A stretch of 64,000 bases of DNA from an uncultured Pseudomonadota bacterium (GTDB taxonomy: Bacteria > Pseudomonadota > Alphaproteobacteria > Rs-D84). Below, in pieces: positions 1 through 64,000 of the stretch (positions within the stretch are counted from its first letter, which is position 1; each line of letters starts with the position of its first letter). Where the stretch lies: positions 72,409-136,408 of the forward strand of contig CADCKW010000001.1 in assembly GCA_902802115.1 (NCBI GenBank), in the 5' to 3' direction. The position numbers were made by a program, and so were the translations under genes. Under the pieces are notes generated by a model. The model saw nothing but the letters and a program-made list of their open reading frames with translations, made no database searches and was not told the DNA's origin.

Positions 1-1290
1 AATCTTGCCATTTTCCAAAACATTCGGCAACAGTTGCATCGAAAAACCTGTCTGCAAATCCGCCTGATCAACGGTACTGGATTCGACAGTTGTAAAGTTG
101 CGCGATTCGAAACGTTTAATATATCCGGTTGATGTCATGTTGCTGACCGGGGCAACACGATTATTACGCGTTGTCACACCAACATTTGTCACCAAAGATA
201 CCTTGCCCTGCTTTGCCAAAGCCTCAATCAATCCAGCACTGCCCGCGCCACGCGCCAACGAACCGTTCATAATTTGGTCATTGGTATATGCACCAGATAC
301 AACACTGCCATTTTCCATGTGTGTTGCACCGGTTGTCGCCGACAAAGTATTTGACAAAACCGCAATGTTCATCGAACTGGCACCAACCGCCGCCAAATTA
401 TTCTTTGGATTTGCAACAATATTCAACCCAGATGTCGAATTAATCGCCGCCGCCAGATTCAAACCAAATGCCGAATCGTTAGAAATCGAAACTTGCAACA
501 CTTTGACATCGATTGTCACCAATTGTGACAAACGTTTGTTTTGACGTTCGACATATTCACTGATACGCGACAACACAGACGGTGGCGCGGTCGCAGTGAT
601 GGTTCCCAAACTGCGCGATACTGTAAATCCAGAATTTTCTGTTTTACCAACAATCGCCGTCAAGGCCTTTTCAACCTCGTCCCACTCTTTCATTGTTGTT
701 TCCAAAACGACCTGGCCAGAATTATCCGATTGCACAGCCGTTTGATATGAAATATCTGTTCCCAATGCATATAATGTAAATGTGCGCGTTTCTGTTTCAT
801 AAAACACGATTGCGTTTTTATCATAATACCACAGTAAATCTAAATCTGTTGCGACCTGGGACAACAAACCCGACAATTTGCCAGTATATGCGACATTTAT
901 TGTCTTCTTTAATTTTTCACTGTTGATTTGTTTATCGATTTTAACCGGGATTCCCGTCACAGAATTGATATTATTTGCCAAAACCTGTAATGTCACAGGT
1001 TCGTCCAACAAAATTGTTATACCCGTATCGGTTTCAAATTGCGCCGGCAAGTTATTACGATGTTCCAAAGAAATTGATTTATTACCCAACCAAACACCTT
1101 CGGACATAGAAACCGTATCGCCACTGGCAACCTTGGCGCGTGGATTTTTTGCCATTTCAAATGCATCATACGCATTAACAAAATCTTGATCCACCGTCGC
1201 AGACACCTTGGCAGACTGTTCACGCGCACACGCGGCCAGCATCAGTCCCAAACATGCGAATACAAAAACTTTTTTTAACAATGCTCTCAT
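1..1290 (-). CDS. Lipoprotein secretin, PilN/TcpC-like (type IVb pilus outer-membrane secretin). The 3' part runs off the window start.
   Basis: The reverse-strand ATG at 1288-1290 gives MRALLKKVFVFACLGLMLAACAREQ, with an LAAC lipobox. I translated the frame open down to position 1. The C-terminal stretch (…KQGKVSLVTNVGVTTRNNRVAPV…FTTVESSTVDQADLQTGFSMQLLPNVLENGKI) has the pattern of a secretin domain. The listed + ORF 98..544 is its antisense shadow. Confidence 0.6.
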   Translation of the reverse strand, partial: MRALLKKVFVFACLGLMLAACAREQSAKVSATVDQDFVNAYDAFEMAKNPRAKVASGDTVSMSEGVWLGNKSISLEHRNNLPAQFETDTGITILLDEPVTLQVLANNINSVTGIPVKIDKQINSEKLKKTINVAYTGKLSGLLSQVATDLDLLWYYDKNAIVFYETETRTFTLYALGTDISYQTAVQSDNSGQVVLETTMKEWDEVEKALTAIVGKTENSGFTVSRSLGTITATAPPSVLSRISEYVERQNKRLSQLVTIDVKVLQVSISNDSAFGLNLAAAINSTSGLNIVANPKNNLAAVGASSMNIAVLSNTLSATTGATHMENGSVVSGAYTNDQIMNGSLARGAGSAGLIEALAKQGKVSLVTNVGVTTRNNRVAPVSNMTSTGYIKRFESRNFTTVESSTVDQADLQTGFSMQLLPNVLENGKI

Positions 1291-1334
1291 ATTTATACTC
1301 CCATAAAAACCAAGTGTGGCGAACACAGATTCAA

Positions 1335-2195
1335 CTATTCTTCATTTGTGGAAATTACCAAAACCAAATTACCCTTGTAAAATTTGGCGTATGGCACCGG
1401 TGTTGCGCGACCAAAATTACGCACCAGCGCAGATGCAACATCCATAAAACGTCCCTTGAATACCGCAGATGCCTCTATTGGATATTCGCGCGATGTACTC
1501 CACACCAAATCCCAGCCTTCTTTATCGCACCAATCTTGTAAAACCTCACGCAGTGTCTGGCCACTGGCAACCACCCAAGAACGCACCGCATCAGGTTGTG
1601 ATTTTGGTGCCTCGGCATCACTTTGCACGCCAATCTCGGTAATTTCGGCCTCGCTATCCATTTCATTAAATACCGCGTCCATTGCCTTGTTACGTTTTGT
1701 GCAATTTTTACGACCGCTACGCGAAACCGCCAAAACATTACCGCCGTCATCTTCCATTACATCACGACGCAATAATGGCATTTCTGCCCCATTTTCACAT
1801 TCATCATCAAATCCCATTGGGATATTATTTCCATGCAACATATTTGCACCACCGGTCCAACCAGTTCCATTAAAATCGAAACTGTTATCAACAACCATAT
1901 CATCACCAATTTTGGAAACAATACGAATATTATCACTGTTTTTTGCCCCTGGTGCATCATCGCAATTTACCGTCACATCGGCATCAGAACCCGCCAAAGG
2001 CCACGCAGGAACATTTTCATATGAATTCGCGACCGGCGCCACATTATCACGTTCGGTCTGTCGTGCAGAATTATCAGCAGCACGATATTCGTTTGTAAAA
2101 ACCTCAGACGTGGTGACCTGGGGTAAATATTCATCGGCAAAACAATAGCCCGCCGCAGTTGCAAACATTGCAAAAATCAAAAACTTACGAAACAT
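1335..2195 (-). CDS. PilL/TcpQ-like type IVb pilus biogenesis protein (secreted)
   Basis: 286-aa ORF with an N-terminal signal peptide (MFRKFLIFAMFATAAGYCFA|DEY). The C-terminus (WVVASGQTLREVLQDWCDKEGWDLVW…YPIEASAVFKGRFMDVASALVRNF…YKGNLVLVI) matches the TcpQ/PilL C-terminal domain pattern. It lies immediately upstream of the secretin gene, as in R64/ICE pilL-pilN. An AAGGA RBS sits 7 nt before the ATG. Confidence 0.55.
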   Translation of the reverse strand: MFRKFLIFAMFATAAGYCFADEYLPQVTTSEVFTNEYRAADNSARQTERDNVAPVANSYENVPAWPLAGSDADVTVNCDDAPGAKNSDNIRIVSKIGDDMVVDNSFDFNGTGWTGGANMLHGNNIPMGFDDECENGAEMPLLRRDVMEDDGGNVLAVSRSGRKNCTKRNKAMDAVFNEMDSEAEITEIGVQSDAEAPKSQPDAVRSWVVASGQTLREVLQDWCDKEGWDLVWSTSREYPIEASAVFKGRFMDVASALVRNFGRATPVPYAKFYKGNLVLVISTNEE

Positions 2196-2360
2196 TTAAA
2201 GGTCCTTTCTTTCAATCTAGATATTGTCATTATAACAACTTCACCGAATCTGTGCAAGACCAAAAAAGCCTAAAATTATGTTTTTATTCTATATATTATA
2301 TAAAAACACACGAATCGAAAAAAGTATGTTATACTTATGTTGTAATTTCAGGAGTTTGAT

Positions 2361-2903
2361 ATGCAAAATACAATAATTTTAACTTTATCCACATTAACAT
2401 TTATCGGGGTTATCGCGACATTTATAATAATGATGAAATTGAGTAATAAAATCAGTGATATTACCAACACTTTGACATATCAATATAATATGATTATGAA
2501 AATTCAATCAACATTGAAAAATAAAAACGCAACAAATGCGGTGGCTGAAAATGCCGAAATTATTTATTCAGATTTATTACAAAACTTAATTCCAATTATG
2601 GCGGCATTGGACACAATGCCACGCAACACAACCGAACACCCATTGTGGCGCGCACTGGGTGGCATTATGGACGAATACGCAAAAAATCCATTTGCATTGG
2701 AAAAATTGCGTCGTTGTATTAAACTGGACAGTAATATCGCCCACAATGTAAATAACTATATCGCACGCGCAAATAAATTATTGCAGTATTTAACAACCAC
2801 AGAACCCGATGGTATTTTATCATCAACATTTACAGACGGCCTGTTGGGACAATCATTAACATTTTTCGGTCAGGCCCAACAACTTGCAGAAAGCGGTGAT
2901 TAA
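2361..2903 (+). CDS. Hypothetical membrane-anchored protein
   Basis: 180-aa ORF. An AGGAG RBS (caggagtttgatATG) precedes it. It has an N-terminal TM helix. Its stop is adjacent to the sufB start. Confidence 0.5.
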   Translation: MQNTIILTLSTLTFIGVIATFIIMMKLSNKISDITNTLTYQYNMIMKIQSTLKNKNATNAVAENAEIIYSDLLQNLIPIMAALDTMPRNTTEHPLWRALGGIMDEYAKNPFALEKLRRCIKLDSNIAHNVNNYIARANKLLQYLTTTEPDGILSSTFTDGLLGQSLTFFGQAQQLAESGD

Positions 2904-2905
2904 AT

Positions 2906-4234
2906 TTGAAACTGGATACAAAACTTATTTGTGAAATATCTGCTTTACGTCATGAACCAAAATGGCTGACTGATTGGCGACTTGCTGCATTTGAAAATTG
3001 GAAAAAAATGATTGAGCCACATTGGGCCGAAATAAATTACAACCCAATCGATTATGATTCTTTTGATTATTACGCAACACAAAAACCCATAGATAATTCA
3101 GATTTGGCAGACACATATAAAAAAATGAACTTGCCAGATGCCGAACAGCGCGCCTTATTGGGTATGGCAACCGACACTGTTATCGACAGTCAATCTGTGC
3201 ATACATCTTTCAGCGACGAATTATCAAAACTGGGGATTATATTTTTACCTTTTTCCCAGGCTGTCATTCAATACCCAGATTTAGTAAAAAAATATTTAGG
3301 TTCTGTGGTTCCGTCAAACGATAACTTTTTTGCAGCACTAAATTCTGCTGTATTTTCAGACGGCACATTTGTTTATGTCCCACCACATACAAAATGCCCT
3401 ATTGATTTGGCCAGTTATTTTAGAATTGAAACCGCAAAAATTGGACAATTTGAACGCACACTGATTATCGCAGACCATGGCGCCGAACTCAGTTATATGG
3501 AAGGTTGCAGTGCCCCGCGTCGCCCAAACCATCAATTACACAGTGGGGTTGTTGAAATCGTTGTAATGGACGATGCACATGTCAAATACGCGACTGTCCA
3601 AAATTGGTATGCCGGAAAAACAGTTGGTAAAAAATCTGTGGGTGGAATTTTAAACTTTGTCACAAAACGCGGCAAATGCGAAAATAACGCAACACTTGAT
3701 TGGACCCAGGTCGAAATCGGTTCCAGTATGACATGGAAATACCCATCAACGATTTTATCCGGAAACAATGCGCATAGCGACTTTTACTCACTAACAATTA
3801 CACGCGGCGCACAACAATCTGATACAGGAACAAAAATGATTCATATTGGGAATAATTCTGTATCAAACATTGTGTCGTATGGTGTGGCATTGGATAATTC
3901 AAAGCAAACATTTCGCAGTCTGGTAAATTTCACAGGACAAAACTGCACAAATGCGTCCAAATGCGACACTACAATTATTGGTCCTGACGCAATCGCAAAC
4001 ACAATTCCAACAATTATTCATACCAACAACTTGAATCACCAATCGCACGAGGCAACAACCGGCACAATTGATGCCGCCACCCTGTTTTATCTGGAACAAT
4101 CAGGTCTGGACACCGATACCGCAATTGCACTGATTATCGGCGCAACTGCAAATCCTATTTTAAACAGATTACCGATGGAATTCTTGGTTGAATCCAAACA
4201 ACTGATACAAATGGCAATACACCAAGGGGAATAA
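2906..4234 (+). CDS. sufB: Fe-S cluster assembly protein SufB
   Basis: 442 aa with characteristic SufB/SufD-family motifs (…ADHGAELSYMEGCSAPRRP…VQNWYAGK…). It is followed directly by sufC. The start is a TTG at 2906, which is uncertain. Confidence 0.85.
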   Translation: MKLDTKLICEISALRHEPKWLTDWRLAAFENWKKMIEPHWAEINYNPIDYDSFDYYATQKPIDNSDLADTYKKMNLPDAEQRALLGMATDTVIDSQSVHTSFSDELSKLGIIFLPFSQAVIQYPDLVKKYLGSVVPSNDNFFAALNSAVFSDGTFVYVPPHTKCPIDLASYFRIETAKIGQFERTLIIADHGAELSYMEGCSAPRRPNHQLHSGVVEIVVMDDAHVKYATVQNWYAGKTVGKKSVGGILNFVTKRGKCENNATLDWTQVEIGSSMTWKYPSTILSGNNAHSDFYSLTITRGAQQSDTGTKMIHIGNNSVSNIVSYGVALDNSKQTFRSLVNFTGQNCTNASKCDTTIIGPDAIANTIPTIIHTNNLNHQSHEATTGTIDAATLFYLEQSGLDTDTAIALIIGATANPILNRLPMEFLVESKQLIQMAIHQGE

Positions 4235-4237
4235 AAA

Positions 4238-4912
4238 ATGCTGGAAATAAAAAATCTATCTGTATCATACGGCGACAAAGTTTTACTGGAAAATATCAAC
4301 ATGTCTGTTGAACATGGCGCACGCCATTTGTTAAGTGGCCATAACGGTTCTGGTAAATCTACATTGGTTCAAACAATCGCCGGGAATCCAGAATACACAA
4401 TTCAAAACGGACAAATTATTTTCAACAATATCGACATAACAAATGAAAATTCGACGCGGCGCGCATTATTAGGAATTTTTCTGGGCGCACAAAACGTCCC
4501 TGAAATTCCCGGGTTATCCGTTATGTCTTTTTTTAAACACACCGTTGCGGCCCATAAACATTTTAATACCGGTCAAGATTTATCCATGGGCGAATTTATG
4601 GAAATGATGGAAAATGCACGCAACAAATTAAACATTCCACGCGATTGGTTAAACCGCAGTATGAACGTTGGTTTTTCTGGTGGGGAACGAAAACGTTTAA
4701 TGTTATTAAGGCTGATTTTGACCAAACCAAAATTTGCAATATTGGACGAACCTGATTCTGGGGCTGATATGGAAACGCAACAACAAATTGCAAATACAAT
4801 TCATGATATGCCCAACACAACTTTCATGTTTATCAGTCACCAAGAAGCATTTACAAAATTGATTTCACCAACCGAAATAACAACATTGGAAAAAGGAAAA
4901 ATAAAACAATAA
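4238..4912 (+). CDS. sufC: Fe-S cluster assembly ATPase SufC
   Basis: 224-aa ABC ATPase (Walker A GHNGSGKST, signature FSGGERKR, Walker B ILDEPDSG). It is 3 nt after the sufB stop. Confidence 0.85.
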   Translation: MLEIKNLSVSYGDKVLLENINMSVEHGARHLLSGHNGSGKSTLVQTIAGNPEYTIQNGQIIFNNIDITNENSTRRALLGIFLGAQNVPEIPGLSVMSFFKHTVAAHKHFNTGQDLSMGEFMEMMENARNKLNIPRDWLNRSMNVGFSGGERKRLMLLRLILTKPKFAILDEPDSGADMETQQQIANTIHDMPNTTFMFISHQEAFTKLISPTEITTLEKGKIKQ

Positions 4913-4920
4913 AAAACGCG

Positions 4921-4955
4921 CCCTGTCCCACGAAGCCTTGGCGAAGTGGGATACG
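4921..4955. repeat. Short hairpin repeat, CCAC-gaag…cgaag-GTGG family, copy 1
   Basis: The sequence ctgtCCCACgaagccttggcgaagTGGGAtac lies 3' of sufC. It shares a motif with the copies at 6038-6070 and 6113-6175. Confidence 0.5.
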
Positions 4956-4988
4956 CATTAAAACCAATAAAAAAAGGAGGCAACCAAC

Positions 4989-6035
4989 ATGACAAACGGA
5001 ATAATTGTTTTCACCGGAATTGTGATATTATTATGGTTCGGTCGTTCCATACTGATACCATTATTGGTGGCAATATTTTTATGGTATTTGATAAATGCAA
5101 TTGCTGCATATTTTCGTAAAATTTTACCATTTAGTTATTGTGTAAAAAATTGTCCAACATTTTGGCCAGGATTTTTTAACATATTATCAATATTATTATC
5201 CGCAACCAGTTTATGTTGGCTGCTTTATGCATTTGCAACACAAATAAATCCAATGTTTTCAGAATTCGTCGCACGAATTCCTGAAATACAATCTAAATTA
5301 ATATCATTCAGCACATATCTGTTTCATCAACTGGGATTAACATTTGATATCAATATGTTCCCCAATTTGACAGACATTGTAAAAACCGTCGGTTCATCTG
5401 CGGCAAACATCGCGACATCATTTGGTATGATATTGATTTACATTTTGTTTTTATTTGTGGAACAAAGCACATTTCATAAAAAATTAAACAATCTATTTGA
5501 ATCAAAATCCAAAACAAACAAATTCAAATTTATTATCGACAGTTTTGATAAAAACATGAAAAAATATTTATTTGTAAAAACCATTATTGCCGCTGCGACC
5601 GGAATTGGCGCATATATATGGTTGCGAATAATAGGATTGGAATTTGCAGGTGTTTGGGCATTTTTAGTATTCATCATGAATTACATACCAACAATTGGTT
5701 CGATTGTGGCATGTGCCATGCCGATTCTATACGCACTGATTTCGGGAGATTCTGTAAATTTACCAATATTAACCGCTGGCGGATTAATTGCGTTGGAAAT
5801 ATTATTTGGCAATATTTTGGATCCAAAATTTATGGGAAAAACATTAAATTTATCCACATTGGCAATATTAATAAATCTGGTATTTTGGGGATTATTGTGG
5901 GGAATCGCGGGAATGTTTTTCAGCGTTCCTATTTTGGCGGCAATATTCATTATCACCGCACAGTTTGATTCAACCCGTTGGATTGCTGTATTGTTATCAA
6001 CAGACGGTCAAATTCCAGAAAAAACCGAAGATTAA
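4989..6035 (+). CDS. AI-2E family (PerM/YhhT-like, UPF0118) membrane transporter
   Basis: 348-aa polytopic membrane protein. Its length and hydropathy pattern fit the AI-2E family. An AAAGGAGG RBS lies upstream. Confidence 0.6.
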   Translation: MTNGIIVFTGIVILLWFGRSILIPLLVAIFLWYLINAIAAYFRKILPFSYCVKNCPTFWPGFFNILSILLSATSLCWLLYAFATQINPMFSEFVARIPEIQSKLISFSTYLFHQLGLTFDINMFPNLTDIVKTVGSSAANIATSFGMILIYILFLFVEQSTFHKKLNNLFESKSKTNKFKFIIDSFDKNMKKYLFVKTIIAAATGIGAYIWLRIIGLEFAGVWAFLVFIMNYIPTIGSIVACAMPILYALISGDSVNLPILTAGGLIALEILFGNILDPKFMGKTLNLSTLAILINLVFWGLLWGIAGMFFSVPILAAIFIITAQFDSTRWIAVLLSTDGQIPEKTED

Positions 6036-6037
6036 CC

Positions 6038-6070
6038 TGTTCCACGAAGTTTTAACGAAGTGGAAAAAAA
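6038..6070. repeat. Short hairpin repeat, CCAC-gaag…cgaag-GTGG family, copy 2
   Basis: The hairpin is tgTTCCACgaagttttaacgaaGTGGAAaaaaa, with a 6-bp stem and a loop gaagttttaacgaa. Confidence 0.5.
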
Positions 6071-6087
6071 TTCGTTCTATATGCATT

Positions 6088-6114
6088 AAATCCGCCATAT
6101 TGGCGGATTTTCAT
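6088..6114 (+). terminator. Putative rho-independent terminator after the AI-2E transporter gene
   Basis: The hairpin aaatccgccatattggcggattt is followed by a short T-run. Confidence 0.5.
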
Positions 6115-6175
6115 TGTCCCACGAAGCCCTTGTCACATGAAGTTTTAACGAAGTGTGATTGGCGAAGTGGGATTA
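6113..6175. repeat. Short hairpin repeat, CCAC-gaag…cgaag-GTGG family, copy 3 (nested)
   Basis: The outer hairpin tgTCCCACgaagcc…ggcgaagTGGGAtt contains an inner copy cacatgaagttttaacgaagtgtg. Confidence 0.5.
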
Positions 6176-6619
6176 TTGTCTGTTAATTATTGCAATTGCA
6201 TTTTCCAAAATTACACGCGCAGATTGCGAATCTAAATTTTGTTTTATATCCACACGACGCACCCGCCCCATAGATTCTTGGGCAGATGCCGACGACAAAG
6301 TTTCGTCCAACAAACAAATAGGAACATCAATTGTTTGTGACAAAGAATCTGCAAATGCACGCACCATTTTTGTTGTATCTGAATCTGTGCCATCAATACG
6401 CAACGGCAAACCAATAACAACACCGGTTGCATGTTCGGTATTTATAATCGAAGATATTTTTTGAACCAAATCGTCATTTCCAGCCGCCAAAACAACGGGT
6501 CGCACAAACACAAAATCGCGATTTTCATCACTGACCGCGACCCCTGTCCTACGTGCGCCCCAATCAACACCAACAATTCGTCCTTTTTTAGAAAAATCCT
6601 TGAAATCAGGCAAAATCAT
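6173..6619 (-). CDS. ruvX: Holliday-junction resolvase-like / pre-16S rRNA nuclease YqgF (RuvX)
   Basis: 148 aa. The N-terminus GRIVGVDWGARRTGVAVSD matches the YqgF family. Confidence 0.8.
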   Translation of the reverse strand: MILPDFKDFSKKGRIVGVDWGARRTGVAVSDENRDFVFVRPVVLAAGNDDLVQKISSIINTEHATGVVIGLPLRIDGTDSDTTKMVRAFADSLSQTIDVPICLLDETLSSASAQESMGRVRRVDIKQNLDSQSARVILENAIAIINRQ

Positions 6620-6656
6620 AGTATAATTCCTTTACTTTAACAATATAGGATTGAAA

Positions 6657-6953
6657 ATGGCATTTAGCAAGCAACAATTACAAAAATTCGCAGACTTGAT
6701 TAAAATTGAAATCACTGACGAAAAACTGGAACAAATGAACATCGACAGTGTTGTTGATTGGTTAAACAAATTACAAAAAATCGATACAACGGGCGTTAAA
6801 CCATTATTAAACCCCAGCGAACACGATTTACCAATGCGTGCCGATGTTGTGACCGAACCAAATATGCGCGATAAAATATTGGCAAATTCACCTGACAAGG
6901 CCGGCGTATCACGCGGATATTTTGCAGTACCAAAAGTCATGGACGCAGATTAA
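6657..6953 (+). CDS. gatC: Glutamyl-tRNA(Gln) amidotransferase subunit C
   Basis: About 98 aa with a GatC-like sequence (MAFSKQQLQKFADLIKIEITDEKLEQ…LPMRADVVTEP). An AGGA RBS is 8 nt before the ATG at 6657; the ORF track starts at 6651. Confidence 0.8.
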   Translation: MAFSKQQLQKFADLIKIEITDEKLEQMNIDSVVDWLNKLQKIDTTGVKPLLNPSEHDLPMRADVVTEPNMRDKILANSPDKAGVSRGYFAVPKVMDAD

Positions 6954-6965
6954 AAGGATATTAAA

Positions 6966-7340
6966 ATGGCAAAAAAGTCAAATGTACATTTAAAAACAGT
7001 TGAACACATCTATGGATTGTCTGGTGCGCAACCATGTGGCCATTTATCTGCTGATGAAATTAATGATTTAATTGAACAAATCAAAAATGCAAAAATTCCA
7101 TTTGAATCTTGCATAATATCAATGTCTGTCGATTTGTCACAATATTTCTGCAATATGAAAATATTCAAACTGGCATCCAAATCAGAACATTTAACAATCA
7201 ACCTTAACACATGCAAAAAATGTGGGATACATAAACAAATACATTGTCCAAAACAAATTGCATCAGGTAAATGCCAAGAAGAAATTGTAATAGATTTAAT
7301 TGGCAAAAAATTATTCGCTGATAAATATCAAGGAAAATAA
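6966..7340 (+). CDS. Cys-rich paralog A (domain X), unknown function
   Basis: 124 aa with an AAGGA RBS. The C-terminus CKKCGIHKQIHCPKQIASGKCQEEIVIDLIGKKLFADKYQGK is shared with gene B. Confidence 0.6.
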   Translation: MAKKSNVHLKTVEHIYGLSGAQPCGHLSADEINDLIEQIKNAKIPFESCIISMSVDLSQYFCNMKIFKLASKSEHLTINLNTCKKCGIHKQIHCPKQIASGKCQEEIVIDLIGKKLFADKYQGK

Positions 7341-7344
7341 GGTT

Positions 7345-7758
7345 ATGGCAACGAAAAAAGACAATGTTTTTTTAAAAATCAAAGATAGTAAAAATGGACC
7401 ACATTTTTACTCATGTGGTTACATGTCTACTGACACCATCAAAAAATTATATTCGGAACTCCGTTGCACACTTTCTTTACATGATGTAAAACAATTAAAC
7501 GGACATTGCGCACACATAGAATCTGCACAGATTACAACAACATCAATAGAGATAAAAACTTTCAAAGGCAATCGATCCAGGGTTTCTTACAAATTAGAAA
7601 TTGTTTTAAACAACCCTTGTCCACATGTTCCTTGTTGTGATGTTTTACATCCAAAATGGGATTGTTTAAATTGCATTGCAAAAGGGAAATGCCAAGATGA
7701 GATGATAATAAAGTTACTAGGTAAAAAATTATTTGCTGAAAAATATCAAGGAAAATAA
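7345..7758 (+). CDS. Cys-rich paralog B (domain X), unknown function
   Basis: 137 aa from the ATG at 7345; the ORF track gives a longer alternative start at 7300. The RBS aagga comes from the KYQGK codons of gene A. The C-terminus is CPHVPCCDVLHPKWDCLNCIAKGKCQDEMIIKLLGKKLFAEKYQGK. Confidence 0.6.
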   Translation: MATKKDNVFLKIKDSKNGPHFYSCGYMSTDTIKKLYSELRCTLSLHDVKQLNGHCAHIESAQITTTSIEIKTFKGNRSRVSYKLEIVLNNPCPHVPCCDVLHPKWDCLNCIAKGKCQDEMIIKLLGKKLFAEKYQGK

Positions 7759-7760
7759 AA

Positions 7761-8045
7761 ATGCAACACAGAATTACACAACAAGTAAAAATTTGTCCAT
7801 TGGATTCATTCTTGAATGTTCGTGAACACAATGGTCCCGATACCCCATACCAATTGGAAGTATATCATTCAGATAAAAGTCCAACCAAAAATATTGGTGC
7901 GATATCACATTATTCTGGAAAATATTCATATGCCATTGGAACACCTGTTGATGTAAAACCGCATGTCACAGTAAATATGGGCTGCTGGCTGACCAATGTA
8001 ATTATGAATGAATGTTTAAAAAATTACATCCGCGGACAATACTAA
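7761..8045 (+). CDS. Paralog C (domain Y), unknown function
   Basis: 94 aa. It is homologous to the C-terminal half of D (PLD…Y.E.Y..DKSP…SY.IG..V.V). Its RBS is supplied by gene B's terminal codons. Confidence 0.55.
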   Translation: MQHRITQQVKICPLDSFLNVREHNGPDTPYQLEVYHSDKSPTKNIGAISHYSGKYSYAIGTPVDVKPHVTVNMGCWLTNVIMNECLKNYIRGQY

Positions 8046-8067
8046 GAAAAAAATAGGAATCAAAAAA

Positions 8068-8742
8068 ATGCCAAAAGAAAACAATAATGTTTTTTTACAA
8101 ACAAAAGATTTATCCAAGACATACGAACACGAATGTGGCACATGGTCTTTGGAACAAATGCGATCTTTTCAAGATTCTTTAGCTGGTAAAGAAATCCCCA
8201 GAACATCTTGTTTGTTTGGTATAAACACCACATTAAATCGCACAGGTCATACCGCACGAGTTTACAAAATGCCAAGCGGTTTTAATCTGGAACCAATTAC
8301 AGAAAAATTAACTATACATGTAAATCCAGATATCGTAAATTGCCCATGTCACGTAAATGGTCCCCAAGAATGTTTGAAATGTATTGCATCGGGCAAATGT
8401 CCTGATAAATTCGTTCAAGATACATTTGCCTGTGAACTGTTTCCTCATTTATATGTCCAAGAACAAACTATAACAAAAATAGACAACTATATCCAGCCCC
8501 TGGACGGACTACGCAATTTTTGTTCTGATTCCAAAGAGGCCGTATACCAATATGAATATTATCTCACAGATAAAAGTCCAAACGAACACGTTATAGCATT
8601 AACACAATATACAGGACATCATTCGTACAAAATCGGTGACCATGTAATGGTTCAAAAGCTTATACCAATATCTTTCGGATTATACGATAAAAACCGTATA
8701 TTGACTGATGTCGTAAAAAAACGTTTTGGCATAGATAGATAA
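8068..8742 (+). CDS. Paralog D (fused domains X+Y), unknown function
   Basis: 224 aa. The N-terminus resembles A and B (NVFLQTKD…, CPCHVNGPQECLKCIASGKCPDK). The C-terminus resembles C. An AGGAA RBS precedes it. Confidence 0.6.
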   Translation: MPKENNNVFLQTKDLSKTYEHECGTWSLEQMRSFQDSLAGKEIPRTSCLFGINTTLNRTGHTARVYKMPSGFNLEPITEKLTIHVNPDIVNCPCHVNGPQECLKCIASGKCPDKFVQDTFACELFPHLYVQEQTITKIDNYIQPLDGLRNFCSDSKEAVYQYEYYLTDKSPNEHVIALTQYTGHHSYKIGDHVMVQKLIPISFGLYDKNRILTDVVKKRFGIDR

Positions 8743-8765
8743 AAAACAAAAATAGGAAGAAAGAA

Positions 8766-10235
8766 ATGATTGATTTAACGATTGTTGAAGCACTAAAAAA
8801 ATTAAAATCGCGTGAAATATCTGCGACCGAATTAACACGTGCGCATTTAAACCGTATCGAAAAATTCGGGGGCGAATTAAATTGCTATATCACAACAACC
8901 CCTGAACGCGCGTTAAGCGATGCAGCGGCGGCTGATGAACGTTATTCACGTGGCACTGCGCGCGTTTTGGACGGTATTCCAATCGCGATGAAGGATTTAT
9001 TTGCAACATGTGGTATTCGCACAACGGCGGCATCACACATGCTGGAAAATTTTGTTCCAGAATATGAATCAACAATTTCACAAAAATATATTGATGCTGG
9101 AACGGTCCTGTTGGGCAAGGCAAACCTGGACGAATTCGCAATGGGCACATTTTCCAAAACTTCCTATTTTGGTGCCCCGGTCAGTCCATGGCAACGCAGT
9201 CGCAGACTCACCGCCGGCGGTTCATCAGGTGGAACAACATCTGCGGTGGCTGGCGGTCTTGCCATGGGCGGCACCGGTACCGACACAGGTGGTTCGATTC
9301 GTTTTCCTGCATCTATTACTGGATTGGTTGGTGTAAAACCAACATACGGTTTATGTTCTCGTTGGGGTTGTATCGCATTTGCATCAAGTCTGGATACCCC
9401 GGGACCAATCGCACGCACCGTTGATGATGCTGCCATTTTATTATCAATTATGGCGGGCCATGATGAAAAAGATTCAACCAGCAGCCCAAATCAAAATTTT
9501 CATATATCGGGCGAATTGGAACCAATCTTGGGCAATGGCAAAAAATTGCGCGTTGGCATAATCAAAGAATTCAAAGATGTTGAAATATCACCTGATATGA
9601 AACGCATATTTGATGCAAGAATTCGCGATTTAGAATCCGCTGGCGCAGAAATAGTCGAAGTTTCAATTCCAAATATTTTGGACGCATTGGCGGCATATTA
9701 CATAATTGCCCCGGCCGAGGCTTCATCAAACCTGGCACGCTATGACGGTGTTCGTTATGGTTTGCGCGTCGAAGGCAAAGATATTTACGATACATACAAA
9801 AAGACGCGTGCTGCTGGCTTTGGCGAGGAAGTACAACGCCGTATGATTATTGGAACCGCGGTTTTATCTTCGGAATCATACGATGTGTATTTTATGCAGG
9901 CCGCACGCGTTCGTCGTTTAATTGCAGATGCTTTCAATCGTGCATTTGAACAATGTGACTTGATTGTATGCCCGGCGGGCGCATCAACCGCACAACCACT
10001 GGACGCAGATTTGTCCCCATTGGAATATTACGCATTGGATTTATTTACCGTTGCCATGAATTTGGCAGGTGTCCCTGCGGTCAGCGTTCCGGCTGGCATG
10101 GCGGAAAATGGTTTGCCATTGGGAATGCAGGTTGTAGGGCGCCGTTTTGACGATTTACGCGCATTGCAATTGGCAAAACATATCCAAGAATTCAGCGGTG
10201 TTGATAATCGTCCAACAAAAATCATGGGTGAATAA
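8766..10235 (+). CDS. gatA: Glutamyl-tRNA(Gln) amidotransferase subunit A (amidase family)
   Basis: 489 aa with the amidase signature (GGSSGG…GTDTGGSIR) and the GatA pattern. Confidence 0.9.
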   Translation: MIDLTIVEALKKLKSREISATELTRAHLNRIEKFGGELNCYITTTPERALSDAAAADERYSRGTARVLDGIPIAMKDLFATCGIRTTAASHMLENFVPEYESTISQKYIDAGTVLLGKANLDEFAMGTFSKTSYFGAPVSPWQRSRRLTAGGSSGGTTSAVAGGLAMGGTGTDTGGSIRFPASITGLVGVKPTYGLCSRWGCIAFASSLDTPGPIARTVDDAAILLSIMAGHDEKDSTSSPNQNFHISGELEPILGNGKKLRVGIIKEFKDVEISPDMKRIFDARIRDLESAGAEIVEVSIPNILDALAAYYIIAPAEASSNLARYDGVRYGLRVEGKDIYDTYKKTRAAGFGEEVQRRMIIGTAVLSSESYDVYFMQAARVRRLIADAFNRAFEQCDLIVCPAGASTAQPLDADLSPLEYYALDLFTVAMNLAGVPAVSVPAGMAENGLPLGMQVVGRRFDDLRALQLAKHIQEFSGVDNRPTKIMGE

Positions 10236-10276
10236 TCAAATGAAAAAAATGTTGGGAAAAAATGAGTATAAAAAAA

Positions 10277-10352
10277 TGGTGGCCAGAAGTGGAATCGAAC
10301 CACTGACACAGGGATTTTCAGTCCCTTGCTCTACCAACTGAGCTATCTGGCC
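10277..10352 (-). tRNA. tRNA-Phe (GAA)
   Basis: The reverse complement folds as a cloverleaf: GGCCAGA-TA-GCTC-AGTTGGTA-GAGC-A-AGGGA-CTGAAAA-TCCCT-GTGTC-AGTGG-TTCGATT-CCACT-TCTGGCC-ACCA. The anticodon is GAA and the CCA is encoded. Confidence 0.85.
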
Positions 10353-10406
10353 ATCCGCAGGGGAAATATTAAAGTATAAAAAAACAAAAAGCAAGGAAAA
10401 ATAAAA

Positions 10407-11930
10407 ATGTATACAATAAAAGGCAAAACAGGTGATTGGGAAGTAGTTGTTGGTTTGGAAACTCATATAGAGGTTTTATCCAACAGTAAAATTTTCAGTG
10501 GTGCGTCCGCAAATTACAATCCAACAATCGCCCCCAATACCCATGTATCATTTGTTGATGCGGCTATGCCAGGCATGTTGCCAGTATTGAACGAATATTG
10601 CGTTGATCAGGCCATTAAATTTGGTTTGGGTATCAATGCAGAAATTTCACGCGTCAGCCGTTTTGCCCGCAAACAATATTTTTACCCTGACCTGCCCCAA
10701 GGATATCAAATTTCGCAACCGGCGGACGAACCACCCGTTGTCGGTCGCGGTTGGGTTGAAATCATCGGCGATGACGGTAATCCCAAAAAGATTTTAATCG
10801 AACGCGCACATTTGGAACAGGACGCGGCAAAAAACAAACATGATATGCACCCAACAAAATCATTTGTTGATTTGAATCGTTCTGGGGTCACATTATTGGA
10901 AATCGTGACATTTTTAGATGTAAAAAATTCAGAAAACAATTCATATATTTCGTCCCCTGACGAAGCCGAACAATATTTGCGTAAAATTCGTGAAATCGCG
11001 CGCGCATTGGGCGTATCCAAGGCAAATATGGAAGAAGGTTCCATGCGTGCCGACGTCAATGTTTCTGTCCGCCGCGCGGGCTCCAAAAAATTTGGAACAC
11101 GCACAGAAACAAAAAACATGGTATCATTTAAATTTATCAAAAACGCCATTGAATACGAGGCAAACCGCCAAGTAGAACTGTTGGAATCCGGCGGCACCGT
11201 CACCCAAGACACTATGCGTTATAACCAAGCCGACGGGACCACATCTGTCCTGCGCAGCAAAGAAGACGCGTTGGATTATCGTTATTTCCCAGACCCAGAT
11301 TTATTGCCATTGGTTATAACCGACGAACGCATTGAACGTATCCGTAAAACAATGCCAGAATTGCCAGAGGCAACACGCGCACGCTATATCAACACATACG
11401 GATTAAACGAATATGATGCGGCACGTTTAACCGAAACAACCGATATTTCACATTGGTTTGATACAGCGGTTGGCAACAAAGCCGAACGTGCCAAACCAAT
11501 TGCAAACTGGATGATTAGTGAATTGTTTGCACACCCTGAAAACTATGATATTACAAATACGGTGCGCGAACGTGATGCGGACGAACCACGCATTATCACA
11601 CCTGAAAATATTGCCGAATTGGTTGATATGATTGGGGCATCCGAAATCAACGGCAAACAGGCCAAAGAAATATTTATCAAAATGTTAGACGGCGAAACCG
11701 GCACACCACATGAAATTGCCGACAAATTTGGTATGAAACAAATGACAGATACCGGCGCCATTGAAAAAATCATTGATGATGTTTTATCACAAAATGCATC
11801 TCAGGTTGAACAATATAAATCTGGCAAGGTTGGATTGTTTGGATTCTTTGTTGGTGCCGTCATGCGTGCAACCGGTGGCAAGGCAAACCCAGGTGTCGTA
11901 AATGAAATTTTGAAAAAGAAGTTGGGTTAA
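10407..11930 (+). CDS. gatB: Glutamyl-tRNA(Gln) amidotransferase subunit B
   Basis: 507 aa with GatB/GatE-family sequence throughout (…WEVVVGLETHIEV…). Confidence 0.9.
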   Translation: MYTIKGKTGDWEVVVGLETHIEVLSNSKIFSGASANYNPTIAPNTHVSFVDAAMPGMLPVLNEYCVDQAIKFGLGINAEISRVSRFARKQYFYPDLPQGYQISQPADEPPVVGRGWVEIIGDDGNPKKILIERAHLEQDAAKNKHDMHPTKSFVDLNRSGVTLLEIVTFLDVKNSENNSYISSPDEAEQYLRKIREIARALGVSKANMEEGSMRADVNVSVRRAGSKKFGTRTETKNMVSFKFIKNAIEYEANRQVELLESGGTVTQDTMRYNQADGTTSVLRSKEDALDYRYFPDPDLLPLVITDERIERIRKTMPELPEATRARYINTYGLNEYDAARLTETTDISHWFDTAVGNKAERAKPIANWMISELFAHPENYDITNTVRERDADEPRIITPENIAELVDMIGASEINGKQAKEIFIKMLDGETGTPHEIADKFGMKQMTDTGAIEKIIDDVLSQNASQVEQYKSGKVGLFGFFVGAVMRATGGKANPGVVNEILKKKLG

Positions 11931-11936
11931 ACAACA

Positions 11937-13235
11937 ATGGCAAAAAAATTTTATATAAAAACTTTTGGTTGCCAAATGAACGTTTATGATGGATTGCGTA
12001 TCGCCGCAATGTTGGAACATCATGGACTCGAAAGCACAGACAATGTCGCCGATGCAGACATAATTTTATTAAACACATGCGCGGTTCGTGCCAAGGCAAC
12101 CGATAAAGTATATTCTGCATTGGGACGCATACGACGCGCAAAAAAACCAGATGCAATATATGGCATTGTTGGTTGCGTTGCACGCGAATCTGGTGCCGAT
12201 GCATTTCGTAAAATCCGCGATTTGAATTTTGTTTTGGGGCCACAAAGTTATCATAAATTGCCTGAAATAATTAAAAATCCAGATAGTAAATTACTGGACA
12301 TTGATTTGGGTGGTTTGGAAAAATTTGATGAATTACCACCAATAACTAAATCACCATTTGTCGCATATATTCCTGTCCAGGAAGGTTGCAATCATTGTTG
12401 TACATATTGCATTGTGCCTTTCACGCGTGGTCGCGAAATATCCAGACCATATAACGATATTTTGGCGGAAACAATGCATGCAGCCGCCGTTGGCGCAATT
12501 GAAATTTGTTTTATCGGTCAAAATGTAAATGGATATAAATACACCGATGAAAATGGAAAAACATATCGTTTATCAGACCTGATAAAACAAACTGCAAAAA
12601 TTGATTCTGTGAAACGAATTCGTTTTACGTCCAGTTATCCAACCGAAATGACAGATGATTTAATTGAACTATTTAAAACCGAATCAAAATTATTACCATT
12701 TTTGAACATGCCAATTCAAAGTGGTTCTAATAATATTTTACAAAAAATGAATCGTCAATATAATCTGGACGAATATATAACAATAATAAATAAATTCAAA
12801 ATTGCCCGTCCAGACATACAAATTTCCAGTGATTTTATCGTTGGTTTTCCTGGCGAAACGAATACTGATTTTGAACAAACCGTCGATATAGCCAAGCAGA
12901 TTAAATACATAAATTCTTATTCATTTAAATATTCGCCCCGGCCTCATACTGCGGCGGCAATTATGCAAAATCAAATTCCAGAAAACATAAAAAGCGAACG
13001 TTTAATAAAACTGGACGCGGTATTGAACGATATTCAACGCGAGTTTAATTTATCATGCCAAGATAAAGTTTTTGATTGCTTATACGAAGGTGCTGATAAA
13101 ACTGGTACAAAACAAATTTATCGCACCCCATATATGCAGCCATGTATTGTTGAAACGGATAATCCAACCCCAATGGCACGCATAAAAATCACATCTGGAA
13201 ACAAATCATGCCTGCATGGAAAAATTGTTGATTAA
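11937..13235 (+). CDS. miaB: Radical-SAM methylthiotransferase, MiaB/RimO family
   Basis: 432 aa. It has the N-terminal MTTase Cys pattern (FGCQMN…NTCAVR…GCV) and the radical-SAM CxxxCxxC motif (CNHCCTYC). Confidence 0.8.
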   Translation: MAKKFYIKTFGCQMNVYDGLRIAAMLEHHGLESTDNVADADIILLNTCAVRAKATDKVYSALGRIRRAKKPDAIYGIVGCVARESGADAFRKIRDLNFVLGPQSYHKLPEIIKNPDSKLLDIDLGGLEKFDELPPITKSPFVAYIPVQEGCNHCCTYCIVPFTRGREISRPYNDILAETMHAAAVGAIEICFIGQNVNGYKYTDENGKTYRLSDLIKQTAKIDSVKRIRFTSSYPTEMTDDLIELFKTESKLLPFLNMPIQSGSNNILQKMNRQYNLDEYITIINKFKIARPDIQISSDFIVGFPGETNTDFEQTVDIAKQIKYINSYSFKYSPRPHTAAAIMQNQIPENIKSERLIKLDAVLNDIQREFNLSCQDKVFDCLYEGADKTGTKQIYRTPYMQPCIVETDNPTPMARIKITSGNKSCLHGKIVD

Positions 13236-14518
13236 AAAGCAAGTTTAACATTTGCAGAAAATTTACCAGTCCAACCAAAATCTGTATCAACCACACCGAT
13301 TGATATGCCACCACCAATTTTATCAGCAACCGTCCATATTGCTAAATCAATCGCGGCATCTAAATACCCGGCTGAATTTATACCGCCACGTAAATTATAT
13401 GAATATGATACACCGTCCATAAAATATTTAAATCCAACATCTGTTCCTGTATGCAACAAATACATATTATCATGCGCATTTGAAATTTTTACATCATTTG
13501 CACTAATTCCAACAAACGGTGATAAAAATAAACCTGATTCAAAATTAAATTTTGCACCAATATCTGTTCCAAAATAATATCCAACCACATTTGGATTGTT
13601 ATTTGATGATGTTTTTATTTTTGCAAAACTTAAACCACCAACACCGCGCACAAACATAACATCATTTAATTCATATAACACACGCAGATTTCCACCATAT
13701 ATCGCATAATCAAAATCATCAACCCCATACTTGAATTCTGCCCCAGATAAATATGCCGTTGCCCCGACAAACAACCGACCGGCAACTTTGGCGCCAGAAT
13801 TCAAACGCAAACCAATTCCATTAAAATCCGATGCGTTATAATAATCAGGTGCCACAGATAAAAAATAATCATCAACAAAATCAAACTTTGCAAATAACTC
13901 GTGTTGATTTATCGCCGATACAGGTCGCAATAATACCGATGGCGTATATTGCAACATTGAATCAATACCTGTCAAACCCGCAGACACCTGGTGTGATGCC
14001 AAATATGATGCCGAATAGCGACGATTTATACACCTACCCGAACCACCGTCACATGCACCCCACTCATACACAAAATCGTTTGATGGATTTGCTTCTTCTA
14101 TATCAGGCGCCCTATTCCAACTTAAATTATGAAAAACAACCAAATCATTTTGTTCGCCATTTATCCCGTTCAAGAAAGGTTCTTGGAATCGAAACACAAC
14201 ATTATCGTTTTGAATTGATAAATCTGTATTAAAATCATTATCTGTTAAAAACGACCCATCAACCAACAATGCAATTCTTTGCGAACCGCCATCTATTTTC
14301 AAAACAGTCGCACCAATGTTATCCAGAGCACTCAATGAATATCCACTACCACCTATGATAACAACCTCTTCATTTACTGGCCGAGATAACGAATCTAAAT
14401 CTGCTGGACTTTCAATTGGCGGAACGAAACCAAACACAGCACGTGTGATAAATAATTCAACCGCCATACAAGATGCCAACATTACATATCTCATATAATA
14501 AAGTCTAATAAAGCACAA
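13232..14518 (-). CDS. Outer-membrane beta-barrel protein (hypothetical)
   Basis: 428 aa ending …NVKLAF (C-terminal Phe). It shows alternating-hydrophobic beta-strand patterns and a signal peptide. The start is uncertain; an alternative ATG is at 14494. Confidence 0.55.
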   Translation of the reverse strand: MCFIRLYYMRYVMLASCMAVELFITRAVFGFVPPIESPADLDSLSRPVNEEVVIIGGSGYSLSALDNIGATVLKIDGGSQRIALLVDGSFLTDNDFNTDLSIQNDNVVFRFQEPFLNGINGEQNDLVVFHNLSWNRAPDIEEANPSNDFVYEWGACDGGSGRCINRRYSASYLASHQVSAGLTGIDSMLQYTPSVLLRPVSAINQHELFAKFDFVDDYFLSVAPDYYNASDFNGIGLRLNSGAKVAGRLFVGATAYLSGAEFKYGVDDFDYAIYGGNLRVLYELNDVMFVRGVGGLSFAKIKTSSNNNPNVVGYYFGTDIGAKFNFESGLFLSPFVGISANDVKISNAHDNMYLLHTGTDVGFKYFMDGVSYSYNLRGGINSAGYLDAAIDLAIWTVADKIGGGISIGVVDTDFGWTGKFSANVKLAF

Positions 14519-14649
14519 TCACAAAACAAAGGAAAAAATTCCTAAAAAAACATTGGGCATCTAAACCTATATAAAACACGACATTTCTTTGATACGATTA
14601 AAGTATCGACACAGAAAGAAACAAACAAAAAACTCAAAAAGGAGAAAAC

Positions 14650-15252
14650 ATGAAAAAACTTGCTATTTCTACACTTGCTGTATTAATCGCATGCCCTGCA
14701 TTTGCGGGCCAACATTGCAACGACAGTTTTTGGAGTGATTTAGACCCATATATTGCGTTGCGTGGCGGTATTGGATATACCAATACAAACTATAATTTTG
14801 ATGGACAAAAAGAATCTATCGCCGATATGGTTTTGGACGGACGCGTTGCTTTGGGTATTCAAATGCACAAATTATACCGGACAGAACTTGAATGGGCAAT
14901 CTATGGCGATGCCAAAGACAACGCAGACTTTGGTGCCGCAACAGATGTGGAAGTAAAAACAAAATTACAAACATTGTTGTTAAATACATACATGGATTTG
15001 GGTTCTTATAACATTGTTCGCCCATACATTGGTTTGGGTGCCGGTGTTGGATTTACAGAAATCGGTCGTTCCGGTGCAACAATCGAACAACACACCGATG
15101 ACAAAGGTGGTTTTGCCGCTGGTGCAATATTGGGTATGACTTTTGACATGGACCAATTTGCGATTGATGTTGCAACCAGATACACATATGTTGATGTCCA
15201 GGCTGGATTGCATAACTTTGGTGCCGATGTTGGTGTCAGATTTATGTTCTAA
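14650..15252 (+). CDS. Small outer-membrane beta-barrel protein (OmpW/Opa-like)
   Basis: 200 aa with a signal peptide (MKKLAISTLAVLIACPAFA) and a C-terminus …GVRFMF. A GGAG RBS precedes it. Confidence 0.6.
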   Translation: MKKLAISTLAVLIACPAFAGQHCNDSFWSDLDPYIALRGGIGYTNTNYNFDGQKESIADMVLDGRVALGIQMHKLYRTELEWAIYGDAKDNADFGAATDVEVKTKLQTLLLNTYMDLGSYNIVRPYIGLGAGVGFTEIGRSGATIEQHTDDKGGFAAGAILGMTFDMDQFAIDVATRYTYVDVQAGLHNFGADVGVRFMF

Positions 15253-15277
15253 AAAAAACATCATAAAAAAATATTTT

Positions 15278-15308
15278 CCCATACAGATTTGTATGGGTTT
15301 TTATTTTA
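15278..15308 (+). terminator. Rho-independent terminator
   Basis: The hairpin cccatacagatttgtatggg is followed by tttttatttta. Confidence 0.7.
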
Positions 15309-15323
15309 TACAAAACACAAAAT

Positions 15324-15347
15324 AAAAAAACCGACCAAATTGGTCGG
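15324..15347 (-). terminator. Rho-independent terminator for the minus-strand gene 15370..15723
   Basis: The hairpin ccgaccaaattggtcgg has an A-run on the plus strand, which is a U-run in the minus transcript. Confidence 0.6.
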
Positions 15348-15369
15348 CATAACATTTAATCAATATTTT

Positions 15370-15723
15370 TTATAATCTGGCCAATGCCAATTTATTCAAC
15401 AGCCCAGATTCTATATCGGTCAATAAAGATACCATACCTTGATTAACTTCTTCGTTGGCAACCGCGCGTTCAATATATTCAATCAACTGAACACATTTTT
15501 TTACAATATCCAATTCAACAAATTTTGGATTTAAAATCCCAGCTTTGAAAATACTTTTATCTTCGGTTGCCATAAAATAACGTTCTGCAATTTTATCAAC
15601 CCAATCATCAATATCTTCACTCAATCTGTCGAACAACAAATGACGCGAATAATCATCTGTGGTCCAATGATTTATTTTACAAGAATATTTTAATGCAATT
15701 AAATGCTGAATCAATTCATACAT
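15370..15723 (-). CDS. Hypothetical protein
   Basis: 117-aa ORF between two terminators. A GGAGG-like RBS lies upstream (aaaggaggaaaatATG). Confidence 0.45.
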   Translation of the reverse strand: MYELIQHLIALKYSCKINHWTTDDYSRHLLFDRLSEDIDDWVDKIAERYFMATEDKSIFKAGILNPKFVELDIVKKCVQLIEYIERAVANEEVNQGMVSLLTDIESGLLNKLALARL

Positions 15724-15914
15724 ATTTTCCTCCTTTGTGTTTTACACATAAAAAAATTAAATCTTTTATATATAAAACAAAACAGGACAATATTCAAAAA
15801 ACATCGCTATACGCATTGTTTCTGGGATTTTCTAGGCAATCATACCTAACGCAAATTAAATTTTTTATTATAAAATAGTTTTGTATTTCATATAAAAAAC
15901 CAAAGGAGAAAAAT

Positions 15915-16457
15915 ATGAAAAAAATACTTAAACTATTATCTGCATTGGCTGTGATAGTGACTGTTGCAGGCTGCACAAATACAAATGAATACAACCATAA
16001 AAAACATTATTACAACGACGAACAGATTTGCACAAAATGTGGCAAGAAAAATTGCGAACACAAAAAACATTATTACAACGACAAACATAAAAACAAATTA
16101 TATTCAAAAATGTACACTCGCAACAATCATGGCGAAGCCAGTGAAATCGGTTATGTTAAATTCTATGATATCGACAGCGGTGTAAAAATGGTCGTAAATG
16201 TTGATAAATTGCGCGATGATATCGATTACACAACAAAAATATATCAATGCAAAGATGCGAAATGCACCAACCCAGACACATGTTGCAAAGAAACAACAAT
16301 GTCTTTGGAAATGCCTTTGACACGTAAAAACAAAAAATCCCCAATGCTGCAAGAAACATTTATTATCAAAAATATAAACACCAATCACTTGCAAGGCGCA
16401 ACAATATTCTTTGAACGCGACAAAGGATATCGTGCCGCATGGGGATTTTTGGATTAA
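15915..16457 (+). CDS. Lipoprotein with HKKHYYND repeats (hypothetical)
   Basis: 180 aa with a lipobox (VAGC) and an AAAGGAG RBS. It has internal His/Tyr-rich direct repeats (NHKKHYYNDEQICTKCGKKNCEHKKHYYNDKHKN). Confidence 0.55.
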   Translation: MKKILKLLSALAVIVTVAGCTNTNEYNHKKHYYNDEQICTKCGKKNCEHKKHYYNDKHKNKLYSKMYTRNNHGEASEIGYVKFYDIDSGVKMVVNVDKLRDDIDYTTKIYQCKDAKCTNPDTCCKETTMSLEMPLTRKNKKSPMLQETFIIKNINTNHLQGATIFFERDKGYRAAWGFLD

Positions 16458-16467
16458 AAATAACCAC

Positions 16468-16500
16468 AAAAAAACAGTCGCAAATGCGACTGTTTTTTTA
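16468..16500. terminator. Bidirectional rho-independent terminator
   Basis: The hairpin cagtcgcaaatgcgactg is flanked by A-run and T-run, between convergent genes. Confidence 0.7.
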
Positions 16501-19128
16501 TTTGATAAACATCTTGCGAATCAAATCCAACGGTATAACCAAACAAGCCAATTCAAATATCAATCGCCATTGTGCATATGTCAAAGGTACAACACTAAAC
16601 ACACCACCACCATATTCAACAATTGCAACCGTCCCCAAAACAATTATTGCACCAATAAATAAAAACATTGGATTTTTATGTAAATCACGCAACAAGTGCA
16701 TATCATCAACACGCACATTAAATCCATTAAATGCCGCCATCAACATAATCAACGCAAATCGCGCAGTTAAATTTACCAATTCGTTATCACCAAATACATT
16801 TTCCACAGACGGTACAAACAGCAACGCAAAAATAATTCCAAATTCAATACAACTGGCAAAAATTCGCAATGATGTTTTCCATGAAAACAATGACGTGCCC
16901 TTTTTTGATGGTGGCACCATCATATATTCTGGTTTGGCGGGTTCAGCACCAAATGCCAAAGAATTCAAACTGTCCATAACAATATTTATCACCAAAATTT
17001 GAACTGCGACAAATGCCGGGAAACCAAAAACAATTGGATAAAACAAACTCAAAATCACCAACATTAAATTTATCGGCATTTGAAACATTAAAAATTTAGT
17101 CACATTATTCAAGAAAGTTCGACCAAACAACACCGCGTCTGTAATAGATACAAAATTATCATCTGTAATTATGATATCGCCCGCCTCTTTACAAACATCT
17201 GTCCCTGAACCCATTGCAAAGCCGACATCTGCACGTTTTAATGCGGGTGCATCATTTGTTCCATCGCCACACATACCGATACACAAATTCATTTCTTGGG
17301 CAATTTTAACCAATCTCAATTTTGTTCGTGGCACAGCGCGTGCAACAACTTTGATTTTATACAGATTCTTTTTTATTTCCGCATCTGTCATCAAATCTAA
17401 TTCATGTGCAGTTAAAACCATATCATCAGGATTAACGACAATCCCTGTATCCACACCAATCGCACGCGCCGTATCCAAAATATCACCTGTCATCATAATA
17501 ACATGAATTCCAGCCCTGTGCATACGCGCCACAGCACTGGGGACTTCGCGACGAACATCATCACGAATACTGACCAAGGATATCAAAGTTAAATTATCCG
17601 GCAATTTTTTATTCAATGTTTTATTTGGACAATATGCCAATGCCAAAACACGTTTTGCCTGGCGTGCATTATCACGTATAATTTCTATCATTTTATTTTT
17701 ATTTATCTTGTGTGCAACACCATTAACATCGATATATTTTGTCACATGTTCTAAAATAATTTCTGGCGCACCTGTGTATAAAGTAAATTGTTTTGAATCC
17801 ACGCGTCGCATAATACGCACCGCCGAAAATTTATTAGCACTGTCGAACGGAATTTTATCCAAAGGTTTAATATCACGAAAAACCGCATGCACCAAATGTG
17901 ATTTTGGATTTAATGCAGATAACAAAGCACGTTGAGTGCTGGTTCCACCAGAAATTTTACCATTATCATCATATGTTGCACCCGTATTAAATAAAATATC
18001 TGCGGCAATAAATCGTGCCACTAGCAAATCAGTATCAAAACCAACCTGACTGCCATCGCCCAGATAATTAGTAATAGGAATTAAATTTCCATATGTCAAA
18101 GTTCCTGTTTTATCAGTGCATAAAATTTGAATATTCCCAGCTTCTGGAATTTTATGCGTATTTTTTGCCAACACATTATGCCGTATCATATTACGCGCAT
18201 TTTGTGCGATAATCATAGTGATAATAAACGGCAATCCTTCGGGAACAGCCGCCACAACAATTGTTAATGCAACAACCAATGCCATTAAAATTTGATGCAA
18301 TACAACCAATAGTCCCTGGGACAAAAACATATTTATACCGCCCGCATGCACCACAGAATCAGCCAACAACACAATTGCAACAATCCCGCCACCGATATAA
18401 CCAAACCAACCTATTTTTTGTGCCAATTTATCTAATTTAATATCCAAATCTGTTTTTACTTCATCTATATCACGCATAGCCAATAAAGTTTGTGCATTTT
18501 CCGTATTAACACCAACACGCGTGACCCGCATATAACATTCACCACTTTGCACAGTTGTACCACTGAACAACAAATTTTGACTGACATAATCTTCGGCGGT
18601 AATTTGTGCCGCACCATTATAACGAAAATTTTTTATTGGCGATTTTGGACATTCTTCACTTTCACCATTTAATACCGAATTATTCACATTTATTTCACCA
18701 TCAATAATATAACCATCGGCCGGCACAGTTTCCCCTGATTGCAAAAACACAATATCACCAACAACAATATCAACTGTATTTATTGTTTTCTTTCTGGAAT
18801 CACGCAATACAATTGCGTGTCGCATTGCCGTTTTATTTTTTAAATCGATTGAATATTTTTGCGCCCGCAACTTTGTAATTGTGCCAATAACCCCAACACA
18901 AACCAAAACCACCCCAACACCAATTGGTTCCGCATAGCCACCAACACCAACCATTGCCAAGACCAAAAACAACCCCAGCATAAACAATAAAATCACATTG
19001 ATTTTATCATCAAACATTTCCAACAAAAAACGCCATGCCGTCTTGGGTTTTACCCCAGGCACGACATTTTCACCATATTTATTTCTGTTTTGCGCAACCT
19101 GTGCCGATGTCAAACCAACGATTTTCAT
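16498..19128 (-). CDS. Cation-transporting P-type ATPase (P2-type, Ca2+/Mg2+-like)
   Basis: About 876 aa with motifs CTDKTGTLT, TGD and GDGTNDAPAL, and 10 predicted TM segments. The start is probably the ATG at 19128 (MKIVGLTSAQ…), preceded by a GGGGGGA RBS. The ORF track extends it to 19140. Confidence 0.85.
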   Translation of the reverse strand: MKIVGLTSAQVAQNRNKYGENVVPGVKPKTAWRFLLEMFDDKINVILLFMLGLFLVLAMVGVGGYAEPIGVGVVLVCVGVIGTITKLRAQKYSIDLKNKTAMRHAIVLRDSRKKTINTVDIVVGDIVFLQSGETVPADGYIIDGEINVNNSVLNGESEECPKSPIKNFRYNGAAQITAEDYVSQNLLFSGTTVQSGECYMRVTRVGVNTENAQTLLAMRDIDEVKTDLDIKLDKLAQKIGWFGYIGGGIVAIVLLADSVVHAGGINMFLSQGLLVVLHQILMALVVALTIVVAAVPEGLPFIITMIIAQNARNMIRHNVLAKNTHKIPEAGNIQILCTDKTGTLTYGNLIPITNYLGDGSQVGFDTDLLVARFIAADILFNTGATYDDNGKISGGTSTQRALLSALNPKSHLVHAVFRDIKPLDKIPFDSANKFSAVRIMRRVDSKQFTLYTGAPEIILEHVTKYIDVNGVAHKINKNKMIEIIRDNARQAKRVLALAYCPNKTLNKKLPDNLTLISLVSIRDDVRREVPSAVARMHRAGIHVIMMTGDILDTARAIGVDTGIVVNPDDMVLTAHELDLMTDAEIKKNLYKIKVVARAVPRTKLRLVKIAQEMNLCIGMCGDGTNDAPALKRADVGFAMGSGTDVCKEAGDIIITDDNFVSITDAVLFGRTFLNNVTKFLMFQMPINLMLVILSLFYPIVFGFPAFVAVQILVINIVMDSLNSLAFGAEPAKPEYMMVPPSKKGTSLFSWKTSLRIFASCIEFGIIFALLFVPSVENVFGDNELVNLTARFALIMLMAAFNGFNVRVDDMHLLRDLHKNPMFLFIGAIIVLGTVAIVEYGGGVFSVVPLTYAQWRLIFELACLVIPLDLIRKMFIK

Positions 19129-19190
19129 ATATCCCCCCATGCAAAAATTAACAAATACATTGTATCACAAAAGCAAGAGTCAATAAACAC

Positions 19191-19227
19191 AAAAAAGGCC
19201 GTGACAAATAACGCCACCGGCCTTTTT
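19191..19227. terminator. Putative bidirectional terminator
   Basis: The stem aaaaaaGGCCG…(16-nt loop)…CGGCCttttt sits downstream of the OmpA-like gene. Confidence 0.45.
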
Positions 19228-19253
19228 ATCCTTAATAAAACTAACCTTGTTCT

Positions 19254-19391
19254 TTATAAACCGTTGTCAGAGCCTGTTAAATCGATTCCACGGTCTTTGA
19301 ACATTTCAACCAAATTGATAGGCTCCAAATTTTGTTGTTTTACCATCATCGTAGCCTTTGCCAAATTCAGTTTCTTTTTTACGTCTGTCAT
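19254..19391 (-). CDS. Small hypothetical protein (45 aa)
   Basis: It encodes MTDVKKKLNLAKATMMVKQQNLEPINLVEMFKDRGIDLTGSDNGL. An AAGAGG RBS is 7 nt upstream. It is below the ORF-track size cutoff. Confidence 0.3.
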   Translation of the reverse strand: MTDVKKKLNLAKATMMVKQQNLEPINLVEMFKDRGIDLTGSDNGL

Positions 19392-19480
19392 CTTTTTGCC
19401 TCTTAAAAAATCTCTCTGGCAACCGTTAATTTACACTAATAAATTCTTTTTGTCAAGTATTTATTAGTTTTTTATTACGA

Positions 19481-20986
19481 TTACATTCCGCAATCCAGAC
19501 ATTCTTCCCCTATTTCCTGGATTTCTGCGTCACCATCGGTCACAACAGCGATTGGGACAACCTTGCCTGGTTCGGTGTAATGCGTTTCTTTGACAACGCG
19601 CACACGACGATTTTGGGCATTTGGCACACCATCAGCCGTTGGAACTTTCAAATCTTCTTCACCTGCGGAAACCGCGACAATTTGACTTGCAGGGATTCCG
19701 TATTGAATCAGCATTTTCTGGACAGCCTCGGCTCTGCGACCACCCAATGCATAATTATAACTGTTGCTGCCAGATGTATCCGTATGACCAACCACAGAAA
19801 CCTTTATATTTTTATTTGTCTGGGTTGCGGTCGCCAATTCACGAATCAACGCATCATATTCAGGTTTGATAATGGCTTTGTTAAAGTCAAAATGAACTTC
19901 GAATATCTCTTCCATTACATGTTGTGTTGGTTCCAATGGAATCTGTTGGACTTTAATAACAGCCTTTTCATCGTTTGGTTTCAATGCGTCCAAACGGTCA
20001 TTGATGGCCTTGATTTCTGCACGCATAGCCATCATCATATTGATAAACTCGTCACGGGTGACAACTTCTTCGCCTAATGTTGGATCTTGGTTACATGGGC
20101 ATGTTTCCACCGCCGGTTCATTATCTGGAACATTTATTACAACAGGACGACCTGTATTGCAGTCACATTTTGACCCATTACTTGAATTCACCGCGACAGT
20201 ATTACCACTGTTGGAAACATGTTTATCGCCACCATAGATATTTTGGTTAAACACCATCGGCGCACCATTACCCACAGGCACAGTTTGCACCAAATTTGCC
20301 GGAACATTAACATTATTTACAATCACGATACCGTCACGTGGATACGATGCCCCACCCACAGTTTTCAAAGAACGTGTATCTGGATAAAATTCTTTCTTAT
20401 TAATTTCGATTGTTGCAGGTTTTTCCGCCGCGCGTTTTGCAACCTTGCAACCACCACTTTTACAATTACGCAACACGTCCATTGCCGCGATAAAACGGTC
20501 ATGACATTGATGCGCAGTTTCCTCCTGGGCGGTTGATTCCGCAGACAACCAACAATCAAATTTCGCCTGTGCCTCGGCTGCAACATCTGGACGATTTTCT
20601 GTGGCATCATTTTTGAATTCTTCAATCATGTCATTATATGCCATTTGCAACATTTCAGCAGTTGCCTCGTCATCGATTGGCCAATTTCCCACAGTTTCCG
20701 GGAACGGTGTTTCCCCTGAAAAAGCCGTCACAGCCTTTTGCGCAAACAATTCACCCATTTCCGGATAACCCGATGTCCGCGCATTATAAATTGCATAAGA
20801 CCGATAATTCATCGCCAACTGATTCAAAAAAGAATCCTGATGTGGTGCCGAATAAACATCTAAACCTTCGACATAATCAACTGTTGGGGTTGATACATCT
20901 TCATAACGATTATCGGTTCCTGCGCATGCCGTCAAAGCCGACACCAAAGCCAAACCAAAAACACGTGAAAATATTTTGTTTGCCAT
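19481..20986 (-). CDS. OmpA-family lipoprotein (peptidoglycan-associated)
   Basis: 501 aa with a lipobox (LTAC). The C-terminal OmpA-like domain is …VVGHTDTSGSNSYNYALGGRRAEAV…NRRVRVV. There are Cys-rich segments in the middle. Confidence 0.75.
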   Translation of the reverse strand: MANKIFSRVFGLALVSALTACAGTDNRYEDVSTPTVDYVEGLDVYSAPHQDSFLNQLAMNYRSYAIYNARTSGYPEMGELFAQKAVTAFSGETPFPETVGNWPIDDEATAEMLQMAYNDMIEEFKNDATENRPDVAAEAQAKFDCWLSAESTAQEETAHQCHDRFIAAMDVLRNCKSGGCKVAKRAAEKPATIEINKKEFYPDTRSLKTVGGASYPRDGIVIVNNVNVPANLVQTVPVGNGAPMVFNQNIYGGDKHVSNSGNTVAVNSSNGSKCDCNTGRPVVINVPDNEPAVETCPCNQDPTLGEEVVTRDEFINMMMAMRAEIKAINDRLDALKPNDEKAVIKVQQIPLEPTQHVMEEIFEVHFDFNKAIIKPEYDALIRELATATQTNKNIKVSVVGHTDTSGSNSYNYALGGRRAEAVQKMLIQYGIPASQIVAVSAGEEDLKVPTADGVPNAQNRRVRVVKETHYTEPGKVVPIAVVTDGDAEIQEIGEECLDCGM

Positions 20987-21082
20987 AATTCCTTCCTTTG
21001 TATTTAATCCCTTGTATTATACTATTTTTTTGTCAGTCAGTAAAGCAGAAAAAAACAACGAAAATAATTAGCAATTACTATA

Positions 21083-21330
21083 TACAAAACGTACATAAAC
21101 GAGCCACCAACAGTTCGTTCATCGGGTGATTTTTAGATAAATAATGGTGCAGATGCGCAGTTGATGGCGAGTGCCGTGTACAAAACGTACATAAACGAGC
21201 CATCAACAGTTCGTTCAACGAAAGATTTTTAGATAAATAATGGTGCAGATGCGAAGATAAAAACGAGCGTAATGTACAAGTGCTACATGAGCGAGTTTTT
21301 ATCAAGCAGATGTGCCATTATTTATCTAAA
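21083..21330. repeat. Array of structured hairpin repeats (family R, 1 truncated + 2 full units)
   Basis: The units are ggtgcagatgcgcag-STEM-gagtg.cgtgtacaa.gctacataaacgag-STEM'-…. The stem sequences differ between units but stay complementary (ttgatggc/gccatcaa; gataaaaac/gtttttatc). The outer arm tttttagataaataatgg/ccattatttatctaaaaa overlaps the stop of gene 21318..22142. Confidence 0.7.
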
Positions 21331-22142
21331 AATTGGGTGACTGTGGGTGCAAGTGACCCTATCCCAGATAACCCACCACCACTGGTGAGCCCCCCAACCG
21401 CCTGCATAATACTGCCGGTGTTGGTTTTTTGACCCGCATTGGAAATGGTTGTGGTTAAAAATGAAGCATATGCCTCGCGATTGCGTTTAGTAATATTTTC
21501 AGGCGAACACTTTTCCATTTTTTCCATCATTTTACCATACATGGTTGCCTCGTCATTGGTATAATCCACAACGGTAAAATCAATTGCACCAAAAACTTTA
21601 TATATATTTGATTTATATTTTTGTTTGGACGACGCACATGTTGGCATGCCATCGGCACAATAATATCCATACGAAGCCTTTGGATAACCTTCCCAAATCA
21701 TACCCTTATCAGTCTCACCAGACTGACCAAAAAATTCAGTACAAGGTTCAATAGAATTTGTTGTCGCAACCACCTTTAAATCATCAGCATAGGTATTATT
21801 ACCATCACACCTTTGTCCAGACGTCACAGTTTTAAACATACTATCTGCGGTCACCGCACCGGCCTTGGCATATTCTTTGACCATATTATTAACCCAGTTA
21901 ATTTCTGTGGCCGTCGGCACACACTCTGCCGCCAATTCTTTTTGTTGCTTGGTCAAAGCCGACACATTGGACACCAATCCAATAACGCCTGGCAACAATG
22001 ACCCCGATGTTATACTTTCCAAACCCGATGTTTCTTGTTTTTTAACATTTGATGCTTTTTTGACCTGAAAATCAGCCGCATTGGCAACAACACCACACAT
22101 GCAGACAATCAATCCCATTAAAAAAGAAATTTTTTTTCTCAT
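21318..22142 (-). CDS. Secreted hypothetical protein
   Basis: 274 aa with a signal peptide (…VVANA|ADF). It contains several Cys residues. Its last codons and stop lie within the repeat arm. Confidence 0.5.
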   Translation of the reverse strand: MRKKISFLMGLIVCMCGVVANAADFQVKKASNVKKQETSGLESITSGSLLPGVIGLVSNVSALTKQQKELAAECVPTATEINWVNNMVKEYAKAGAVTADSMFKTVTSGQRCDGNNTYADDLKVVATTNSIEPCTEFFGQSGETDKGMIWEGYPKASYGYYCADGMPTCASSKQKYKSNIYKVFGAIDFTVVDYTNDEATMYGKMMEKMEKCSPENITKRNREAYASFLTTTISNAGQKTNTGSIMQAVGGLTSGGGLSGIGSLAPTVTQFLDK

Positions 22143-22229
22143 CTCCGTATGCGAACATTATATCATAAAAAAATTCATGAATAAATATAAAAATTGCTTT
22201 TTTAATTATGTTATGCAACCATTTACCCG

Positions 22230-22709
22230 ATGACACAAGATAACAGAACATTTATCATTTTCAAAAAACACCGGCGTTTTACCCGTCTGTGGCAGTTTTT
22301 ATTCACAGGTTGGGGATTGGTTATGGTCGCCGCACTGGCCGCCGGCGCGGTATTTACAAAGCAGTTAATTTGGACACCGATATCTGCAATAAGCATGGTC
22401 GATATTGCCAGCAACCAATTTAAAATGACAAATGCAAATTTTGCAGGCATTGACCACCAAGGCCAACCTTTTTCAATTCATGCAAAAATTGGTCGCCAAG
22501 AATATTCACGTCCTGATATAATATTTATGGAATCTGTAAATGGAACAACCGTCCGTATTGTTGATGGCAAACACATAACCGATAAAATTCGTGCAAACTC
22601 GGCAGAATTCAATCAATCGAATCGTGATTTGCGATTAATTGGAAACGTCCATATTGATTCCAGCAACGGCGACAAAGCCCAAACACAAGAAATGGTGATA
22701 AAATTATGA
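22230..22709 (+). CDS. LptC-like LPS export protein (membrane-anchored)
   Basis: 159 aa with a single N-terminal TM segment (LWQFLFTGWGLVMVAALAAGAV). It overlaps the start of lptB. Confidence 0.5.
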   Translation: MTQDNRTFIIFKKHRRFTRLWQFLFTGWGLVMVAALAAGAVFTKQLIWTPISAISMVDIASNQFKMTNANFAGIDHQGQPFSIHAKIGRQEYSRPDIIFMESVNGTTVRIVDGKHITDKIRANSAEFNQSNRDLRLIGNVHIDSSNGDKAQTQEMVIKL

Positions 22710-23434
22710 AACAATCTGTATTACGCGTTGAACATTTATCTAAAAATTACGGCAAACGAACAGTTATTCGCGATATATCAATGATTGTTCGCCAAGGCGA
22801 ATCTGTGGGATTATTGGGGCCAAACGGTGCTGGAAAAACTACTGCGTTTTATTGCATAACAGGTCAATTAAATGCAACATCTGGTCAAATATTTTTAAAT
22901 TCCCAAGATATAACACACCTGCCATTTTATCAAAGGGCGCGTTTGCATATTGGATATCTGCCCCAAGAAAACAGTGTATTTCGCGGATTAACCGTCGAAC
23001 AAAACATTATGGCAATATTAGAAGTTGTCGAACCATCACGCAAAAAACGTATTGAAAAATTAGAATCATTATTAAATGAATTTTCGATTTCTCATTTACG
23101 CACCAGTCCTGCAACTGCATTATCTGGTGGCGAACGTCGTCGTGTTGAAATTGCACGCGCATTGGCAAACGACCCAAAATTTATATTATTGGACGAACCA
23201 TTTGCCGGCATTGACCCAATCGCCGTAAATGAAATTCGTGATTTGGTATCACAATTAAAAGACAGAGGCTTGGGTGTAATTATCACCGACCACAATGTTC
23301 GCGAAACATTGGGCATCACCGACCGCAGTTATGTTTTACACGATGGAAAAATTTTAAAACATGGCACCGCCCGCGAAATCACCGCCGACGAACAGGTAAA
23401 AAAAGTATATCTGGGCGAAAATTTCAGCATGTAA
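22706..23434 (+). CDS. lptB: LPS export ABC transporter ATP-binding protein LptB
   Basis: 242 aa with Walker A GPNGAGKTT, the signature LSGGERRR and Walker B LLDEPFAG. It has the LptB-type C-terminus. Confidence 0.8.
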   Translation: MKQSVLRVEHLSKNYGKRTVIRDISMIVRQGESVGLLGPNGAGKTTAFYCITGQLNATSGQIFLNSQDITHLPFYQRARLHIGYLPQENSVFRGLTVEQNIMAILEVVEPSRKKRIEKLESLLNEFSISHLRTSPATALSGGERRRVEIARALANDPKFILLDEPFAGIDPIAVNEIRDLVSQLKDRGLGVIITDHNVRETLGITDRSYVLHDGKILKHGTAREITADEQVKKVYLGENFSM

Positions 23435-23462
23435 AAAAACCCCGAAAATTCGGGATTTTTTT
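23434..23462. terminator. Bidirectional rho-independent terminator
   Basis: The hairpin aaaaaaaccccgaaaattcgggattttttt sits between lptB and the convergent gene. Confidence 0.7.
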
Positions 23463-24228
23463 ACATCAAATCTTTATAGGCAAATAATGGAATATCATAT
23501 AAATCACCATAATCTGCATATATTTTCTCTGACACTTTTAAAACATTATCTATATTACCGGTATAAAAATTCGTATCTGTTATTTTTTTGAATGCTTCTT
23601 TTACTCTGGAATCCGCAACACAACAATATTTTCCTGGGATATTATCAAACACTTTTTGACAGCGCAATTCACGCAAAATCAAAGGAATTTTTATTAACAT
23701 TGCCTTGTTGCCATAACCCAATCCTTGTATAGAATTCATATATACGGCAAATTGCCTCCAATCCCGTTCTGTATGATTTTCATTTAGTTTTTTATAAATA
23801 TCATTCCAATTTTTCAACAACACTTTTAAACTATCTATAACATCATTGCGAACCGAAAACTTTTTACGCAATTCATTAACCAATCTTCCTTCAAATTGGT
23901 TTATATCAAAATTCTCTCTAATGCGCGCCACAACATTAACAATACTATCATCTATTTTATTGTTTCCAACCAAAGCACCAATTAAAAAAGCGGCATTTTC
24001 AAATGGACCGGGTCTTGACCACACAGACGCCATAAAAAACAACAAAAACAAATCGTATTCTTTATGTAAATTTAATTTGATATTCTCTGTATCCCCTTTT
24101 CTTCTAAAACCAAAATCAGCAACCCAGCCACGATACTTATTTTCATTATCTATATTTATATATGCCAACCCATTTGGATTATCGCTTTTTCTAGCTATTG
24201 TTTTTTGAATCAATTCTTGTTTTGTCAT
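23461..24228 (-). CDS. Hypothetical protein next to tRNA-Lys
   Basis: 255-aa ORF with no family I recognise. It lies immediately downstream of tRNA-Lys on the same strand. Confidence 0.5.
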   Translation of the reverse strand: MTKQELIQKTIARKSDNPNGLAYINIDNENKYRGWVADFGFRRKGDTENIKLNLHKEYDLFLLFFMASVWSRPGPFENAAFLIGALVGNNKIDDSIVNVVARIRENFDINQFEGRLVNELRKKFSVRNDVIDSLKVLLKNWNDIYKKLNENHTERDWRQFAVYMNSIQGLGYGNKAMLIKIPLILRELRCQKVFDNIPGKYCCVADSRVKEAFKKITDTNFYTGNIDNVLKVSEKIYADYGDLYDIPLFAYKDLM

Positions 24229-24281
24229 TATTATTATCCCTAACTAAAAAAACAAACGACCCTGTGGGCCGTTAATTTTTT

Positions 24282-24357
24282 TGGTGGACGCACAGGGACT
24301 CGAACCCTGGACCCACTGATTAAGAGTCAGTTGCTCTACCAACTGAGCTATGCATCC
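24282..24357 (-). tRNA. tRNA-Lys (CTT)
   Basis: The reverse complement is GGATGCA-TA-GCTC-AGTTGGTA-GAGC-A-ACTGA-CTCTTAA-TCAGT-GGGTC-CAGGG-TTCGAGT-CCCTG-TGCGTCC-ACCA. The anticodon is CTT. Confidence 0.85.
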
Positions 24358-24413
24358 AAAACTTAAAACAGATGAAATTATATTATAAAATATCACAAAA
24401 TCAAGTTTTTACT

Positions 24414-25952
24414 TTATTTTTTTAAATAATTCACTGGATTATATGCGCGTGTTCCCTTACGAATTTCAAAATGCAACTGTGGTCTATCAACCTTGCCTGA
24501 CTGACCAACCGTCCCAATTTTTTGCCCAACAACAACGGTTGCACCACGACGCACACTCATTGTATCCATATGTGCATAGACCGTCATAAAACCATCACTA
24601 TGTTGAATAATAATTAAATTTCCCATACCTTTGACTTCATTTCCAGCATACGCAACAAAACCATTTTCCGCCGCCATAACTTTTGCGCCCTTGGTTCCTG
24701 CAATATTAATACCATCATTAACCAAACCATTTGGCTTTGAACCAAACCCAGATAAAATTTTGCCACGCAAAGGCCATGAAAATTTAGATGCCGATCGCGC
24801 TGCCAAAGTCTTGGTTGTGCGTTGTTTGGTTGTCTTTTTGGTTTCCACCCCAGATGTTGTTTTGGTTGTTGTTTTAGATGTTTGTTTTTTTGTCCCAGTT
24901 TTTGTATCTTTCACAGTCGCCTTGGTGTTTTTCGCGGTTGTTTTTGTTGAAACCTTTTCTGTTTTTGCATTTACCTTTTTTGATGTATCCACCTTTTTGG
25001 TCGCATCTACTTTTTTAACATCTGTCTTTTTAACCTCTGTCTTCTTCACAGATTCCGGCACAGTTTTTTTCACATCCGTTTTTTTATTATCAACCTTTGT
25101 GGTGGCGGGCTTTAACGATTGCGACTTTGATTGCGTATTTGCCCCAGACATCTTGGTTTCAACCTGTGGTTTAACCGCCACACGCACTGGTGCATTATAT
25201 TTCGGTACAGACAAAACATCTGGGACTTTTATTTTTTGCCCAACCGACAAAGTAAATGGCGCAGATATTTTATTCAACACCGCCAAATCATTTACCGGCA
25301 CCGAATATTTACGCGAAATAGAATACAATGTATCACCCGATGCCACCGTCACATCACGCAACGGCGCACGCATTGTTTCCGGCACTTTTTCATCATCATT
25401 TAATTTTTTAACCTGGGGCACTGATTCTGTTTTTTTATCTTCGACTTTTTTTGATTGTGGCTTTTCTGCCTCCGCCTTTGTTTCTACTTTATCATCAACA
25501 ACTGGTTTTCCCGCAACATAATCTGGGATTTTTAAATCTTGAACATCGGTATCCGGCGCATAACCATATTCATTGATTTCTGTATCTGTTGTATCAGGTT
25601 CTTCTTTGTTATCTGGTTCATCGACAGATTCTTCATCATCTGGCATACCGACATCATCGTCCGCGACATCTGTGTCTTGGGCCGGCATTGTGTAATCATC
25701 AGCCGGCGAATATAAAACATAATCTTGTTCGGTCACATCACCATTACCATATTCGGTCGCCGATGCATAAACACCATAATCCGCCACAGCCGTTTTATAA
25801 ATTTCACTGTCTGGTTCCGCCAACAATGTTGGATACCGCGTGGAAATAAAATCACCAACATCATCAGGAATAGATGCTATTTTTGGCTGTAAATCACAGC
25901 CCGCAACAACAGCGATTATACCAACGAAAAAAATCCCAAAAAACCTTTTCAT
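24414..25952 (-). CDS. nlpD: NlpD-like lipoprotein: LysM + M23 peptidase with a long low-complexity linker
   Basis: 512 aa with a lipobox (VAGC). The LysM region is DTLYSISRKYSVPVNDLAVLN. There is an acidic D/E tract and a K/T-rich repeat tract. The C-terminal M23 domain is …GINIAGTKGAKVMAAENGFVAYAG…IIIQHSDGFMTVYAHM…. Confidence 0.8.
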   Translation of the reverse strand: MKRFFGIFFVGIIAVVAGCDLQPKIASIPDDVGDFISTRYPTLLAEPDSEIYKTAVADYGVYASATEYGNGDVTEQDYVLYSPADDYTMPAQDTDVADDDVGMPDDEESVDEPDNKEEPDTTDTEINEYGYAPDTDVQDLKIPDYVAGKPVVDDKVETKAEAEKPQSKKVEDKKTESVPQVKKLNDDEKVPETMRAPLRDVTVASGDTLYSISRKYSVPVNDLAVLNKISAPFTLSVGQKIKVPDVLSVPKYNAPVRVAVKPQVETKMSGANTQSKSQSLKPATTKVDNKKTDVKKTVPESVKKTEVKKTDVKKVDATKKVDTSKKVNAKTEKVSTKTTAKNTKATVKDTKTGTKKQTSKTTTKTTSGVETKKTTKQRTTKTLAARSASKFSWPLRGKILSGFGSKPNGLVNDGINIAGTKGAKVMAAENGFVAYAGNEVKGMGNLIIIQHSDGFMTVYAHMDTMSVRRGATVVVGQKIGTVGQSGKVDRPQLHFEIRKGTRAYNPVNYLKK

Positions 25953-25989
25953 CGCTAACGATTATATCATATTTTAATCGACAAATAAA

Positions 25990-26709
25990 TTATTTGTTGG
26001 TGTCCCCACGCATAAACAAAACACTTATTTCAAACAAAGCCCACATTGGCACAGCCAACAAAATCTGGGACACAACATCTGGAGGGGTCAAAACCGCCGC
26101 GGCAACAACTATTAAAATAATTGCATATCGGCGCATAGCCACAACACGCGCACGCGACAAAACCCCTATTCTGTTCAACAAAATCATAATCACAGGTAAT
26201 TGAAATGCGATTCCAAAAACCTTTAATAAACGAATTGCAAATGTCAAATAATCACGAACGGCTGGCAAAATAATTGCTGGCACAGATGATGATTGATTTA
26301 ATTCTATGAAAAATCCAAATACGAACGGAAATAAAACATAGAAAGCAAATCCAGCCCCAATCAAAAATAATATTGGCGATGCAATCATTATTGGCCAAAT
26401 AAAATTCTTTTCATTTTTCTTTAATCCTGGGGCAACAAAAGCCCACACATGCCATAACGCAACCGGTATCGACAACAATATTGCAACCGTCACAGACAAC
26501 GACAACCGTATCATTAAACCGTCTGTTATCCCGTTATATAACAAATTTCCGTTCCAAATTTTCAGCAATGGTTTTGTTAAAAATTCTTGGACGCATGGCG
26601 CAACATACCACCCCAAAACAAAGAACACCAAAAATATAAAAACGCACCACAAAAATCGCCGGCGCAATTCTGCAAAATGTTCCATCAAAGTCATTTTTTT
26701 ATTATTCAT
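25990..26709 (-). CDS. tatC: Twin-arginine translocase subunit TatC
   Basis: 239 aa with 6 TM segments. The N-terminus (LMEHFAELRRRFLWCV) and the overall pattern fit TatC. Confidence 0.85.
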   Translation of the reverse strand: MNNKKMTLMEHFAELRRRFLWCVFIFLVFFVLGWYVAPCVQEFLTKPLLKIWNGNLLYNGITDGLMIRLSLSVTVAILLSIPVALWHVWAFVAPGLKKNEKNFIWPIMIASPILFLIGAGFAFYVLFPFVFGFFIELNQSSSVPAIILPAVRDYLTFAIRLLKVFGIAFQLPVIMILLNRIGVLSRARVVAMRRYAIILIVVAAAVLTPPDVVSQILLAVPMWALFEISVLFMRGDTNK

Positions 26710-26990
26710 TTTTTCGCTGTTTTCTTGCGTCCGCGTGTTTTTTTAATCGGTGTTGAAAAATCGTTCAACATATCATTTGTTGTTGTATTTATTATATCGT
26801 TTATAGGTTTTTCTAAATCTATTTGGTCTTTGATTTTATCGGTTGCATCTGTAATTTGCCAAATAATTTTACGAATATATTTTATCACACGCGCCAAAAA
26901 ACGTGCCACATCAGGCCAATATTTTACCGGCACAACCAAAATTGCGACAATCAATATTACTAAAAATTCAGCCCAACTGATACCAAACAT
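26706..26990 (-). CDS. tatB: Twin-arginine translocase subunit TatB-like
   Basis: 94 aa. The N-terminal TM helix MFGISWAEFLVILIVAILVV is followed by an amphipathic charged tail. Its stop overlaps the tatC start. Confidence 0.65.
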   Translation of the reverse strand: MFGISWAEFLVILIVAILVVPVKYWPDVARFLARVIKYIRKIIWQITDATDKIKDQIDLEKPINDIINTTTNDMLNDFSTPIKKTRGRKKTAKK

Positions 26991-26992
26991 TT

Positions 26993-27607
26993 TTAATCAT
27001 AAAAATCATCTGTGGCGGCATTACTGATTGTTTTATGCCGACCTATTTGGAAATAACTTTTTTCAAAATCTGTTTTTGGTTTTAAATTACGAAAAACAAC
27101 ATCAGTGCTGACCCCGGTTGCATCTGTCACCGTCCAAGATTTTAATTTAACCGGCGATTTATCAAACACGACCGTCATATGTCCCAAACCCTTGTTATCA
27201 CGCATATACATATTTAACGCAAAAGAATTTTTTTCTTCAAAAGTATCTGTCACAACAATATCTGCATTTTGCAAATCTATATTTTTACGCACCAAAATTC
27301 CCGCGGGCGTACTGGTCAATGGCACAGTTGTAATTTGGTCTAATGTTTTATCATAGAAATATAAATCTTTACCATCTGCAATCAATTGAATTGGTGCGTT
27401 TTTATAATCCAAACGGACGCGTCCTGGGCGCAACATAGAAAACAAACCACGTGCAACTTTGCCTTTGGACGTTTGCATAAAATCGCCCGTCAATCCGGTC
27501 ACAGAATTTAAATATTTTTCAGCCGCCGCGACATATTTTTTATCCACCTCTGCATTTGCAGACACCGCCACAAACATTGCAAAAATCACAACAAATAATT
27601 TTTTCAT
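26993..27607 (-). CDS. lolA: Outer-membrane lipoprotein carrier LolA-like
   Basis: About 204 aa from the ATG at 27607 (MKKLFVV…), preceded by an AGGGGG RBS. It has a signal peptide, and its length and beta-rich pattern fit LolA. The ORF track extends it to a TTG at 27616. Confidence 0.55.
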   Translation of the reverse strand: MKKLFVVIFAMFVAVSANAEVDKKYVAAAEKYLNSVTGLTGDFMQTSKGKVARGLFSMLRPGRVRLDYKNAPIQLIADGKDLYFYDKTLDQITTVPLTSTPAGILVRKNIDLQNADIVVTDTFEEKNSFALNMYMRDNKGLGHMTVVFDKSPVKLKSWTVTDATGVSTDVVFRNLKPKTDFEKSYFQIGRHKTISNAATDDFYD

Positions 27608-27612
27608 CTCTA

Positions 27613-28578
27613 TCAAGCCCCCTTGAATAATTCTATTACACGTTGTTTTACATTTTCCAAACTGTCATTAACAACCGCCCCAGATGCGCATATATGACCA
27701 CCACCACCCAGTTTTTCAGCAATTTTATTTACTGGCAAAAATTTACTGCGCAACGATACACCGATTTGGTTTTCTTTTTGTTGTTTTAACAAAACGATAT
27801 ATTCGATACCTTTAATCTGTCCCAACAAAGACAAAGCCGTTTCACCGCGTCCATCTAAATTTTTATATGCCGCCGAATCAACGGTCGCAATTACCAATCT
27901 GTTATGATAATAAAATTCAGCATCTGCGACAACACGCGCCTCGGTTTGAATTGTTTTACGTGGTTTATGACTTAATAATTCTAATTGTCTTTGGATATCA
28001 ACACCTTTATCGACCAATTCAGCCATAATTCGCAAAGAACGACCATCTTTGGCATATTTAAAATTACCTGTATCGGTTAAAATTCCAATTGCCAACAGGT
28101 TTAAAACCTTGTCATCATATTCCCAGCCAGCATCAATCATCAAATCATAAATCAAACATGTTGTTGCCGCCGCAGTTTCATCATCAATACATAAATTTCC
28201 AATTTTTTCATCGTTTTTATGATGATCAATTTCAACCAAGAATTTTGCCGAATCCAGCGCACCACGCGTTCCACCAATATTGCGTGTTGTTCCATAATCC
28301 ATCAAAACCGCCAAATCAAAAGGTTGTGACAAATCAACCTGTTCAAAATAATGCGCACGCCCACGCAAAGAAATATAGCGAAAAGATTCTGGCACATTAC
28401 CATCATAGACACACACACTATCCTTGCCATAATTCAAATAAATTAACTGGTACAAAGCCAACACAGAACACAAGGCATCACCATCAGGATTTTTATGTGC
28501 CGTCAGCAAAATTGAATTTGCTGATTTTATTTTTTCAATTAAAATTTTTGTTTCTTGTTTCATTTTACCTAACCGCAA
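27613..28578 (-). CDS. nrnA: DHH/DHHA1 phosphoesterase (NrnA-like oligoribonuclease/pAp phosphatase)
   Basis: 321 aa with the DHH motif region (…HKNPDGDALCS…EIDHH…) and a C-terminal DHHA1 (GGGH). Confidence 0.7.
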   Translation of the reverse strand: MRLGKMKQETKILIEKIKSANSILLTAHKNPDGDALCSVLALYQLIYLNYGKDSVCVYDGNVPESFRYISLRGRAHYFEQVDLSQPFDLAVLMDYGTTRNIGGTRGALDSAKFLVEIDHHKNDEKIGNLCIDDETAAATTCLIYDLMIDAGWEYDDKVLNLLAIGILTDTGNFKYAKDGRSLRIMAELVDKGVDIQRQLELLSHKPRKTIQTEARVVADAEFYYHNRLVIATVDSAAYKNLDGRGETALSLLGQIKGIEYIVLLKQQKENQIGVSLRSKFLPVNKIAEKLGGGGHICASGAVVNDSLENVKQRVIELFKGA

Positions 28579-30349
28579 TATCTTCTAATACAAATTGAGC
28601 CGTATGCCGTCCGTTAAACTCATTATCTTTTAACCGCCCCAGCATAGATATTGTAGTGTTTGTATTCGCATCGTCCAGTAAAAAATTACCAACCGGTGTT
28701 CCAACCAAATTAAACCCAACAAATGCCAGAGATGTTCCCAGCGAGGTTTTTACAGACCCCCGAATATGCGAACCATTTCCCATAATCGTTGCATAATGCA
28801 ATATCGCACCATTTAACACCAATTCTGGTTCAGGATTTCCCTGACCAAATGGTGCCAACACAGCCAATTTTTGCACCAAAGACATATTTGCACCACTGGC
28901 ATCTATTTCTGCATCAACCATAACCTCTGGGACTATTTTACTATTACCCAACTGGTCTATAACTGATGCTTCTAAAAAATCACGAAATTCTTGTTCTTTG
29001 TCCGCCGGCAAAGAAAATCCTGCTGCGGCGGCATGTCCGCCACCTTCGGTCACGATACCACGTGCCAGCGCATCATGGATAATCCGTCCCAAATCAACAT
29101 TTGCAACCGATCGCCCTGACCCATTTATAACCCCGTCTATCTTGGTTGCCACACACGAAGGCCGATTGTATTTATCTTTTAATCGTCCAGCAATAATTCC
29201 CATAACCCCACCATGCCAATTATCGCCACATACAAACAAACTGCATCGACCATCTGCACAACATTGTTCTGCCTGGGAAACCGCACCCAACATGATTGCA
29301 TTTTGAATATCAATACGGTCTTTATTCATTTGGTCTAATTTTTCCGCCAGCGCACGCGCCACCAACGGATTATCAGTCAGCAACAATTCCAACGCAGGCT
29401 TTGCTGAATCCAAACGACCGGCGGCATTCAAGCGCGGTCCCAATACAAAACCTGAAACATACACAGATGCACCTTTGACCCCGGCAACATCCATCAATAT
29501 ACGCAAACCTAAATTTTTACGTCCGTCCATAACACGCAATCCGGTTGATACAAACGCACGATTTAATCCAACCAATGGCATAGTATCGCAAATTGTTCCC
29601 AACGCGACCAAATCCATATAATCCATCAAGTTTATTTGTGACTGTAATTCGCAAACAGTTCCATTTGAACAATTACGCAATTCACGATTAACCGCAACCA
29701 AAGTCAAAAATGCAACACCAACACCCGCCAAATAATCCAACCCAGATGTATCATCAACACGTTTAGGATTCACAACCGCATCGGCATTTGGCAAAACATT
29801 ATCAGGCGAATGGTGATCTGTCACAACAACGGTCAAACCATGCGATTTTGCGTATTCAACCTCGGCCACACAACTGATGCCACAATCAACAGTCACTAAA
29901 ACCGTTGCCCCAGAATTTATCAATTCATCAATGGCACCCGTATTCAAACCATAACCTTCACCGTCCCTGGTTGGAACATGCCAAACAACATCTACATTCA
30001 AAGAACGCAAGAATTTTACAAATATCGCGGTTGATGTAATCCCATCAACATCATAATCACCATAAACCGCAATTTTACGATGCGAACAAATTGCCTCGGC
30101 AATTATCTTGGCCGCACGTTCCATATCATTTAAAACAAATGGGTCTGGCATATATTCTTTGATTGTTGGTGCCAAAAACATTTCAATTTCTGCATCACCA
30201 ACCAAACCACGACCTGCCAAAATATTTTTAACCAACGCATCAGCAAAATTCGCAGTTTCACCAAAATCTATACCATGCTCCATCACCCATGCTTGACCCA
30301 GCAGGGACTTTTCAACTAACTTTTTCACGCTATACTCTTTTCTTATCAA
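28565..30349 (-). CDS. recJ: Single-stranded-DNA-specific exonuclease RecJ
   Basis: 594 aa with DHH motifs (VYGDYDVDGITS…VTVDCG…VVVTDHH) and a RecJ OB-fold C-terminus. Confidence 0.85.
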   Translation of the reverse strand: MIRKEYSVKKLVEKSLLGQAWVMEHGIDFGETANFADALVKNILAGRGLVGDAEIEMFLAPTIKEYMPDPFVLNDMERAAKIIAEAICSHRKIAVYGDYDVDGITSTAIFVKFLRSLNVDVVWHVPTRDGEGYGLNTGAIDELINSGATVLVTVDCGISCVAEVEYAKSHGLTVVVTDHHSPDNVLPNADAVVNPKRVDDTSGLDYLAGVGVAFLTLVAVNRELRNCSNGTVCELQSQINLMDYMDLVALGTICDTMPLVGLNRAFVSTGLRVMDGRKNLGLRILMDVAGVKGASVYVSGFVLGPRLNAAGRLDSAKPALELLLTDNPLVARALAEKLDQMNKDRIDIQNAIMLGAVSQAEQCCADGRCSLFVCGDNWHGGVMGIIAGRLKDKYNRPSCVATKIDGVINGSGRSVANVDLGRIIHDALARGIVTEGGGHAAAAGFSLPADKEQEFRDFLEASVIDQLGNSKIVPEVMVDAEIDASGANMSLVQKLAVLAPFGQGNPEPELVLNGAILHYATIMGNGSHIRGSVKTSLGTSLAFVGFNLVGTPVGNFLLDDANTNTTISMLGRLKDNEFNGRHTAQFVLEDIAVR

Positions 30350-30367
30350 ATATATTATAGCGGAAAT

Positions 30368-32032
30368 TTATTCAAATATCAACGGCAGGATTCCATCAAG
30401 TATTTTTTCAGCAGTCGGCACAGAATTTTGTGATGCGGTTCGCCAACCACCTGTTTCTGCAATAGCCTGGGGTTCGTCCAAAGTCACCATTATAATATAT
30501 TGTGGTGCATCGGCTGGGAAAATACCAACAAACGTTGTCATATTGCGTTTTTTATCAATAACACCATTTATACGTTTTTCTGCGGTTCCTGTTTTTCCAC
30601 CAATTTTAATTCCATTAATACGCGTTAATTTTCCACTGGTTTCTTCGACAACGCGCACCATATTTTCGCGCAATTTTGCAGATATCTTTTCATCTAAGAC
30701 ACGTTCGCCTTTGATACGACCAACATCGCGTTTTCGTATTGTTGGGTTGATATAAATACCACCATTTGTGACAGCATTAACCCCCAACAATAAATGCATA
30801 GGTGTGACGGCCACCGTATGTCCAAACGAAGCAGATGCGATATCGGTAATTCCCCATTTTTTTGGAAAAATAGGATGTTCCGTTTTACCAAAATCCAAAC
30901 TTAATTTTTCGTCCAAATGCAAACGATGAAAAAATCTGGCCTGGGCACCTTCGGGAAATTTTTCTGCGATTTGCACACTGCCAACATTACAAGAATGAAC
31001 CATCACATCATCAACACCCATCCAATCTTGTTTAAATTTTGTGACATCATGAAACGTATGAATATATTTACCACTTTTGGTTCTTAAAATATATGGTTTT
31101 GCGACATAATACCGCCCACCAATATTATTTTCATACGCAATCGCGGTATTAAATATCTTGAACACAGACCCCATTTCCAACACATCGCGCATTTGTTTAA
31201 ATCTGCGATTTTCAATCGGGTACCACGACACATGTTCTGGGTCATAATCCGGCAAAGACACCATAGCCAAAATTTCACCTGTGCGTGAATTCATCAAAGT
31301 TCCCATTGCGGCCTTGGCATGATATTTTTGTACCGCTTCGGATAAACGACTGTGGAATTGTTCTTGAATTCTGGCGTCCAAAGACAAACGCAAAGGGTCG
31401 CGATTTTCACGCAAATACGAATCAAATATTTGTTCGGCACCGTCCAAGCCTTCGCCTTCTTTGCCGACAAAACCAACGATATGCGCAAACAAATTGTGTT
31501 TTGGATAAACGCGTCTTTGTTCTGTGACCATTTCCAAACCACTCAAACTGTGTTTAGGTTGTTTTTTTAATCGCGCGTCCGCAATCGATTGTTGTATTGC
31601 CGTTTTCAAAGCATCAATTTCACTTTGTGTTGCCTTTTCACGCAAAACAACATACTTACCTTGGCGAATAAATTCATACACCTGATTCACAGAATATTGA
31701 TATGGAAAAACATTATGAATTGTTTGTGCCACCGCATCTGCATCAACAACAAATTTAGAAACCAACTGCACCTTAGCACTCATAACATTTTTTGCCAGTT
31801 TTACACCATTTCTATCTTCGATATCTGCGCGTGTGACAACCCATTCACCATCAACAGATGTGCCACCTTTCTTGTCGGTCCCAATAATTCCATAATATAA
31901 AGTCTTGGCAAAGAACAAAGCAAACACCAGGTATATTCCACCCAACAACCAACGCAATCTCACACGTTCTGTATCGCGGCGTTTTGTCACACGTCTTTTA
32001 GATTTATAAACATCACTTCCTAATTCGAACAT
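30368..32032 (-). CDS. ftsI: Penicillin-binding protein (class B transpeptidase, FtsI/PBP2-like)
   Basis: 554 aa with an N-terminal TM anchor and the transpeptidase motifs SVFK, SCN and KTGT. It lies downstream of an ftsL-like gene. Confidence 0.8.
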   Translation of the reverse strand: MFELGSDVYKSKRRVTKRRDTERVRLRWLLGGIYLVFALFFAKTLYYGIIGTDKKGGTSVDGEWVVTRADIEDRNGVKLAKNVMSAKVQLVSKFVVDADAVAQTIHNVFPYQYSVNQVYEFIRQGKYVVLREKATQSEIDALKTAIQQSIADARLKKQPKHSLSGLEMVTEQRRVYPKHNLFAHIVGFVGKEGEGLDGAEQIFDSYLRENRDPLRLSLDARIQEQFHSRLSEAVQKYHAKAAMGTLMNSRTGEILAMVSLPDYDPEHVSWYPIENRRFKQMRDVLEMGSVFKIFNTAIAYENNIGGRYYVAKPYILRTKSGKYIHTFHDVTKFKQDWMGVDDVMVHSCNVGSVQIAEKFPEGAQARFFHRLHLDEKLSLDFGKTEHPIFPKKWGITDIASASFGHTVAVTPMHLLLGVNAVTNGGIYINPTIRKRDVGRIKGERVLDEKISAKLRENMVRVVEETSGKLTRINGIKIGGKTGTAEKRINGVIDKKRNMTTFVGIFPADAPQYIIMVTLDEPQAIAETGGWRTASQNSVPTAEKILDGILPLIFE

Positions 32033-32034
32033 AA

Positions 32035-32358
32035 TTATTGCTTCCTTAATGGTAAATCATCGACATCTGTGTATTTTTTAAAACCGATTATTTCAACACG
32101 TGGGACAACCGCCATAACACTATTTTGCAAATATTCTGCATTTATCATAGATTCAAATTTTGCCTGGGACACTGCAATTTGTTGTTGTGTTTTTACAATT
32201 TCTGCATTGGTATAATTTAATGTTCGTCTTTGTATTCTGTTTGCCACCTGTAATGCGACCATAACAAACACGCACCCAGCCAATGCCCAAACACCAATTT
32301 TAAACATTTTCTGTTCTTCGTTCATATCCGTCCCCTCGCCAGAATAGTATTTTATCAT
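32035..32358 (-). CDS. FtsL-like cell division protein
   Basis: 107 aa with a single TM segment and a coiled-coil. It sits immediately upstream of the PBP gene. Confidence 0.45.
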   Translation of the reverse strand: MIKYYSGEGTDMNEEQKMFKIGVWALAGCVFVMVALQVANRIQRRTLNYTNAEIVKTQQQIAVSQAKFESMINAEYLQNSVMAVVPRVEIIGFKKYTDVDDLPLRKQ

Positions 32359-32720
32359 AAATTTTGTAAAAAACTAATCATAGAATTTACCCCAGACAAT
32401 CTGGCGGCACCCAAATTCAATTTCAGGCCCAAAAACTCGCCCATTAAATCCATTTCACGTATCTGGGTTAGTGTTTTTGAATCAACCATTGCCAACAATA
32501 TCGCCAACACACCACGCACAATCGCCGAATCAGCAACACCATAAAACCGACCATCTGGGCCAACACATATTTCAACATGCGATGCACAACCCGTAATTTC
32601 ATGACATTGGGCACTTTGTGGCACAGATTCCAATTCGCGACCAAAATCCATAACCAATTCTAATTTATCCACAGGATTGTCCAACGAATTTAAAAGATTT
32701 TTCATTTTTTCATATTGCAT
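32355..32720 (-). CDS. sufE: Cysteine desulfuration protein SufE-like
   Basis: 121 aa with the conserved GCASHV cysteine region. It lies downstream of sufS and the DUF59 gene. Confidence 0.7.
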   Translation of the reverse strand: MQYEKMKNLLNSLDNPVDKLELVMDFGRELESVPQSAQCHEITGCASHVEICVGPDGRFYGVADSAIVRGVLAILLAMVDSKTLTQIREMDLMGEFLGLKLNLGAARLSGVNSMISFLQNL

Positions 32721-32726
32721 AACTAA

Positions 32727-33041
32727 TTACCAACCCATATTTGTTAAATCTAATTCCAAACGCGCCTCGTCTGTCATACGCGATAAATCCCACGCAGGTT
32801 CCCAAACCAATTTAACCTCTGCGTTTTTAACACCTGGAACATTTGACAAGACCTGTTTTACCTGTGCCAATAATTCTTCCATCATTGGACATGTTGGACT
32901 GGTAAAAGTCATAGTTATCGCAACATTATCATCATCTATGTTAATATCATACACCAAACCCATATCCCAAATATTCACAGGAATTTCTGGGTCAAACACT
33001 GTTTTCAAAGCATTTATAACATCATCACGATTTACTGTCAT
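32727..33041 (-). CDS. DUF59/MIP18-family Fe-S assembly protein (SufT-like)
   Basis: 104 aa. The TSPTCP motif region and the …VFDPEIPVNIWDMGLVY… pattern fit the family. Confidence 0.7.
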   Translation of the reverse strand: MTVNRDDVINALKTVFDPEIPVNIWDMGLVYDINIDDDNVAITMTFTSPTCPMMEELLAQVKQVLSNVPGVKNAEVKLVWEPAWDLSRMTDEARLELDLTNMGW

Positions 33042-34189
33042 TTTATAATCTTTTTTACAACCGATATAAACTTATTTGCGTCCGCCAATGTGTTCCATGG
33101 ACCAACAGACACACGTATTGAACCATCAATATTCATTGCATGATGAATCCACGATGCGCACATATTACCAACACGCAGACATATTCCATTTGCCCCCGCC
33201 AAAGTTCCAAAATCCAACACATGCATATCATCAATTACAAAAGACAAAACCGCCGCATCACGTGATGATAAAATTTTAATACGTTTAATTTTTTGCAATT
33301 CATCATACATATATTGAATTAATTTCAAATCAGGACGTGATTTTTCTAATTCATCAATCGCAACCGCCAGCCCAGAAATCTGGGTCAATGGCAAAGTACC
33401 TGACTCGAACTTATCAGGCGCATTATTCCAGATTGGAATATTATCATCGACACGCAACACCATACCGCCACCAAATTTGTCCGGCATATATTTATCAGCA
33501 TCTTTGATATATAAAACACCGATACCTGTATCTGCACCAATTTTATGTCCCGAAAAAACCAAGAAATCACAATCCCACGCACGCACATCTATTTTTTTAT
33601 GCACGATATATTGCGTTGCATCAACAATAGTTATAACATTTGGATTTTTATGCCGGGCGACGCGAATAATTTCCGCGACATCTTGGGGCATACCCAATAC
33701 ATTTGACATCGCAGTTATAACCAATATGTCTGTTTTTGGTATAGAATCGATTTTAATATTAAAATCATCATCTAAATCATATACAGATAGTTGTTTAATT
33801 TTTTTATTTGTTATCGCATCTTGCCATGGCAACCGCGCCGAATGATGTTCCAAATTCGATACCGCCACAGAAAAATCTGTCATAATAAAATTACGTGCAA
33901 TTATATTAACGATTCTATTTAAACCATCAGTTGCGTTTGCCGTCCAAACAATCTGTGATTCGGTTGCATTTATAAAACTGGCCACCCTTTTGCGTGAAAT
34001 TGCAACCATATCATCAACCGCCACCGCACGTGCGCAGACCCCCCGCCCCGCATTAGCATAGCGATTACGCAGGAAATCCGCCTGATTTTGAATTACAGAT
34101 TCAGGCTTTAAAAAACTTGCCGCGGCATCAAAATATACGATTTCGTTCATATATAAAAATCCTTGCATTTCACAAAGATTATAATACAC
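33038..34189 (-). CDS. sufS: Cysteine desulfurase (aminotransferase class V, SufS/CsdA-like)
   Basis: 383 aa with a PLP-lysine region (FSGHKIGADTGIGVL) and a class-V fold pattern. Confidence 0.8.
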   Translation of the reverse strand: MYYNLCEMQGFLYMNEIVYFDAAASFLKPESVIQNQADFLRNRYANAGRGVCARAVAVDDMVAISRKRVASFINATESQIVWTANATDGLNRIVNIIARNFIMTDFSVAVSNLEHHSARLPWQDAITNKKIKQLSVYDLDDDFNIKIDSIPKTDILVITAMSNVLGMPQDVAEIIRVARHKNPNVITIVDATQYIVHKKIDVRAWDCDFLVFSGHKIGADTGIGVLYIKDADKYMPDKFGGGMVLRVDDNIPIWNNAPDKFESGTLPLTQISGLAVAIDELEKSRPDLKLIQYMYDELQKIKRIKILSSRDAAVLSFVIDDMHVLDFGTLAGANGICLRVGNMCASWIHHAMNIDGSIRVSVGPWNTLADANKFISVVKKIIK

Positions 34190-34223
34190 TCAAACCAAAT
34201 ATCAACAACCCAAGGAGAAAAAA

Positions 34224-34541
34224 ATGGCTTTACAACATGCAACAGACGAGAATTTTCAAAACACAATTCAAAATGGATTAACATTGGTGGATTTCTGGGC
34301 AACATGGTGTGGTCCATGCCGTATGTTTGGTCCAATTTTCGAATCTGTATCCGAAAAGGTTCCTGATGTTAATTTCGTTAAATTCGAAGTTGATGAAACC
34401 AATCGTGCAACACCAACAAAATTTGGTATCCGCAGCATTCCCAGTGTCCTGGCATTCCGCGATGGCAATTTGATTGAGGCCCGCACAGGTTTAATGGACG
34501 AAGAAACCGTTATTGCATGGATTAAAGAATTACAATCCTAA
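34224..34541 (+). CDS. trxA: Thioredoxin
   Basis: 105 aa with the WCGPC active site. A GGAG RBS precedes it. Confidence 0.9.
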   Translation: MALQHATDENFQNTIQNGLTLVDFWATWCGPCRMFGPIFESVSEKVPDVNFVKFEVDETNRATPTKFGIRSIPSVLAFRDGNLIEARTGLMDEETVIAWIKELQS

Positions 34542-34568
34542 GGAAAAACAAAACCAAAAGGTAAAAAA

Positions 34569-34997
34569 ATGGCAAAACAAGATTACAAAACACTGGAATT
34601 ACCTGCAAAATACGTTCCAAAGAAAAGCGAAGAATACATGTGCTTGGAACAACGCGCGTATTTCTATCAAATTTTGATGGCACAAAAACAAGAAATAACC
34701 GATGGCAATTCGGGTGTTTTGAACACCGTTCGTGGTGCTGATTCAAATGATAACGGTGGCGGTGGCGACGATGCAGACAACGCATCACAAGAACAGGCAT
34801 TAACAATGAATCTGCGCATGACCGAACGCGACAATAACTTATTAAAGAAAATCGATGCCGCATTGGAAAGATTAGAAAATGGGACATTTGGATTCAGTGT
34901 TATATCCGGCGAAGAAATTGGTATTTCGCGTATGTTGGCACGTCCATTGGCAACAATGACTGTCGAAGAACAGGAAGAATACGAATCCAGAAAATAA
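34569..34997 (+). CDS. dksA: DksA/TraR-family transcription factor lacking the Cys4 zinc finger
   Basis: 142 aa with a coiled-coil and conserved DksA Asp residues (…DSNDNGGGGDDAD…). The C-terminus GFSVISGEEIGISRMLARPLATMTVEEQEEYE aligns to the DksA zinc-finger region but has no Cys. Confidence 0.65.
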   Translation: MAKQDYKTLELPAKYVPKKSEEYMCLEQRAYFYQILMAQKQEITDGNSGVLNTVRGADSNDNGGGGDDADNASQEQALTMNLRMTERDNNLLKKIDAALERLENGTFGFSVISGEEIGISRMLARPLATMTVEEQEEYESRK

Positions 34998-35087
34998 ACA
35001 ATCGTTATGTGATATCAAACAATCGGGTTATATTTTATAACCCGTTTTTTTATAAAAAAAGAAACAGAAACACCCAAGGAATGTGAA

Positions 35088-35417
35088 TTATTCAATCCAC
35101 ATATTGACCAAAGCGGTTCCATTTTCACCACCAGATCTGACCTTGGATGTTCTGTTTGCGTCTGTCCAACCAATAGTTGCCACCTCTTTATTAGAAGAGG
35201 TTTGAACTGTGGTTGTTTGGGGATTTTGAGACAGAGTTACAGAGGAATTAGTACCAGTATTTTTAATGACGACATTACCTGACTCGCGCTTAATCGTACT
35301 ATCGACATAAGACGTAGAAGCCAGTTGCGTATCCGCAGCCATGGCAAAATTGCCACAAACAGCGCAAAAAACGCAAGAAAACAACAAAAATTTGGATATT
35401 GTTGCTCTCAGTCTCAT
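35088..35417 (-). CDS. Small secreted Thr/Ser-rich hypothetical protein
   Basis: 109 aa with a signal peptide. Confidence 0.45.
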   Translation of the reverse strand: MRLRATISKFLLFSCVFCAVCGNFAMAADTQLASTSYVDSTIKRESGNVVIKNTGTNSSVTLSQNPQTTTVQTSSNKEVATIGWTDANRTSKVRSGGENGTALVNMWIE

Positions 35418-35482
35418 TATTACTTTTTCCCCTTAATCAAAAGGGTAGTAAAAATAATAAAACTGACGCAAGCACAAAAATA

Positions 35483-35716
35483 CTATTTTTGCTTTTTATT
35501 ATTGACTTTTTTATAAGTCTTTGTTTTTGCGGTCGTTTTTTTTACATGCGATTTGTCATTTTTATCATCTTTTTTGGCAGAATCTCTCATTTCGCGTTTA
35601 AACACATTTACGCCATCTGCCAGATTTTTCATCATGCCTGGTATAGATTTATGACCAAACAAAATGACCAGCAAAACAACAATAACCAGTATTTCCATCC
35701 AACCTAATCTTCCCAT
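35483..35716 (-). CDS. tatA: Twin-arginine translocase subunit TatA/E
   Basis: 77 aa. The sequence is MGRLGWMEILVIVVLLVILFGHKSIPGMMKNLADGVNVFKRE, which is the classic TatA N-terminus. Confidence 0.75.
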   Translation of the reverse strand: MGRLGWMEILVIVVLLVILFGHKSIPGMMKNLADGVNVFKREMRDSAKKDDKNDKSHVKKTTAKTKTYKKVNNKKQK

Positions 35717-35731
35717 ATTTGCCCCCTTTTA

Positions 35732-36529
35732 TTATTTGGCCACATAACAATCCAATCCATCAGATTTTGCATTACGGCAAAAACCATTTGCATCACTGCT
35801 GTTATTAAACGCGACACGCAAACGATATGTTGTCCGTCCATCTTTCAACACCGATGCCAAAACAACGAACTGTTTGCCAGCAAACAAACTGCTGTGCGCC
35901 GCGCGAATTTTTTTGCCCGCCGCATTTGCCGCATCACGCGTAGCATAAGAACCAAATTGCACATACCACGCTGCCCCAGATTTTGCGACAGTTTTTTGAG
36001 CCGCCGGCTTATTCACTGACTTTGGTGCAGGTTTGGCCACTGGTTTTTGTTGAACAACAGGTTTTGGCGCAGGTGCCGCATCAACCTTGTTTGGATTAAA
36101 TACAACCTCGCGTCTATCTTGCACAACGCGCACATCTGGTTCTGGGTTGGCCGCAACCTGTTGGGGTTGTGGTTGTGCCTGAACCTGAACAGGTGGCATT
36201 GGCATAGGTTTTGGTTCCACACGCACATTATCAGGCACCTGTAAAGGTTGCTGATTTGCGTCCATCACCGGTGCCGATGGCATTGGCATATCGCCACCAT
36301 CAACGACAACCTCTGGTTCGGCATCTAAATCAATTTCTACGGACGAAGACGGTGTGCCAGACACAGTCCGCACAATAATATATGTTGCCAGCGCAATAAC
36401 AACCAACCCTATTCCCAATAACAACCAAGGTTTCCGGGGACGTGGGCTAACAAACGCGGCCTCTGGCAAAGAATCAGATGCGTCTGCATCTAAATCCAAT
36501 AAATCTAAATTTGTATTATCTTCGTTCAT
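35732..36529 (-). CDS. SPOR-domain cell-division protein (FtsN/DedD-like)
   Basis: 265 aa with an N-terminal TM segment and a Pro/Gln-rich linker. The C-terminal SPOR domain is AWYVQFGSYATRDAANAAGKKI…RLRVAFNNSSDANGFC. Confidence 0.7.
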   Translation of the reverse strand: MNEDNTNLDLLDLDADASDSLPEAAFVSPRPRKPWLLLGIGLVVIALATYIIVRTVSGTPSSSVEIDLDAEPEVVVDGGDMPMPSAPVMDANQQPLQVPDNVRVEPKPMPMPPVQVQAQPQPQQVAANPEPDVRVVQDRREVVFNPNKVDAAPAPKPVVQQKPVAKPAPKSVNKPAAQKTVAKSGAAWYVQFGSYATRDAANAAGKKIRAAHSSLFAGKQFVVLASVLKDGRTTYRLRVAFNNSSDANGFCRNAKSDGLDCYVAK

Positions 36530-36609
36530 AAAAAACTCCCTTAGAATTTCTTTTATCTAAGGGATATTATATCACAAAAAACACACTAAAACAAATACAG
36601 ATATCATTT

Positions 36610-36750
36610 TTATTTTGGTTGTGCTCCAAAATGTGGTGGCACAATCAATTTTTGGTTTTGTTCTACAATCGGTTCAACCTCGCAATTACAACAACCGGCA
36701 ACCGCCGCCACTGACAAAACCGCCAAACAAATCAACAAAGCTTTTTTCAT
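36610..36750 (-). CDS. Small lipoprotein (46 aa), hypothetical
   Basis: It encodes MKKALLICLAVLSVAAVAGCCNCEVEPIVEQNQKLIVPPHFGAQPK with a lipobox AGC. An AAGGA RBS is 7 nt upstream. Confidence 0.35.
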   Translation of the reverse strand: MKKALLICLAVLSVAAVAGCCNCEVEPIVEQNQKLIVPPHFGAQPK

Positions 36751-36780
36751 CTCTTTTCCTTTTAATCTTAAAACTATTTA

Positions 36781-36877
36781 AAAAAATAACGAGACAGATG
36801 CGCAGTTGTTTATGAGTGCGGTGTAGAACTGCTACATAAACGAATAAACAACAAGCAGATGCCCTTTATTTTTTTAA
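36781..36877. repeat. Structured hairpin repeat (family R), solo unit
   Basis: The unit is aaaaataacgagacagatgcgcag-ttgtttat-gagtgcggtgtagaactgctacataaacgaa-taaacaa-caagcagatgccctttattttt. It has the conserved core and covarying inner and outer stems. Confidence 0.7.
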
Positions 36878-36912
36878 ATTATGCCCCAATCAATCGATTG
36901 GGGCAATAACTT

Positions 36913-38646
36913 TTATGCAGGCATCTTTACCGCATCAACCATTTGGCGAACAAAATCATTTAATGCCACAACCTCTTGGGCATCAATACCCAATTTACGC
37001 AAAGTGACCGTTTTATCATTTTGTTCTTTTTCACCAACAACGGCAATAATCGGCGTTTTTGCCAAAGACAATTCGCGAATCTTGTAATTAACCTTTTCGT
37101 CACGCAAATCTGCACGTGCATAAACACCCGCATCACGCAAATCTGCAACAATAGAATCTGCGTATTCACGATATTTTTCAGATACAGGAACCACAACAAC
37201 TGGCTCTGGACTCAACCACAATGGTAAATTACCACCCGTTGATTCCAACAAAACACCAAAGAATCGTTCAATTGACCCCAATAAAGCACGATGCAACATT
37301 ATTGGACGATGTTTTTCACCATCTTCGCCAATATAAGACAAATCAAATCTTTCTGGCAAATTCATATCTAATTGCACAGTTCCACACTGCCAAACACGCC
37401 CCATAGAATCCTTCAAATAATTATCAATTTTTGGACCATAGAACGCAGCATCATTTTCTGCAATTTCATATTCAATACCATTGGCATCCAATGCATGCTT
37501 TAACGCACCTTCGGCTTTATCCCACACCTCGTCAGAACCAATACGGAATTCAGAAAGCGGACGCGTTGCCAATTTCATCATGATTTTTTCAAATCCAAAT
37601 TTGTTGTAAATATCTTTGATAAAACGCAACACTTTCACAACTTCATCTTCCAGTTGTTCTTCGGTACAGAAAATATGTGCATCGTCTTGGGTAAATTCAC
37701 GCACACGCATCAAACCAGACAAACCACCGGCGGCCTCGTAACGACAAACTTTACCAAATTCAGCCAAATACAAAGGCAAATCTTTATATGATTTAATACC
37801 CTGACCAAATACTAACATACCGCCCGGACAAGACATAGGTTTGACACAAAACACTTTGCCATCTTGGGTCGTTCCGGAATAATTATGCGCGCCATATTTC
37901 GCCCAGTGCCCAGAACGTTCCCACAAACAACGATCCATAATAGATGGCGTTGATATTTCTAAATACCCTGCTCGTTCTTGACGCATACGCAAATATTCAA
38001 TCAAACGGCGATAAACTTTAAATCCCTTGTCATGCCAAAACACCGCACCTGGCGCATATTCAGGTTCAAAATGGAACAAATCCATTTCCTTGCCCAATTT
38101 ACGGTTATCGCGTTTTGCGGCCTCTTCTTGCATTTTCAAGAATTCGTCTAATTCTTCTTTGCTGGCAAATGCATCAACATAGATTCTTTGCAGCATTTTG
38201 TTTTTAGAATCCCCCTTCCAATATGCACCTGCAACGGAACGAATTTTGAAAGCATCGCGTGGTAAATCTTTGGAACTTTCCACGTGTGGCCCGCGACACA
38301 AATCCGTAAAATCACGAAAAGAATACACAGACAATTTTTCGCCATTGGCGTCATACTCATTTAACCATTCCATTTTATATGGTTGGTCATGGAACAACTC
38401 TTTGGCTTCCTCTAAACTCACGATTCGTTGTTCGAAACGACCATTTGATTTAATCAAATCGCGCATTTCTTTTTCAATTTTTTCAAAATCATCTTCACTG
38501 AATCTGTAATCGGTATCAAAATCATAATAAAATCCGTTTTCAATAGCCGGACCACCCGCAAATTTAATATCTGGGTGCAATTTTTTAACCGCCGCCGCCA
38601 TAACGTGTGCCAACGAATGACGAATCAATTCAATAGGATAAGACAT
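36913..38646 (-). CDS. thrS: Threonine--tRNA ligase
   Basis: 577 aa. The N-terminus …HSLAHVMAAAVKKLHP… is the ThrRS second/editing domain. It has class II aaRS motifs and an anticodon-binding C-terminus. Confidence 0.9.
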   Translation of the reverse strand: MSYPIELIRHSLAHVMAAAVKKLHPDIKFAGGPAIENGFYYDFDTDYRFSEDDFEKIEKEMRDLIKSNGRFEQRIVSLEEAKELFHDQPYKMEWLNEYDANGEKLSVYSFRDFTDLCRGPHVESSKDLPRDAFKIRSVAGAYWKGDSKNKMLQRIYVDAFASKEELDEFLKMQEEAAKRDNRKLGKEMDLFHFEPEYAPGAVFWHDKGFKVYRRLIEYLRMRQERAGYLEISTPSIMDRCLWERSGHWAKYGAHNYSGTTQDGKVFCVKPMSCPGGMLVFGQGIKSYKDLPLYLAEFGKVCRYEAAGGLSGLMRVREFTQDDAHIFCTEEQLEDEVVKVLRFIKDIYNKFGFEKIMMKLATRPLSEFRIGSDEVWDKAEGALKHALDANGIEYEIAENDAAFYGPKIDNYLKDSMGRVWQCGTVQLDMNLPERFDLSYIGEDGEKHRPIMLHRALLGSIERFFGVLLESTGGNLPLWLSPEPVVVVPVSEKYREYADSIVADLRDAGVYARADLRDEKVNYKIRELSLAKTPIIAVVGEKEQNDKTVTLRKLGIDAQEVVALNDFVRQMVDAVKMPA

Positions 38647-38845
38647 ATTAACTACCTCTAACTTTATTTATATTTGTTTAATTTTTTTGAAACTGTTTTT
38701 GATTATAATACGCACCATTTTTTAGTGCAAGCAGAACCCTTAGACCCCCGCGGGGGTTGTGCAAGTCAAAGTAGTAAAGAATATTTTTTTCAACAACATG
38801 CCACTATTTTAAGACTTTATATATTAAAAGTCAATACCATGATAT

Positions 38846-38872
38846 AAAAAAAGCGGGAAAACCGCTTTTTTT
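38846..38872 (-). terminator. Rho-independent terminator after the hemolysin-III gene
   Basis: The hairpin aaaaaaagcgggaaaaccgcttttttt is palindromic with A-run and T-run. Confidence 0.65.
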
Positions 38873-39650
38873 ATATTAAACATGCAACTGTTGGGAAATC
38901 GATAATACTGCCATACAGGACGGCAAAAAAGAAACATACCGACCCACCAATAACAAACAAATGCCACAACGCATGCGAAAAACGCATACGGCGCCACAGA
39001 TAAAATATTACACCAATCGAATAAGACAAACCACCCGCCAACACAAACCACATTCCGCGATGCGATATTGTTTGAATCATTGCAGGCAAAATCCACAACA
39101 ACGCCCAACCCATAATTAAATATAAAATAACGACCCATTTTGGTTGCTGTTTGGGATTTTTAAACTTCATGATTGCGCCAAAAATAACAATAGCCCACAA
39201 CACACCAAACATAGACCACCCCAACCCCATATGATGACATCTATTTAAATTCACCAATAAAAACGGTGTATATGTTCCGGCAATTAACGCATAAATAGCG
39301 ATACTGTCCCAAACCTCGAAAAAGCACTCACTCTTTTCGCCAATCATCGCATGACACATTGTTGAACCAAAATATAAAAAGAACATTGTTGCACCAAATA
39401 AAGAACACGACACAACCGCCCACACATTATGATACAACACCGCATAGGCAACCAACATCGCCAGTCCCGCAATTGCAAGTCCAATACCAATTCCATGCGT
39501 TAAAATATTCAATACCGATTCACTATGCGTCACCGGTCTTTCCCAACGGAACAAACCAGTCGCCCGCAATACACGCAACAAAGTCGATGCATGTGAATCT
39601 TTTTTAACAGCACGCAATTTTGCTTTTATATCTCTCTTTGATTTTGTCAT
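38871..39650 (-). CDS. Hemolysin III / PAQR-family membrane protein
   Basis: 259 aa with 7 TM segments and conserved His residues (…HGIGIG…, HLFV…) typical of YqfA/Hly-III. Confidence 0.75.
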   Translation of the reverse strand: MTKSKRDIKAKLRAVKKDSHASTLLRVLRATGLFRWERPVTHSESVLNILTHGIGIGLAIAGLAMLVAYAVLYHNVWAVVSCSLFGATMFFLYFGSTMCHAMIGEKSECFFEVWDSIAIYALIAGTYTPFLLVNLNRCHHMGLGWSMFGVLWAIVIFGAIMKFKNPKQQPKWVVILYLIMGWALLWILPAMIQTISHRGMWFVLAGGLSYSIGVIFYLWRRMRFSHALWHLFVIGGSVCFFFAVLYGSIIDFPTVACLI

Positions 39651-39651
39651 T

Positions 39652-41229
39652 TTATTTCAATGCTCCCTTCACTCTTTCTATGACTCTATCTTTACCCATC
39701 ACTTGCATGATTGAATACAAATCCGGTGTATTTGTGCGACCTGTTAATGCAACACGCAAATTCATTGCAACATCGCCATTTTTAACACCCGCATTGACCG
39801 CAATCGCGACAATTTTATTCCACCAAGAATCTTTATCATCATTAATATCAAATGTTGATAAAAACGCATTTAACACATCTGCATTAAATTCAAATTCACG
39901 ATTTGGTTGGAATAAATTATCCCAAAAATAAGCAACCTCTTCTAATGTCTGGCGCCATGTAATAAAATCTTTACGAATACGTTTTGGATTATCGCGTTCA
40001 ATAGATAAAACATTACGCAAATATTGCACATCGGCAACCTGGTCTTTACGCACAGAATCCGCATAATTTTGCGCCCAATCAATAACATTTTTAACCAATG
40101 TATCCACAGGCATCTGTGCAATATTTTCTTTGGCCCACCACTCTAATTTTTTCATATCAAATAATGCCCCAGACATTGGAATTTTTTTCGGTTTGAATTC
40201 ATAATCCCAAATAGATTTAACCGCACCTTTTAATTTTGCTTCTTCGTATCCAGACGCAATAATATTAAACAAATATTCCAATACCGCATTGGTTGGCCAC
40301 CCATCAGCCAATAAATTTGCAACATTAGATTCTGGGTCATGCCGCTTTGATAACTTACGTTGTTTTCCTGATTCCGCATCAATTGTATCCAATGTCGATG
40401 TATGGATATAAAGTGGCGGTGCCCAACCCATCATACGAAATAATTGATAATGCAACGGCAAAGACGACAACCACTCTGCCCCGCGCACAACATGTGTAGT
40501 GTGCATAAAATGATCATCACACAAATGCGCAAAATGATATGTTGGCAAACCATCATTTGATTTAATCAAAACCAAATCTTCATTATTTTCTGGGAAAGAA
40601 ATAGAACCACGAACCGCATCTTTACAAAAAATACGTTGTGCCGGATTACCCGTTGAATACAAACGAATCGATGGAACCTCACCTTTATCCAAATGCGCAA
40701 TAATATCTTCGTCTGTTAAATCGCGGTCGCGTGCAAATTCACCATATATCCCGGTTGGAAAGCCCGCCGCGGTTTGACGATTACGTATATCTTCCATTTC
40801 GTCCGCTGTTAAAAAACAAGGATATGCCAATCCCCGCGCCAACAAATCAGCCACCACCGAATGATAAATATCGCGGCGTTGTGACTGAAAATATGGTCCA
40901 TATTTTTCATCATTATTATAAGCAAGTCCAAATTTACTCAATGAATCTATAATAATTTTTACCGCATCAGCAACTTCGCGTTTAGTATCTGTATCTTCAA
41001 TGCGCAACATAAACACACCACCTGATTGTTGTGCTAATTTTGAGTTTATCAAAACCTGATATAAACCACCAATATGCATAAATCCAGTTGGACTGGGTGC
41101 GAATCGGGTGACAAAAGCCCCCTCTGGCAAATCGCGAGGTGGGAATTTTTCTTCCAATTCATGCAATGTATATTTTGGTTTTCCGCCCAAAACCCGTTCA
41201 ATTAATTCTGGTTTTAATCCATTACGCAT
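39652..41229 (-). CDS. gltX: Glutamate--tRNA ligase
   Basis: 525 aa with class I motifs HIGG (FAPSPTGFMHIGG) and KLSKR. Confidence 0.85.
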   Translation of the reverse strand: MRNGLKPELIERVLGGKPKYTLHELEEKFPPRDLPEGAFVTRFAPSPTGFMHIGGLYQVLINSKLAQQSGGVFMLRIEDTDTKREVADAVKIIIDSLSKFGLAYNNDEKYGPYFQSQRRDIYHSVVADLLARGLAYPCFLTADEMEDIRNRQTAAGFPTGIYGEFARDRDLTDEDIIAHLDKGEVPSIRLYSTGNPAQRIFCKDAVRGSISFPENNEDLVLIKSNDGLPTYHFAHLCDDHFMHTTHVVRGAEWLSSLPLHYQLFRMMGWAPPLYIHTSTLDTIDAESGKQRKLSKRHDPESNVANLLADGWPTNAVLEYLFNIIASGYEEAKLKGAVKSIWDYEFKPKKIPMSGALFDMKKLEWWAKENIAQMPVDTLVKNVIDWAQNYADSVRKDQVADVQYLRNVLSIERDNPKRIRKDFITWRQTLEEVAYFWDNLFQPNREFEFNADVLNAFLSTFDINDDKDSWWNKIVAIAVNAGVKNGDVAMNLRVALTGRTNTPDLYSIMQVMGKDRVIERVKGALK

Positions 41230-41275
41230 TTTCGTTTCCCTTGTGTTTATAACTTTATGATTCTATACTAATTAT

Positions 41276-41911
41276 ATGGAAAAACAAGAAATAAGAACAT
41301 TTGGTCGCAGACACGGCAAAAAATTATCGCCACGAAAACAGTTATTATTAGAAACTGTTTTGCCGGCTTTTTTGCCAAAAAACATCAAAAATGCCGGGAA
41401 TTTAATTTTGGAAATTGGTTTTGGTAATGGCGAACATGTTCGCGATTTGGCGATTCGCAATCCTGAATCTATTATTATTGGTGCCGAACCATTTATGAAC
41501 GGTGTTGCGGCATTATTATCGGCAATAACAAACGAATCGACCAATGAAATTATGAACGAATATAAAAACATAAGAATTTGGCCAGATGATGTTCGAAAAA
41601 TGTTTAATGAATTGGACGCAAAATTTAACGAAATATGGGTTTTGCACCCTGACCCATGGCCCAAGGCGCGACACGAAAAACGCAGATTATTAAATGCAGA
41701 TTTTTTATCTGTTTTGGGAACAAAACTGATGCCAAACGGTCAAATTATCATCGGCACAGACCATTGGGAATATTTCGATTGGATTGTCGAACAAAGTAAA
41801 AAAACGGCGCTTAACGCATCGTTTCCGGCACAATCTGTAATTCATACACGATATGCAGAAAAAAATATGGCAAAAACCACAGAACCCAAATATTTAATTT
41901 TATCCAATTAA
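41276..41911 (+). CDS. trmB: tRNA (guanine-N7)-methyltransferase
   Basis: 211 aa with a SAM-binding region (LEIGFGNGEH) and TrmB pattern (…HPDPWPKARHEKRRL…). Confidence 0.85.
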   Translation: MEKQEIRTFGRRHGKKLSPRKQLLLETVLPAFLPKNIKNAGNLILEIGFGNGEHVRDLAIRNPESIIIGAEPFMNGVAALLSAITNESTNEIMNEYKNIRIWPDDVRKMFNELDAKFNEIWVLHPDPWPKARHEKRRLLNADFLSVLGTKLMPNGQIIIGTDHWEYFDWIVEQSKKTALNASFPAQSVIHTRYAEKNMAKTTEPKYLILSN

Positions 41912-42576
41912 TACGCAACAAAGAATTTTAATTTATCTATCAATTCTGGACGATTTATTTTCACCAAACGATAAACTTGTTCTGCACGTATAAAACTGGT
42001 CCCCAACATAACATGTAATTCCATATTTTGTGCCGTCCAATTTTCTAATGCACTGTAAATTCTGCCAACAAAATCAGATGTATTCATATCTTCGTGGGAC
42101 ATAATCAATAACACAGATGAGGCATGCAATTTATCTAAATCTGCGAAAACATCAGCCCAATCCAAAGGCCATATTTCAAATATATCCAACCCGATTGATA
42201 AATCTTTGTTAAAAAACAAATCATCACGCACAGCCGACAGCGATTCAGCGAATCGTTTTAAATCATTTAATTTCACAATTAATTGGGCACCTGTTGCACC
42301 CTGTTTAAAAACAGAATTAATATTAACCACCAAATTAGAAATATCATCACCTGCAACACAATCGAATCGCGAATATATTTTTATATTTGATTTTTCAACC
42401 CATGGCCAAATCACAGGAACCGATGTCGGCGATACCGATAATGCAGGCACTTTCATTTCAACCATATATTCCGCCGCCCCGGCCAATTCCGCACCATCTG
42501 GGTTATCCCCCAGCCACAAAGACACAGATTTTGCCACATCAACATTATTATCAAAAATTTCTTTTATATCTATCAT
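41908..42576 (-). CDS. Hypothetical protein
   Basis: 222-aa ORF. It is divergent from the four-gene operon at 42619. Confidence 0.45.
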   Translation of the reverse strand: MIDIKEIFDNNVDVAKSVSLWLGDNPDGAELAGAAEYMVEMKVPALSVSPTSVPVIWPWVEKSNIKIYSRFDCVAGDDISNLVVNINSVFKQGATGAQLIVKLNDLKRFAESLSAVRDDLFFNKDLSIGLDIFEIWPLDWADVFADLDKLHASSVLLIMSHEDMNTSDFVGRIYSALENWTAQNMELHVMLGTSFIRAEQVYRLVKINRPELIDKLKFFVAY

Positions 42577-42618
42577 TATGCTTTCTAGTTTATCATAAAT
42601 ATGATATAATTAAAACAA

Positions 42619-43539
42619 ATGAAATTATACGACAGATTAAATTTTTTACTATTGGGAACATTATGGATTTTGGCCATAGTGCTGATATTAAATTTTTGGT
42701 TAAATACGGCATACCGTTTTAACATGTTTTCTGCGGCACATTGGGAATATATATCAAATATCCAGGCCCAAAATCTGCCTATATCCAGTGGTTTTTATAT
42801 CGCATTTATTGTATCAATAACCATGGGAATATTGGGGTTATATTTATTATTCCGTCCAAAATTTAGAAAAATAAAATTGCCCATATCACAAAAAACTGTG
42901 ACGCAACAAACCACACCACAACAACCAATTATCAAACCCGAACAAACGGTTCAGCAACCCGCACCACTGGAACAAAAAAACGATATTCAACCGACAAACA
43001 CACAAATATCATCAAATCCAATAATGGCACAACCACCGCGTTTGCATATTCAAATGCCACAAAAAACAGTAAATCGTCCTGTCACAGCAACCCAAAACAC
43101 ACCACAACAAACAAAAAAACAAGAACCCGTTGCGCGCTATACGCATGAAATCCGGGAAATTTTTGAAAAAAATAAATTTATGGTTTTAACACCAAAACCA
43201 ATCAATCGTATTCCTTTGTCATTGATTGCAATTGGTGCAAACGAAACATTATGGATTGGCGCAACCGATATATCACACGAACAAATGAGTGATATAATAT
43301 TGACATTAAAAAATGTATTTAACGAAACACTGGAAGATATTGAAATAGATTTAAATGCATTTATAATAAACCCAACAGATACAGATTTCGTAGATGCAAT
43401 TTTGGATTTAAAAGATATTCAAGAACTAGAATCCGCAATCCAAAATATTCCAAACGAACCTGAATCTGACGAAAACGACAGTATGGACGCTTTTGCTGGA
43501 TATATTGAAACCGTTTTGACATATTTGGGAAATAAATAA
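42619..43539 (+). CDS. Membrane protein with a Gln/Pro-rich linker (hypothetical); operon gene 1 of 4
   Basis: 306 aa with 3 N-terminal TM helices, a Q/P/T-rich low-complexity segment and an acidic C-terminal domain. It overlaps the next gene by 1 nt (TAATG). Confidence 0.5.
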   Translation: MKLYDRLNFLLLGTLWILAIVLILNFWLNTAYRFNMFSAAHWEYISNIQAQNLPISSGFYIAFIVSITMGILGLYLLFRPKFRKIKLPISQKTVTQQTTPQQPIIKPEQTVQQPAPLEQKNDIQPTNTQISSNPIMAQPPRLHIQMPQKTVNRPVTATQNTPQQTKKQEPVARYTHEIREIFEKNKFMVLTPKPINRIPLSLIAIGANETLWIGATDISHEQMSDIILTLKNVFNETLEDIEIDLNAFIINPTDTDFVDAILDLKDIQELESAIQNIPNEPESDENDSMDAFAGYIETVLTYLGNK

Positions 43540-44045
43540 TGAAAATAAGTGAAACAAACGCTATTGCACGCATATCAGAACTGGGCATGGACGATATGCC
43601 CCTGATAGAATACACACCCAAACCAAAACTATTACCGAATGATTGGTTTATGCGTTATCGCGCATTATGCCACGAATTTATGGAATCTTTATCAAATTAT
43701 GCAACCGAAATCGCATTTATGAATTTATCACAAAATGAATTTATGGGGTTATTAACCGGACGTGCATTACCACGAAACACATCTATTCGGTGGCGCATAC
43801 CAATTACACTGGGTGGTGAAATGTCGATTGAAAATATGTTTTTATGCCGCACTTTTCCAAACAGTCACAGACTAGACAGATTCATAATGGAACAAACCGG
43901 CAACGAAACATTATGGTTGCCTAATCCTGAAAAGGCGGTATATATCACAACACATACGGCAACGGGCGGCACCGGCGGAAACGCAACATCTGACCGTCTG
44001 TCCCAGGTCGCCGCACAAATTGCCAAAGATAATTCATTGGGGTAA
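43539..44045 (+). CDS. Hypothetical protein with a degenerate HNH-like motif; operon gene 2 of 4
   Basis: 168 aa. The segment RWRIPITLGGEMSIENMFLCRTFPNSHRLD resembles the HNH core (HH-I-P…GG…N-L…LC…C-H…H), but the first His pair and a Cys are substituted. Confidence 0.5.
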   Translation: MKISETNAIARISELGMDDMPLIEYTPKPKLLPNDWFMRYRALCHEFMESLSNYATEIAFMNLSQNEFMGLLTGRALPRNTSIRWRIPITLGGEMSIENMFLCRTFPNSHRLDRFIMEQTGNETLWLPNPEKAVYITTHTATGGTGGNATSDRLSQVAAQIAKDNSLG

Positions 44046-44048
44046 AAC

Positions 44049-44483
44049 ATGAACCAAACAGAATTTTTAGACACAATAAAAAACAAAGGCGCATTGATTT
44101 GGGGACCATCGAACGCACGCGCCATTGAATACGCAAATTCTAATTTACAGCAAAAAAAATGTGCCATGTTTCCTAATTTTATGATTAGTTTATATACACA
44201 AACGGCTGGAATAAATTTAGGATCCGGATATATATTTGGTCCAACGGAATTACCAAATGGAAACAATTTTCCAATCCCCAGCATCACAGATATAAACACA
44301 GAAATTCAAAACATACCGGCATTGAAAAACAAAACATTATTTGGTCGCAACGATTTATTTTGGTTTGCATTTGATTCTTTTGGAACATGTTATATGTTAA
44401 GCAATATAAATGGCAGCATTTTACGCAAATACGACGACGGATATCGCGCATTATATGATTGCCTGATGGGTGGAAAAATTTAA
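44049..44483 (+). CDS. Hypothetical protein; operon gene 3 of 4
   Basis: 144-aa ORF. It is 3 nt after the previous stop, and the next gene starts immediately after its stop. Confidence 0.5.
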   Translation: MNQTEFLDTIKNKGALIWGPSNARAIEYANSNLQQKKCAMFPNFMISLYTQTAGINLGSGYIFGPTELPNGNNFPIPSITDINTEIQNIPALKNKTLFGRNDLFWFAFDSFGTCYMLSNINGSILRKYDDGYRALYDCLMGGKI

Positions 44484-44687
44484 ATGAAAAAACTATCTGT
44501 ATCTTTATCTGGACATCAAACCAGTATATCACTGGAACCTGAATTTATATTGGAATTACAGCGTATAGCCAAAAATCAAAACACATCGGTCGCGGCAATT
44601 ATTTCCAATATAGACAAAACGCGCAGTGCAAATTCAAATTTATCATCTGCAATACGCGTTTGGATTTTAAACAATATAAAAAACTAA
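44484..44687 (+). CDS. Ribbon-helix-helix domain protein (COG4321-like); operon gene 4 of 4
   Basis: 67 aa. The sequence is LSVSLSGHQTSISLEPEFILELQRIAKNQNTSVAAIISNID…NLSSAIRVWIL, which is the conserved alphaproteobacterial RHH pattern. Confidence 0.6.
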   Translation: MKKLSVSLSGHQTSISLEPEFILELQRIAKNQNTSVAAIISNIDKTRSANSNLSSAIRVWILNNIKN

Positions 44688-45367
44688 TCTTTTTGTTTGT
44701 TTTTTTGTTCTGCCAAATGTGCCAACAATATTTGGTGTGACGATTTTGGCAACTCACTCAACAAAGCATCTGCGCATTGTGATTCTGTCACGAAATCATA
44801 ATTTTTCTCCATCAAAGATATAATTGTATTATGAATTTCATCATCTGAAAATTTTCTTTTTGCCGACCAATTATATTGCATTTTATATGGAACTTTGATG
44901 GGTGACAAAGTATTTATTTTTACCCCTAATTCTGTTGCTAATTTTTTGCGCGCATCATTTGAATTAAACAAACACAAAACTGTATTACGACCATGCGCGG
45001 TTCTGCGAAATTGAATCAAAGGCATACCTTTTTCATCACGCATAGATGCCAAATCTTTATCTTTGATATCACGCACCAAATTAATAATTTTAGAAACAGG
45101 TATTTGATACAATGAAACCAATCGTATCACAGGCGTCCAATGAATATCTTGCACTGGAACTTTTTTTAAATTCACCAAATTAAACCTATTAACAAATTCA
45201 TCAAAATAATCTTTATGTAAAAAATATTGACCGTCACGAAACAAAACACGTTTGCGACCACCCCTTGTATCATAAACAGATTTTAAATTTTGTACCAATG
45301 CATCACGTGATATATCAACATTCGCCCGTATTTTGTCATAATCCAACCAAACATTAGTTTTAAACAT
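44684..45367 (-). CDS. Hypothetical protein
   Basis: 227-aa ORF, convergent with the RHH gene; the two overlap by 4 nt. Confidence 0.5.
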   Translation of the reverse strand: MFKTNVWLDYDKIRANVDISRDALVQNLKSVYDTRGGRKRVLFRDGQYFLHKDYFDEFVNRFNLVNLKKVPVQDIHWTPVIRLVSLYQIPVSKIINLVRDIKDKDLASMRDEKGMPLIQFRRTAHGRNTVLCLFNSNDARKKLATELGVKINTLSPIKVPYKMQYNWSAKRKFSDDEIHNTIISLMEKNYDFVTESQCADALLSELPKSSHQILLAHLAEQKNKQKD

Positions 45368-45408
45368 AACAACCGCCTTTTATTTTTTACAAATAACACT
45401 ATATATCT

Positions 45409-47373
45409 TTAATTACGTTTATCAAGTCTATACGCAATGAAACCGCCAAAAATTGCAATTAGAACAATTATAACAAACCACGCATCACGCCCCAACAACC
45501 TATACAAAGTCATATGGGAACCAGTTGCCACACCGTCCAACACACCAATTTGTCCAATGGGTAATTGCGATATAATTTTACCGTCCGCACCAACAAACGC
45601 ACTAATTCCAGAATAATTAGCCCTGATAACCGGAACACCCGATTCGATTGCCGCCCTGCGCACCATATCCAGATGTTGATATGTCCCCGGCGTTTTTCCA
45701 AACCAAGTATCATTTGTTATATTCACAATCGCATCAACATAATCATTTTTTACAACCGCATTTGAAAATATAATTTCATAGCAAACCGCCGGCGCAAAAA
45801 CAAAACTGGTGTTTTTATCAATACGTAAATCCATCAAACGCGCACCTTGCCCAGCCGTCAAATTTGCAGGTGTTGGAATAAATTTAATTGGACCATATTC
45901 ACCAAACGGCACCAAATGAGATTTACTGTAATAATCTAAAATATCACCATTTTCATTTGCCAAAACCAATGAATTATATACTGACGAATCATAATCAACA
46001 ACATGCGCACCAATTATCACAGGAACATTTAATTGTTTTGCAATCGGCATAAAATCATTTGGACGCAATGCAAACGGATACGATGTTTCTGGATAAATAA
46101 CAACATCAATATTGCGAACATCACCCGCCAATTTTATCAATGCATCAACACGATTTTTTGCCTGATTCAATGCGTCCGCACGCGTCATAGAAATTTTAGA
46201 TTCTTGACTGGTCACTGGTTGAACGACACGAATTCGCGTTGCACTATTACCCATATTTGATATTCCAATATTATTATATCCTGCAAACAACCCAACAACC
46301 AAAACCAGCATAAAAAACACAAACAAAAACCAATTCGCTTTGCCACCACGATTATATAATAATTGCACAGACGATGCAATCAAACCAAATATCACAAATC
46401 CTAATCCCAATGCACCAAACAACGACATAGAATTCGAAATAATTGCGCCACCCAAAGTAATATTTGCAATTGGATTCCATGGAAACCCAGTCAAAAACCA
46501 TTCACGCAACCACAACACCGCAGTTGCCGACAAAGCAAAAACCATTGGTTTTACACTATTTTCATTGTATATACATCGTGTCAATACAAATGGAATTGTG
46601 AATATAATTGCGCCAACCAATGCCAATCCAATCAATGCCGGCCCGGTCCAAATTGCAAATTGTTTTGTTAATTCCGGAACAACATATATGGAATTTAACG
46701 ACCACCAAAACATAGAAATTGAATACATGGCACCAAACGGAATCGCACGCAGCCAAACCCGCCACCAAGAAACTTTGTCATCACCCATACACAGCAACCA
46801 ATATGCCGCCCCAAATGCCAAAATTGTTATCCACCATAAATTAAAAGGCGCAAAACCCAACGATGCCAAACCACCCAGCACCCCAACCAACACATATTTC
46901 CACCATTTAAACCCAGAAACATTTTCATCAGCATACGGATTTTTAAACCCTAACTTTTTCAAAACTTTAATTTCTTTGGCCTCCATAACACGCGCCTGGG
47001 CATCAGTCAAATGATCATAACCCAACAAATGAAACATACCATGCACAACCATATGCGCCGTATGTTCAGCCACAGAAATATTCGCCGCCGCCGCTTCACG
47101 TTTTACAGTATCCAACGATATATAAATATCCCCCAACAAAATATCGTCACCCAATTCAAAAGACAAAACATTTGTTGGTTTATCCATATTACGATACATT
47201 TTATTCATCGCATGAATTTCATTATCATCAGTCAAAGTAATAGAAACCTCGGCATCACGATATTTTGCGCCAACAACCGCATTTGCAATTTTTTCAAAAT
47301 CTATATTATATTTTTTCCAACGTGAATCATTGTAATTAACATAAACTTTCATTTTTATCGCCTCTATACGCAT
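45409..47373 (-). CDS. ybeY-lnt: Fusion protein: endoribonuclease YbeY (N-terminus) + apolipoprotein N-acyltransferase Lnt (C-terminus)
   Basis: 654-aa single ORF. Residues about 1-150 carry the YbeY metal motif HGMFHLLGYDH and the C-terminal …LKKLGFKNPY. Polytopic Lnt follows directly (FAPFNLWWI…), with a CN-hydrolase domain (VVIYPE…, catalytic Cys in APAVCYEIIF). No stop separates them. Confidence 0.75.
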   Translation of the reverse strand: MRIEAIKMKVYVNYNDSRWKKYNIDFEKIANAVVGAKYRDAEVSITLTDDNEIHAMNKMYRNMDKPTNVLSFELGDDILLGDIYISLDTVKREAAAANISVAEHTAHMVVHGMFHLLGYDHLTDAQARVMEAKEIKVLKKLGFKNPYADENVSGFKWWKYVLVGVLGGLASLGFAPFNLWWITILAFGAAYWLLCMGDDKVSWWRVWLRAIPFGAMYSISMFWWSLNSIYVVPELTKQFAIWTGPALIGLALVGAIIFTIPFVLTRCIYNENSVKPMVFALSATAVLWLREWFLTGFPWNPIANITLGGAIISNSMSLFGALGLGFVIFGLIASSVQLLYNRGGKANWFLFVFFMLVLVVGLFAGYNNIGISNMGNSATRIRVVQPVTSQESKISMTRADALNQAKNRVDALIKLAGDVRNIDVVIYPETSYPFALRPNDFMPIAKQLNVPVIIGAHVVDYDSSVYNSLVLANENGDILDYYSKSHLVPFGEYGPIKFIPTPANLTAGQGARLMDLRIDKNTSFVFAPAVCYEIIFSNAVVKNDYVDAIVNITNDTWFGKTPGTYQHLDMVRRAAIESGVPVIRANYSGISAFVGADGKIISQLPIGQIGVLDGVATGSHMTLYRLLGRDAWFVIIVLIAIFGGFIAYRLDKRN

Positions 47374-47388
47374 TGATTCTGGGAATTT

Positions 47389-47754
47389 TTATTTTTTACC
47401 CAATCCAGATTTTTTTGCAATTTTCGACCTGACATTTGCATAATTTGGTGCAACAAATGGATAATCATCTGGCAATCCCCACTTTGCACGATATTGTTCA
47501 GGCGTCATATTAAATCGCCGTTTAATATATCGCCGCAACATAACATGCCACGTTCCATCTTCCAGACATTGAATTCTATCTGGTTGGACCGAATCAGCAA
47601 TTTGTTGGGGACTGACCACCGTTCCACGCAAAATTGCCCGCGCAGAATTAACCGCGTCCGCCATAGATAAATCAGGATTATTCGCCATTGCCGCCGCCGC
47701 CAGATTCGCAACAGCCAATGTAAATTCATTATTTTTCGTATTATTATTTACCAT
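47389..47754 (-). CDS. mucR: MucR/Ros-family transcriptional regulator (variant zinc-finger ligands)
   Basis: 121 aa. The sequence is …IQCLEDGTWHVML…MTPEQYRAKWGLPDDYPFVAPNYANVRSKIAKKSGLG, a hallmark MucR C-terminus. CLEDG replaces CLECG. Confidence 0.7.
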   Translation of the reverse strand: MVNNNTKNNEFTLAVANLAAAAMANNPDLSMADAVNSARAILRGTVVSPQQIADSVQPDRIQCLEDGTWHVMLRRYIKRRFNMTPEQYRAKWGLPDDYPFVAPNYANVRSKIAKKSGLGKK

Positions 47755-47826
47755 TTGCTAAAACACCTTTTATTTACTAATATTATACCACAAATAAACT
47801 ACAAATAAAACGAAAGTCAAATTATA

Positions 47827-49107
47827 ATGAAAAAAGATACCAGACCACTTGCCGATATTATGCGCCCTGCAACCATAGAAGAAGTTGTCGGGCAACAAAA
47901 TTTATTGGGTGAAAACGGATTGATACGCCGTATGGTTGATAACCACAAATTATCAAATTTAATATTATGGGGTCCCCCAGGTTGCGGTAAAACAACAATT
48001 GCACGCGCATTGGCACATTCTGTTGATATGGATTTTGTCCCGATGTCTGCGGTATTTTCTGGATCCGCCGATATAAAGAAAGCAATGGACGCGGCACGTA
48101 TGAATCGCGACATCGGTCGTGGAACACTGTTATTCATAGATGAAATTCACAGATTTAACAAAACCCAGCAAGACACATTATTGCCATATCTGGAAGACGG
48201 CACAGTTGTCTTTATCGGTGCAACAACCGAAAACCCCAGTTTTAATTTAAATAATGCATTGCTGTCACGTTGTCATGTTGGGGTTTTAACACCATTGGGC
48301 ACTGATGATTTAATGATATTACTGGACCGCGCCGAAAAATTTTTAAATAAAAAATTACCATTAACCATGGACGCAAAAATTCACTTGGCACAAATGGCTG
48401 ATGGCGACGCGCGATTTTTATTAAACACCGTTGAATATTTATCAAGCGCGAATTTTAAAAACGATTTAGACATCGATGCATTGGATAACGCAATACAAAA
48501 ACGCGCACCATTAAGTGATAAAACCGGTGACGAACATTATAATTTAATATCTGCGGTTCATAAATCTTTACGGGCCAGTGATACAGATGCGGCATTATAC
48601 TGGGTTGCACGCATGATGACATCTGGTCAAGACGCACGATACATTTTCCGTCGTCTTACCCGATTTGCAATGGAAGATGTTGGCCTGGCCGACCCAAACG
48701 CATTACAAATCGCGATTGCGGCATGGAACGCATACGAACGATTAGGCAGTCCCGAAGGCGATATTGCCTTGACTGAATTAGTTATATATTTGGGCACCGC
48801 ACCCAAAAGTACGTCCAGCGACCGCGCATTGATGGCATCATATAAATTAGCCAAACAAACAGGCAGCCTGCCCCCACCAAAAAACATTTTAAATGCACCA
48901 ACAAAAATGATGCGCGATATGGGATATGGCGCAGGATACATTTACGAACCCGACACAAAATCTGGGTTTTCTGGTCAAAATTGTTTCCCAGAAAGCATGC
49001 AACGCACAAAATTATATACACCAGTTGAACGCGGATTTGAACGTGAAATAAAAAAACGTGTTGATTATTGGGACGGATTACGCGAAAAAATAAACAATAA
49101 AAAATAA
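47827..49107 (+). CDS. rarA: Replication-associated recombination protein A (AAA+ ATPase)
   Basis: 426 aa with Walker A GPPGCGKTT, Walker B LFIDEIHRFNK and a MgsA C-terminal domain. Confidence 0.9.
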   Translation: MKKDTRPLADIMRPATIEEVVGQQNLLGENGLIRRMVDNHKLSNLILWGPPGCGKTTIARALAHSVDMDFVPMSAVFSGSADIKKAMDAARMNRDIGRGTLLFIDEIHRFNKTQQDTLLPYLEDGTVVFIGATTENPSFNLNNALLSRCHVGVLTPLGTDDLMILLDRAEKFLNKKLPLTMDAKIHLAQMADGDARFLLNTVEYLSSANFKNDLDIDALDNAIQKRAPLSDKTGDEHYNLISAVHKSLRASDTDAALYWVARMMTSGQDARYIFRRLTRFAMEDVGLADPNALQIAIAAWNAYERLGSPEGDIALTELVIYLGTAPKSTSSDRALMASYKLAKQTGSLPPPKNILNAPTKMMRDMGYGAGYIYEPDTKSGFSGQNCFPESMQRTKLYTPVERGFEREIKKRVDYWDGLREKINNKK

Positions 49108-49129
49108 CGCCAAATTGGCGTTATTTTTT
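49100..49129. terminator. Bidirectional rho-independent terminator
   Basis: The sequence aaaaataacgccaaattggcgttatttttt lies between rarA and the convergent OMP gene. Confidence 0.7.
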
Positions 49130-49853
49130 AAAACAAAATATTTAAATACATACCAACCGCAGATTCTTCGTTTTCATATTCATATGAATATGTTGCGCCA
49201 TATTGTGTTCGTCCAAATTGACGCACCAATTTGAAACGCAACCATTCGCGGTCAAAGTCAGGATTTGTCGCAACACGAATTGTTGCACCAATACCCAAAC
49301 GCCAACCATCAACCATACGAAAATATGAATCAGGCATAAAATCAATATATGACATGCCACGTGTATCATCAAAAATCCATGTTGATTTAACAGTTCCCGC
49401 CAAAGACACACCTGCCCATTGACGACCGACGCGCAATCCCGCAAAATATGTTGATTTTGCAAAGTCTGGTTCCCGCACATGACGATTACCACCAAACCGC
49501 GCACCGAACAAAACATCTGTTAAAATACGTGCCGAATTATTATCTGCCAATCCTGCACGATAAACACCGTTTAATTCAATACTGGAAAAACCGCGTTCTT
49601 TGCGTTCATGCACAAAATCGAACTGATAATGAATATTTGCACCGGCGGTCAAACGACTGTTCAAACCATATGAAAAAGCCTGACCTAAACGCAAAATATC
49701 ATTACCATAATCAACAGATGTTGTTGATAATAAATGTTCTGCGTCCAACAGATACAACATATCAGATGTATCTGCCATCAAATAATCATCATCTGCATAT
49801 GCGACGCCACACAACAAAACAGTTCCAACAAAACCACATAATAACTTTTTCAT
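49128..49853 (-). CDS. Outer-membrane beta-barrel protein (hypothetical)
   Basis: 241 aa with a signal peptide. It ends …YLNILF with a C-terminal Phe. Confidence 0.6.
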   Translation of the reverse strand: MKKLLCGFVGTVLLCGVAYADDDYLMADTSDMLYLLDAEHLLSTTSVDYGNDILRLGQAFSYGLNSRLTAGANIHYQFDFVHERKERGFSSIELNGVYRAGLADNNSARILTDVLFGARFGGNRHVREPDFAKSTYFAGLRVGRQWAGVSLAGTVKSTWIFDDTRGMSYIDFMPDSYFRMVDGWRLGIGATIRVATNPDFDREWLRFKLVRQFGRTQYGATYSYEYENEESAVGMYLNILF

Positions 49854-49872
49854 GTAAAACTATACCCGTTGT

Positions 49873-51048
49873 TTAGAATTGGAACATAACTTGCAACCCA
49901 ACCGACCATTCGCGGAATTTAGACAAATCAACATACGCATAATGTGCCGGGTCATTAAACTGTGCCGCCGTTGCAGGCAAAGTTCCATCATGCACGACCA
50001 AAGTCTTGTCATCTGCGCTGTCATACAAAGATGTTTTTGCATACAGATTCAATGCAAACCAATCATTTGGCTGCCAACCGAATGCACCTTTGATAGAAAA
50101 CTGGTCATGCCAATCATAGAAACCATATAAACCTTCAACATTTAAAGTCCAATCTTCTGCCAATACGGTCCAAACACCCATACCTAATTCGCCCATAAAA
50201 ACAGTATCTGTTGAATCGCCATAAACCAACATACCCCATTCGTTCGTGGTCAGGTTTTCCATATAATCACCATAAACATCACCGTCCATATTCACCAACC
50301 AACCGCGTGCCAAACCATAGATTGTTGATGTTGCGACTTTATACCCTGCCTTTAAATCAGCAATAAAATAATCAACACCATGTTTTTGATGTTCATAATA
50401 CCCAGATATCGTTGCAATCCAATCGTCTGTATCAACAATACGCCCCTGCAAACCCAAACCATACAGATTCAAACCATTTGATTTATATTCATCTGTACCT
50501 GCACCGGCGGTATCTGTCCATATTAATTTATCACGATTGTATTTACCCATTGCCTGCAAAGCGATACGGTCAGTCAAACCAAAACTCAAATCTTCCTTTA
50601 AAGACAATTCTTTTAATTTTCTGGCGACTTCGCCTGTGGCATTACCAAAATTATATTTACCCTCTAAATATTCACCGGTGGTCACCGAACCAAATTGAAA
50701 TTGCAAAGGCTGATAAAAAGGATTTGCAATAAAATATTTCCGCTTTGCAGATTTACGATATGTTTCACCACGAACATATGTTTGTTTATTTTCACGTGGT
50801 TTTACCTGACTATAATGACGTGGTTCATAATTTGTATTGATATTATCATACATACCCGCACGCGACGCACGTGGCGCATAATCATTAGAATAAGATTCAT
50901 ACGCACTACGATTTATACGGATAGTATCCCCATCAGAATTTGTCATATTGATACTGGAATACATAGAACTGCGGCCCGCCGCATTAACATCTGCACCAAA
51001 CGCAACACAGCCCAAAACTGCGAAAATCCCAAAAAATTTGATATTCAT
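49873..51048 (-). CDS. Outer-membrane beta-barrel protein (hypothetical)
   Basis: 391 aa with a signal peptide (…AFGADVNA). It ends …LQVMFQF and has aromatic-rich beta strands. Confidence 0.6.
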   Translation of the reverse strand: MNIKFFGIFAVLGCVAFGADVNAAGRSSMYSSINMTNSDGDTIRINRSAYESYSNDYAPRASRAGMYDNINTNYEPRHYSQVKPRENKQTYVRGETYRKSAKRKYFIANPFYQPLQFQFGSVTTGEYLEGKYNFGNATGEVARKLKELSLKEDLSFGLTDRIALQAMGKYNRDKLIWTDTAGAGTDEYKSNGLNLYGLGLQGRIVDTDDWIATISGYYEHQKHGVDYFIADLKAGYKVATSTIYGLARGWLVNMDGDVYGDYMENLTTNEWGMLVYGDSTDTVFMGELGMGVWTVLAEDWTLNVEGLYGFYDWHDQFSIKGAFGWQPNDWFALNLYAKTSLYDSADDKTLVVHDGTLPATAAQFNDPAHYAYVDLSKFREWSVGLQVMFQF

Positions 51049-51151
51049 TTAAATTCTCCTTTCCCGTCAATTATATCACATTTTACCCCAATAAAAAAGC
51101 CATAATTACATTTGAATTAAAAAGTAAAAAATAAAATATAAATATGTAAAT

Positions 51152-51443
51152 AGAACGAGGTAGATACGCAGTTATTTGCAAGTGCAGTGTACAAGCGCTA
51201 CATAAACGAGCAAATAACAAGCAAACATGCCGCCAACCCAACAGATATTAGAACGGTGTAGATGCGCAGTTGTTTGTGAGTGAAGTGTACAAATGCTACA
51301 TGAACGAACAAACAACAAGCAGATATGCCACAACAAATAAAAACAGATTTTATAACGGTGTAGATGCGACGATTCCGGCGAACGTAGTGTACAAGAGCTA
51401 CATGAGTGAGCCGGAATCAAGCAGATATGCCGTTATAAAATCT
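51152..51443. repeat. Array of three structured hairpin repeats (family R)
   Basis: Three tandem units of about 90 bp. Each has the conserved boxes gtagatgcgcag / gagtg.agtgtacaa.gctacatgaacga / caagcagatatgcc. The stems between them vary and compensate: ttatttgc/gcaaataa, ttgtttgt/acaaacaa, gattccggc/gccggaatc. In unit 3 the outer arm is ttttataacgg/ccgttataaaa. The ftsK stop codon lies in the last arm. Confidence 0.75.
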
Positions 51444-53649
51444 GGCGTTTGTTGTTGGCATCAGGCGCACTCACAATCCCTTCTTGTTCCATACGTTCCA
51501 TAAATCCAGCCGCCTTGTTATAACCAATTCCTAATCTTCGTTGCAGATATGAAATTGTTGGCTTTTTATCGCGCAAAACAATTTCTTTGGCCTGGGAATA
51601 CAAATCACCGTCCTTGGCGGCTTTAACATCTGCCGCCGATGGTGCCGCCCCAGACGCAATATCATCACCAGAATCCGTCACACCCGATGCATATTCTGGT
51701 TCGCCTTGGGAACGCAAGAAATCACCAATACGCGTTAATTCTTTATCCGAAATAAATGCACCATGAATACGTACCAAATCATGTCCAGAATCACTGTATA
51801 ACATATCACCACATGCCAATAACTGTTCTGCACCCTTTTCGCCCAATGCCGTCATTGAATCGATTACACTACGCGCATGGAAAGAAACACGTATTGGGAA
51901 ATTGGCTTTGATAACACCCGTAATGGTATTTGCGTCTGGACGCTGGGTTGCCATAATCAAATGAATACCGGCGGCACGCGCCTTTTGTGCAATTCGTTGA
52001 ACGCACATTTCAACCTCTTTACGCGCCACAGCCATCAAATCTGCGACCTCATCAATTACTATTACAATATATGGCATATCAGACAAATCGACTTCTTGGG
52101 TTTCAAACAACAATTCACCTGTTTCCTCGTCTGTGCCAATGGCAACCTGTTGAGTAATTTTCTCACCGGCCTCGCGCTTGGCGGCAACAATTTCATTATA
52201 ACTTTGAATATTACGCGCATTAACAACCTGCAACTGTTTATAACGTTCTTCCATTTCACGCACCGCCCATTTCAATGCGTTCACAGCCGCCGTCGCATCT
52301 AATTTCACAATTGGCGTAATTAAATGTGGGATATCGTCCCAAAATCCAAAATCAACACCTTTTGGGTCAATAATAATCAACTTACATTTATCAGGTGTAA
52401 AATGATACACAATAGAAGTAATTATCGATTGAACAAATACAGATTTTCCAGTTCCCGTATGTCCAGAAACCAACATATGCGGCATTTTTGCCAAATCATA
52501 ATATAATGGATTTCCACCAATATCGACTCCCAACGCCAACGGTATTTTAAAAGGCGAATTTACAAACATATCATTTTCTATTAGACTACGATATTTAACC
52601 GTTTGTGGTTTTAAATTTGCCATTTCCACACCAATCAATTGCGTTGATGGAATTGGCGCAATACGCAAAGTTTTTGTCGCCATGGCGCGCGTCATATCTT
52701 TGACAGTCTTGGTCACATCAATCAATTTTGTTCCGCTTTCCGGCAAAAATTCATACAGTGTCACAATTGGTCCTGGGCGAATACCCGTCACTTTGCCATA
52801 CACATTGTATTCTGCGAAATGTGTTTCCATAGATTCTGCTTGGGCCCTTAATTCAGGTGTCACAACCCCTTTGCCAAACACAGATTCTTCCAAAAATTCA
52901 GGGTCAGGCAATTCATATTCGCTATTTTCAACCACAACTTTTTTACGAACCGCACGTGTTTTCTTTTGCTTAGGTTTCTCTTCTTCCTCTGCTTCTTCGG
53001 TTTCTTCTTCTGCGTCTTCTTCCTCTTCATCTTCTTCACGCACAGGCAAAATATGAAATGCAGACAGCACCCAACGAATTGCGCCCCAAACCAAATGCGC
53101 AACACTAACCACATAATCCCATTTTATATGCAATAAAATTCCAGCCATCAACCCAAATCCAGCCAACGAAAGCAAACCAATAATAATCTGCCAATTACCC
53201 ATAAACGCACCAAAATCATTTGATGCAATCGCGCCAAACATACCACCAAACGAAGACCCTGGAAACACCATACCAAACCCAGCGCACCCCAAACATAACG
53301 CAATAAATCCACGCAATATATTATATTCAGGCGTTGCCATTTCATCGCGTCCGCCCATGTAATAAAAACCTGCACGCATTAAACACAAAAATAAAAATAT
53401 CATTGGAATAAAACCAAACACATATCGCATAAAACCAACGACCCACCCAAATATACCATGATTACCATATGTGCTGGAAACCGCCCAACCGTCCAGATAA
53501 GAATTATAAAACAAGGCCGATAAAATCGCCAATACACCAACGACAAACATCACCCCGCCCAACAACCGCCAAGCCAGGTCTTTCAACGCCCCAGACAATC
53601 TTTCTGGTAAAAATCTAGATTTTCCTTCCATGCCCCGATTATACCACAA
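51433..53649 (-). CDS. ftsK: DNA translocase FtsK
   Basis: 738 aa with N-terminal TM segments and an acidic E-rich linker. The motor domain has Walker A GHTGTGKS, and there is a C-terminal gamma winged-helix domain. Confidence 0.9.
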   Translation of the reverse strand: MWYNRGMEGKSRFLPERLSGALKDLAWRLLGGVMFVVGVLAILSALFYNSYLDGWAVSSTYGNHGIFGWVVGFMRYVFGFIPMIFLFLCLMRAGFYYMGGRDEMATPEYNILRGFIALCLGCAGFGMVFPGSSFGGMFGAIASNDFGAFMGNWQIIIGLLSLAGFGLMAGILLHIKWDYVVSVAHLVWGAIRWVLSAFHILPVREEDEEEEDAEEETEEAEEEEKPKQKKTRAVRKKVVVENSEYELPDPEFLEESVFGKGVVTPELRAQAESMETHFAEYNVYGKVTGIRPGPIVTLYEFLPESGTKLIDVTKTVKDMTRAMATKTLRIAPIPSTQLIGVEMANLKPQTVKYRSLIENDMFVNSPFKIPLALGVDIGGNPLYYDLAKMPHMLVSGHTGTGKSVFVQSIITSIVYHFTPDKCKLIIIDPKGVDFGFWDDIPHLITPIVKLDATAAVNALKWAVREMEERYKQLQVVNARNIQSYNEIVAAKREAGEKITQQVAIGTDEETGELLFETQEVDLSDMPYIVIVIDEVADLMAVARKEVEMCVQRIAQKARAAGIHLIMATQRPDANTITGVIKANFPIRVSFHARSVIDSMTALGEKGAEQLLACGDMLYSDSGHDLVRIHGAFISDKELTRIGDFLRSQGEPEYASGVTDSGDDIASGAAPSAADVKAAKDGDLYSQAKEIVLRDKKPTISYLQRRLGIGYNKAAGFMERMEQEGIVSAPDANNKRQIL

Positions 53650-53703
53650 AAAATCCTAAAATTAAAGGGGGACAATATAAAAAATCGGGATAATCCCGAC
53701 TTT

Positions 53704-54387
53704 CTATTTTATCCGTCTAACAATCGCCAAAACGACATCTGCGGCGACCATACCAATAAACGCACCCAATATAACATCGGTCGGCCAATGCGCACCAATT
53801 GCCACACGCGACACAGCAATCACAATTGCCAAAGTCCATGTCAGCCATTTGAAACGCGGCATTAACATACCTAACATAACCAAACCGGCAAACGATAACG
53901 CGGTATGCCCAGACGGCATAGAATTAAACCAATAATTTGTTGTAAATGGATAAAAACCGTCTAAACCCAACATATCAAAAAATCTTGGGCGCATACGACC
54001 AATAACAAACTTTAATATTTCGACAACGATGCCAGACAAACACAGCGAACACAAAACCAAAAACGCATTACTGTTTTTTAATTTTGAATACGCATCTTTG
54101 AATAAAAATTGCACATTAAACCAATGCATCTGTGTTGTTGGATTATTACGCAATTCGTATGTTTTTTTCAAATACATCAATATTGTTGCCAATAAAAATA
54201 CCGCAACCCAGACCTTGCCATCAAATATATTCGCGAACCAATGCCACAAAGTAATATCATAATTTTGCAACCATAAATATACTGGCACATCAAACCAACG
54301 AACCCCGACAATCACAGTCGCCAAAACCAAAACACTCGCCACAACCAAACGCAACCATTTAATTTTATTTTGTTTTGAAATAAACAT
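53704..54387 (-). CDS. PAP2-family lipid phosphatase
   Basis: 227 aa with the motifs KxxxxxxRP (KFVIGRMRP), PSGH, and SRVAIGAHWPTD. Confidence 0.75.
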   Translation of the reverse strand: MFISKQNKIKWLRLVVASVLVLATVIVGVRWFDVPVYLWLQNYDITLWHWFANIFDGKVWVAVFLLATILMYLKKTYELRNNPTTQMHWFNVQFLFKDAYSKLKNSNAFLVLCSLCLSGIVVEILKFVIGRMRPRFFDMLGLDGFYPFTTNYWFNSMPSGHTALSFAGLVMLGMLMPRFKWLTWTLAIVIAVSRVAIGAHWPTDVILGAFIGMVAADVVLAIVRRIK

Positions 54388-54396
54388 ATAAATCCC

Positions 54397-55866
54397 CTAT
54401 TCTGCGATTAACCTGTTATAAACAGTTTTATCAGTTAATATTTTTGTTGCAACCGCCATCGACATCATATCTTCATCATCACCACTGGTAATAACTGGAC
54501 ACCCACGACGCACAGATGCAACATTTACTTTATCATCTTTATTAAAATCCTGAATTTTAAAATCGTTATTTATAACATTTACAAAGAACGCGTTTTGCTG
54601 TTTGCTTGACCGAATATTAGACAAACAAACAATCGGGAAAATACCGCGTCCGTCCAATGCATATCCCCCCACAGATTTAATAGACTTATTTAATAATTCC
54701 AACGCACCGCCATTTGATAAATCAATACGGGTTGCAATACGTGCCGCACCTGCCGTAGGTGTTCCAACCAAAACCCCGCGGCCATTTTCATAAATTGCCG
54801 ATGCCAAACCTTCGGCTGTGCCACGCGTGGTATTAGATGTCAAAACGACAATATTTGCATCAGTCACCGCATCACCACCCGGGACATATTCAACATCTTC
54901 GCCAGCGGTTTGTGACACACGCATAACAGGTTTTGCCCCCATAAACAATCCAGCCATTTTTGTTGCAGCTTTGGCATCAGTCCCAGATGCCGCACGCAAA
55001 TCTAAAATAATACCATCAATATTTTTATATTTTGCCAATGCCTCATTAACAATATTTGTGGCATTATCCGTCATTTCATTAACAACAATTTCCAACAAAC
55101 CACCCTTATCAATTGGTCGATAAATAATATCAGCGTCCGCCAACACAATTGTTGCACGACGCAACACAACATTACGATTTCCAGATGGTGTTAATAAATG
55201 CAACTTGGCAGTTCCACTATTTAAACCTTGAAAAACAGAATCCAATTCTGTATCTGTCATTTTTGAAACATCGCGTCCATTAACAACATCAATTAAATCG
55301 CCAACCTTTATTCCCGCCATATCCGCAGGCGAGCCTTGAACAATCGCACCAACACGAAAATCACCATTATTTTCGCGCCAGCCTGACAGACCAACACTGG
55401 TTAAAATACGATTACCTGAATTATTTAAAATTGTTTCACGCGATATATATTTTCCAGACTCATCAATTCCTTGCATTAATGCCGCAACTGCGCGTTCATA
55501 AATTTCTTCATTTGATAAAGCCGCCAACCCAGAATCACGCGCACGCATTTTATCAATCAATGATGTTGTAATTTTTCCGTATTGCAACCAATCACCCTTT
55601 TGTGGTTGTTGATAATTTCCAACAATAGAATCACGCCACACTAAAATAATTCTATCATCTGTTGCCGCCAAATGTGCATGGGGACTTAAATTTTCCAAAC
55701 CTTCGATAACTACACCGATATTTTTTCCACCCCATTGCACAGAATCTAATTTTTCATAAATTTCTGCAAAAATATTCACAGATTTTTCTGGCATACCGGA
55801 ATCTGCATACGCAGAAAAAACGGTCAATGCAAAAAGCCCAGAAAAAATTATATGTGCAAATTTCAT
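54397..55866 (-). CDS. ctpA: C-terminal processing peptidase (S41) with PDZ domain
   Basis: About 489 aa from the ATG at 55866 (MKFAHIIFSGLFALTVFSAYA signal). A GGAGGAA RBS is 7 nt upstream. It has a PDZ domain (GDFRVGAIVQGSPADMAGIKVGDLI) and S41 motifs. The ORF track extends it to 55950. Confidence 0.8.
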   Translation of the reverse strand: MKFAHIIFSGLFALTVFSAYADSGMPEKSVNIFAEIYEKLDSVQWGGKNIGVVIEGLENLSPHAHLAATDDRIILVWRDSIVGNYQQPQKGDWLQYGKITTSLIDKMRARDSGLAALSNEEIYERAVAALMQGIDESGKYISRETILNNSGNRILTSVGLSGWRENNGDFRVGAIVQGSPADMAGIKVGDLIDVVNGRDVSKMTDTELDSVFQGLNSGTAKLHLLTPSGNRNVVLRRATIVLADADIIYRPIDKGGLLEIVVNEMTDNATNIVNEALAKYKNIDGIILDLRAASGTDAKAATKMAGLFMGAKPVMRVSQTAGEDVEYVPGGDAVTDANIVVLTSNTTRGTAEGLASAIYENGRGVLVGTPTAGAARIATRIDLSNGGALELLNKSIKSVGGYALDGRGIFPIVCLSNIRSSKQQNAFFVNVINNDFKIQDFNKDDKVNVASVRRGCPVITSGDDEDMMSMAVATKILTDKTVYNRLIAE

Positions 55867-55906
55867 TTTATTCCTCCCTTTACTCTCTTTACATTGACCG
55901 ACATTA

Positions 55907-56779
55907 TTAATATTTTGTTTCACGCAAATTAAAGTGATACAAAATAACATTAGAAATATAAATAGATGTTAATGTTCCCATAACGACACTGAAAGTCATT
56001 GCAATTGCGAAATCACGCAACATCACACCACCAAAGGCATACAAACCAACCATCGCCAATATGGTTGAAATACTGGTCATCAATGTTCTGCGCATCATTT
56101 CATTAACAGACAAATCAATTAAATCGTTCATTGGCATTTTATGATATTTTTGGATATTTTCATCGATACGGTCATAATTAACAACTTTATCGTTAATAGA
56201 ATAACCAATACCCATCAAAATAACCGCGATTGCCGTCTGGTTGAATTCCAATCCTGTGACAGAAAAGAATCCAAACATCAACACAAAGTCCAACAACAAC
56301 GACACAAAGGAACCAACCGCATAACCACCGCGATAACGAATCCAAATATATACACTCATCAACACAAATGAAACCAATACCGCCAAAATACCGCCACGAA
56401 CCAGTTCGCCACCGATTTTTGGTCCAACAATTTGCACCTGGGAATATGTCACATTATCACCCAAAATATTTTTAATTTCCGTCACACGTGCATTTTGTTG
56501 TGCATCGGTAGAACCTTTGGGCAAACCAACACGTACCAACACAGAACCACCATCAACGACCTGTAATTCTGGTTTAAATTCAGCCAAAGCCACACGCATT
56601 TTATCAATGGTATATTCGGCATTTGTGGGCTGAACCTCCATCGAAATTCCCCCAGAAAAATCGATACCGTAATTCAGTCCTTTAAAACACAAAGACAAAA
56701 TCGACAATAAAACCAACGCGCCAGAAATCCAATAGGATAACTTACGATATTTCATAAAGTGTAAATTCATCAGCCCCAC
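55907..56779 (-). CDS. secF: Protein translocase subunit SecF
   Basis: 290 aa with the SecF pattern (GIDFSGG…) and 6 TM segments. It lies directly downstream of secD. Confidence 0.85.
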   Translation of the reverse strand: MGLMNLHFMKYRKLSYWISGALVLLSILSLCFKGLNYGIDFSGGISMEVQPTNAEYTIDKMRVALAEFKPELQVVDGGSVLVRVGLPKGSTDAQQNARVTEIKNILGDNVTYSQVQIVGPKIGGELVRGGILAVLVSFVLMSVYIWIRYRGGYAVGSFVSLLLDFVLMFGFFSVTGLEFNQTAIAVILMGIGYSINDKVVNYDRIDENIQKYHKMPMNDLIDLSVNEMMRRTLMTSISTILAMVGLYAFGGVMLRDFAIAMTFSVVMGTLTSIYISNVILYHFNLRETKY

Positions 56780-56781
56780 CT

Positions 56782-58341
56782 TTATTTATTTTTAATAAAA
56801 CCAATTTTTTTATTTTTCGCATTCATATACCAATCAATCAAAACACGCGACAACACCAAACATGTAAATAAAGTAGTTATCACACCGATTGATAAAGTGA
56901 CCGCAAAACCACGAATTGGACCCGCGCCAAATTCAAACAAAATCAGCGAGCAAATCAAATTCGTTAAATTACCGTCCATAACTGTTTTGACAGAACGCGA
57001 AAATCCCATATCAACGGCACGTAATGTCGGCACACCGGCACGAACCTCATCACGAATACGTTCATACGGCAAAATGTTCGCATCAACCGCCATACCCAAT
57101 GTCAAAACGATACCCGCGATACCCGGCAAAGTCAGTGTTGCACCCAACAACGCCGATACACCAACAATCATCGCCAAATTAACCAACAATACAATATCGG
57201 CAAAGACACCAAATAATCCATACACCAATATCATAAACACAATAATAAACAACACACCAACCGCCGAACCGATTTTACCAGATGCAATTGTATCAGCACC
57301 CAATCCAGCACCAACTGTGCGTTCTTCGATAACCGTCAATGGTGCCGGCAACGCACCACTGCGCAACAATACCGCCAAATCTTTTGCGCCCTGTAAAGTA
57401 AATCCACCAGATATTTGACCACGACCACCAGGGATCGGTTCGCGAATATTTGGCGCCGACAAAACCTTGCCGTCCAACACAATTGCAAATCTTTCATTTA
57501 CGTGTTCTGTGGTCAATTTTGCGAAACGACGCGCGCCCGATGCATCAAACACAGTCGTCACAACCGGCATATTATTTTGGTCAAAATCCGCCTGGGAATC
57601 TTTCAAAGATTCACCAGAAACCTCGACATGCGAATACACAGGAACCAACTGTTCTGGATTTTCCATATATGGCAAAAATACAGTTCCAGCCGGCGCACGT
57701 TTCGACGCCAATTGTTCAGAACTAACATTTTCATTTACCAAATGAAAAGTCATTTTTGCAGTTTGTCCAATCAATTCCTTGATACGTTCTGGGTTATCAA
57801 CACCCGGTAATTGAATCAAAATATATTTTCCGCCCTGACTTTGAATAGACAGTTCTTTGGTTCCCAATGCATCAACACGACGACGAACAATTTCGATACT
57901 GCGGGTCAAAGCATCATTAACCATTTCTTGCTTTTGCTTTTCTGTATATTCAACACGAACAATATTTCCACTTGATGAAACATCAACACCGGCACCCAAC
58001 ACAGATTTCAATCTGCCTTTGGCCTTGGAAACATCGCCATTTTCACGCACAGCCAATGTAATTACACCATCAACATTACGCAGGTTTGAAAAACGAATTA
58101 TACCACGATTTCTATCCACCAATGCGGAACGAACCTCGTCATACAATTGCACAGATTTGTCTTGAAACATTTGGTCTGTATTGACCTCTAACAACAATTG
58201 TGCGCCACCTTTTAAATCCAATCCTAAATTGATTGGCCCAATCCATGATGGAAAATATTTTGCCGCACCCGGCACAAAAGTTGGCACCGCCAACAAAACA
58301 CCAAACACTGCAACAAATACAATTGCCAGTTTTTTTAACAT
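56782..58341 (-). CDS. secD: Protein translocase subunit SecD
   Basis: 519 aa with the SecD periplasmic domain and a C-terminal TM bundle (…GLDLKGGAQLLLEV…). Confidence 0.9.
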   Translation of the reverse strand: MLKKLAIVFVAVFGVLLAVPTFVPGAAKYFPSWIGPINLGLDLKGGAQLLLEVNTDQMFQDKSVQLYDEVRSALVDRNRGIIRFSNLRNVDGVITLAVRENGDVSKAKGRLKSVLGAGVDVSSSGNIVRVEYTEKQKQEMVNDALTRSIEIVRRRVDALGTKELSIQSQGGKYILIQLPGVDNPERIKELIGQTAKMTFHLVNENVSSEQLASKRAPAGTVFLPYMENPEQLVPVYSHVEVSGESLKDSQADFDQNNMPVVTTVFDASGARRFAKLTTEHVNERFAIVLDGKVLSAPNIREPIPGGRGQISGGFTLQGAKDLAVLLRSGALPAPLTVIEERTVGAGLGADTIASGKIGSAVGVLFIIVFMILVYGLFGVFADIVLLVNLAMIVGVSALLGATLTLPGIAGIVLTLGMAVDANILPYERIRDEVRAGVPTLRAVDMGFSRSVKTVMDGNLTNLICSLILFEFGAGPIRGFAVTLSIGVITTLFTCLVLSRVLIDWYMNAKNKKIGFIKNK

Positions 58342-58359
58342 AACACCACACCCTTTTTA

Positions 58360-58677
58360 TTATTTAGATTCCACACCTGCCACAGCATTTTTATTAACTT
58401 CAACAACAACGCCTTTGGCAATTTCTAATTCAATTGTTTTTTCATTGATTGATTTAATGGTTCCATAAATACCACCCGCCAACACACGCGCACCAACACG
58501 CAATGAATTCAGCATTTTTTGATATTCCGCCATACGTTTTTTCGCAGGCCGCACCATTAAAAAGTAAATAATTCCAAAAACAACCGCACAATATAACAAC
58601 AATCCTAACCAACTGCCCTGTTCGGCCGCAGCCACGTTATTTGCCATCATATTCGCAGATTCAACTGTATTTTCCAT
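58360..58677 (-). CDS. yajC: Preprotein translocase subunit YajC
   Basis: 105 aa with a single TM segment, then …MVRPAKKRMAEYQKMLNSLRVGARV…. It sits upstream of secD. Confidence 0.8.
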   Translation of the reverse strand: MENTVESANMMANNVAAAEQGSWLGLLLYCAVVFGIIYFLMVRPAKKRMAEYQKMLNSLRVGARVLAGGIYGTIKSINEKTIELEIAKGVVVEVNKNAVAGVESK

Positions 58678-58815
58678 AATTTCTCCTTTTGATTATGGTT
58701 GAAACATAGACAAAAAACCCAAAAAAGTAAAGAAAAAAAGCGGAAAGTCGCACAATCATTTTCAACAAAAAAAATTCGGCATAAAATATGCCGAACCAGA
58801 AATTAAAATTCTTAT

Positions 58816-59346
58816 TTACTGGGCATCAGCCGCAGTTGCAATTTTCATCCACGTTCTGCCATTATCGCTACTGGCTGTGGCTGGCTGATTTGCATGGTTG
58901 CCGATTGTCACATAACCACATTCATCACTGGACCCACAATTTCCAGCATACGCAGTTGATAATTTATCACGTTGCAAAACCGCAACATTTGCCTTGTTAT
59001 TTTTAATACTGGACGTGGAAATATTTGTACTGGCCGTTGCCGCCAAATTACCAACCGCAACCCCTGTAATTGTCGGTGTATCACCAACATTTGTAATAAC
59101 ATTGTTAATCGCCGCACCCTCAACAGAAGCCAATTTCGCAGTTTGCGGAACCGTTCCACGTCTATAACCATAATCGTATGTAGATGAACTGGTACTGGTA
59201 TCAACCGTTCCATCACCATATGTAATATCATAAACAGATTTACGAACAACATTTGTTGATGCCGTTTGAATTGTGGGTGCCGCATATGCACCACAGCCAA
59301 TAAACACAGCCCCAAAAAATCCAGCAAACAAAGCAATTTTCTTCAT
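58816..59346 (-). CDS. Secreted Thr/Ser-rich hypothetical protein
   Basis: 176 aa with a signal peptide (…GCGAYA|AP). An AGGAAAGGAAAATG RBS precedes it. Confidence 0.45.
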   Translation of the reverse strand: MKKIALFAGFFGAVFIGCGAYAAPTIQTASTNVVRKSVYDITYGDGTVDTSTSSSTYDYGYRRGTVPQTAKLASVEGAAINNVITNVGDTPTITGVAVGNLAATASTNISTSSIKNNKANVAVLQRDKLSTAYAGNCGSSDECGYVTIGNHANQPATASSDNGRTWMKIATAADAQ

Positions 59347-59427
59347 TTTCCTTTCCTTTCTATCTATACGATAATCCTTTATGGAAATAATGATATCATA
59401 GTTTTAAAATTTTGACAATTGAAAAAT

Positions 59428-61224
59428 TTAACTTCTTTCAAAAATAATATCTAAATCAGTTAATGGAATAATTTTATACACCGGGCGTCCATGATTACAT
59501 TGTCCGCCACGTGTGGTATTTTCAATATCACGCAACAACGCGTTCATTTGTGTAATATCTAATTTTTGCCCTGCACGCACAGAATGATGACACGCCCAAT
59601 TTGCCAATTTCAAATGCAACCTTTCATTTAATTGAACAGAATGTCCATTTGCACGCACCTCGTCTGCAATTTCATGCAACAATGTTGCCCAATTTAAATC
59701 CCAATCAGCCGGCTTTTCAAATATAGCAATTGCGGTATCCCCAAACGAATCCAATGTCAGCCCAGAATTTTTTAACTCATCTGCGATTTCCAAGACCGCC
59801 ACAACATCTTCGGCACGCATATTTACAACAATCGGGGTCAATAATGGTTGAACCTTTATTGTATGGGTCCGCACACGTTCATATGTAATACGTTCATGCG
59901 CCGCATGTTGATCAACAATAATTAAATTATCCCCAGATTCCGCCAATATATATTTATCGCCAATTTGTCCAATTGCATGTCCCAACGGTCTTTGCGCAAA
60001 CGCATCATCTGGCGAAACAATATTTTTTTCACACACAACATTTTCATCATTTAATTTTTGTTCATCAAAAAAATTTTTTACATTTGGCGACCGCACAGAC
60101 AACACATGCCGCACAGTATTTGTATCACGATTTGCCAAATTAAAATTATCATGATGCGGTGTTGCAACCGGTATATTCATTTGTTGTGGGCGTGACACAA
60201 ATTCCAAATCATGCGATACATCATTGGACAAATTATTTTGCACAACTGTCTGCAAAGTTTCCGCCAAACGATTTCTTAAATTTTTAATAATAAATGCACG
60301 CACATGCGATGGCTCTAAAAAATGAACCTCTGTCTTGGCGGGCGACACATTTACATCAACATTTGCCGGATTAAGATTTAAAAATAACGCACACAACGGA
60401 AACTCGCGCGCATGCATAACGTCCATATACGCGGCACGCAAAGCCCCAACAACAACCTTGTCTTTTACTGGTCGCGAATTCACAAATAAAAATTGATCAA
60501 CCGACGATGCCCGACGCAATGTGGGCTCTGACACAAAGCCCGTTAATGTCATATCCCCAGATTCAGATTTTGCATTAATTTCCAACATACGACCATTTAT
60601 ATCATCACCCATAACGGCAATCATACGTTCCAACAAATCTTGTCCTTTTGGGAAAAACCATTTGTTGTTTAAAACGAAACCAACGTCCCGTCGCGCCAAC
60701 GCCAAGCGTTTGATTATTTCCAAAACCGACATTGTTTCTGCGCGGTCACCACGTAAAAATTTCAATCGTGCTGGCACATTTCCAAACAAATTTTGAACTC
60801 TGATTCGTGTTCCAGAATCCCAATTAGACGGTTTTATTTCGCCCGTTGTTGCATTTAATTGCCAACCGTTTGGCTCACTGTCATTATATGTATCAATCGT
60901 CATATTGGAAACAGATGCAATTGACGGCAATGCTTCGCCACGAAACCCCATATATGTAATATTTGTTAAATCATCATCTGGTAATTTTGATGTTGCATGT
61001 CGCATTATTGATTTTGCCAAATCATCACGCACCATACCGCGCCCATTATCAACAACCGTTATCGATGTGCGTCCCCCATCAACAACATCAACAACAATTT
61101 GGTCTGCCCCCGCGTCCAGCGCATTTTCAACCAATTCTTTTACAACACTGGCTGGGTTTTCAACAACCTCGCCTGCGGCAATTTGATTCACCAAAAAATC
61201 AGGCAACACACGAACCGACATCAA
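59428..61224 (-). CDS. mutL: DNA mismatch repair protein MutL
   Basis: 598 aa. The N-terminal GHKL ATPase is (…IAAGEVVENPASVVKELVENALDAGA…). It has the C-terminal MutL dimerisation domain. Confidence 0.9.
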   Translation of the reverse strand: MMSVRVLPDFLVNQIAAGEVVENPASVVKELVENALDAGADQIVVDVVDGGRTSITVVDNGRGMVRDDLAKSIMRHATSKLPDDDLTNITYMGFRGEALPSIASVSNMTIDTYNDSEPNGWQLNATTGEIKPSNWDSGTRIRVQNLFGNVPARLKFLRGDRAETMSVLEIIKRLALARRDVGFVLNNKWFFPKGQDLLERMIAVMGDDINGRMLEINAKSESGDMTLTGFVSEPTLRRASSVDQFLFVNSRPVKDKVVVGALRAAYMDVMHAREFPLCALFLNLNPANVDVNVSPAKTEVHFLEPSHVRAFIIKNLRNRLAETLQTVVQNNLSNDVSHDLEFVSRPQQMNIPVATPHHDNFNLANRDTNTVRHVLSVRSPNVKNFFDEQKLNDENVVCEKNIVSPDDAFAQRPLGHAIGQIGDKYILAESGDNLIIVDQHAAHERITYERVRTHTIKVQPLLTPIVVNMRAEDVVAVLEIADELKNSGLTLDSFGDTAIAIFEKPADWDLNWATLLHEIADEVRANGHSVQLNERLHLKLANWACHHSVRAGQKLDITQMNALLRDIENTTRGGQCNHGRPVYKIIPLTDLDIIFERS

Positions 61225-61256
61225 AAAACCTTTCCAACCTTTTTTACCTATTATAT

Positions 61257-61727
61257 TTAGTCTTTGAATTTAACCTCGATAATTTCAAATTCTTTTTCAC
61301 CACTTGGCAATTTTACAGTGCAACAATCACCCACGCAACGTCCAATCAACGCGCGTCCCATTGGTGATGTGCAAGAAATAATTTGTCGCCCATCAGATTC
61401 AACATCAGACAAAATCCGGCACTGCATACGATTACCGTCTTCATCTTCGGCAACAACGCGCGCACCAAAAACCACTTTATCACCCGACAAACTGTCAATA
61501 TCAATAACATCAGCATTTGCAACAATACTTTCGATATATTGTATGCGTTTATCAATCTGTCTTTGTTTTTCACGTGCCGCACTGTAATCCGCATTTTCTG
61601 ACAAATCGCCCAACGACCGCGCCCATTGAACAACACGCAAAATTTCAGGTCTTTGAACCTCTTTTAAATCCTTTAATTCTTTTAACAGTGTATCAAATCC
61701 GTCCCGCGAAATTGGTTTTTTTTCCAT
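61257..61727 (-). CDS. greA: Transcription elongation factor GreA
   Basis: 156 aa from the ATG at 61727 (MEKKPISRDGFDTL…). It has a coiled-coil plus an FKBP-like C-terminus (…LGDLSENADYSAAREKQ…). The ORF track extends it to 61877. Confidence 0.85.
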   Translation of the reverse strand: MEKKPISRDGFDTLLKELKDLKEVQRPEILRVVQWARSLGDLSENADYSAAREKQRQIDKRIQYIESIVANADVIDIDSLSGDKVVFGARVVAEDEDGNRMQCRILSDVESDGRQIISCTSPMGRALIGRCVGDCCTVKLPSGEKEFEIIEVKFKD

Positions 61728-61824
61728 AACAACCACCTTTATCAACATTATTTTCAAAGCCAAATTATACACTTTCATTTTAATTTTGCAATTATCAAAT
61801 GAACAAGGTATAATTCCCAATATT

Positions 61825-62874
61825 ATGAGTATTTTATTTAGATTTTTATTACGCAAATTCTTTGGTGGCATCGGCATTATATTGCTGATTGTGTGTGGTA
61901 TTATTTATGCGGTCACATTTGTAGAACGCCTGCCATCAAACCCCGATACAATATCTGCAATAACGGACGCATGGGTGCGATTATTGGAATATATCCCCAT
62001 GTTTTTACCATTAACGGTATTTATGGGAACATTGCTGGCAATGTATAATTTAACCAAATCCAGCGAGGCTATTATTATATCCAGTGCCGGTCGGTCACCA
62101 TATCAAATTGCACGACCTTTTTTATTAGGGGCTTTTTTGGTTGGCATATTTGCAACAACGGTTATAAACCCATATTTTGTCAGTATCAGCGCAAAAAACA
62201 TAACCGACCAAGAATTACAATTGGTTGATAATACAATTTGGATTCGTGAAGAAGCCGACAATCATTTTTTAACAATGTCTGCACACGATATGCACAAAAC
62301 CAACGAAACATTGATATTTGGTGACGCAACAATATTTATCCAAGATAACAATTTCAAATTATTAAATCGTATTGAAACACAATCCGCCACATTATCTAAT
62401 GACGGAATTGCTGCACAAAATGCAACAATATGGGACACACGCGGAAACACAACACACGGCAAATGGGAAATAAAAACCAAACTGACCCCAAAAACCGTAT
62501 TGGAACGATATTTACAACCAAACCAAATTTCATTTTGGGAATTACCCGGGTTTATACATAAAATGTCTGCAATCGGTGTGCCAATGCGTGGGCATCTGGT
62601 TCAGTTTTGGACACTATTATTCTTGCCATTAACCATGGTGGCAATGGCGACATTGGGAATTGCATTTTCACAAACACGCCAACGCAGAAATTTTAATTTT
62701 GGCTTGAAATTTAGTCTGGGCATCATTACATGTTTCTTGATGTATTTTTTAATCAATACATTTAATGCCCTTGGCGCAACAGGCGCACTGCCACCGATAT
62801 TGGCGATTATTGCACCACCGATTATAATTATCGCGGCATCTGGGGCATTTATCGAACATTTTGACACGATATAA
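61825..62874 (+). CDS. LptF/LptG-family LPS export permease
   Basis: About 349 aa with the YjgP/YjgQ topology (TM bundle, periplasmic beta-jellyroll, 3 C-terminal TM segments). The start is probably the ATG at 61825 (MSILFRFLLRKFF…). Confidence 0.7.
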   Translation: MSILFRFLLRKFFGGIGIILLIVCGIIYAVTFVERLPSNPDTISAITDAWVRLLEYIPMFLPLTVFMGTLLAMYNLTKSSEAIIISSAGRSPYQIARPFLLGAFLVGIFATTVINPYFVSISAKNITDQELQLVDNTIWIREEADNHFLTMSAHDMHKTNETLIFGDATIFIQDNNFKLLNRIETQSATLSNDGIAAQNATIWDTRGNTTHGKWEIKTKLTPKTVLERYLQPNQISFWELPGFIHKMSAIGVPMRGHLVQFWTLLFLPLTMVAMATLGIAFSQTRQRRNFNFGLKFSLGIITCFLMYFLINTFNALGATGALPPILAIIAPPIIIIAASGAFIEHFDTI

Positions 62875-62888
62875 AGGGGATAAATACT

Positions 62889-63017
62889 ATGCCATTAAAG
62901 AAAAAAACAAATACAAAAAAGATATTGATTTGGTTATGTGTAATTGTATTGGTTTTATTTATGATAATGTATTTTGAACCAACAACCACACCGATTGAAT
63001 TGGAATTGTACCCATGA
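62889..63017 (+). CDS. Small membrane protein (42 aa), hypothetical
   Basis: It encodes MPLKKKTNTKKILIWLCVIVLVLFMIMYFEPTTTPIELELYP. A GGGGA RBS precedes it. Its stop overlaps the xerD start (ATGA). Confidence 0.3.
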   Translation: MPLKKKTNTKKILIWLCVIVLVLFMIMYFEPTTTPIELELYP

Positions 63018-63889
63018 ATTACATAGATGTTTTTCTTGAAGCTTTATCTGCCGAAAAAGGACGCAGCGAAAAAACAATCGCCAGTTATGAATCTGATTTA
63101 AATCTGGCAGATAGTGCATTACCAAACGGTCTGTTGAACGCAACCGATAACGATATTCAAAATTATTTATCATCTTTGACCAAAACAGAACGCGCGTCCA
63201 GTATTGCCCGCAAGGCAAGTGCCCTGCGCACATTTTATAAATTTTTAATGTTGGAAAAAATTATTCAAACAAACCCAACCAAAAATTTGGAATTACCAAA
63301 ACGCGCACGCCCATTACCAAAATTATTATCAACCGATGAAATAGATTTATTGATATCATCGGCTGGCGATATAAAAACATCTGTGCGACTGCGCGCAATG
63401 ATTGAATTATTGTATGCATCGGGGCTGCGCGTGTCTGAATTATGCGAATTACCAATGACTGCGATTTTGGGCGACCACTTACTAATTCATGGCAAAGGTG
63501 CCAAAGAACGCATGGTTCCAATGCACGCAGGCGCAATATCTGCATTACAAAAATGGTTAGATTTGCGTGATGCCCCCGATTCGAAATATGTATTTCCAGG
63601 CACCGGAAAAACCGGACATATAACACGCGATGGATTTTTTAAAATTTTAAAAAAATGCGCCGTATTGGCGGGCCTGGACCCAACTCATGTTTCGCCACAC
63701 GTCCTGCGACATTCGTTTGCATCACATTTATTGGCACATGGCGCAAACCTGCGCGCGATACAAACCATGTTGGGACACGAAGACATTTCAACAACGCAAA
63801 TTTATACACATGTTTTACCTGAACAACTGCGTGAAACGGTTGAAAATTATCACCCATTATCTAAAAAATCAAAGGACCCAGAACAATGA
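63014..63889 (+). CDS. xerD: Site-specific tyrosine recombinase XerD/XerC
   Basis: 291 aa with catalytic RHRY residues (…ELLYASGLRVSEL…HVLRHSFASHLL…TTQIYTHV). The Xer-type N-terminus is …KTIASYESDL…. Confidence 0.85.
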   Translation: MNYIDVFLEALSAEKGRSEKTIASYESDLNLADSALPNGLLNATDNDIQNYLSSLTKTERASSIARKASALRTFYKFLMLEKIIQTNPTKNLELPKRARPLPKLLSTDEIDLLISSAGDIKTSVRLRAMIELLYASGLRVSELCELPMTAILGDHLLIHGKGAKERMVPMHAGAISALQKWLDLRDAPDSKYVFPGTGKTGHITRDGFFKILKKCAVLAGLDPTHVSPHVLRHSFASHLLAHGANLRAIQTMLGHEDISTTQIYTHVLPEQLRETVENYHPLSKKSKDPEQ

Positions 63890-64000
63890 TAACAAAATGC
63901 GACCACCCAGGATGTACCAAGGCCGGCACATGTCGTGCGCCAAAAAATCGTGATTTGCGTGAATATTGGCATTTCTGTCAAAAACACGCCGCTGAATACA
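63886..64000 (+). CDS. Hypothetical Cys-rich protein, 5' partial (continues beyond the window)
   Basis: The ATG at 63886 overlaps the xerD stop (ATGA). The N-terminus is MITKCDHPGCTKAGTCRAPKNRDLREYWHFCQKHAAEY. Confidence 0.4.
   Translation, partial: MITKCDHPGCTKAGTCRAPKNRDLREYWHFCQKHAAEY

Follow-up and report, generated by a model that had tools for sequence, protein, structure and literature searches.

A conserved four-gene operon of Rs-D84 gut Alphaproteobacteria with a probable ancestry in an HNH-DNase toxin and its immunity protein

A stretch of 64,000 nucleotides from a Candidatus Enterousia-like gut alphaproteobacterium (order Rs-D84; genome below 1 Mb), called the window in the following, carries at positions 42619–44687 a compact operon of four genes, g1 to g4, of which two appear to descend from an HNH-DNase toxin and its immunity protein. 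Our assessment leans towards an exaptation of this pair into a non-catalytic, membrane-associated complex, which would act as an accessory of translocation or DNA handling rather than in attack or defence. It seems that an old weapon was turned to a housekeeping job.

An earlier note on this DNA had listed four open reading frames of 306, 168, 144 and 67 amino acids with overlapping or abutting ends, and re-reading of the sequence showed both the lengths and the junctions to be exact. The genes g1 (42619–43539) and g2 (43539–44045) meet in TAATG, in which the stop codon TAA of g1 and the ATG of g2 share one base. Between g2 and g3 (44049–44483) lies a 3-nt gap (TAA of g2, AAC, ATG of g3), and in TAAATG the stop codon of g3 stands directly against the start codon of g4 (44484–44687). 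All four genes are located on the plus strand, and g2, g3 and g4 share one reading frame. They are genuine genes in a tightly packed operon, since families of homologs exist with 283 members for g2, 347 for g3 and 103 for g1. Genomes of the order Rs-D84 are smaller than 1 Mb and hold about 800–900 genes (PMC12306168). A scan of positions 41800–45500 returned 16 promoter-like sites, which is not above the expectation from shuffled sequences (19.5 ± 4.2), and no plus-strand terminator 3' of g4. Rfam identified two tRNAs only in the window, both located away from the operon.

The gene g2 encodes a cytoplasmic protein of 168 amino acids (166–170 among its homologs) that is apparently homologous to the C-terminal HNH (His-Me finger) toxin domain of E. 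coli YhhZ. The motif RWRIPITLGGEMSIENMFLCRTFPNSHRLD, from which a degenerate HNH fold had been suspected, was confirmed, and no other part of the family is as conserved. In the AlphaFold2 model (pLDDT 86.6) a ββα core, TSIRWRIPITLGGEMSIENMFLCRTFPNSHRLDRFIM (residues 81–117, positions 43779–43889), is formed by the strands 81–85 and 100–104 and the helix 105–117, i.e., by the two strands followed by a helix of the ββα-metal fold. A g2 profile run against 1.8 billion proteins finds the protein P0382 and its relatives with E = 4e-9, and proteins of this type in turn match YhhZ residues 250–385 with BLASTP E-values down to 2.7e-17. Profile-profile alignment with hhalign gave 98% probability (E = 1.7e-14) between g2 and a sister lineage of Alphaproteobacteria and 88% (E = 2.8e-6) between g2 and the HNH domains of YhhZ and IncHI plasmids, the latter represented by a profile of three sequences. 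Against the single YhhZ sequence the g2 profile gave a plausible alignment with an insignificant score (probability 0.6%), and the homology therefore rests on the intermediates and the three-sequence profile. Neither g2 nor any of the alphaproteobacterial relatives scanned matched Pfam or NCBIfam families (PF01844 and others); YhhZ itself reaches only E = 0.005 against PF01844. In sequence searches of the PDB, neither single g2 or g3 proteins nor the family profiles gave a significant match. The reading of g2 as a degenerate HNH fold thus stands on the modelled core and the profile-profile alignment, and no search assigned the protein to a non-nuclease family.

Jablonska et al. (2017) place YhhZ in His-Me finger group 32; it is an Hcp-ET1-type protein, in which the HNH domain is fused to the type VI secretion tube protein Hcp and which is followed by YrhA. 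Hcp-ET1 is a T6SS-delivered HNH-DNase and represents a cassette type that was tested experimentally (PMC6730261). The region homologous to g2 is the C-terminal domain of about 130 amino acids, comprising a helical pre-HNH region, the ββα core and a β-strand; the correspondence is supported by BLASTP (1e-17, via intermediates) together with the hhalign result, and both proteins share the motif spacing P-x-N-x-x-[IV]-X-X-[KR]...GG...N-[LM]. In contrast to YhhZ, g2 stands alone without Hcp or another trafficking domain; neither a delivery domain nor a signal peptide or transmembrane segment was found, and its 168 residues correspond to the toxin-type domain alone.

The core of g2 aligns without gaps to YhhZ NVHHKLSLDDGGTNDFENLVLIENEPYH, and the alignments bear out the suspicion that the His dyad is replaced. 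R84 and W85 stand where the HH dyad lies in HNH proteins, N99 corresponds to the conserved HNH asparagine, and S109/H110 and D113 occupy the metal-ligand positions of the helix, S109 at the place of the His in PYH and D113 at that of the second helix His. Across 119 aligned homologs, R84 is found in 117, N99 in all and D113 in 118, whereas all of them have F, W, L or M at position 85, which aligns to YhhZ H323 (residue 320 is the first of NVHHK). The second His of the dyad is the general base that activates water (PMC3113570), and this residue at the end of strand 1 is absent in 119 of 119 g2 homologs. The metal ligands, i.e., the first H/D of the dyad and the H/N of the helix, are not kept in the window lineage either. 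G92, G93 and N99 are invariant, so that the GG turn and the structural Asn of strand 2 are present. Sorted by lineage, the dyad reads VHHK in enterobacteria, VH[L/I/M]K in sister Alphaproteobacteria and IR[W/F]R in the window lineage; the second His is exchanged for a hydrophobic residue in every alphaproteobacterial member examined, and the sister-lineage proteins retain His at three metal-ligand positions, which the window lineage does not. Because VHHK has become IR[W/F]R, the nuclease of g2 is most likely dead; PYH has likewise given way to FP[H/N]S[H/Q].

Next to these losses, g2 differs from YhhZ and the IncHI HNH proteins by an added C-terminal extension (residues 139–168, positions 43953–44042), which is present in all alphaproteobacterial members. 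According to the alignments and the model it consists of the Gly-rich loop GGTGGNATSDR (pLDDT below 50 at residues 141–148) and a helix (149–167); G146, G147, N148, D152 and R153 are invariant. While the catalytic residues were lost, the partner gene, the fold and this new tail thus stay strongly conserved.

The partner gene g3 encodes 144 amino acids, a length kept by nearly all of its 347 homologs. It had been regarded as a protein without family, a view which has to be revised in favor of a distant relationship to the YrhA family (SMI1/KNR4, SUKH-like). The g3 protein of the window matches the NCBIfam model NF038335 (YrhA) over nearly its full length with E = 4.8e-4 and 20 bits; the cutoff is 55 bits, and g3 is therefore a distant YrhA relative and not a curated member. 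Sub-threshold matches to this model were obtained for 50 of 58 g3 homologs (best 3e-7), a bridging homolog in locus L091 passes the cutoff with 66.6 bits, and the YrhA of IncHI plasmids scores 124.6 bits. Between g3 and the g3-like genes of distant loci, hhalign probabilities are 86–95%. Furthermore, the homolog P0154 carries the NCBI name "SMI1/KNR4 family protein". A broad g3 profile had the SUKH structure 2ICG as its best sequence match in the PDB, at a non-significant E = 0.36, and matches of Pfam SUKH-1, SUKH-5 and SUKH-6 to g3 are weak (E ≥ 0.027). Literature searches yielded nothing useful on the function of YrhA; the counterpart of g3 in the YhhZ–YrhA cassette is presumed to be the immunity partner.

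A g3-like or YrhA gene lies directly 3' of every g2 homolog examined, a survey that covered E. coli, IncHI and Kosakonia plasmids and all alphaproteobacterial loci of sufficient length, and in E. coli the YrhA-family gene is tightly coupled to yhhZ as g3 is to g2. As g3 is related to YrhA, the two genes would descend from a polymorphic-toxin/immunity cassette, and the alignments indicate that g2–g3, which is homologous in both genes to the HNH-DNase/YrhA cassette, forms the ancient core of the module. Where SUKH (SMI1/KNR4) proteins serve as immunity proteins of polymorphic toxins, it is a hallmark that the SUKH-type gene comes directly after a gene for an HNH fold (Zhang, Iyer and Aravind, 2011), and g3 follows g2 in the same manner. 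Unlike SUKH immunity genes, the g3 of the window stays below the family cutoffs, with Pfam SUKH matches at E ≥ 0.1, and does not occur in tandem arrays of immunity paralogs. A precedent for a housekeeping role at a membrane translocon instead of immunity exists in Syd, a SUKH protein recruited to SecY (PMC3113570). The same cassette as g2–g3 is found on IncHI plasmids (pSHV12-1301491; WP_000902297, WP_004248828), where it adjoins type IV (conjugative) transfer genes (TraG-N, TrhH, a lytic transglycosylase); 458 records of IncHI-type HNH proteins are plasmid-borne, 433 of them on conjugative plasmids. Unlike g2, the IncHI proteins retain VHHK and PYH and are presumably active, they have an N-terminal region of 200 amino acids that is partly common to YhhZ, and the pair is not accompanied by g1 or an RHH_4 protein. 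Loss of the catalytic His with retention of a binding or structural role is known for the ββα-Me folds of SMAD MH1 and of the nuclease-like domains of ENPP and autotaxin (PMC5714182), which differ from g2 in being eukaryotic, unrelated in sequence and without an immunity-type partner.

In the Alphaproteobacteria the cassette is part of a larger unit, as the earlier note had proposed. The order g1–g2–g3–g4 is intact in 84 of 85 related (Enterousia-type) loci, and the same four genes occur in L090 and L092, two loci of more distant MAGs with different flanking genes; in L092, AccAD, HU and MlaA adjoin one end of the unit and AsmA and UvrB the other. Flanks differ also in L054, L060 and L062, where the four genes are still together. 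Relatives are present in 187 GTDB species representatives, and the genes were not found unlinked in related genomes. The window neighbourhood is syntenic over tens of kilobases (ThrRS, HlyIII, GltX, TrmB, the four-gene unit, YbeY-Lnt, MucR, MgsA). These reduced genomes are broadly syntenic and part of the linkage signal could be passive, against which the flanks of L092 argue. Median identities among distant loci are 55% for g2, 52% for g3 and 65% for g4, compared to 53% for YbeY-Lnt and 66% for TrmB, which indicates that the operon genes evolve at housekeeping rates. Neither polymorphism nor patchy horizontal spread of g2–g3 was seen in these syntenic loci, and a four-gene, vertically inherited, slowly evolving operon with a membrane and an RHH protein sets g2–g3 apart from YhhZ–YrhA. 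As judged from these comparisons, the operon is inherited vertically and kept in every related Candidatus Enterousia-like (Rs-D84) locus sampled. An origin from a prophage or mobile island was rejected on the basis of this synteny.

The remaining two genes extend the cassette by a membrane protein and a DNA-binding protein. For g1, a probable inner-membrane protein of 306 amino acids, three transmembrane helices had been counted, but hydropathy and the AlphaFold2 model (pLDDT 80) agree on two, at about residues 3–32 and 57–78. They form a hairpin (residues 1–80, positions 42619–42858) that encloses a short conserved polar helix (residues 39–50, invariant H41 and W42), which is not a transmembrane segment. 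The P/Q/T-rich linker (residues 81–170, positions 42859–43128) and the acidic C-terminal domain (residues 171–306, positions 43129–43536) were described correctly: the linker is basic, consists of P, Q and T to 49% and is modelled as disordered (residues 80–170, pLDDT about 50), and the pI of the domain is 4.1. Neither g1 nor its 103 homologs matched a Pfam or NCBIfam family. In the model, residues 175–305 fold in the order α-β-β-β-α-β-β-α-α, a topology compatible with the α-β-β-β-α-β core of PD-(D/E)xK nucleases. The best Foldseek matches are nearly all such nucleases (NucS, Cas4-like ACE1, cap-snatching endonucleases of arenaviruses and bunyaviruses, Kpn2I, Hef, BamHI), yet all with E ≥ 0.096 (0.1–1), and the g1 homolog of L090 matches NERD weakly (E = 0.016, below the Pfam cutoff). 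The acidic domain is thus probably restriction-endonuclease- or NERD-like. By inspection, without structural superposition, the catalytic D...(D/E)-x-K was not found in strands 2 and 3: strand 2 reads L-x-A-I-G without Asp, and N-E-x-L-W-I-G precedes strand 3, which has E-x-L and not E-x-K. E209 is the sole near-invariant residue in the inspected region, and the nuclease-like domain is probably inactive. A ZipA-like nature of g1, considered for its transmembrane segment, P/Q linker and globular domain, found no support, and the C-terminal domain looks nuclease-like.

The protein g4 is basic (pI 10.2) and was named correctly as a ribbon-helix-helix protein of the COG4321 type: residues 2–64 of 67 match Pfam RHH_4 (PF13467) with E = 6e-21 and 74.7 bits (cutoff 25). 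In 84 of the 85 Enterousia-type loci the unit ends with this gene, and the same holds for L090 and L092; nothing useful on RHH_4 or COG4321 was found in the literature. Small coupled genes including an RHH protein are also seen in type II toxin–antitoxin operons (CopG, Arc, MetJ-type). In contrast to the RHH proteins of those operons, g4 is a separate protein at the 3' end and not fused to an antitoxin at the 5' end, and the operon differs by its four genes, its conservation, its non-mobile nature and the lack of a known TA toxin family.

A link to translocation comes from the sister lineage, which lay outside the sequence available to the earlier note and whose VirD4-type ATPase was therefore missing from its picture of the module. 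Where the loci are long enough to reveal the arrangement, which applies to about 20 of them, the operon consists of two g1 paralogs, VirD4, the g2-like and the g3-like gene, with VirD4 immediately upstream of the g2-like gene, with 63–83% VirD4 identity between loci and without g4. Within 10 kb of these VirD4 loci no VirB genes could be recognised, and neither the window nor any of the Enterousia-type loci (about 12 kb) contains VirD4. The association of the IncHI pair with transfer genes parallels this arrangement.

Taken as a mechanism, g2, which would no longer cut DNA, and the former immunity protein g3 may form a stable non-catalytic heterocomplex. The g1 hairpin would reside in the inner membrane, with linker and acidic domain on the cytoplasmic side according to the positive-inside rule, and would tether or organise the g2–g3 complex at the membrane. 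The protein g4 might autoregulate the operon or supply DNA binding. In the cell the complex would serve a machine for membrane translocation or DNA handling, be it as adaptor, substrate or regulator. This role is proposed because g1 paralogs and g2- and g3-like genes of the sister lineage are co-operonic with a VirD4-type ATPase; for the window, which has no VirD4, the translocation link is an extrapolation from that lineage. A bolder version, in which the disarmed DNase, the immunity protein and the pseudo-nuclease g1 belong, as subunits or substrates, to a translocation apparatus that depends on VirD4 and has not been described before, appears doubtful to us. If it were true, it would represent a new class of envelope machinery made from conflict-system parts in the genome-reduced, probably partner-dependent Rs-D84 bacteria and their relatives, possibly exchanging DNA or proteins with other cells.

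If the exaptation is true, the operon would be a clear bacterial case in which a contact-dependent DNase toxin and its immunity protein became conserved chromosomal genes. The stepwise loss of the active site, from VHHK via VH[L/I/M]K to IR[W/F]R, would then be a sequence record of domestication. Retention of the unit in every related locus sampled, in genomes of about 0.7–1 Mb and about 850 genes, implies an important role in this little-understood, uncultured gut lineage, and the recurrence of the cassette with type IV transfer genes (the IncHI tra region and the alphaproteobacterial VirD4 operon) suggests that an accessory function in the translocation of DNA or proteins has gone unrecognised. 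Moreover, several large families of "hypothetical proteins" gain names.

Alternatively, the operon might be a working toxin–immunity or addiction system, which we consider unlikely. Here g3 would confer immunity, g4 would repress its own operon, g1 would be a partner for export or anchoring at the membrane, and g2 would be toxic in a non-canonical manner, by tight DNA binding, by blocking a target protein or by metal-dependent nicking with another base. Non-His bases are used by some His-Me finger enzymes. The sister-lineage proteins, with three His at metal-ligand positions, would fit this reading; however, the general-base His is gone in all alphaproteobacterial members and the metal-ligand His too in the window lineage. 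Toxicity could be exerted inside the cell or on neighbours after delivery by VirD4 and a type IV secretion system as suggested by the sister lineage. The g2-like gene directly 3' of VirD4 and the C-terminal tail, often basic at its end and perhaps similar to C-terminal T4SS signals, are consistent with delivery, whereas g2 has no N-terminal trafficking domain. The pair is homologous to the tested Hcp-ET1 cassette type (PMC6730261) and the partner gene is retained everywhere, but polymorphism is missing and the genes, at a single syntenic locus, evolve as slowly as housekeeping genes. The RHH protein is typical of TA operons, yet neither PADLOC nor TA families gave a match, and genomes of about 850 genes have retained the unit throughout.

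Decidedly less probable is anti-phage or anti-plasmid defence or entry exclusion, in which g1 would sense a DNA, T4SS or phage event and g2/g3 would be the sensor-effector switch. All three larger proteins appear to have folds of the kind common in conflict systems (HNH, SUKH, NERD or PD-(D/E)xK-like), which would suit such a role, but catalytic residues are apparently missing from both nuclease-like domains. Relatives lie in the IncHI transfer region and beside VirD4, while viral contigs scanned with both g2 types contained none. The defence reading had been raised in the earlier note; PADLOC-DB v2 gave no match at E ≤ 1 for g1–g4 or for the two flanking genes without known family, and the operon is thus not a recognisable defence system. 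A mobile or variable island, be it of the TA or the defence kind, is likewise at odds with the fixed position in every related locus sampled, the housekeeping synteny and rates and the genome size below 1 Mb. That four unrelated lineage-specific genes were passively clustered by frozen gene order without a joint function, as the synteny from ThrRS through MgsA might suggest, is hardly credible in view of their cohesion among other flanks in L092, L054, L060 and L062, the g2–g3 pairing that reaches Enterobacteriaceae, the renewed co-occurrence of g1-, g2- and g3-like genes around VirD4 and the overlapping or abutting start and stop codons.

In addition to the exapted pair and its two companions, the conserved neighbourhood includes u222 (41908–42576, minus strand), which encodes an acidic protein of 222 amino acids without family match in Pfam, NCBIfam or PADLOC. 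It is divergent from g1, the two start codons being 42 bp apart, and holds this position directly upstream in every Enterousia-type locus that extends far enough to cover it. The gene is also found beside loci without the TrmB/GltX flank (L054, L060, L062, L074, L075), and homologs adjoin g1 in L090 and lie 4 kb off in L092, so that u222 might be a fifth member with a looser link to the unit.

The locus at 42619-44687 is an operon of four genes, conserved and inherited vertically, the core of which is homologous to a DNase toxin/immunity cassette. Conservation extends to the fold, the partner gene and a newly gained tail, but not to the canonical catalytic residues, which have been lost. Its consecutive + strand genes, found in the ORF listing and by direct sequence reading, are g1 (42619-43539, 306 aa), g2 (43539-44045, 168 aa), g3 (44049-44483, 144 aa) and g4 (44484-44687, 67 aa), with the junctions TAATG (g1/g2), TAA-AAC-ATG (g2/g3) and TAAATG (g3/g4), in agreement with the ORFs and junctions described in the earlier note. 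All four are real genes, because g1, g2 and g3 have 103, 283 and 347 database homologs, respectively (those of g2 nearly all 166-170 aa, those of g3 nearly all 144 aa), and g4 matches RHH_4 over its full length (Pfam, E = 6e-21), which also confirms its earlier description as a ribbon-helix-helix DNA-binding protein. Members of the operon-protein families are all named 'hypothetical protein' with a single exception labelled 'SMI1/KNR4'.

For g2, AlphaFold2 yields a confident model (pLDDT 86.6, 65-sequence alignment) with strands 81-85 and 100-104 and helix 105-117, in which only the Gly-rich loop is of low confidence. An exhaustive HMMER search of the g2 profile against 1.8 billion representative proteins returned only 81 clusters, the distant ones containing proteins of 180-433 aa with the g2 domain at the C-terminus. 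These distant proteins match residues 250-385 of E. coli YhhZ in BLASTP (E = 2.7e-17 to 1e-9, 30-37% identity), a protein annotated as 'putative endonuclease YhhZ' that consists of an Hcp/TssD domain and a C-terminal HNH domain and that forms group 32 in the His-Me finger classification (PMC5714182). In profile-profile comparisons, the g2 alignment matches YhhZ plus two plasmid homologs (88% probability, E = 2.8e-6, 118 columns), and g2 is matched by the profile of a sister lineage, i.e., alphaproteobacterial loci with g2-like and g3-like genes beside a VirD4-type ATPase (98% probability, E = 1.7e-14). Because of these three comparisons g2 is homologous to the YhhZ domain; it is a protein with an HNH fold that originates from a toxin domain. 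E. coli yrhA, which overlaps the 3' end of yhhZ, was reached independently through the weak YrhA signal of g3. The same cassette, there annotated as 'HNH endonuclease' and 'YrhA family protein', occurs in 458 plasmid records, of which 433 are predicted to be conjugative; on the IncHI-type plasmid NZ_CP031568.1 the pair (4359-5936 of the locus) lies within the transfer region beside TraG-N, TrhH and a lytic transglycosylase. A further pair is found on a non-mobilizable Kosakonia plasmid (L119, 4377-5930), and the HNH endonucleases of both plasmids have an intact VHHK dyad. To our knowledge, no function of this plasmid cassette has been described.

Across g2, YhhZ, the plasmid and the sister proteins, the region that starts at P-x-N, includes the GG turn and ends in the N-[LM] strand aligns without gaps, and it points to a stepwise degradation of the nuclease site across lineages. 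YhhZ and the plasmid proteins read N/Q-V-H-H-K in the dyad region and P-Y-H in the helix region, the VirD4-linked proteins N-V-H-[L/I/M/Q/R]-K-V-P and T-H-P-Y-H-x-x-I-H, and the window lineage S-I-R-[F/W/L/M]-R-I-P and T-F-P-[H/N]-S-[H/Q]-x-x-D. In the HH dyad, metal is bound by the first His and water is activated by the second (PMC3113570); in the VirD4-linked proteins, the metal-ligand His residues are retained and the general base is gone. Of the 119 g2 homologs in the window lineage, 117 have R84 and all have a hydrophobic residue at position 85; G92, G93 and N99 are invariant, and an invariant D113 occupies the place of the second helix His. Moreover, every alphaproteobacterial member has an added conserved tail, LxxPxPxxxVY...GGxxxxDR plus a helix, which the enterobacterial proteins do not have. 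We infer that g2 is probably not a canonical nuclease, and its earlier designation as a degenerate HNH protein holds in view of the ββα-type model, the YhhZ homology and the replaced His pair.

The partner g3 matches the YrhA family (NCBIfam NF038335) over almost its full length (E = 4.8e-4), as do 50 of 58 g3 homologs (best E 3e-7). By hhalign (86-95% probability), g3 has homologs in the 144-aa genes that follow distant g2-like genes, and one of these, the g3-like protein of the sister-lineage locus L091 (Alphaproteobacteria MAG GCA_024407875.1), exceeds the curated YrhA cutoff with 66.6 bits versus 55. Toxins with an HNH fold classically have SUKH proteins as their immunity partners (PMC3113570). 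One close g3 homolog is named 'SMI1/KNR4 family protein' by NCBI, and the top PDB sequence match of a broad g3 profile is the SUKH structure 2ICG with a non-significant E of 0.36; g3 is a distant YrhA-type partner with a candidate SUKH fold. Wherever the sequence is long enough, i.e., on the E. coli chromosome, on enterobacterial plasmids and in four alphaproteobacterial lineages, a g3-type gene directly follows the g2-type gene; this pair forms the ancient core of the module. In another lineage (L088, 1945-5818, - strand), the pair occurs alone, without g1 and the RHH gene, and adjoins two large paralogous proteins of 704 and 582 aa, the former having a type-IV-pilin-like N-terminus (…GYTMMEMIAVLGIF…).

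In L091, the g2-like gene is followed by the YrhA-family gene and directly preceded by the gene for a VirD4/TraG-type coupling protein of 763 aa (Pfam T4SS-DNA_transf, E = 5.5e-57). Its 423-aa product has an N-terminal 'MWDWS' and, besides the g2 domain, a long stretch rich in P and Q. Weak g1 homologs (E = 6e-7 and 1.6e-4) are encoded by the two genes that precede VirD4; they share the g1 architecture, down to the conserved H-W loop that joins two TM helices. A metagenome scan yielded 24 more loci, and the order [g1 paralog][g1 paralog][VirD4][g2-like][g3-like] is found in every locus that is long enough (~20), with VirD4 identities between loci of 63% to 83%. Pfam- or NCBIfam-recognisable VirB genes were not found within 10 kb of these loci; the locus is chromosomal, because genes for GroEL, MlaC and DUF1189 are nearby. 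VirD4 was not found in the window or in the Enterousia-type loci, the relatives of the window locus. The sister-lineage coupling proteins are unusually long (763-798 aa; L086 2-1654, L098 7568-9964) and bear an extreme Asp/Glu/Tyr-rich acidic C-terminal tail of ~60-70 residues.

Three TM helices had been proposed for g1; instead it has two hydrophobic TM helices (~3-32 and ~57-78) and between them a short, conserved polar helix (39-50) with invariant H41 and W42. As previously noted, g1 also has a P/Q/T-rich linker (aa 81-170), which is 49% P+Q+T and modelled as disordered, and a C-terminal domain that is acidic (pI 4.1). The strongly basic segment RPKFRKIK follows TM2, suggesting by the positive-inside rule that the linker and the C-terminal domain are cytoplasmic. 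Pfam and NCBIfam scans gave no curated family match for g1. Its AlphaFold2 model (pLDDT 80) consists of a TM hairpin, ~90 disordered aa and a C-terminal α-β-β-β-α-β-β-α-α domain, for which Foldseek against the PDB gave nothing significant (best E = 0.096). The top of this non-significant list is almost entirely PD-(D/E)xK nucleases, and the names in it include NucS, Cas4-like ACE1, arenavirus and bunyavirus cap-snatching endonucleases, Kpn2I, Hef, Bax1, OkrAI and BamHI; the g1 homolog of L090, a 'Rickettsiales' MAG, gave a sub-threshold NERD match (E = 0.016), and D...(D/E)xK residues were not evident in the g1 alignment.

We propose that the g2-g3 pair was exapted as a non-catalytic complex, which g1 would arrange at the inner membrane, and that g4 may regulate the operon or bind DNA. 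The cellular role might be tied to membrane translocation or a DNA-handling process, because the sister lineage has a VirD4 operon and the ancestral cassette lies in the IncHI tra region. Taken jointly, we give these steps slightly better than even prospects. The main rival, a toxin-immunity or addiction system that persists with a non-canonical toxic activity, would accord with the ancestry of the cassette, the metal-ligand His residues kept in the sister lineage and the VirD4 adjacency, but the general base is lost, g2 has no delivery domain, polymorphism is absent and the genes are conserved in all related loci sampled, making this rather unlikely. A role in defence or exclusion is less likely still. 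A novel module with an inactivated HNH-like fold, perhaps for defence, toxin-antitoxin or regulatory functions, had been considered earlier; the degenerate HNH part of that proposal stood, the toxin-antitoxin part did not, and the locus is not a recognisable defence system, as PADLOC models did not match the operon proteins. Neither g2 type was present in the viral contigs scanned. Among known systems, YhhZ-YrhA (Hcp-ET1 type) and the HNH/YrhA pair of IncHI plasmids come closest; the locus differs from them in that it has neither the catalytic dyad nor a delivery domain, includes additional partners and occupies a conserved position on the chromosome. By their defining features, polymorphic toxin systems, type II TA systems and all PADLOC systems exclude it. 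It is filed here as a putatively exapted, catalytically degenerate toxin/immunity cassette set in a new four-gene operon, of which a literature search found no description.

To assess conservation, the proteins of the window were compared with 85 related loci by tblastn. Order and strand of g1-g2-g3-g4 are kept in 84 of them, the exception being a 1.3-kb contig that ends within the unit. The setting is a housekeeping synteny of ThrRS, HlyIII, GltX, TrmB, the divergent gene u222, g1-g4, a YbeY-Lnt fusion, MucR and MgsA; in L054, L060, L062, L074 and L075, the unit and u222 are kept despite a different upstream flank. All four genes occur amid other neighbours in two lineages that are more distant, represented by L090 (g2 identity 36%) and L092 (34%; AccAD/HU/MlaA on one side, AsmA/UvrB on the other), suggesting a functional linkage that is more than frozen synteny, so that passive synteny, with which the shared housekeeping setting would agree, is very improbable as the sole explanation. 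Among distant Enterousia loci, median identities are 55% for g2, 52% for g3, 65% for g4 and 34% for g1, against 53% for YbeY-Lnt, 66% for TrmB and 76% for GltX; g2, g3 and g4 thus evolve at the pace of ordinary housekeeping proteins. A scan with one genome per GTDB species identified g2 relatives in 187 species, all uncultured gut/rumen Alphaproteobacteria, many named Candidatus Enterousia, with RUG13870 as the closest relative (g2 identity 97%). Enterousia belongs to the order Rs-D84, with genomes mostly <1 Mb and ~800-900 genes (PMC12306168).

Several observations concern the surroundings. The acidic 222-aa protein u222 (41908-42576, - strand), for which no family matches were found, is divergent from g1 with start codons 42 bp apart; it accompanies the unit in Enterousia-type loci and L090, lies 4 kb off in L092, is missing from VirD4-linked loci and could represent a fifth member of the unit. 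Between g4 and the YbeY-Lnt gene, a basic 227-aa ORF (44684-45367, - strand, pI 9.6), convergent with g4 and overlapping its stop by 4 nt at the 3' end, has a weak Phage_CI_repr match as its sole match (E = 0.13); it is probably a recent insertion, because it is confined to the window and the closest relative L006 (86% identity) and absent from the other 83 related loci. The 654-aa fusion of YbeY (rRNA maturation factor) and Lnt (apolipoprotein N-acyltransferase; LNT_N + CN_hydrolase) at 45409-47373 (- strand) is kept as a fusion in every gene-annotated related locus, including the distant L090. Across window positions 1-64000, GC skew is negative in almost all 1-kb bins (cumulative -11.4 across 64 kb) and the majority of long ORFs are on the - strand, which fits a window lying wholly within one replichore and read as lagging-strand sequence. 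Finally, three MAG deposits labelled 'uncultured Muribaculaceae' (L074, CAZUED010000009.1; L075, CAYJAG010000038.1; L076, OZ246409.1), among them a 'chromosome' of 716,531 bp, carry this alphaproteobacterial syntenic locus; their labels are almost certainly wrong, and OZ246409.1, possibly a complete genome of the Rs-D84 type, would suit a whole-genome survey.

Follow-up and report, generated by a model that had tools for sequence, protein, structure and literature searches.

A likely ancient fusion of the YbeY endoribonuclease with apolipoprotein N-acyltransferase in gut Alphaproteobacteria with small genomes

The minus-strand reading frame at 45409..47373 of the window (the whole 64-kb stretch of DNA that was analysed) is likely to be a genuine, old and vertically inherited fusion of ybeY and lnt, encoding a bifunctional inner-membrane protein. 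The N-terminal 140 residues of this protein would form a complete zinc-dependent YbeY, from which a variable linker of 8-11 residues would lead into the first transmembrane (TM) helix of a complete Lnt, and the whole would be translated into one stable polypeptide of ~74 kDa. Most likely each enzyme retains its own activity, and the fusion probably arose as a side effect of genome compaction, tolerated because its topology allows it.

YbeY takes part in maturing the 3' end of 16S rRNA and in the quality control of ribosomes. This near-universal ribosome-maturation factor is essential in many cases, and how it acts is still debated. Lnt is built of eight TM helices and a nitrilase-fold domain in the periplasm, by which lipoproteins receive their third acyl chain.

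Reading frame, start codon and junction

The ORF listing gives a single ATG-to-stop frame of 654 amino acids without interruption, from the first ATG at 47373 to the stop at 45409-45411. A preliminary description of this DNA had assigned YbeY and Lnt to one such frame, and this is confirmed by the ORF listing and by the scores of both families, which lie above the curated cut-offs and far outside what chance would give. Every sequence string quoted in that description is present in the ORF, namely the metal-binding motif HGMFHLLGYDH (aa 111-121), the YbeY C-terminal string KVLKKLGFKNPY (last residue aa 147), the string ADENVSGFKWWKYVLVGVLGG, and APAVCYEIIF, of which the Cys is aa 531. The true start of the fusion is probably M8 at 47352, which gives a 647-aa product, because the orthologs begin there and a Shine-Dalgarno sequence is found upstream. 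In the alignment nearly all the ortholog N-termini fall at the residue matching M8 (MKVYVNY), and the ATG at 47352 is preceded, at a distance of 8 nt, by the Shine-Dalgarno sequence AGAGG (47361..47365, minus strand); none is present in the sequence for the ATG at 47373.

The junction, ADENVSGFKWW (46900..46932, minus strand; aa 148-158), connects the YbeY C-terminus (NPY) with TM1 of Lnt. It falls within the range proposed earlier and contains neither a stop nor an in-frame start codon. Within the protein, conservation is lowest in this linker, which differs in length as well as in sequence between orthologs: ~8-11 residues separate NPY from TM1 in the subclade of the window, an insertion of 20-35 residues is present in part of the fused clade, and the distance from NPY to GFAPF ranges from 22 to 61 residues among the fused orthologs.

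The YbeY domain

The YbeY endoribonuclease domain (46933..47352, minus strand; aa 8-147) is complete and predicted to be cytoplasmic. Pfam YbeY (PF02130) matches aa 24-141 with an E-value of 1.2e-34 (119 bits against a cut-off of 25 bits), the NCBIfam equivalog TIGR00043 scores 127 bits against a cut-off of 45 bits over profile positions 5-145 of 146, and the alignment with E. coli YbeY covers residues 23-153 of 155. The AF2 model superposed by Foldseek on E. coli YbeY (1xm5) gives a target TM-score of 0.78-0.80 and an rmsd of 2.6 Å at 38% identity. In the zinc-binding motif (47011..47043, minus strand), H111, H115 and H121 correspond to H114, H118 and H124 of E. coli YbeY, and these histidines (H-x3-H-x5-H) do not vary among 96 fused orthologs, nor among the 92 YbeY sequences compared, fused and unfused together.

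The residues of E. coli YbeY related to activity and to the uS11 interface are R59 and K61, along with T42, R44 and D85, and the enzyme contacts uS11 and Era at the 30S platform (PMC5101352). The equivalents of R59 and D85 are kept in 29/30 and 30/30 fused sequences, respectively, and the position of T42 is occupied by Ser in the fused proteins. The positions of R44 and K61 are not conserved, being T/I and M/I. This loss was considered as a sign of degeneration and rejected, since both positions are variable in the free YbeY of unfused Alphaproteobacteria as well. YbeY is moreover the best-conserved segment of the fused protein, with a median identity of 76% against 52-56% for Lnt. The zinc site, the R59 and D85 equivalents and the fold are thus common to the fusion and E. 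coli YbeY. Whereas the known bacterial YbeY proteins are small and soluble, the fused YbeY has no stop of its own and its C-terminus is joined to a polytopic membrane protein.

The Lnt domain

The membrane domain of Lnt with TM helices 1-7 (46234..46899; aa 159-380; from Pfam LNT_N, AF2 and Foldseek) is followed by the periplasmic CN-hydrolase domain of nitrilase fold (45514..46233; aa 381-620; PF00795, TIGR00546) and by the C-terminal TM helix 8 (45412..45513; aa 621-654), modelled by AF2 as a helix at 622-646 in M8 numbering, all on the minus strand. Pfam LNT_N (PF20154) matches aa 167-329 (6e-18) and CN_hydrolase (PF00795) aa 408-612 (4e-23). Lnt is complete from TM1 onwards, as the NCBIfam model TIGR00546 (lnt) scores 217 bits against a cut-off of 132.9 over profile positions 1-395 of 395 and the alignment with E. 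coli Lnt extends to the C-terminus.

Motif alignment places the catalytic residues at E429 (46087-46089), K484 (45922-45924) and C531 (45781-45783), minus strand. The motifs PET (E429), KSHLVPFGEY (K484, E492) and CYE (C531, Y532, E533) align with those of the solved P. aeruginosa Lnt and are invariant in 96 orthologs, the equivalents of E343, Y388 and E389 among them; in the E. coli numbering of the literature the triad is E267, K335 and C387, with E343, Y388 and E389 in addition. Foldseek comparison with the solved Lnt structures (5N6M, 5N6H, 5VRG) gives target TM-scores of 0.72-0.78 at 20-24% identity. The eight-TM bundle, the nitrilase-fold domain and the Glu-Lys-Cys triad are common to these structures and the fusion; unlike them, the fused Lnt is without a start codon of its own and carries an added cytoplasmic N-terminal RNase domain of 150 residues.

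Structural model and membrane topology

The AF2 model (mean pLDDT 85.9, pTM 0.76) has two folded modules joined by a low-confidence linker, with pLDDT below 50 at model residues 142-144 (M8 numbering). Its helices at 150-365 (M8 numbering) correspond to the membrane part of Lnt, and the beta-rich domain is also modelled. With the orientation adopted from the solved homologs, the N-terminus of Lnt would be cytoplasmic, which would make the fusion topologically sound by placing YbeY on the cytoplasmic side. YbeY is probably anchored to the inner membrane through Lnt and would be tethered at its cytoplasmic face in 1:1 stoichiometry with Lnt. The short linker (~8-11 residues) could impede YbeY in reaching uS11 and Era at the 30S platform; if so, the protein may be cleaved or YbeY may have taken on a different role.

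RNase E is anchored to the membrane by an amphipathic helix and RNase Y by an N-terminal TM helix. In both cases an RNase sits on the inner membrane facing the cytoplasm, as the fused YbeY would, but these enzymes use a dedicated anchor, whereas the anchor of the fused YbeY would be a complete and unrelated enzyme of lipoprotein maturation.

Distribution of the fusion

The three-domain architecture was found in at least 120 protein clusters of 53-98% identity from NCBI, ENA, JGI and Logan assemblies, on contigs as long as 887 kb. An exhaustive HMMER search of 1.84 billion representatives returned eight full-length fused representatives of 33-57% identity, and below them only plain Lnt. The identical protein is present on an independently assembled Logan contig. 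In a strain with 98.4% nucleotide identity the frame is kept, the gene length is equal and there is no indel, the fusion gene differing by 21 synonymous and 10 non-synonymous changes. The fusion gene is under purifying selection, dN/dS for this strain pair, with only 31 substitutions, being 0.04 in the YbeY part and 0.145 in the Lnt part. Comparison of the junction with related genomes, which had been recommended as a check, shows that the uninterrupted frame recurs and that no stop is present in the fused orthologs. The two explanations put forward in the preliminary description fare differently in the light of these data: a genuine fusion accompanying genome reduction is supported, whereas a stop codon lost to error is excluded by the conserved architecture.

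No second ybeY or lnt was found within the 64-kb window. The short YbeY-only database matches (P0141, P0148 and P0222) were considered as free paralogs and rejected; they terminate within the linker or in sequence that looks frameshifted, and resemble broken fusions.

Among the GTDB representatives with the fusion, L005 (52% identical) is Candidatus Enterousia, a genus of the order Rs-D84; genomes of less than 1 Mbp are reported for both genus and order (PMC12306168). A link to genome reduction fits the presence of this genus among the fused relatives. The fusion is common to an entire group of gut Alphaproteobacteria with small genomes, and is a clean shared character for this clade of uncultured bacteria.

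Gene neighbourhood and origin

The conserved string miaB-phoH-ybeY-corC-lnt, taken as the canonical neighbourhood in the earlier account, was verified in other Alphaproteobacteria. A separate ybeY is found upstream of lnt in 59 unfused alphaproteobacterial loci, mostly at a distance of ~0.8-1.8 kb, and the gene between the two encodes CBS and CorC_HlyC domains in 3/3 unfused loci checked. The reported lack of phoH and corC and the location of miaB elsewhere in the window also proved correct by HMM searches: models built from alphaproteobacterial PhoH and CorC detected no homolog in the 64-kb window, and the MiaB equivalog is at 11937..13235. The usual operon partners of YbeY (PhoH/YbeZ and CorC/YbeX) are thus absent from the window, and PhoH/YbeZ is absent from the fused loci examined as well. 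Together with gatA, a tRNA-Phe gene on the opposite strand and gatB, miaB makes up a block at 8766..13235 (plus strand; Pfam, NCBIfam and tRNA assignments) which is presumably a remnant of the ancestral neighbourhood.

Gene order in the fused relatives is consistent with this, being gatB-miaB-fusion in L007, gatCAB-miaB-fusion in L088, and (gatCAB-)miaB-ybeY::lnt in L006, L007 and P0137. In the fused clade miaB seems to have been directly upstream originally, and the 32-kb gap in the window would be a later rearrangement. The gene upstream of the fusion in the window encodes a ROS/MucR-family regulator (47389..47754, minus strand); it is co-directional, with a distance of 15 nt to the first ATG and of 36 nt to M8, and may be co-transcribed with the fusion. 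ROS_MUCR (Pfam) is also upstream of the fusion on the contig with the identical protein and in syntenic loci. In comparison to the canonical ybeZYX-lnt operon, gene order and orientation are kept and the deeper-branching fused lineages have miaB directly upstream, whereas phoH and corC have disappeared, ybeY has merged with lnt, and the fusion of the window stands 32 kb from miaB behind the mucR-family gene.

In simple neighbour-joining (NJ) distance trees of the Lnt domain, 29/30 fused sequences form an exclusive split in 58/60 bootstrap trees, and the YbeY tree groups the fused sequences likewise, which points to a single old fusion event. P0138, with its different gene context, may be a second, independent fusion.

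Three unfused loci of other gut Alphaproteobacteria (L008, L020 and L058) have the order miaB-phoH-ybeY-lnt, in which just a stop and 3-46 nt lie between ybeY and lnt, the two genes being in frame in 2/3. As in the fusion, corC has been lost, and the two in-frame cases are one mutation away from a fusion; unlike the fusion, the stop and a separate lnt ATG are kept and phoH is present. A role of these lineages as direct ancestors is not supported, since they group with a canonical lineage elsewhere in the Lnt tree and are not sister to the fused clade; they illustrate an intermediate state and not the actual ancestor. Recoding of the stop codon in L008 and L020 was rejected, the stops being TAA and TAG, each with an lnt ATG 3-9 nt later. 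The fusion would have been derived from the canonical string miaB-phoH-ybeY-corC-lnt by loss of corC and phoH, bringing the ybeY stop beside the lnt start, and by the subsequent loss of this stop codon, producing one ORF. The related loci document such stages of compaction, i.e. loss of the intervening gene, neighbours abutting in frame and loss of the stop codon.

Discussion

An alternative to the single bifunctional product is that the ORF is fused while two proteins are made, either through an internal non-canonical start for Lnt or through proteolysis in the linker which frees a soluble YbeY. Conservation and model confidence are indeed lowest in the linker, TM1 of the gene in the window contains in-frame GTG and TTG codons, and a free YbeY would escape the steric problem in reaching the 30S subunit. 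However, initiation at the GTG or TTG candidates, being inside TM1, would truncate the helix. An internal ribosome-binding site and start for Lnt, suggested in the preliminary description as a way for Lnt to be translated independently, was not found: no in-frame start codon in the junction is preceded by a Shine-Dalgarno sequence in any of the eight fused genes examined, two of the eight have no in-frame start codon whatever from NPY to the end of TM1, and no Met in the junction is conserved among the fused orthologs. The promoter/terminator scan was no better than shuffled sequence (16 promoter-like sites against 16.5 expected) and is uninformative. The linker, varying in length and sequence, has no conserved cleavage-like motif. 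Production of two proteins is considered unlikely.

Another explanation is adaptive coupling, in which the tether would put late 30S maturation or ribosome quality control at the membrane or would link lipoprotein maturation with ribosome biogenesis; the fusion would then be a Rosetta-stone signal accounting for the shared ybeY/lnt operon in Proteobacteria. RNase E and RNase Y are well-known precedents of membrane-anchored RNA-processing enzymes. The retention of the fusion over a radiation of 33-98% identity and the possibly independent fusion in P0138, in another gene context, agree with such coupling, as does the presence of both ybeY and lnt in the ybeZYX-lnt operon of E. coli (bioRxiv 10.1101/2023.03.20.533420). 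On the other hand, compaction is expected to fuse neighbouring operon genes anyway, and the two active sites are on opposite sides of the membrane. The unconserved linker, with its insertion tolerated in part of the clade, speaks against a precise interdomain geometry, and the literature searches gave no experimental link between the activities of YbeY and Lnt. Adaptive coupling is rather improbable in our assessment. It is similarly doubtful that the fused YbeY is the sole YbeY of these reduced genomes and works membrane-immobilised through the ~10-residue linker, the functional link of ybeY and lnt being real. If this were true, the membrane surface would be where the small subunit undergoes its final 3'-end trimming and its quality control, and a link between ribosome biogenesis and lipoprotein maturation could explain the long-noted operon association of ybeY and lnt. 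An independent origin of the P0138 fusion would strengthen this reading of a membrane-coupled YbeY.

It is very unlikely that the YbeY module has lost its RNase function and now serves Lnt only as an N-terminal domain with a structural or regulatory role. The unconserved R44 and K61 equivalents and the lack of PhoH/YbeZ, a partner of YbeY, in the window and the examined loci would fit such a loss, but the same two positions vary in free alphaproteobacterial YbeY, the zinc histidines are invariant, the R59 and D85 equivalents are kept almost throughout, and conservation is highest and dN/dS lowest in YbeY. The probability of a sequencing or assembly artefact, with ybeY and lnt being truly separate neighbours whose stop or frameshift was lost, is negligible: a one-base error could mimic a fusion in loci such as L008 and L020, where a single stop stands between genes in one frame, and a few short entries (P0148, P0222) resemble frameshifted versions, but the frame is open in hundreds of independent assemblies (the clusters down to 53% identity and the eight distant representatives), the identical product is found on a separate contig, the codon changes in the 98.4%-identical strain come without an indel, and the junction retains no lnt start codon.

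With the fusion as a tolerated by-product of genome reduction being the likeliest reading, its biological impact may be modest. It nevertheless offers a natural experiment on YbeY, the function of which must be compatible with membrane anchoring if the fused copy is the sole one. Full-text literature searches, of incomplete coverage, yielded no published description of a YbeY-Lnt fusion. In public records the fused proteins are called only "apolipoprotein N-acyltransferase", so that a survey relying on names would count these genomes as being without ybeY.

Architecture of the fused gene

The ybeY::lnt gene was found to be one open reading frame (ORF) of 654 amino acids without an internal stop (45409..47373, minus strand). 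The ORF listing and the Pfam and NCBIfam equivalog matches confirmed the single YbeY-Lnt frame proposed in the preliminary description, and all the strings quoted there were located within it. Pfam placed YbeY at residues 24-141 (E 1.2e-34), LNT_N at 167-329 and CN_hydrolase at 408-612, whereas the equivalogs TIGR00043 (YbeY) and TIGR00546 (Lnt) were each matched far over the curated cut-offs with near-whole profile coverage. In the phmmer comparison with PDB sequences, the N-terminal part aligned with residues 23-153 of the 155 of E. coli YbeY and the remainder with solved Lnt proteins from the first transmembrane helix (TM1) to the C-terminus. As both alignments are near full length, two complete proteins are joined head to tail, with the junction NPY-ADENVSGFKWW-KYVLVGV... 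at about 46900-46932 on the minus strand. The product is likely to be of 647 amino acids and to start at M8 (MKVYVNY), judging from the sequence: the matching residue is the first one in nearly all aligned orthologs, and an AGAGG Shine-Dalgarno lies 8 nt upstream of its ATG at 47352, with none before the first ATG at 47373.

Conservation and predicted structure of the two halves

Two alignments of fused orthologs, with 22 and 96 sequences, were compared for invariant residues. In both, H111, H115 and H121 of YbeY, which are its zinc ligands (numbered from the first ATG), and the Lnt residues E429 (PET), K484 and E492 (KSHLVPFGEY) and C531-Y532-E533 (CYE) are invariant, and these Lnt motifs align with the same motifs in the solved P. 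aeruginosa Lnt. Among the residues found experimentally important in E. coli YbeY (T42, R44, R59, K61, D85 and three histidines were compared; PMC5101352), R59, D85 and the histidines are present in 29-30 of 30 fused sequences and the T42 position is Ser. R44 and K61 are unconserved, which is probably no sign of decay because free alphaproteobacterial YbeY is also variable there. YbeY is the best-conserved segment, with a median identity of 76% to the window protein versus 52-56% for the Lnt parts. AlphaFold2, run with the alignment of 96 sequences, gave a model of two folded modules (mean pLDDT 85.9, pTM 0.76), confidence falling below 50 solely in the linker and one periplasmic loop. Foldseek matched it to solved Lnt structures (target TM-score 0.72-0.78) and to E. 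coli YbeY 1xm5 (0.78-0.80, 38% identity).

The junction and the reality of the fusion

An internal ribosome binding site and start codon would let Lnt be translated on its own, and the preliminary description had named this as an alternative; no such site was found in eight fused genes. At the DNA level, none of these junctions holds an in-frame ATG, GTG or TTG with a Shine-Dalgarno. The junctions of loci L086 and L001 are without any in-frame start codon, and in the window gene the GTG and TTG codons that are in frame sit within TM1. No Met is conserved between NPY and GFAPF (the end of TM1) in the aligned fused orthologs, and the promoter scan gave nothing better than shuffled sequence. Taken together, these results give no support to a conserved internal site at which Lnt would be translated on its own.

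Conservation is lowest in the linker, and NPY and GFAPF are 22-61 residues apart. In a sister subclade of about 55% identity (P0099; L001:8001-10043) the linker carries a cysteine-rich insertion of 20-35 residues, typically C-x4-5-C-CPG and then an amphipathic K/R-rich helix, with ECNCGCGGKCNCVDCKCKNCSCCNCPGDKTISFFKKIK as the extreme case. The insertion occurs in 33 of the 94 fused orthologs with a delimitable junction (alignment A2). It looks secondary, since the window's subclade and the deep-branching fused lineages are without it, and it may serve to bind metal or act at the membrane surface.

When 5.8 billion proteins were searched by word index, there were 1586 matches. All of the best 120 clusters, which were inspected, hold the same three Pfam domains at 53-98% identity and 640-686 amino acids, and their sources are NCBI, ENA, JGI and Logan assemblies with contigs reaching 887 kb. 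A separately assembled Logan contig encodes the identical 654-residue protein, and the strain at L085 (98.4% nucleotide identity) keeps the frame intact; of its codon changes, 21 are synonymous and 10 non-synonymous, and the NG86 dN/dS is 0.126 over the whole gene, 0.04 in YbeY and 0.145 in Lnt. A stop lost to sequencing or assembly error, the other alternative raised earlier, is excluded by this agreement of many independent assemblies, the second contig and L085.

An exhaustive HMMER search over 1.84 billion representatives at 50% identity gave eight full-length fused proteins (P0121-P0125, P0128, P0137 and P0138; 33-57% identity), below which, fragments aside, only ordinary Lnt of 460-570 residues were ranked, aligning with query residues ~155-650. 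The architecture thus appears to be confined to one lineage, because fused proteins score on both halves and would outrank plain Lnt. The composite is already present in public databases under the sole name "apolipoprotein N-acyltransferase", and a full-text literature search found no paper on a YbeY-Lnt fusion.

Gene order and origin of the fusion

One genome per GTDB species was scanned, and the 80 returned loci were analysed with HMMs from the two halves. In most Alphaproteobacteria a separate ybeY lies ~0.8-1.8 kb upstream of lnt. The three canonical loci checked have CBS and CorC_HlyC (corC) between the two and miaB and phoH upstream, which is the miaB-phoH-ybeY-corC-lnt neighbourhood given in the preliminary description. 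In the gut-derived genomes L008, L020 and L058 the order is miaB-phoH-ybeY-lnt without corC; the stop codon of ybeY is TAA or TAG, and lnt starts 3-46 nt beyond it. In L008 (8400-8620) and L020 (8420-8760) both genes share a frame, the stop and 1-3 codons preceding the lnt ATG, and this state is one point mutation short of fusion. The third arrangement is that of L001-L007, where ybeY::lnt is a single ORF.

The deep-branching loci L006, L007 and P0137 read (gatC-gatA-gatB-)miaB-ybeY::lnt, phoH being gone too. The window retains gatA, tRNA-Phe, gatB and miaB (8766-13235), and its fusion gene lies 32 kb from miaB, behind a mucR-family gene, an arrangement common to its closer relatives. Neither the window nor any of the fused loci fetched contains a PhoH or CorC homolog or a second copy of ybeY or lnt.

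In neighbour-joining of the Lnt domain, 58 of 60 bootstrap replicates recovered a split that holds 29 of 30 fused sequences and no others, and the YbeY-domain tree gave the same grouping. This indicates one old fusion followed by vertical descent. The adjacent-unfused lineages illustrate the intermediate state; a role as the direct ancestor is not supported, as they cluster elsewhere in the tree, beside a canonical lineage. P0138 (L087:258-2231), a protein of the same architecture from a GC-rich 'Rickettsiales' MAG, falls outside the main fused group in both domain trees and differs in gene context, with MlaD on its upstream side and DksA on its downstream side. Its placement may reflect a second, independent fusion or a long-branch effect.

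The MAGs that hold the fused loci are from rumen, caecum and faeces and bear the label Alphaproteobacteria or "Rickettsiales"; Candidatus Enterousia (Alphaproteobacteria incertae sedis in NCBI taxonomy) is among them. The GTDB order Rs-D84, to which Enterousia is assigned, consists of gut bacteria that mostly have genomes of <1 Mbp and probably depend on partners (PMC12306168). The window (38% GC) is syntenic with these MAGs and its fusion protein is 51-55% identical to Rs-D84-like species representatives, on which grounds it would belong to that order, and the genome reduction invoked earlier fits the small genomes of these relatives (PMC12306168).

Functional implications

Both termini of Lnt are cytoplasmic and its nitrilase-fold domain is periplasmic, as also in the solved structures matched by Foldseek. 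With this topology, a YbeY attached at the N-terminus is expected to stay in the cytoplasm, where a linker of ~8-11 residues would hold it against the inner membrane in the window's subclade. Direct catalytic coupling is unlikely because the two active sites are on opposite sides of the membrane, and the most probable reading is a bifunctional protein in which each half works on its own. The fusion is probably a by-product of compaction, tolerated since the topology allows it and both genes are needed. If the protein is bifunctional, YbeY would be membrane-bound, a testable implication for its site of action. The short tether could hinder the 30S platform, with the YbeY partners uS11 and Era (PMC5101352, PMC11445079), from reaching it. 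Both enzyme families are well known, and the fusion is clean and well supported, with a documented evolutionary path; it is probably not a new mechanism.

Neighbouring genes

Immediately beside the fusion gene are four co-directional plus-strand genes (42619-44687) encoding a 306-residue protein that has a membrane segment at the N-terminus as well as a Q/P-rich stretch, proteins of 168 and 144 residues (the latter with a weak, sub-threshold YrhA-family match) and a 67-residue RHH_4 protein, the only confident family assignment. L082 and L086 have the cluster in synteny; ORFs matched by layout (size, order and strand) occur in L001-L003 and partly L005. A 227-residue ORF (44684-45367, minus strand) without Pfam or NCBIfam match lies 41 nt downstream of the fusion gene; it is a variable insert, being present in the closest relatives L085 and L086 and missing from the 72%-identity relative L082. 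A gene of 610-664 codons separates mucR from the fusion at L082:8151-9983, L001:6108-7976 and L002:5995-7989, the L082 product having weak TPR-repeat Pfam matches only. The window is without it, 15 nt separating the mucR end from the first fusion ATG. At L005:10023-10313 (Candidatus Enterousia representative), a 97-residue ORF right after the complete fusion gene matches the Lnt HMM (E 6e-32) and may have arisen by partial duplication or through an oddity of the assembly.

Elsewhere in the window, a 428-residue ORF (13232-14518, minus strand) without Pfam or NCBIfam match is convergent with miaB, at the position expected for phoH-ybeY in the ancestral order. Tandem minus-strand ORFs of 241 and 391 residues (49128-49853 and 49873-51048) gave no match in NCBIfam or the precomputed Pfam annotation; their signal-peptide-like N-termini and C-terminal aromatic residues suggest outer-membrane beta-barrels. 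Nearly all 2-kb segments across 1-64000 have a negative GC skew (cumulative -5.7) and the minus strand carries most genes, consistent with a single replichore arm of a ~38% GC genome with strong strand bias.

Follow-up and report, generated by a model that had tools for sequence, protein, structure and literature searches.

Nested-hairpin repeats next to stop codons: a candidate class-wide repeat family of the Alphaproteobacteria

What are the tandem palindromic units that follow ftsK in an alphaproteobacterial genome fragment, and how can the stop codon of this gene be part of such a palindrome? The "window" is the whole stretch of 64 kb of DNA that was analyzed. It contains three loci with these units, named A (21080-21321), B (36786-36870), and C (51152-51436), the last of them adjacent to ftsK. 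The window is from an AT-rich alphaproteobacterium, its neighboring genes include a Ros/MucR gene and one for a Caulobacter-type FtsN, and the same genes are present on rumen and gut metagenome contigs. Loci from relatives, indicated by "L" and a number, were fetched from metagenome assemblies with a size of 8 kb or less each.

The window harbors six full units and one half unit, all of them on the plus strand (Table 1). The original prediction of three tandem units after ftsK was borne out, and the three self-complementary stem pairs quoted in it were correct and indeed complementary. Its total of seven units agreed with seven matches to the core motif GTRYANANNNNCTACATRARYGA in the whole window, compared to 0.04 expected from shuffles, but one of the seven is only half a unit. 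The statement that the stems differ completely between units did not hold, since those of C1 and C2 are related, agreeing at 6 of 8 positions with two compensated changes. In the arrays, the distance from unit to unit is 96 to 103 bp, with TRF periods of 96 and 98-102 and without ORFs between units. Unit A2 contains CAGTTCGTTCAACGAAAG in place of box B, and the breakpoint of half unit A1 is at the same position as in other half units. A location of array C between ftsK and a gene for an outer membrane protein was confirmed on the ftsK side, where the stop codon abuts the array, but not on the other: the product of the 391-aa gene gave no match to any Pfam or NCBIfam family. The minus-strand ORF 51172-51420, considered beforehand as a mere translation of the array, does exist and has no family match.

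Table 1. Positions of the repeat units and neighboring features in the window. “CM R1” is the covariance model built from the six full units of the window.
Feature	Position	Strand	Description
Half unit A1	21080..21128	+	3' half only, begins at apex ATATACAA
Unit A2	21141..21225	+	Stem TTGATGGC/GCCATCAA; CM 80.6 bits
Unit A3	21237..21321	+	Stem GATAAAAAC/GTTTTTATC; CM 100.6 bits
Unit B1 (single)	36786..36870	+	Stem TTGTTTAT/ATAAACAA; downstream of thrS; CM 91.1 bits
391-aa gene downstream of array C	49873..51048	-	Signal-peptide-like N terminus
Possible relic direct repeat of ancestral ftsK end (low confidence)	51106..51114	+	CAAATGTAA on minus strand
Unit C1	51152..51236	+	Box A, stem TTATTTGC/GCAAATAA, apex, box B; CM R1 88.4 bits
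Unit C2	51250..51334	+	Stem TTGTTTGT/ACAAACAA; CM R1 100.3 bits
C3 left outer arm	51344..51358	+	CAGATTTTATAACGG; inverted copy of ftsK last codons
Unit C3	51352..51436	+	Stem GATTCCGGC/GCCGGAATC, beta-type apex; CM R1 100.5 bits
C3 right outer arm	51430..51444	+	CCGTTATAAAATCTG; holds ftsK stop and ...QIL codons
ftsK (DNA translocase)	51433..53649	-	NCBIfam NF007615, 6e-114; Pfam FtsK domains on same gene in L001
Canonical bidirectional terminators	16457/16498, 23434/23461, 49107/49128		

Other members of the family were searched for with one scan of species-representative genomes, followed by the covariance model CM R1. The model identified 36 close copies with 55 to 102 bits in more than 15 alphaproteobacterial metagenome-assembled genomes from gut or rumen, among them RUG13375, RUG13870, UBA3760, UBA3635, several RGIG bins, Candidatus Enterousia, and UMGS1304. 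Weaker matches of 21 to 37 bits came from Rhizomicrobium, Micavibrio, and other alphaproteobacteria, and these contained the apex GAGCGA-N-GTGTACAA-N3-GTACAT-GAGCGA, set within a different long rod. Identity was 55 to 81% among the units of the window and reached 92 to 95% with non-orthologous copies in other species. Together with the recombined alleles described below, this indicates a dispersed repeat and not one locus that was recently duplicated into identical copies. Box A and box B were confined to short elements in about 1.3 Mb of fetched DNA, in which no autonomous element with such ends was seen.

Rfam 15 at the gathering threshold returned two tRNAs and nothing else for the whole window, and its E-value mode, applied to positions 51000-51600 and two distant-clade copies, yielded chance matches of at most 20 bits, far under the gathering scores. 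In both modes and for all three clades, the units belonged to no Rfam family. A blastn comparison to a plasmid collection gave no match, one to viral and phage contigs two chance matches only, and a literature search by sequence string or keyword found no description of the repeat family. Judged from these comparisons, this is an uncatalogued, class-wide alphaproteobacterial family of non-coding nested-hairpin repeats of about 85 to 125 bp that are positioned against stop codons.

Each unit folds as a long nested rod, with a core of about 85 bp or a total of 110 to 125 bp if the arms are included. From the outside to the inside, the rod consists of a locus-specific arm, a helix of box A and box B, a 9-bp variable stem, and a conserved apex. 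Box A (AAYGGTGYAGATGCG) pairs with box B (CAGATRTGCCRTT) over a tandem G.A 2x2 loop, and a second tandem G.A loop, GAGYG / RAYGA, is located above the variable stem. The apex, GTGTACAA-N3-CTACAT, is flanked by tandem G.A mismatches and forms the apical hairpin GTGTA-CAANNNC-TACAT, the closing pair of which is a conserved G.T, or G.U in RNA, in 34 of 36 gut-clade copies. The GA/GA loops were present in 25/36 and 31/36 copies of this clade, and tandem G.A motifs were conserved in 12/14 copies of the distant clade. Two apex types occur in the gut clade, “alpha” with GCAG and “beta” with GTAG. The outer arms comprise 12 to 19 nt; in the gut clade, the 5' arm is rich in A and the 3' arm rich in T. 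Those of the single unit B1 are A/T tracts at 36776-36789 and 36866-36879. Terminal units with their arms reached folding energies of -33 to -57 kcal/mol (z of -6 to -12), for instance -51.8 kcal/mol (z of -11.7) in case of A3.

The covariation that had been proposed to preserve base pairing is real and far above the controls. In the alignment of the 36 gut-clade copies, 93.6% of the cells pair, compared to 76.4% after shuffling and 20 to 45% with slid partners, and 20 of 26 pairs display double changes. In the distant clade with 14 copies, compensation is seen in 27 of 33 pairs, among them isolated ones in a conserved purine-rich region. This signal stands as such but not as sole proof of selection on an RNA structure, because G.T is no commoner than A.C in the variable stem and the stems are recurrent alleles shuffled by recombination. 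Outside of the one conserved G.T, 41 G.T and 35 A.C pairs were counted, so that wobble pairs were rejected as an indicator of the functional strand; the asymmetry between the strands stems from the G.A loops. The variable stems are a few alleles, GTTGTTTGC, GATTCCGGC, TTATTTGC, and TTGATGGC, which recur at different loci and in different species, combine freely with both apex types, and recombine between copies. The locus-specific arms, in turn, suggest a templating process at the DNA level that makes perfect complements.

The position of the elements is closely related to stop codons. With the elements in the orientation of the model, a minus-strand stop is found at +4 to +20 nt on the right side of nearly all copies, and on the left side, either the next gene begins or a convergent gene has its stop. 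As originally predicted for the third unit, the outer arms of C3 are complementary and contain the TAA and last codons of ftsK: they form a perfect 15-nt inverted repeat that includes the stop codon at 51433-51435 on the minus strand. Similarly, the outer arms of A3, 19 nt each at 21225-21243 and 21315-21333, contain the last codons and the stop (21318-21320) of a gene for a 274-aa protein. This protein ends in Q(F/L)LDK in two species with different offsets of the element, which speaks against residues added in frame here as well; the C terminus is kept in the orthologue L110, where the element has another offset.

In the GC-rich clades, the stops adjacent to elements were TAG in 16, TAA in 10, and TGA in 4 cases, compared to 32, 54, and 82, respectively, for the other long ORFs of the same loci, which is an enrichment of TAG (P = 3e-4) and a depletion of TGA (P = 2e-4). 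The palindromes end here as TA-GGCGCG...CGCGCC-TA or T-AGAGC...GCTCT-A. Read from these ends, the stop codon in these clades is made up of the terminal TA and, as its third letter, the base with which the element begins; this makes the position harmless to the gene. As in MITEs derived from DDE transposons (for example of the IS630/Tc1 type), the whole element is an inverted repeat, with AYGG...CCRT as the ends of copies from the gut clade, GGCGCG...CGCGCC as those from Rhizomicrobium, and AGAGC...GCTCT as those from the third clade. TA is present at both ends of most copies, although TA is self-complementary and would look the same as an extension of the inverted repeat. Among the loci compared, there was no clean pair of a filled and an empty site with a single unit and an unambiguous target duplication. 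Ten of 17 sites in the GC-rich clades are between convergent genes, and gaps of 11 to 26 nt between co-directional genes are often filled by elements. In the gut clade, the element was antisense to the genes in all of at least 12 independent loci with co-directional genes (P = 5e-4). GC skew was negative in the orientation of the element at 25 of 25 loci; as the skew is confounded with the coding strand and the orientation bias with the gene strand, it does not separate gene orientation from replication orientation.

Orthologous ftsK loci were obtained by look-ups of exact proteins and by a metagenome scan with the FtsK C terminus. Repeats can be misassembled in metagenomes; several of the arrangements recur in independent samples. 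The strains compared at array C have FtsK ends that are 99 to 100% identical, but their arrays vary. The order C3-C2-C1 of the window, with C3 next to the ftsK stop and C1, the boxes of which are degenerate, most distant from it, is also present in L004. C3 is missing in L003, L005, and L006, which contain C2-C1 with C2 as the terminal unit, and other strains carry half of it elsewhere: L001 and L132 possess C2, a duplicated flank, half of C3, and then C1, and L133 a different unit X with foreign arms that match the end of another gene, again followed by half of C3 and C1. In L088, C2' precedes a C3/C1 chimera. The more distant L135 (82% identity) contains three units, whereas L136 of the same species-level lineage is empty: its FtsK ends in ...NKRHIL, and TAA is directly followed by TTTTGGGC without a hairpin and by the downstream promoter that it has in common with the filled L135. 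Empty ftsK sites also exist in L137, L140, and L146; all of these could be deletions, too. In other species, the same spot is occupied by a canonical terminator (L141, L142, L153) or by a different palindrome.

In these comparisons, presence or absence and unit copy number are polymorphic among relatives at ftsK; no such polymorphism was found at loci A and B among the relatives compared, and the intergenic length of locus B is constant across eight strains. In all half units and in the chimera, the breakpoint is no more than about 4 nt away from the junction between GTA and GTGTACA, which is the 5' edge of the apex, and cores seem to be exchanged between fixed spacers among strains. Some orthologous copies have decayed, such as L138 with 27 bits. 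The promoter region of the 391-aa gene (GGCTTTTTTAT...TGTGATATAAT) is kept in relatives without the array. The arrays are bounded by imperfect 7- to 9-nt direct repeats of the gene end, and with low confidence, a possible relic of the ancestral ftsK end (Table 1) may bound the inserted block, as suggested by the junctions ...ATATTGTAA to TTTATGAC at the empty site of L137 and ...AAATTATAA to TTTTGGGC in L135.

The origin of the outer arms can be read from the same alleles. The arm tracks the respective ftsK codon, being CAT/ATG in L135 and CAG/CTG in the window, and at no fewer than three independent loci, 12 to 17 nt of coding sequence are mirrored in the arm. FtsK ends in NKR(Q/H)IL with or without the element, and this also applies to the four empty loci. 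An in-frame insertion at ftsK similar to that of the Rickettsia-type palindromic elements, as suggested originally, is not compatible with this native C terminus at empty sites, which indicates that the arm is a copy of ftsK's own end and not a translated element. On this basis of sequence comparison, the distal arm is a copy made from the end of the gene. For ftsK, it was also considered that the element had entered a terminator palindrome already present at the site. This was rejected since the empty sites are without a hairpin and the palindrome reconstructed for the state before insertion would leave ftsK without its stop codon. Internal units of an array keep the distal arm only, and the spacers are progressively decayed arm copies, in agreement with units being added or duplicated on the side of the stop codon.

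The preferred reading, with a probability of about 55%, is that of a REP/MITE-like palindromic repeat that most likely serves as a hairpin for 3' ends or for termination rather than being a gene for a small RNA. A copy would lodge exactly 3' of a stop codon, and hairpin-templated copying of the last codons of the gene would extend the palindrome outward. Intramolecular template switching is an established process for quasi-palindromes, and only switches in which the non-coding side becomes a copy of the coding side would be retained. Beside the stop codon, arrays may grow and shrink through duplication of units or recombination between the conserved boxes and the apex, with the center of the palindrome as a probable breakage hotspot, as for any long palindrome. 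Spread would occur in trans by some enzyme. Judged from its TA ends, the element would have an IS630-like source; the breakpoints at the apex and the strand-specific conservation suggest an enzyme for single-stranded DNA instead; no transposase, RAYT, or recombinase was seen among the genes of the window and the fetched loci. The one-way orientation may be the result of survivorship, with the strand that forms the more stable G.A hairpin being kept off the lagging-strand template. By analogy to structure-prone repeats, the more stable hairpin may be tolerated on the nascent lagging strand, favoring expansions.

In the gut clade, the element most likely provides the hairpin of a terminator or of a structure protecting the 3' end for ftsK, thrS, and the gene for the 274-aa protein. 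The usual terminators, present at the ends of many genes of this genome, run from TAA through an A tract and a GC hairpin to a T tract, and their extended stems include the stop codon. The element is positioned between A-rich and T-rich arms as the GC hairpin is in these ordinary terminators, which argues for this role. On the sense strand, C3 is followed by TTTTTATTTGTTG, and the A-rich tract left of its left arm is a T tract on this strand; C3 and the unit of L135 contain such an additional T tract. The downstream genes retain their own promoter-like regions. A simple terminator scan called no terminator at the elements, because their stems are over the limits of the scan. Elements of the GC-rich clades are without T (U) tracts, and short co-directional gaps are filled by them, which speaks against a general role as terminator.

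Any alternative has to account for the unequal conservation of the two strands. In 42 of 45 copies, the plus strand forms the more stable fold, with a mean advantage over its complement of 7.4 kcal/mol, or of 3 to 4 kcal/mol with DNA parameters, and this better-folding strand is antisense to the upstream gene. The asymmetry results from the conserved tandem G.A juxtapositions, which are C.U/U.C on the opposite strand, and in the distant clade, Watson-Crick pairs and G.A/A.G alternate along the helix of the conserved region. This argues that one single-stranded form matters, and the strand-specific G.A motifs appear as the main puzzle of the element. The conservation of G.A together with the strand bias would point to a function of the single strand, which fits neither the end of a double-stranded DNA transposon nor a sense-strand terminator.

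An unlikely alternative would be a substrate for recombination or transposition of single-stranded DNA, with a G.A-zippered hairpin nicked near its apex by an HUH enzyme (RAYT, IS200/IS605-like) or a tyrosine enzyme (integron/Xer-like) and with units excised and reinserted by stop codons like mini-cassettes. Such a process would agree with the strand specificity of the conserved features, the conserved apex above variable stems in three clades, the breakpoints clustered at the 5' edge of the apical hairpin, the apparent exchange of cores between fixed spacers, and the orientation tied to GC skew. Generic hairpin nucleases such as SbcCD, however, are also expected to break palindrome centers; the better-folding strand is apparently the leading-strand template, while IS200/IS605 use the lagging-strand template; and no gene for such an enzyme was seen in the window or the fetched loci. 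The beta apex, in about 11 to 13 of 36 gut copies, reads GTAG directly 5' of the small hairpin as in REPs, but this motif is not conserved, being GCAG in alpha and GAAG or GATG in the GC-rich clades. The position after the stop and the folding of the bottom strand are attC-like, but no ORFs are located between the units, and the AAC/GTT triplets of attC are replaced by AAT/ATT in many copies, about 13 of 36 (column 5/88 with UA in 13 and CG in 11 cases).

It is likewise doubtful that the elements are a new strand-specific G.A-zippered hairpin, the apex of which is kept across Alphaproteobacteria in the form found in the weaker matches because a conserved factor, such as a nuclease, a recombinase, or an RNA-binding protein, acts on the single strand. 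This factor would home units to stops, regenerate the stop by joining TA to the first base of the element, and extend arrays by gene-side insertion with freshly templated inverted last codons.

Improbable is a multicopy structured RNA from the plus strand that is antisense to the upstream gene at its 3' end and would bind a protein via the G.A helix and the apical loop or block antisense transcription. The better folding of the plus strand would be explained, tandem G.A and a G.U closing pair are typical of protein-binding RNA helices, isolated pairs in the conserved region of the distant clade covary, and a GC hairpin with a T tail follows B1 on this strand (36882-36905). Scans with consensus sequences, which are weak evidence either way, found no promoter-like site on the plus strand upstream of the three loci, however, and at the gut-clade loci with co-directional genes, this strand is antisense to both neighbors. 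Moreover, arrays, half units, chimeras, and presence/absence polymorphism are the behavior of repeat DNA, some orthologous copies decay, G.T is not enriched over A.C in the variable stem, and there is no Rfam match. A small-RNA gene, one of the identities initially offered, is unlikely for these reasons.

Very improbable, finally, is the convergent evolution of ordinary intrinsic terminators in place at each gene end and without mobility: arms like A/T tracts, sites at stop codons like those of canonical terminators of the same genome, and canonical terminators at the same ftsK site in other species would agree with it, but not the roughly 60 nt that are conserved without pairing, in boxes, G.A loops, and apex, across unrelated loci and different alphaproteobacterial orders, the high identity of non-orthologous cores, the unit of L133 with arms from another gene's end, the filled and empty alleles in one species-level lineage, or the missing U tract in GC-rich clades.

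Returning to the REP/MITE-like repeat as the preferred reading, the structured MITE or REP-like element is also the one that fits best among the candidate identities first proposed. REP/BIME elements of Enterobacteria and Pseudomonas are likewise imperfect palindromes that are present outside of genes in many copies, often clustered at gene 3' ends, and are thought to form hairpins in RNA or single-stranded DNA. According to work cited in PMC12306157, REPs within 15 nt of a stop codon affect the upstream gene, a precedent for the role proposed here. The elements described here differ from REPs as nested rods of 85 to 125 nt instead of 20 to 40 nt, by conservation of the apex and internal G.A loops with variable stems, and by a stop codon built into the palindrome, and from BIMEs by the direct instead of alternating orientation of all units of an array. 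To our knowledge, there is no RAYT for them.

MITEs with TA ends, such as Correia of Neisseria, ERIC/IRU of Enterobacteria, and QMITE2 of Coxiella, are similar as single long inverted repeats of about 100 to 150 bp with TA termini, located in 3' untranslated or intergenic regions, co-transcribed as stable hairpins, and variable among strains. Some of them act as terminators or RNase III substrates. They are without the locus-specific arms copied from the gene end and the small set of compensated stem alleles that characterize the present family, as well as its strand-specific G.A motifs, one-way orientation in the gut clade, and class-wide apex. QMITE2 is a GTAG REP and a target of IS1111 (PMC5896051).

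The attC sites of integrons are also located in fixed orientation right after the stop of the upstream ORF, often overlapping it. Of their two strands, the one complementary to the mRNA has the best fold; the paired interior varies between outer boxes that are conserved, and arrays are formed. Candidacy as attC nevertheless failed: in addition to the triplets that are not invariant, the apex is conserved here and variable in attC, no cassettes are present between the units, copies are scattered beside core genes such as ftsK and thrS, and no integrase was seen. RPEs are palindromic repeats of an alphaproteobacterial lineage near or inside genes, too, but they are inserted in frame and translated, whereas the coding sequence in the arms here is the native end of the gene. 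Canonical bidirectional terminators have the A tract, hairpin, and T tract starting at the stop codon in common with the elements but not the rod of 40 to 45 bp with conserved loops common to loci and species, and the GC-rich clades are without T tracts. In a comparison by eye, an IHF site, the CsrA GGA motif, dif/Xer arms, CIRCE, hammerhead or hairpin ribozyme cores, and SRP or 5S loops did not fit. Measured by sequence features, the elements fail the defining tests of attC, RPE, BIME architecture, and every Rfam family. By analogy, the element probably works like REP/BIME, ERIC, Correia, or QMITE2, with a positional logic common to attC. Distinctive would be the class-wide apex with its G.A motifs, the stop codon in the palindrome, the coding-templated arms, and the one-way orientation.

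If confirmed, the catalogue of bacterial REP/MITE-like elements would be extended by a repeat family of a whole class, in lineages such as gut RF32-type alphaproteobacteria, Micavibrio, and Rhizomicrobium, which have almost no described non-coding repertoire. For genome annotation, the covariance model could be used to mask spurious ORFs such as 51172-51420, and the ftsK array, which varies among near-identical strains, may serve as a marker for strain typing. The family would also offer a tractable case of how a palindrome can be maintained and extended by arms copied from coding sequence, how a stop codon can be occupied without harm to the gene, and how the two strands of a palindrome can be conserved unequally.

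At each of the five sites listed in the table, convergent genes use one canonical bidirectional intrinsic terminator jointly. Each of these terminators starts with a TAA, which is the stop codon, followed by an A tract, a GC hairpin, and a T tract, and this order is the usual design of 3' ends in this genome. The GC skew of the + strand was below zero across the whole window from position 1 to 64000, with values between -0.05 and -0.24. It remained negative even at about 2.3 to 16.5 kb, where the + strand holds most of the genes. The entire window probably belongs to a single replichore, in which the + strand is the lagging strand.

Features of the window outside the repeat units
Feature	Window position	Strand	Context
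tRNA gene	10280-10352	minus
tRNA gene	24285-24357	minus
Canonical bidirectional intrinsic terminator	16457-16498
Canonical bidirectional intrinsic terminator	23434-23461
Canonical bidirectional intrinsic terminator	38850-38871
Canonical bidirectional intrinsic terminator	49107-49128
Canonical bidirectional intrinsic terminator	53680-53704
GC-rich hairpin TGCCCCAATCAATCGATTGGGGCA with T-rich tail	36882-36905	+	between thrS stop codon and unit B1
Sigma-70-like site	36906-36878	minus	overlaps GC-rich hairpin TGCCCCAATCAATCGATTGGGGCA
Small ORF (46 to 55 amino acids), MKKALLICLAVLSVAAV..., RBS GGAAAAGAG	36610-36777	minus	immediately past B1

The single repeat unit downstream of thrS, B1, is flanked by a sigma-70-like site and by a small ORF, both on the minus strand, and the ORF was predicted in every strain. 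This indicates that B1 may be part of the 5' leader of this ORF.

The apex of the unit on the + strand, GCCGAGCGAAGTGTACAAGAC, resembled in all clades (e.g., window 51380-51400; 5935-5960 in locus L054) the complement of GACGGGCGGTGTGTACAAGGC, which we take to be the universal 16S rRNA region 1390-1410, at about 15 of 23 positions in a post hoc comparison, so that this likeness may well be due to chance. The matches to the search pattern in Saprospiraceae had a longer conserved string, GCAAATGTACAAAATCTACATAAATGA, in common (L037, L040, L042, L045, L050, L075, L081, L083, L085, L093, L097, and L118), and this string is not related to the hairpin repeat family.

Units also occurred in rearranged form. 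On the minus strand of L091, positions 740-1200 contained an array with a period of 136 nt and one complete unit at its end. Each repeat was composed of the 5' half of a unit, cut between GAACGTAG and the following T, and an unrelated AT-rich stretch that is about 70 nt long. In L133 (1536-1660), the arms of the unit adjoining ftsK, TATCGAAATATAAT, correspond in sequence to the final codons (...NEI*) of a gene for 524 amino acids that carries a repeat element in L080 (4260-4350). Judged from this correspondence, a unit appears to have been transferred along with arms that had formed at a different gene.

In another species (L152, 1537-1790), the sequence downstream of ftsK had the same box A, box B, and A/T arms as the repeat family. 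Here they enclosed a GC-rich insert, about 190 nt long, in place of the 9-bp stem and the apex. This element may have arisen by a nested insertion, or it may be a larger element related to the family. A long palindrome of another type, TAGTGGTTAGTGGTTAG...CTAACCACTAACCACTA, which encloses a GC hairpin, begins at the ftsK stop codon in L156, L162, and L164. The presence of a different palindrome at this position suggests that the niche at the stop codon is used by several unrelated palindromic elements in these bacteria.
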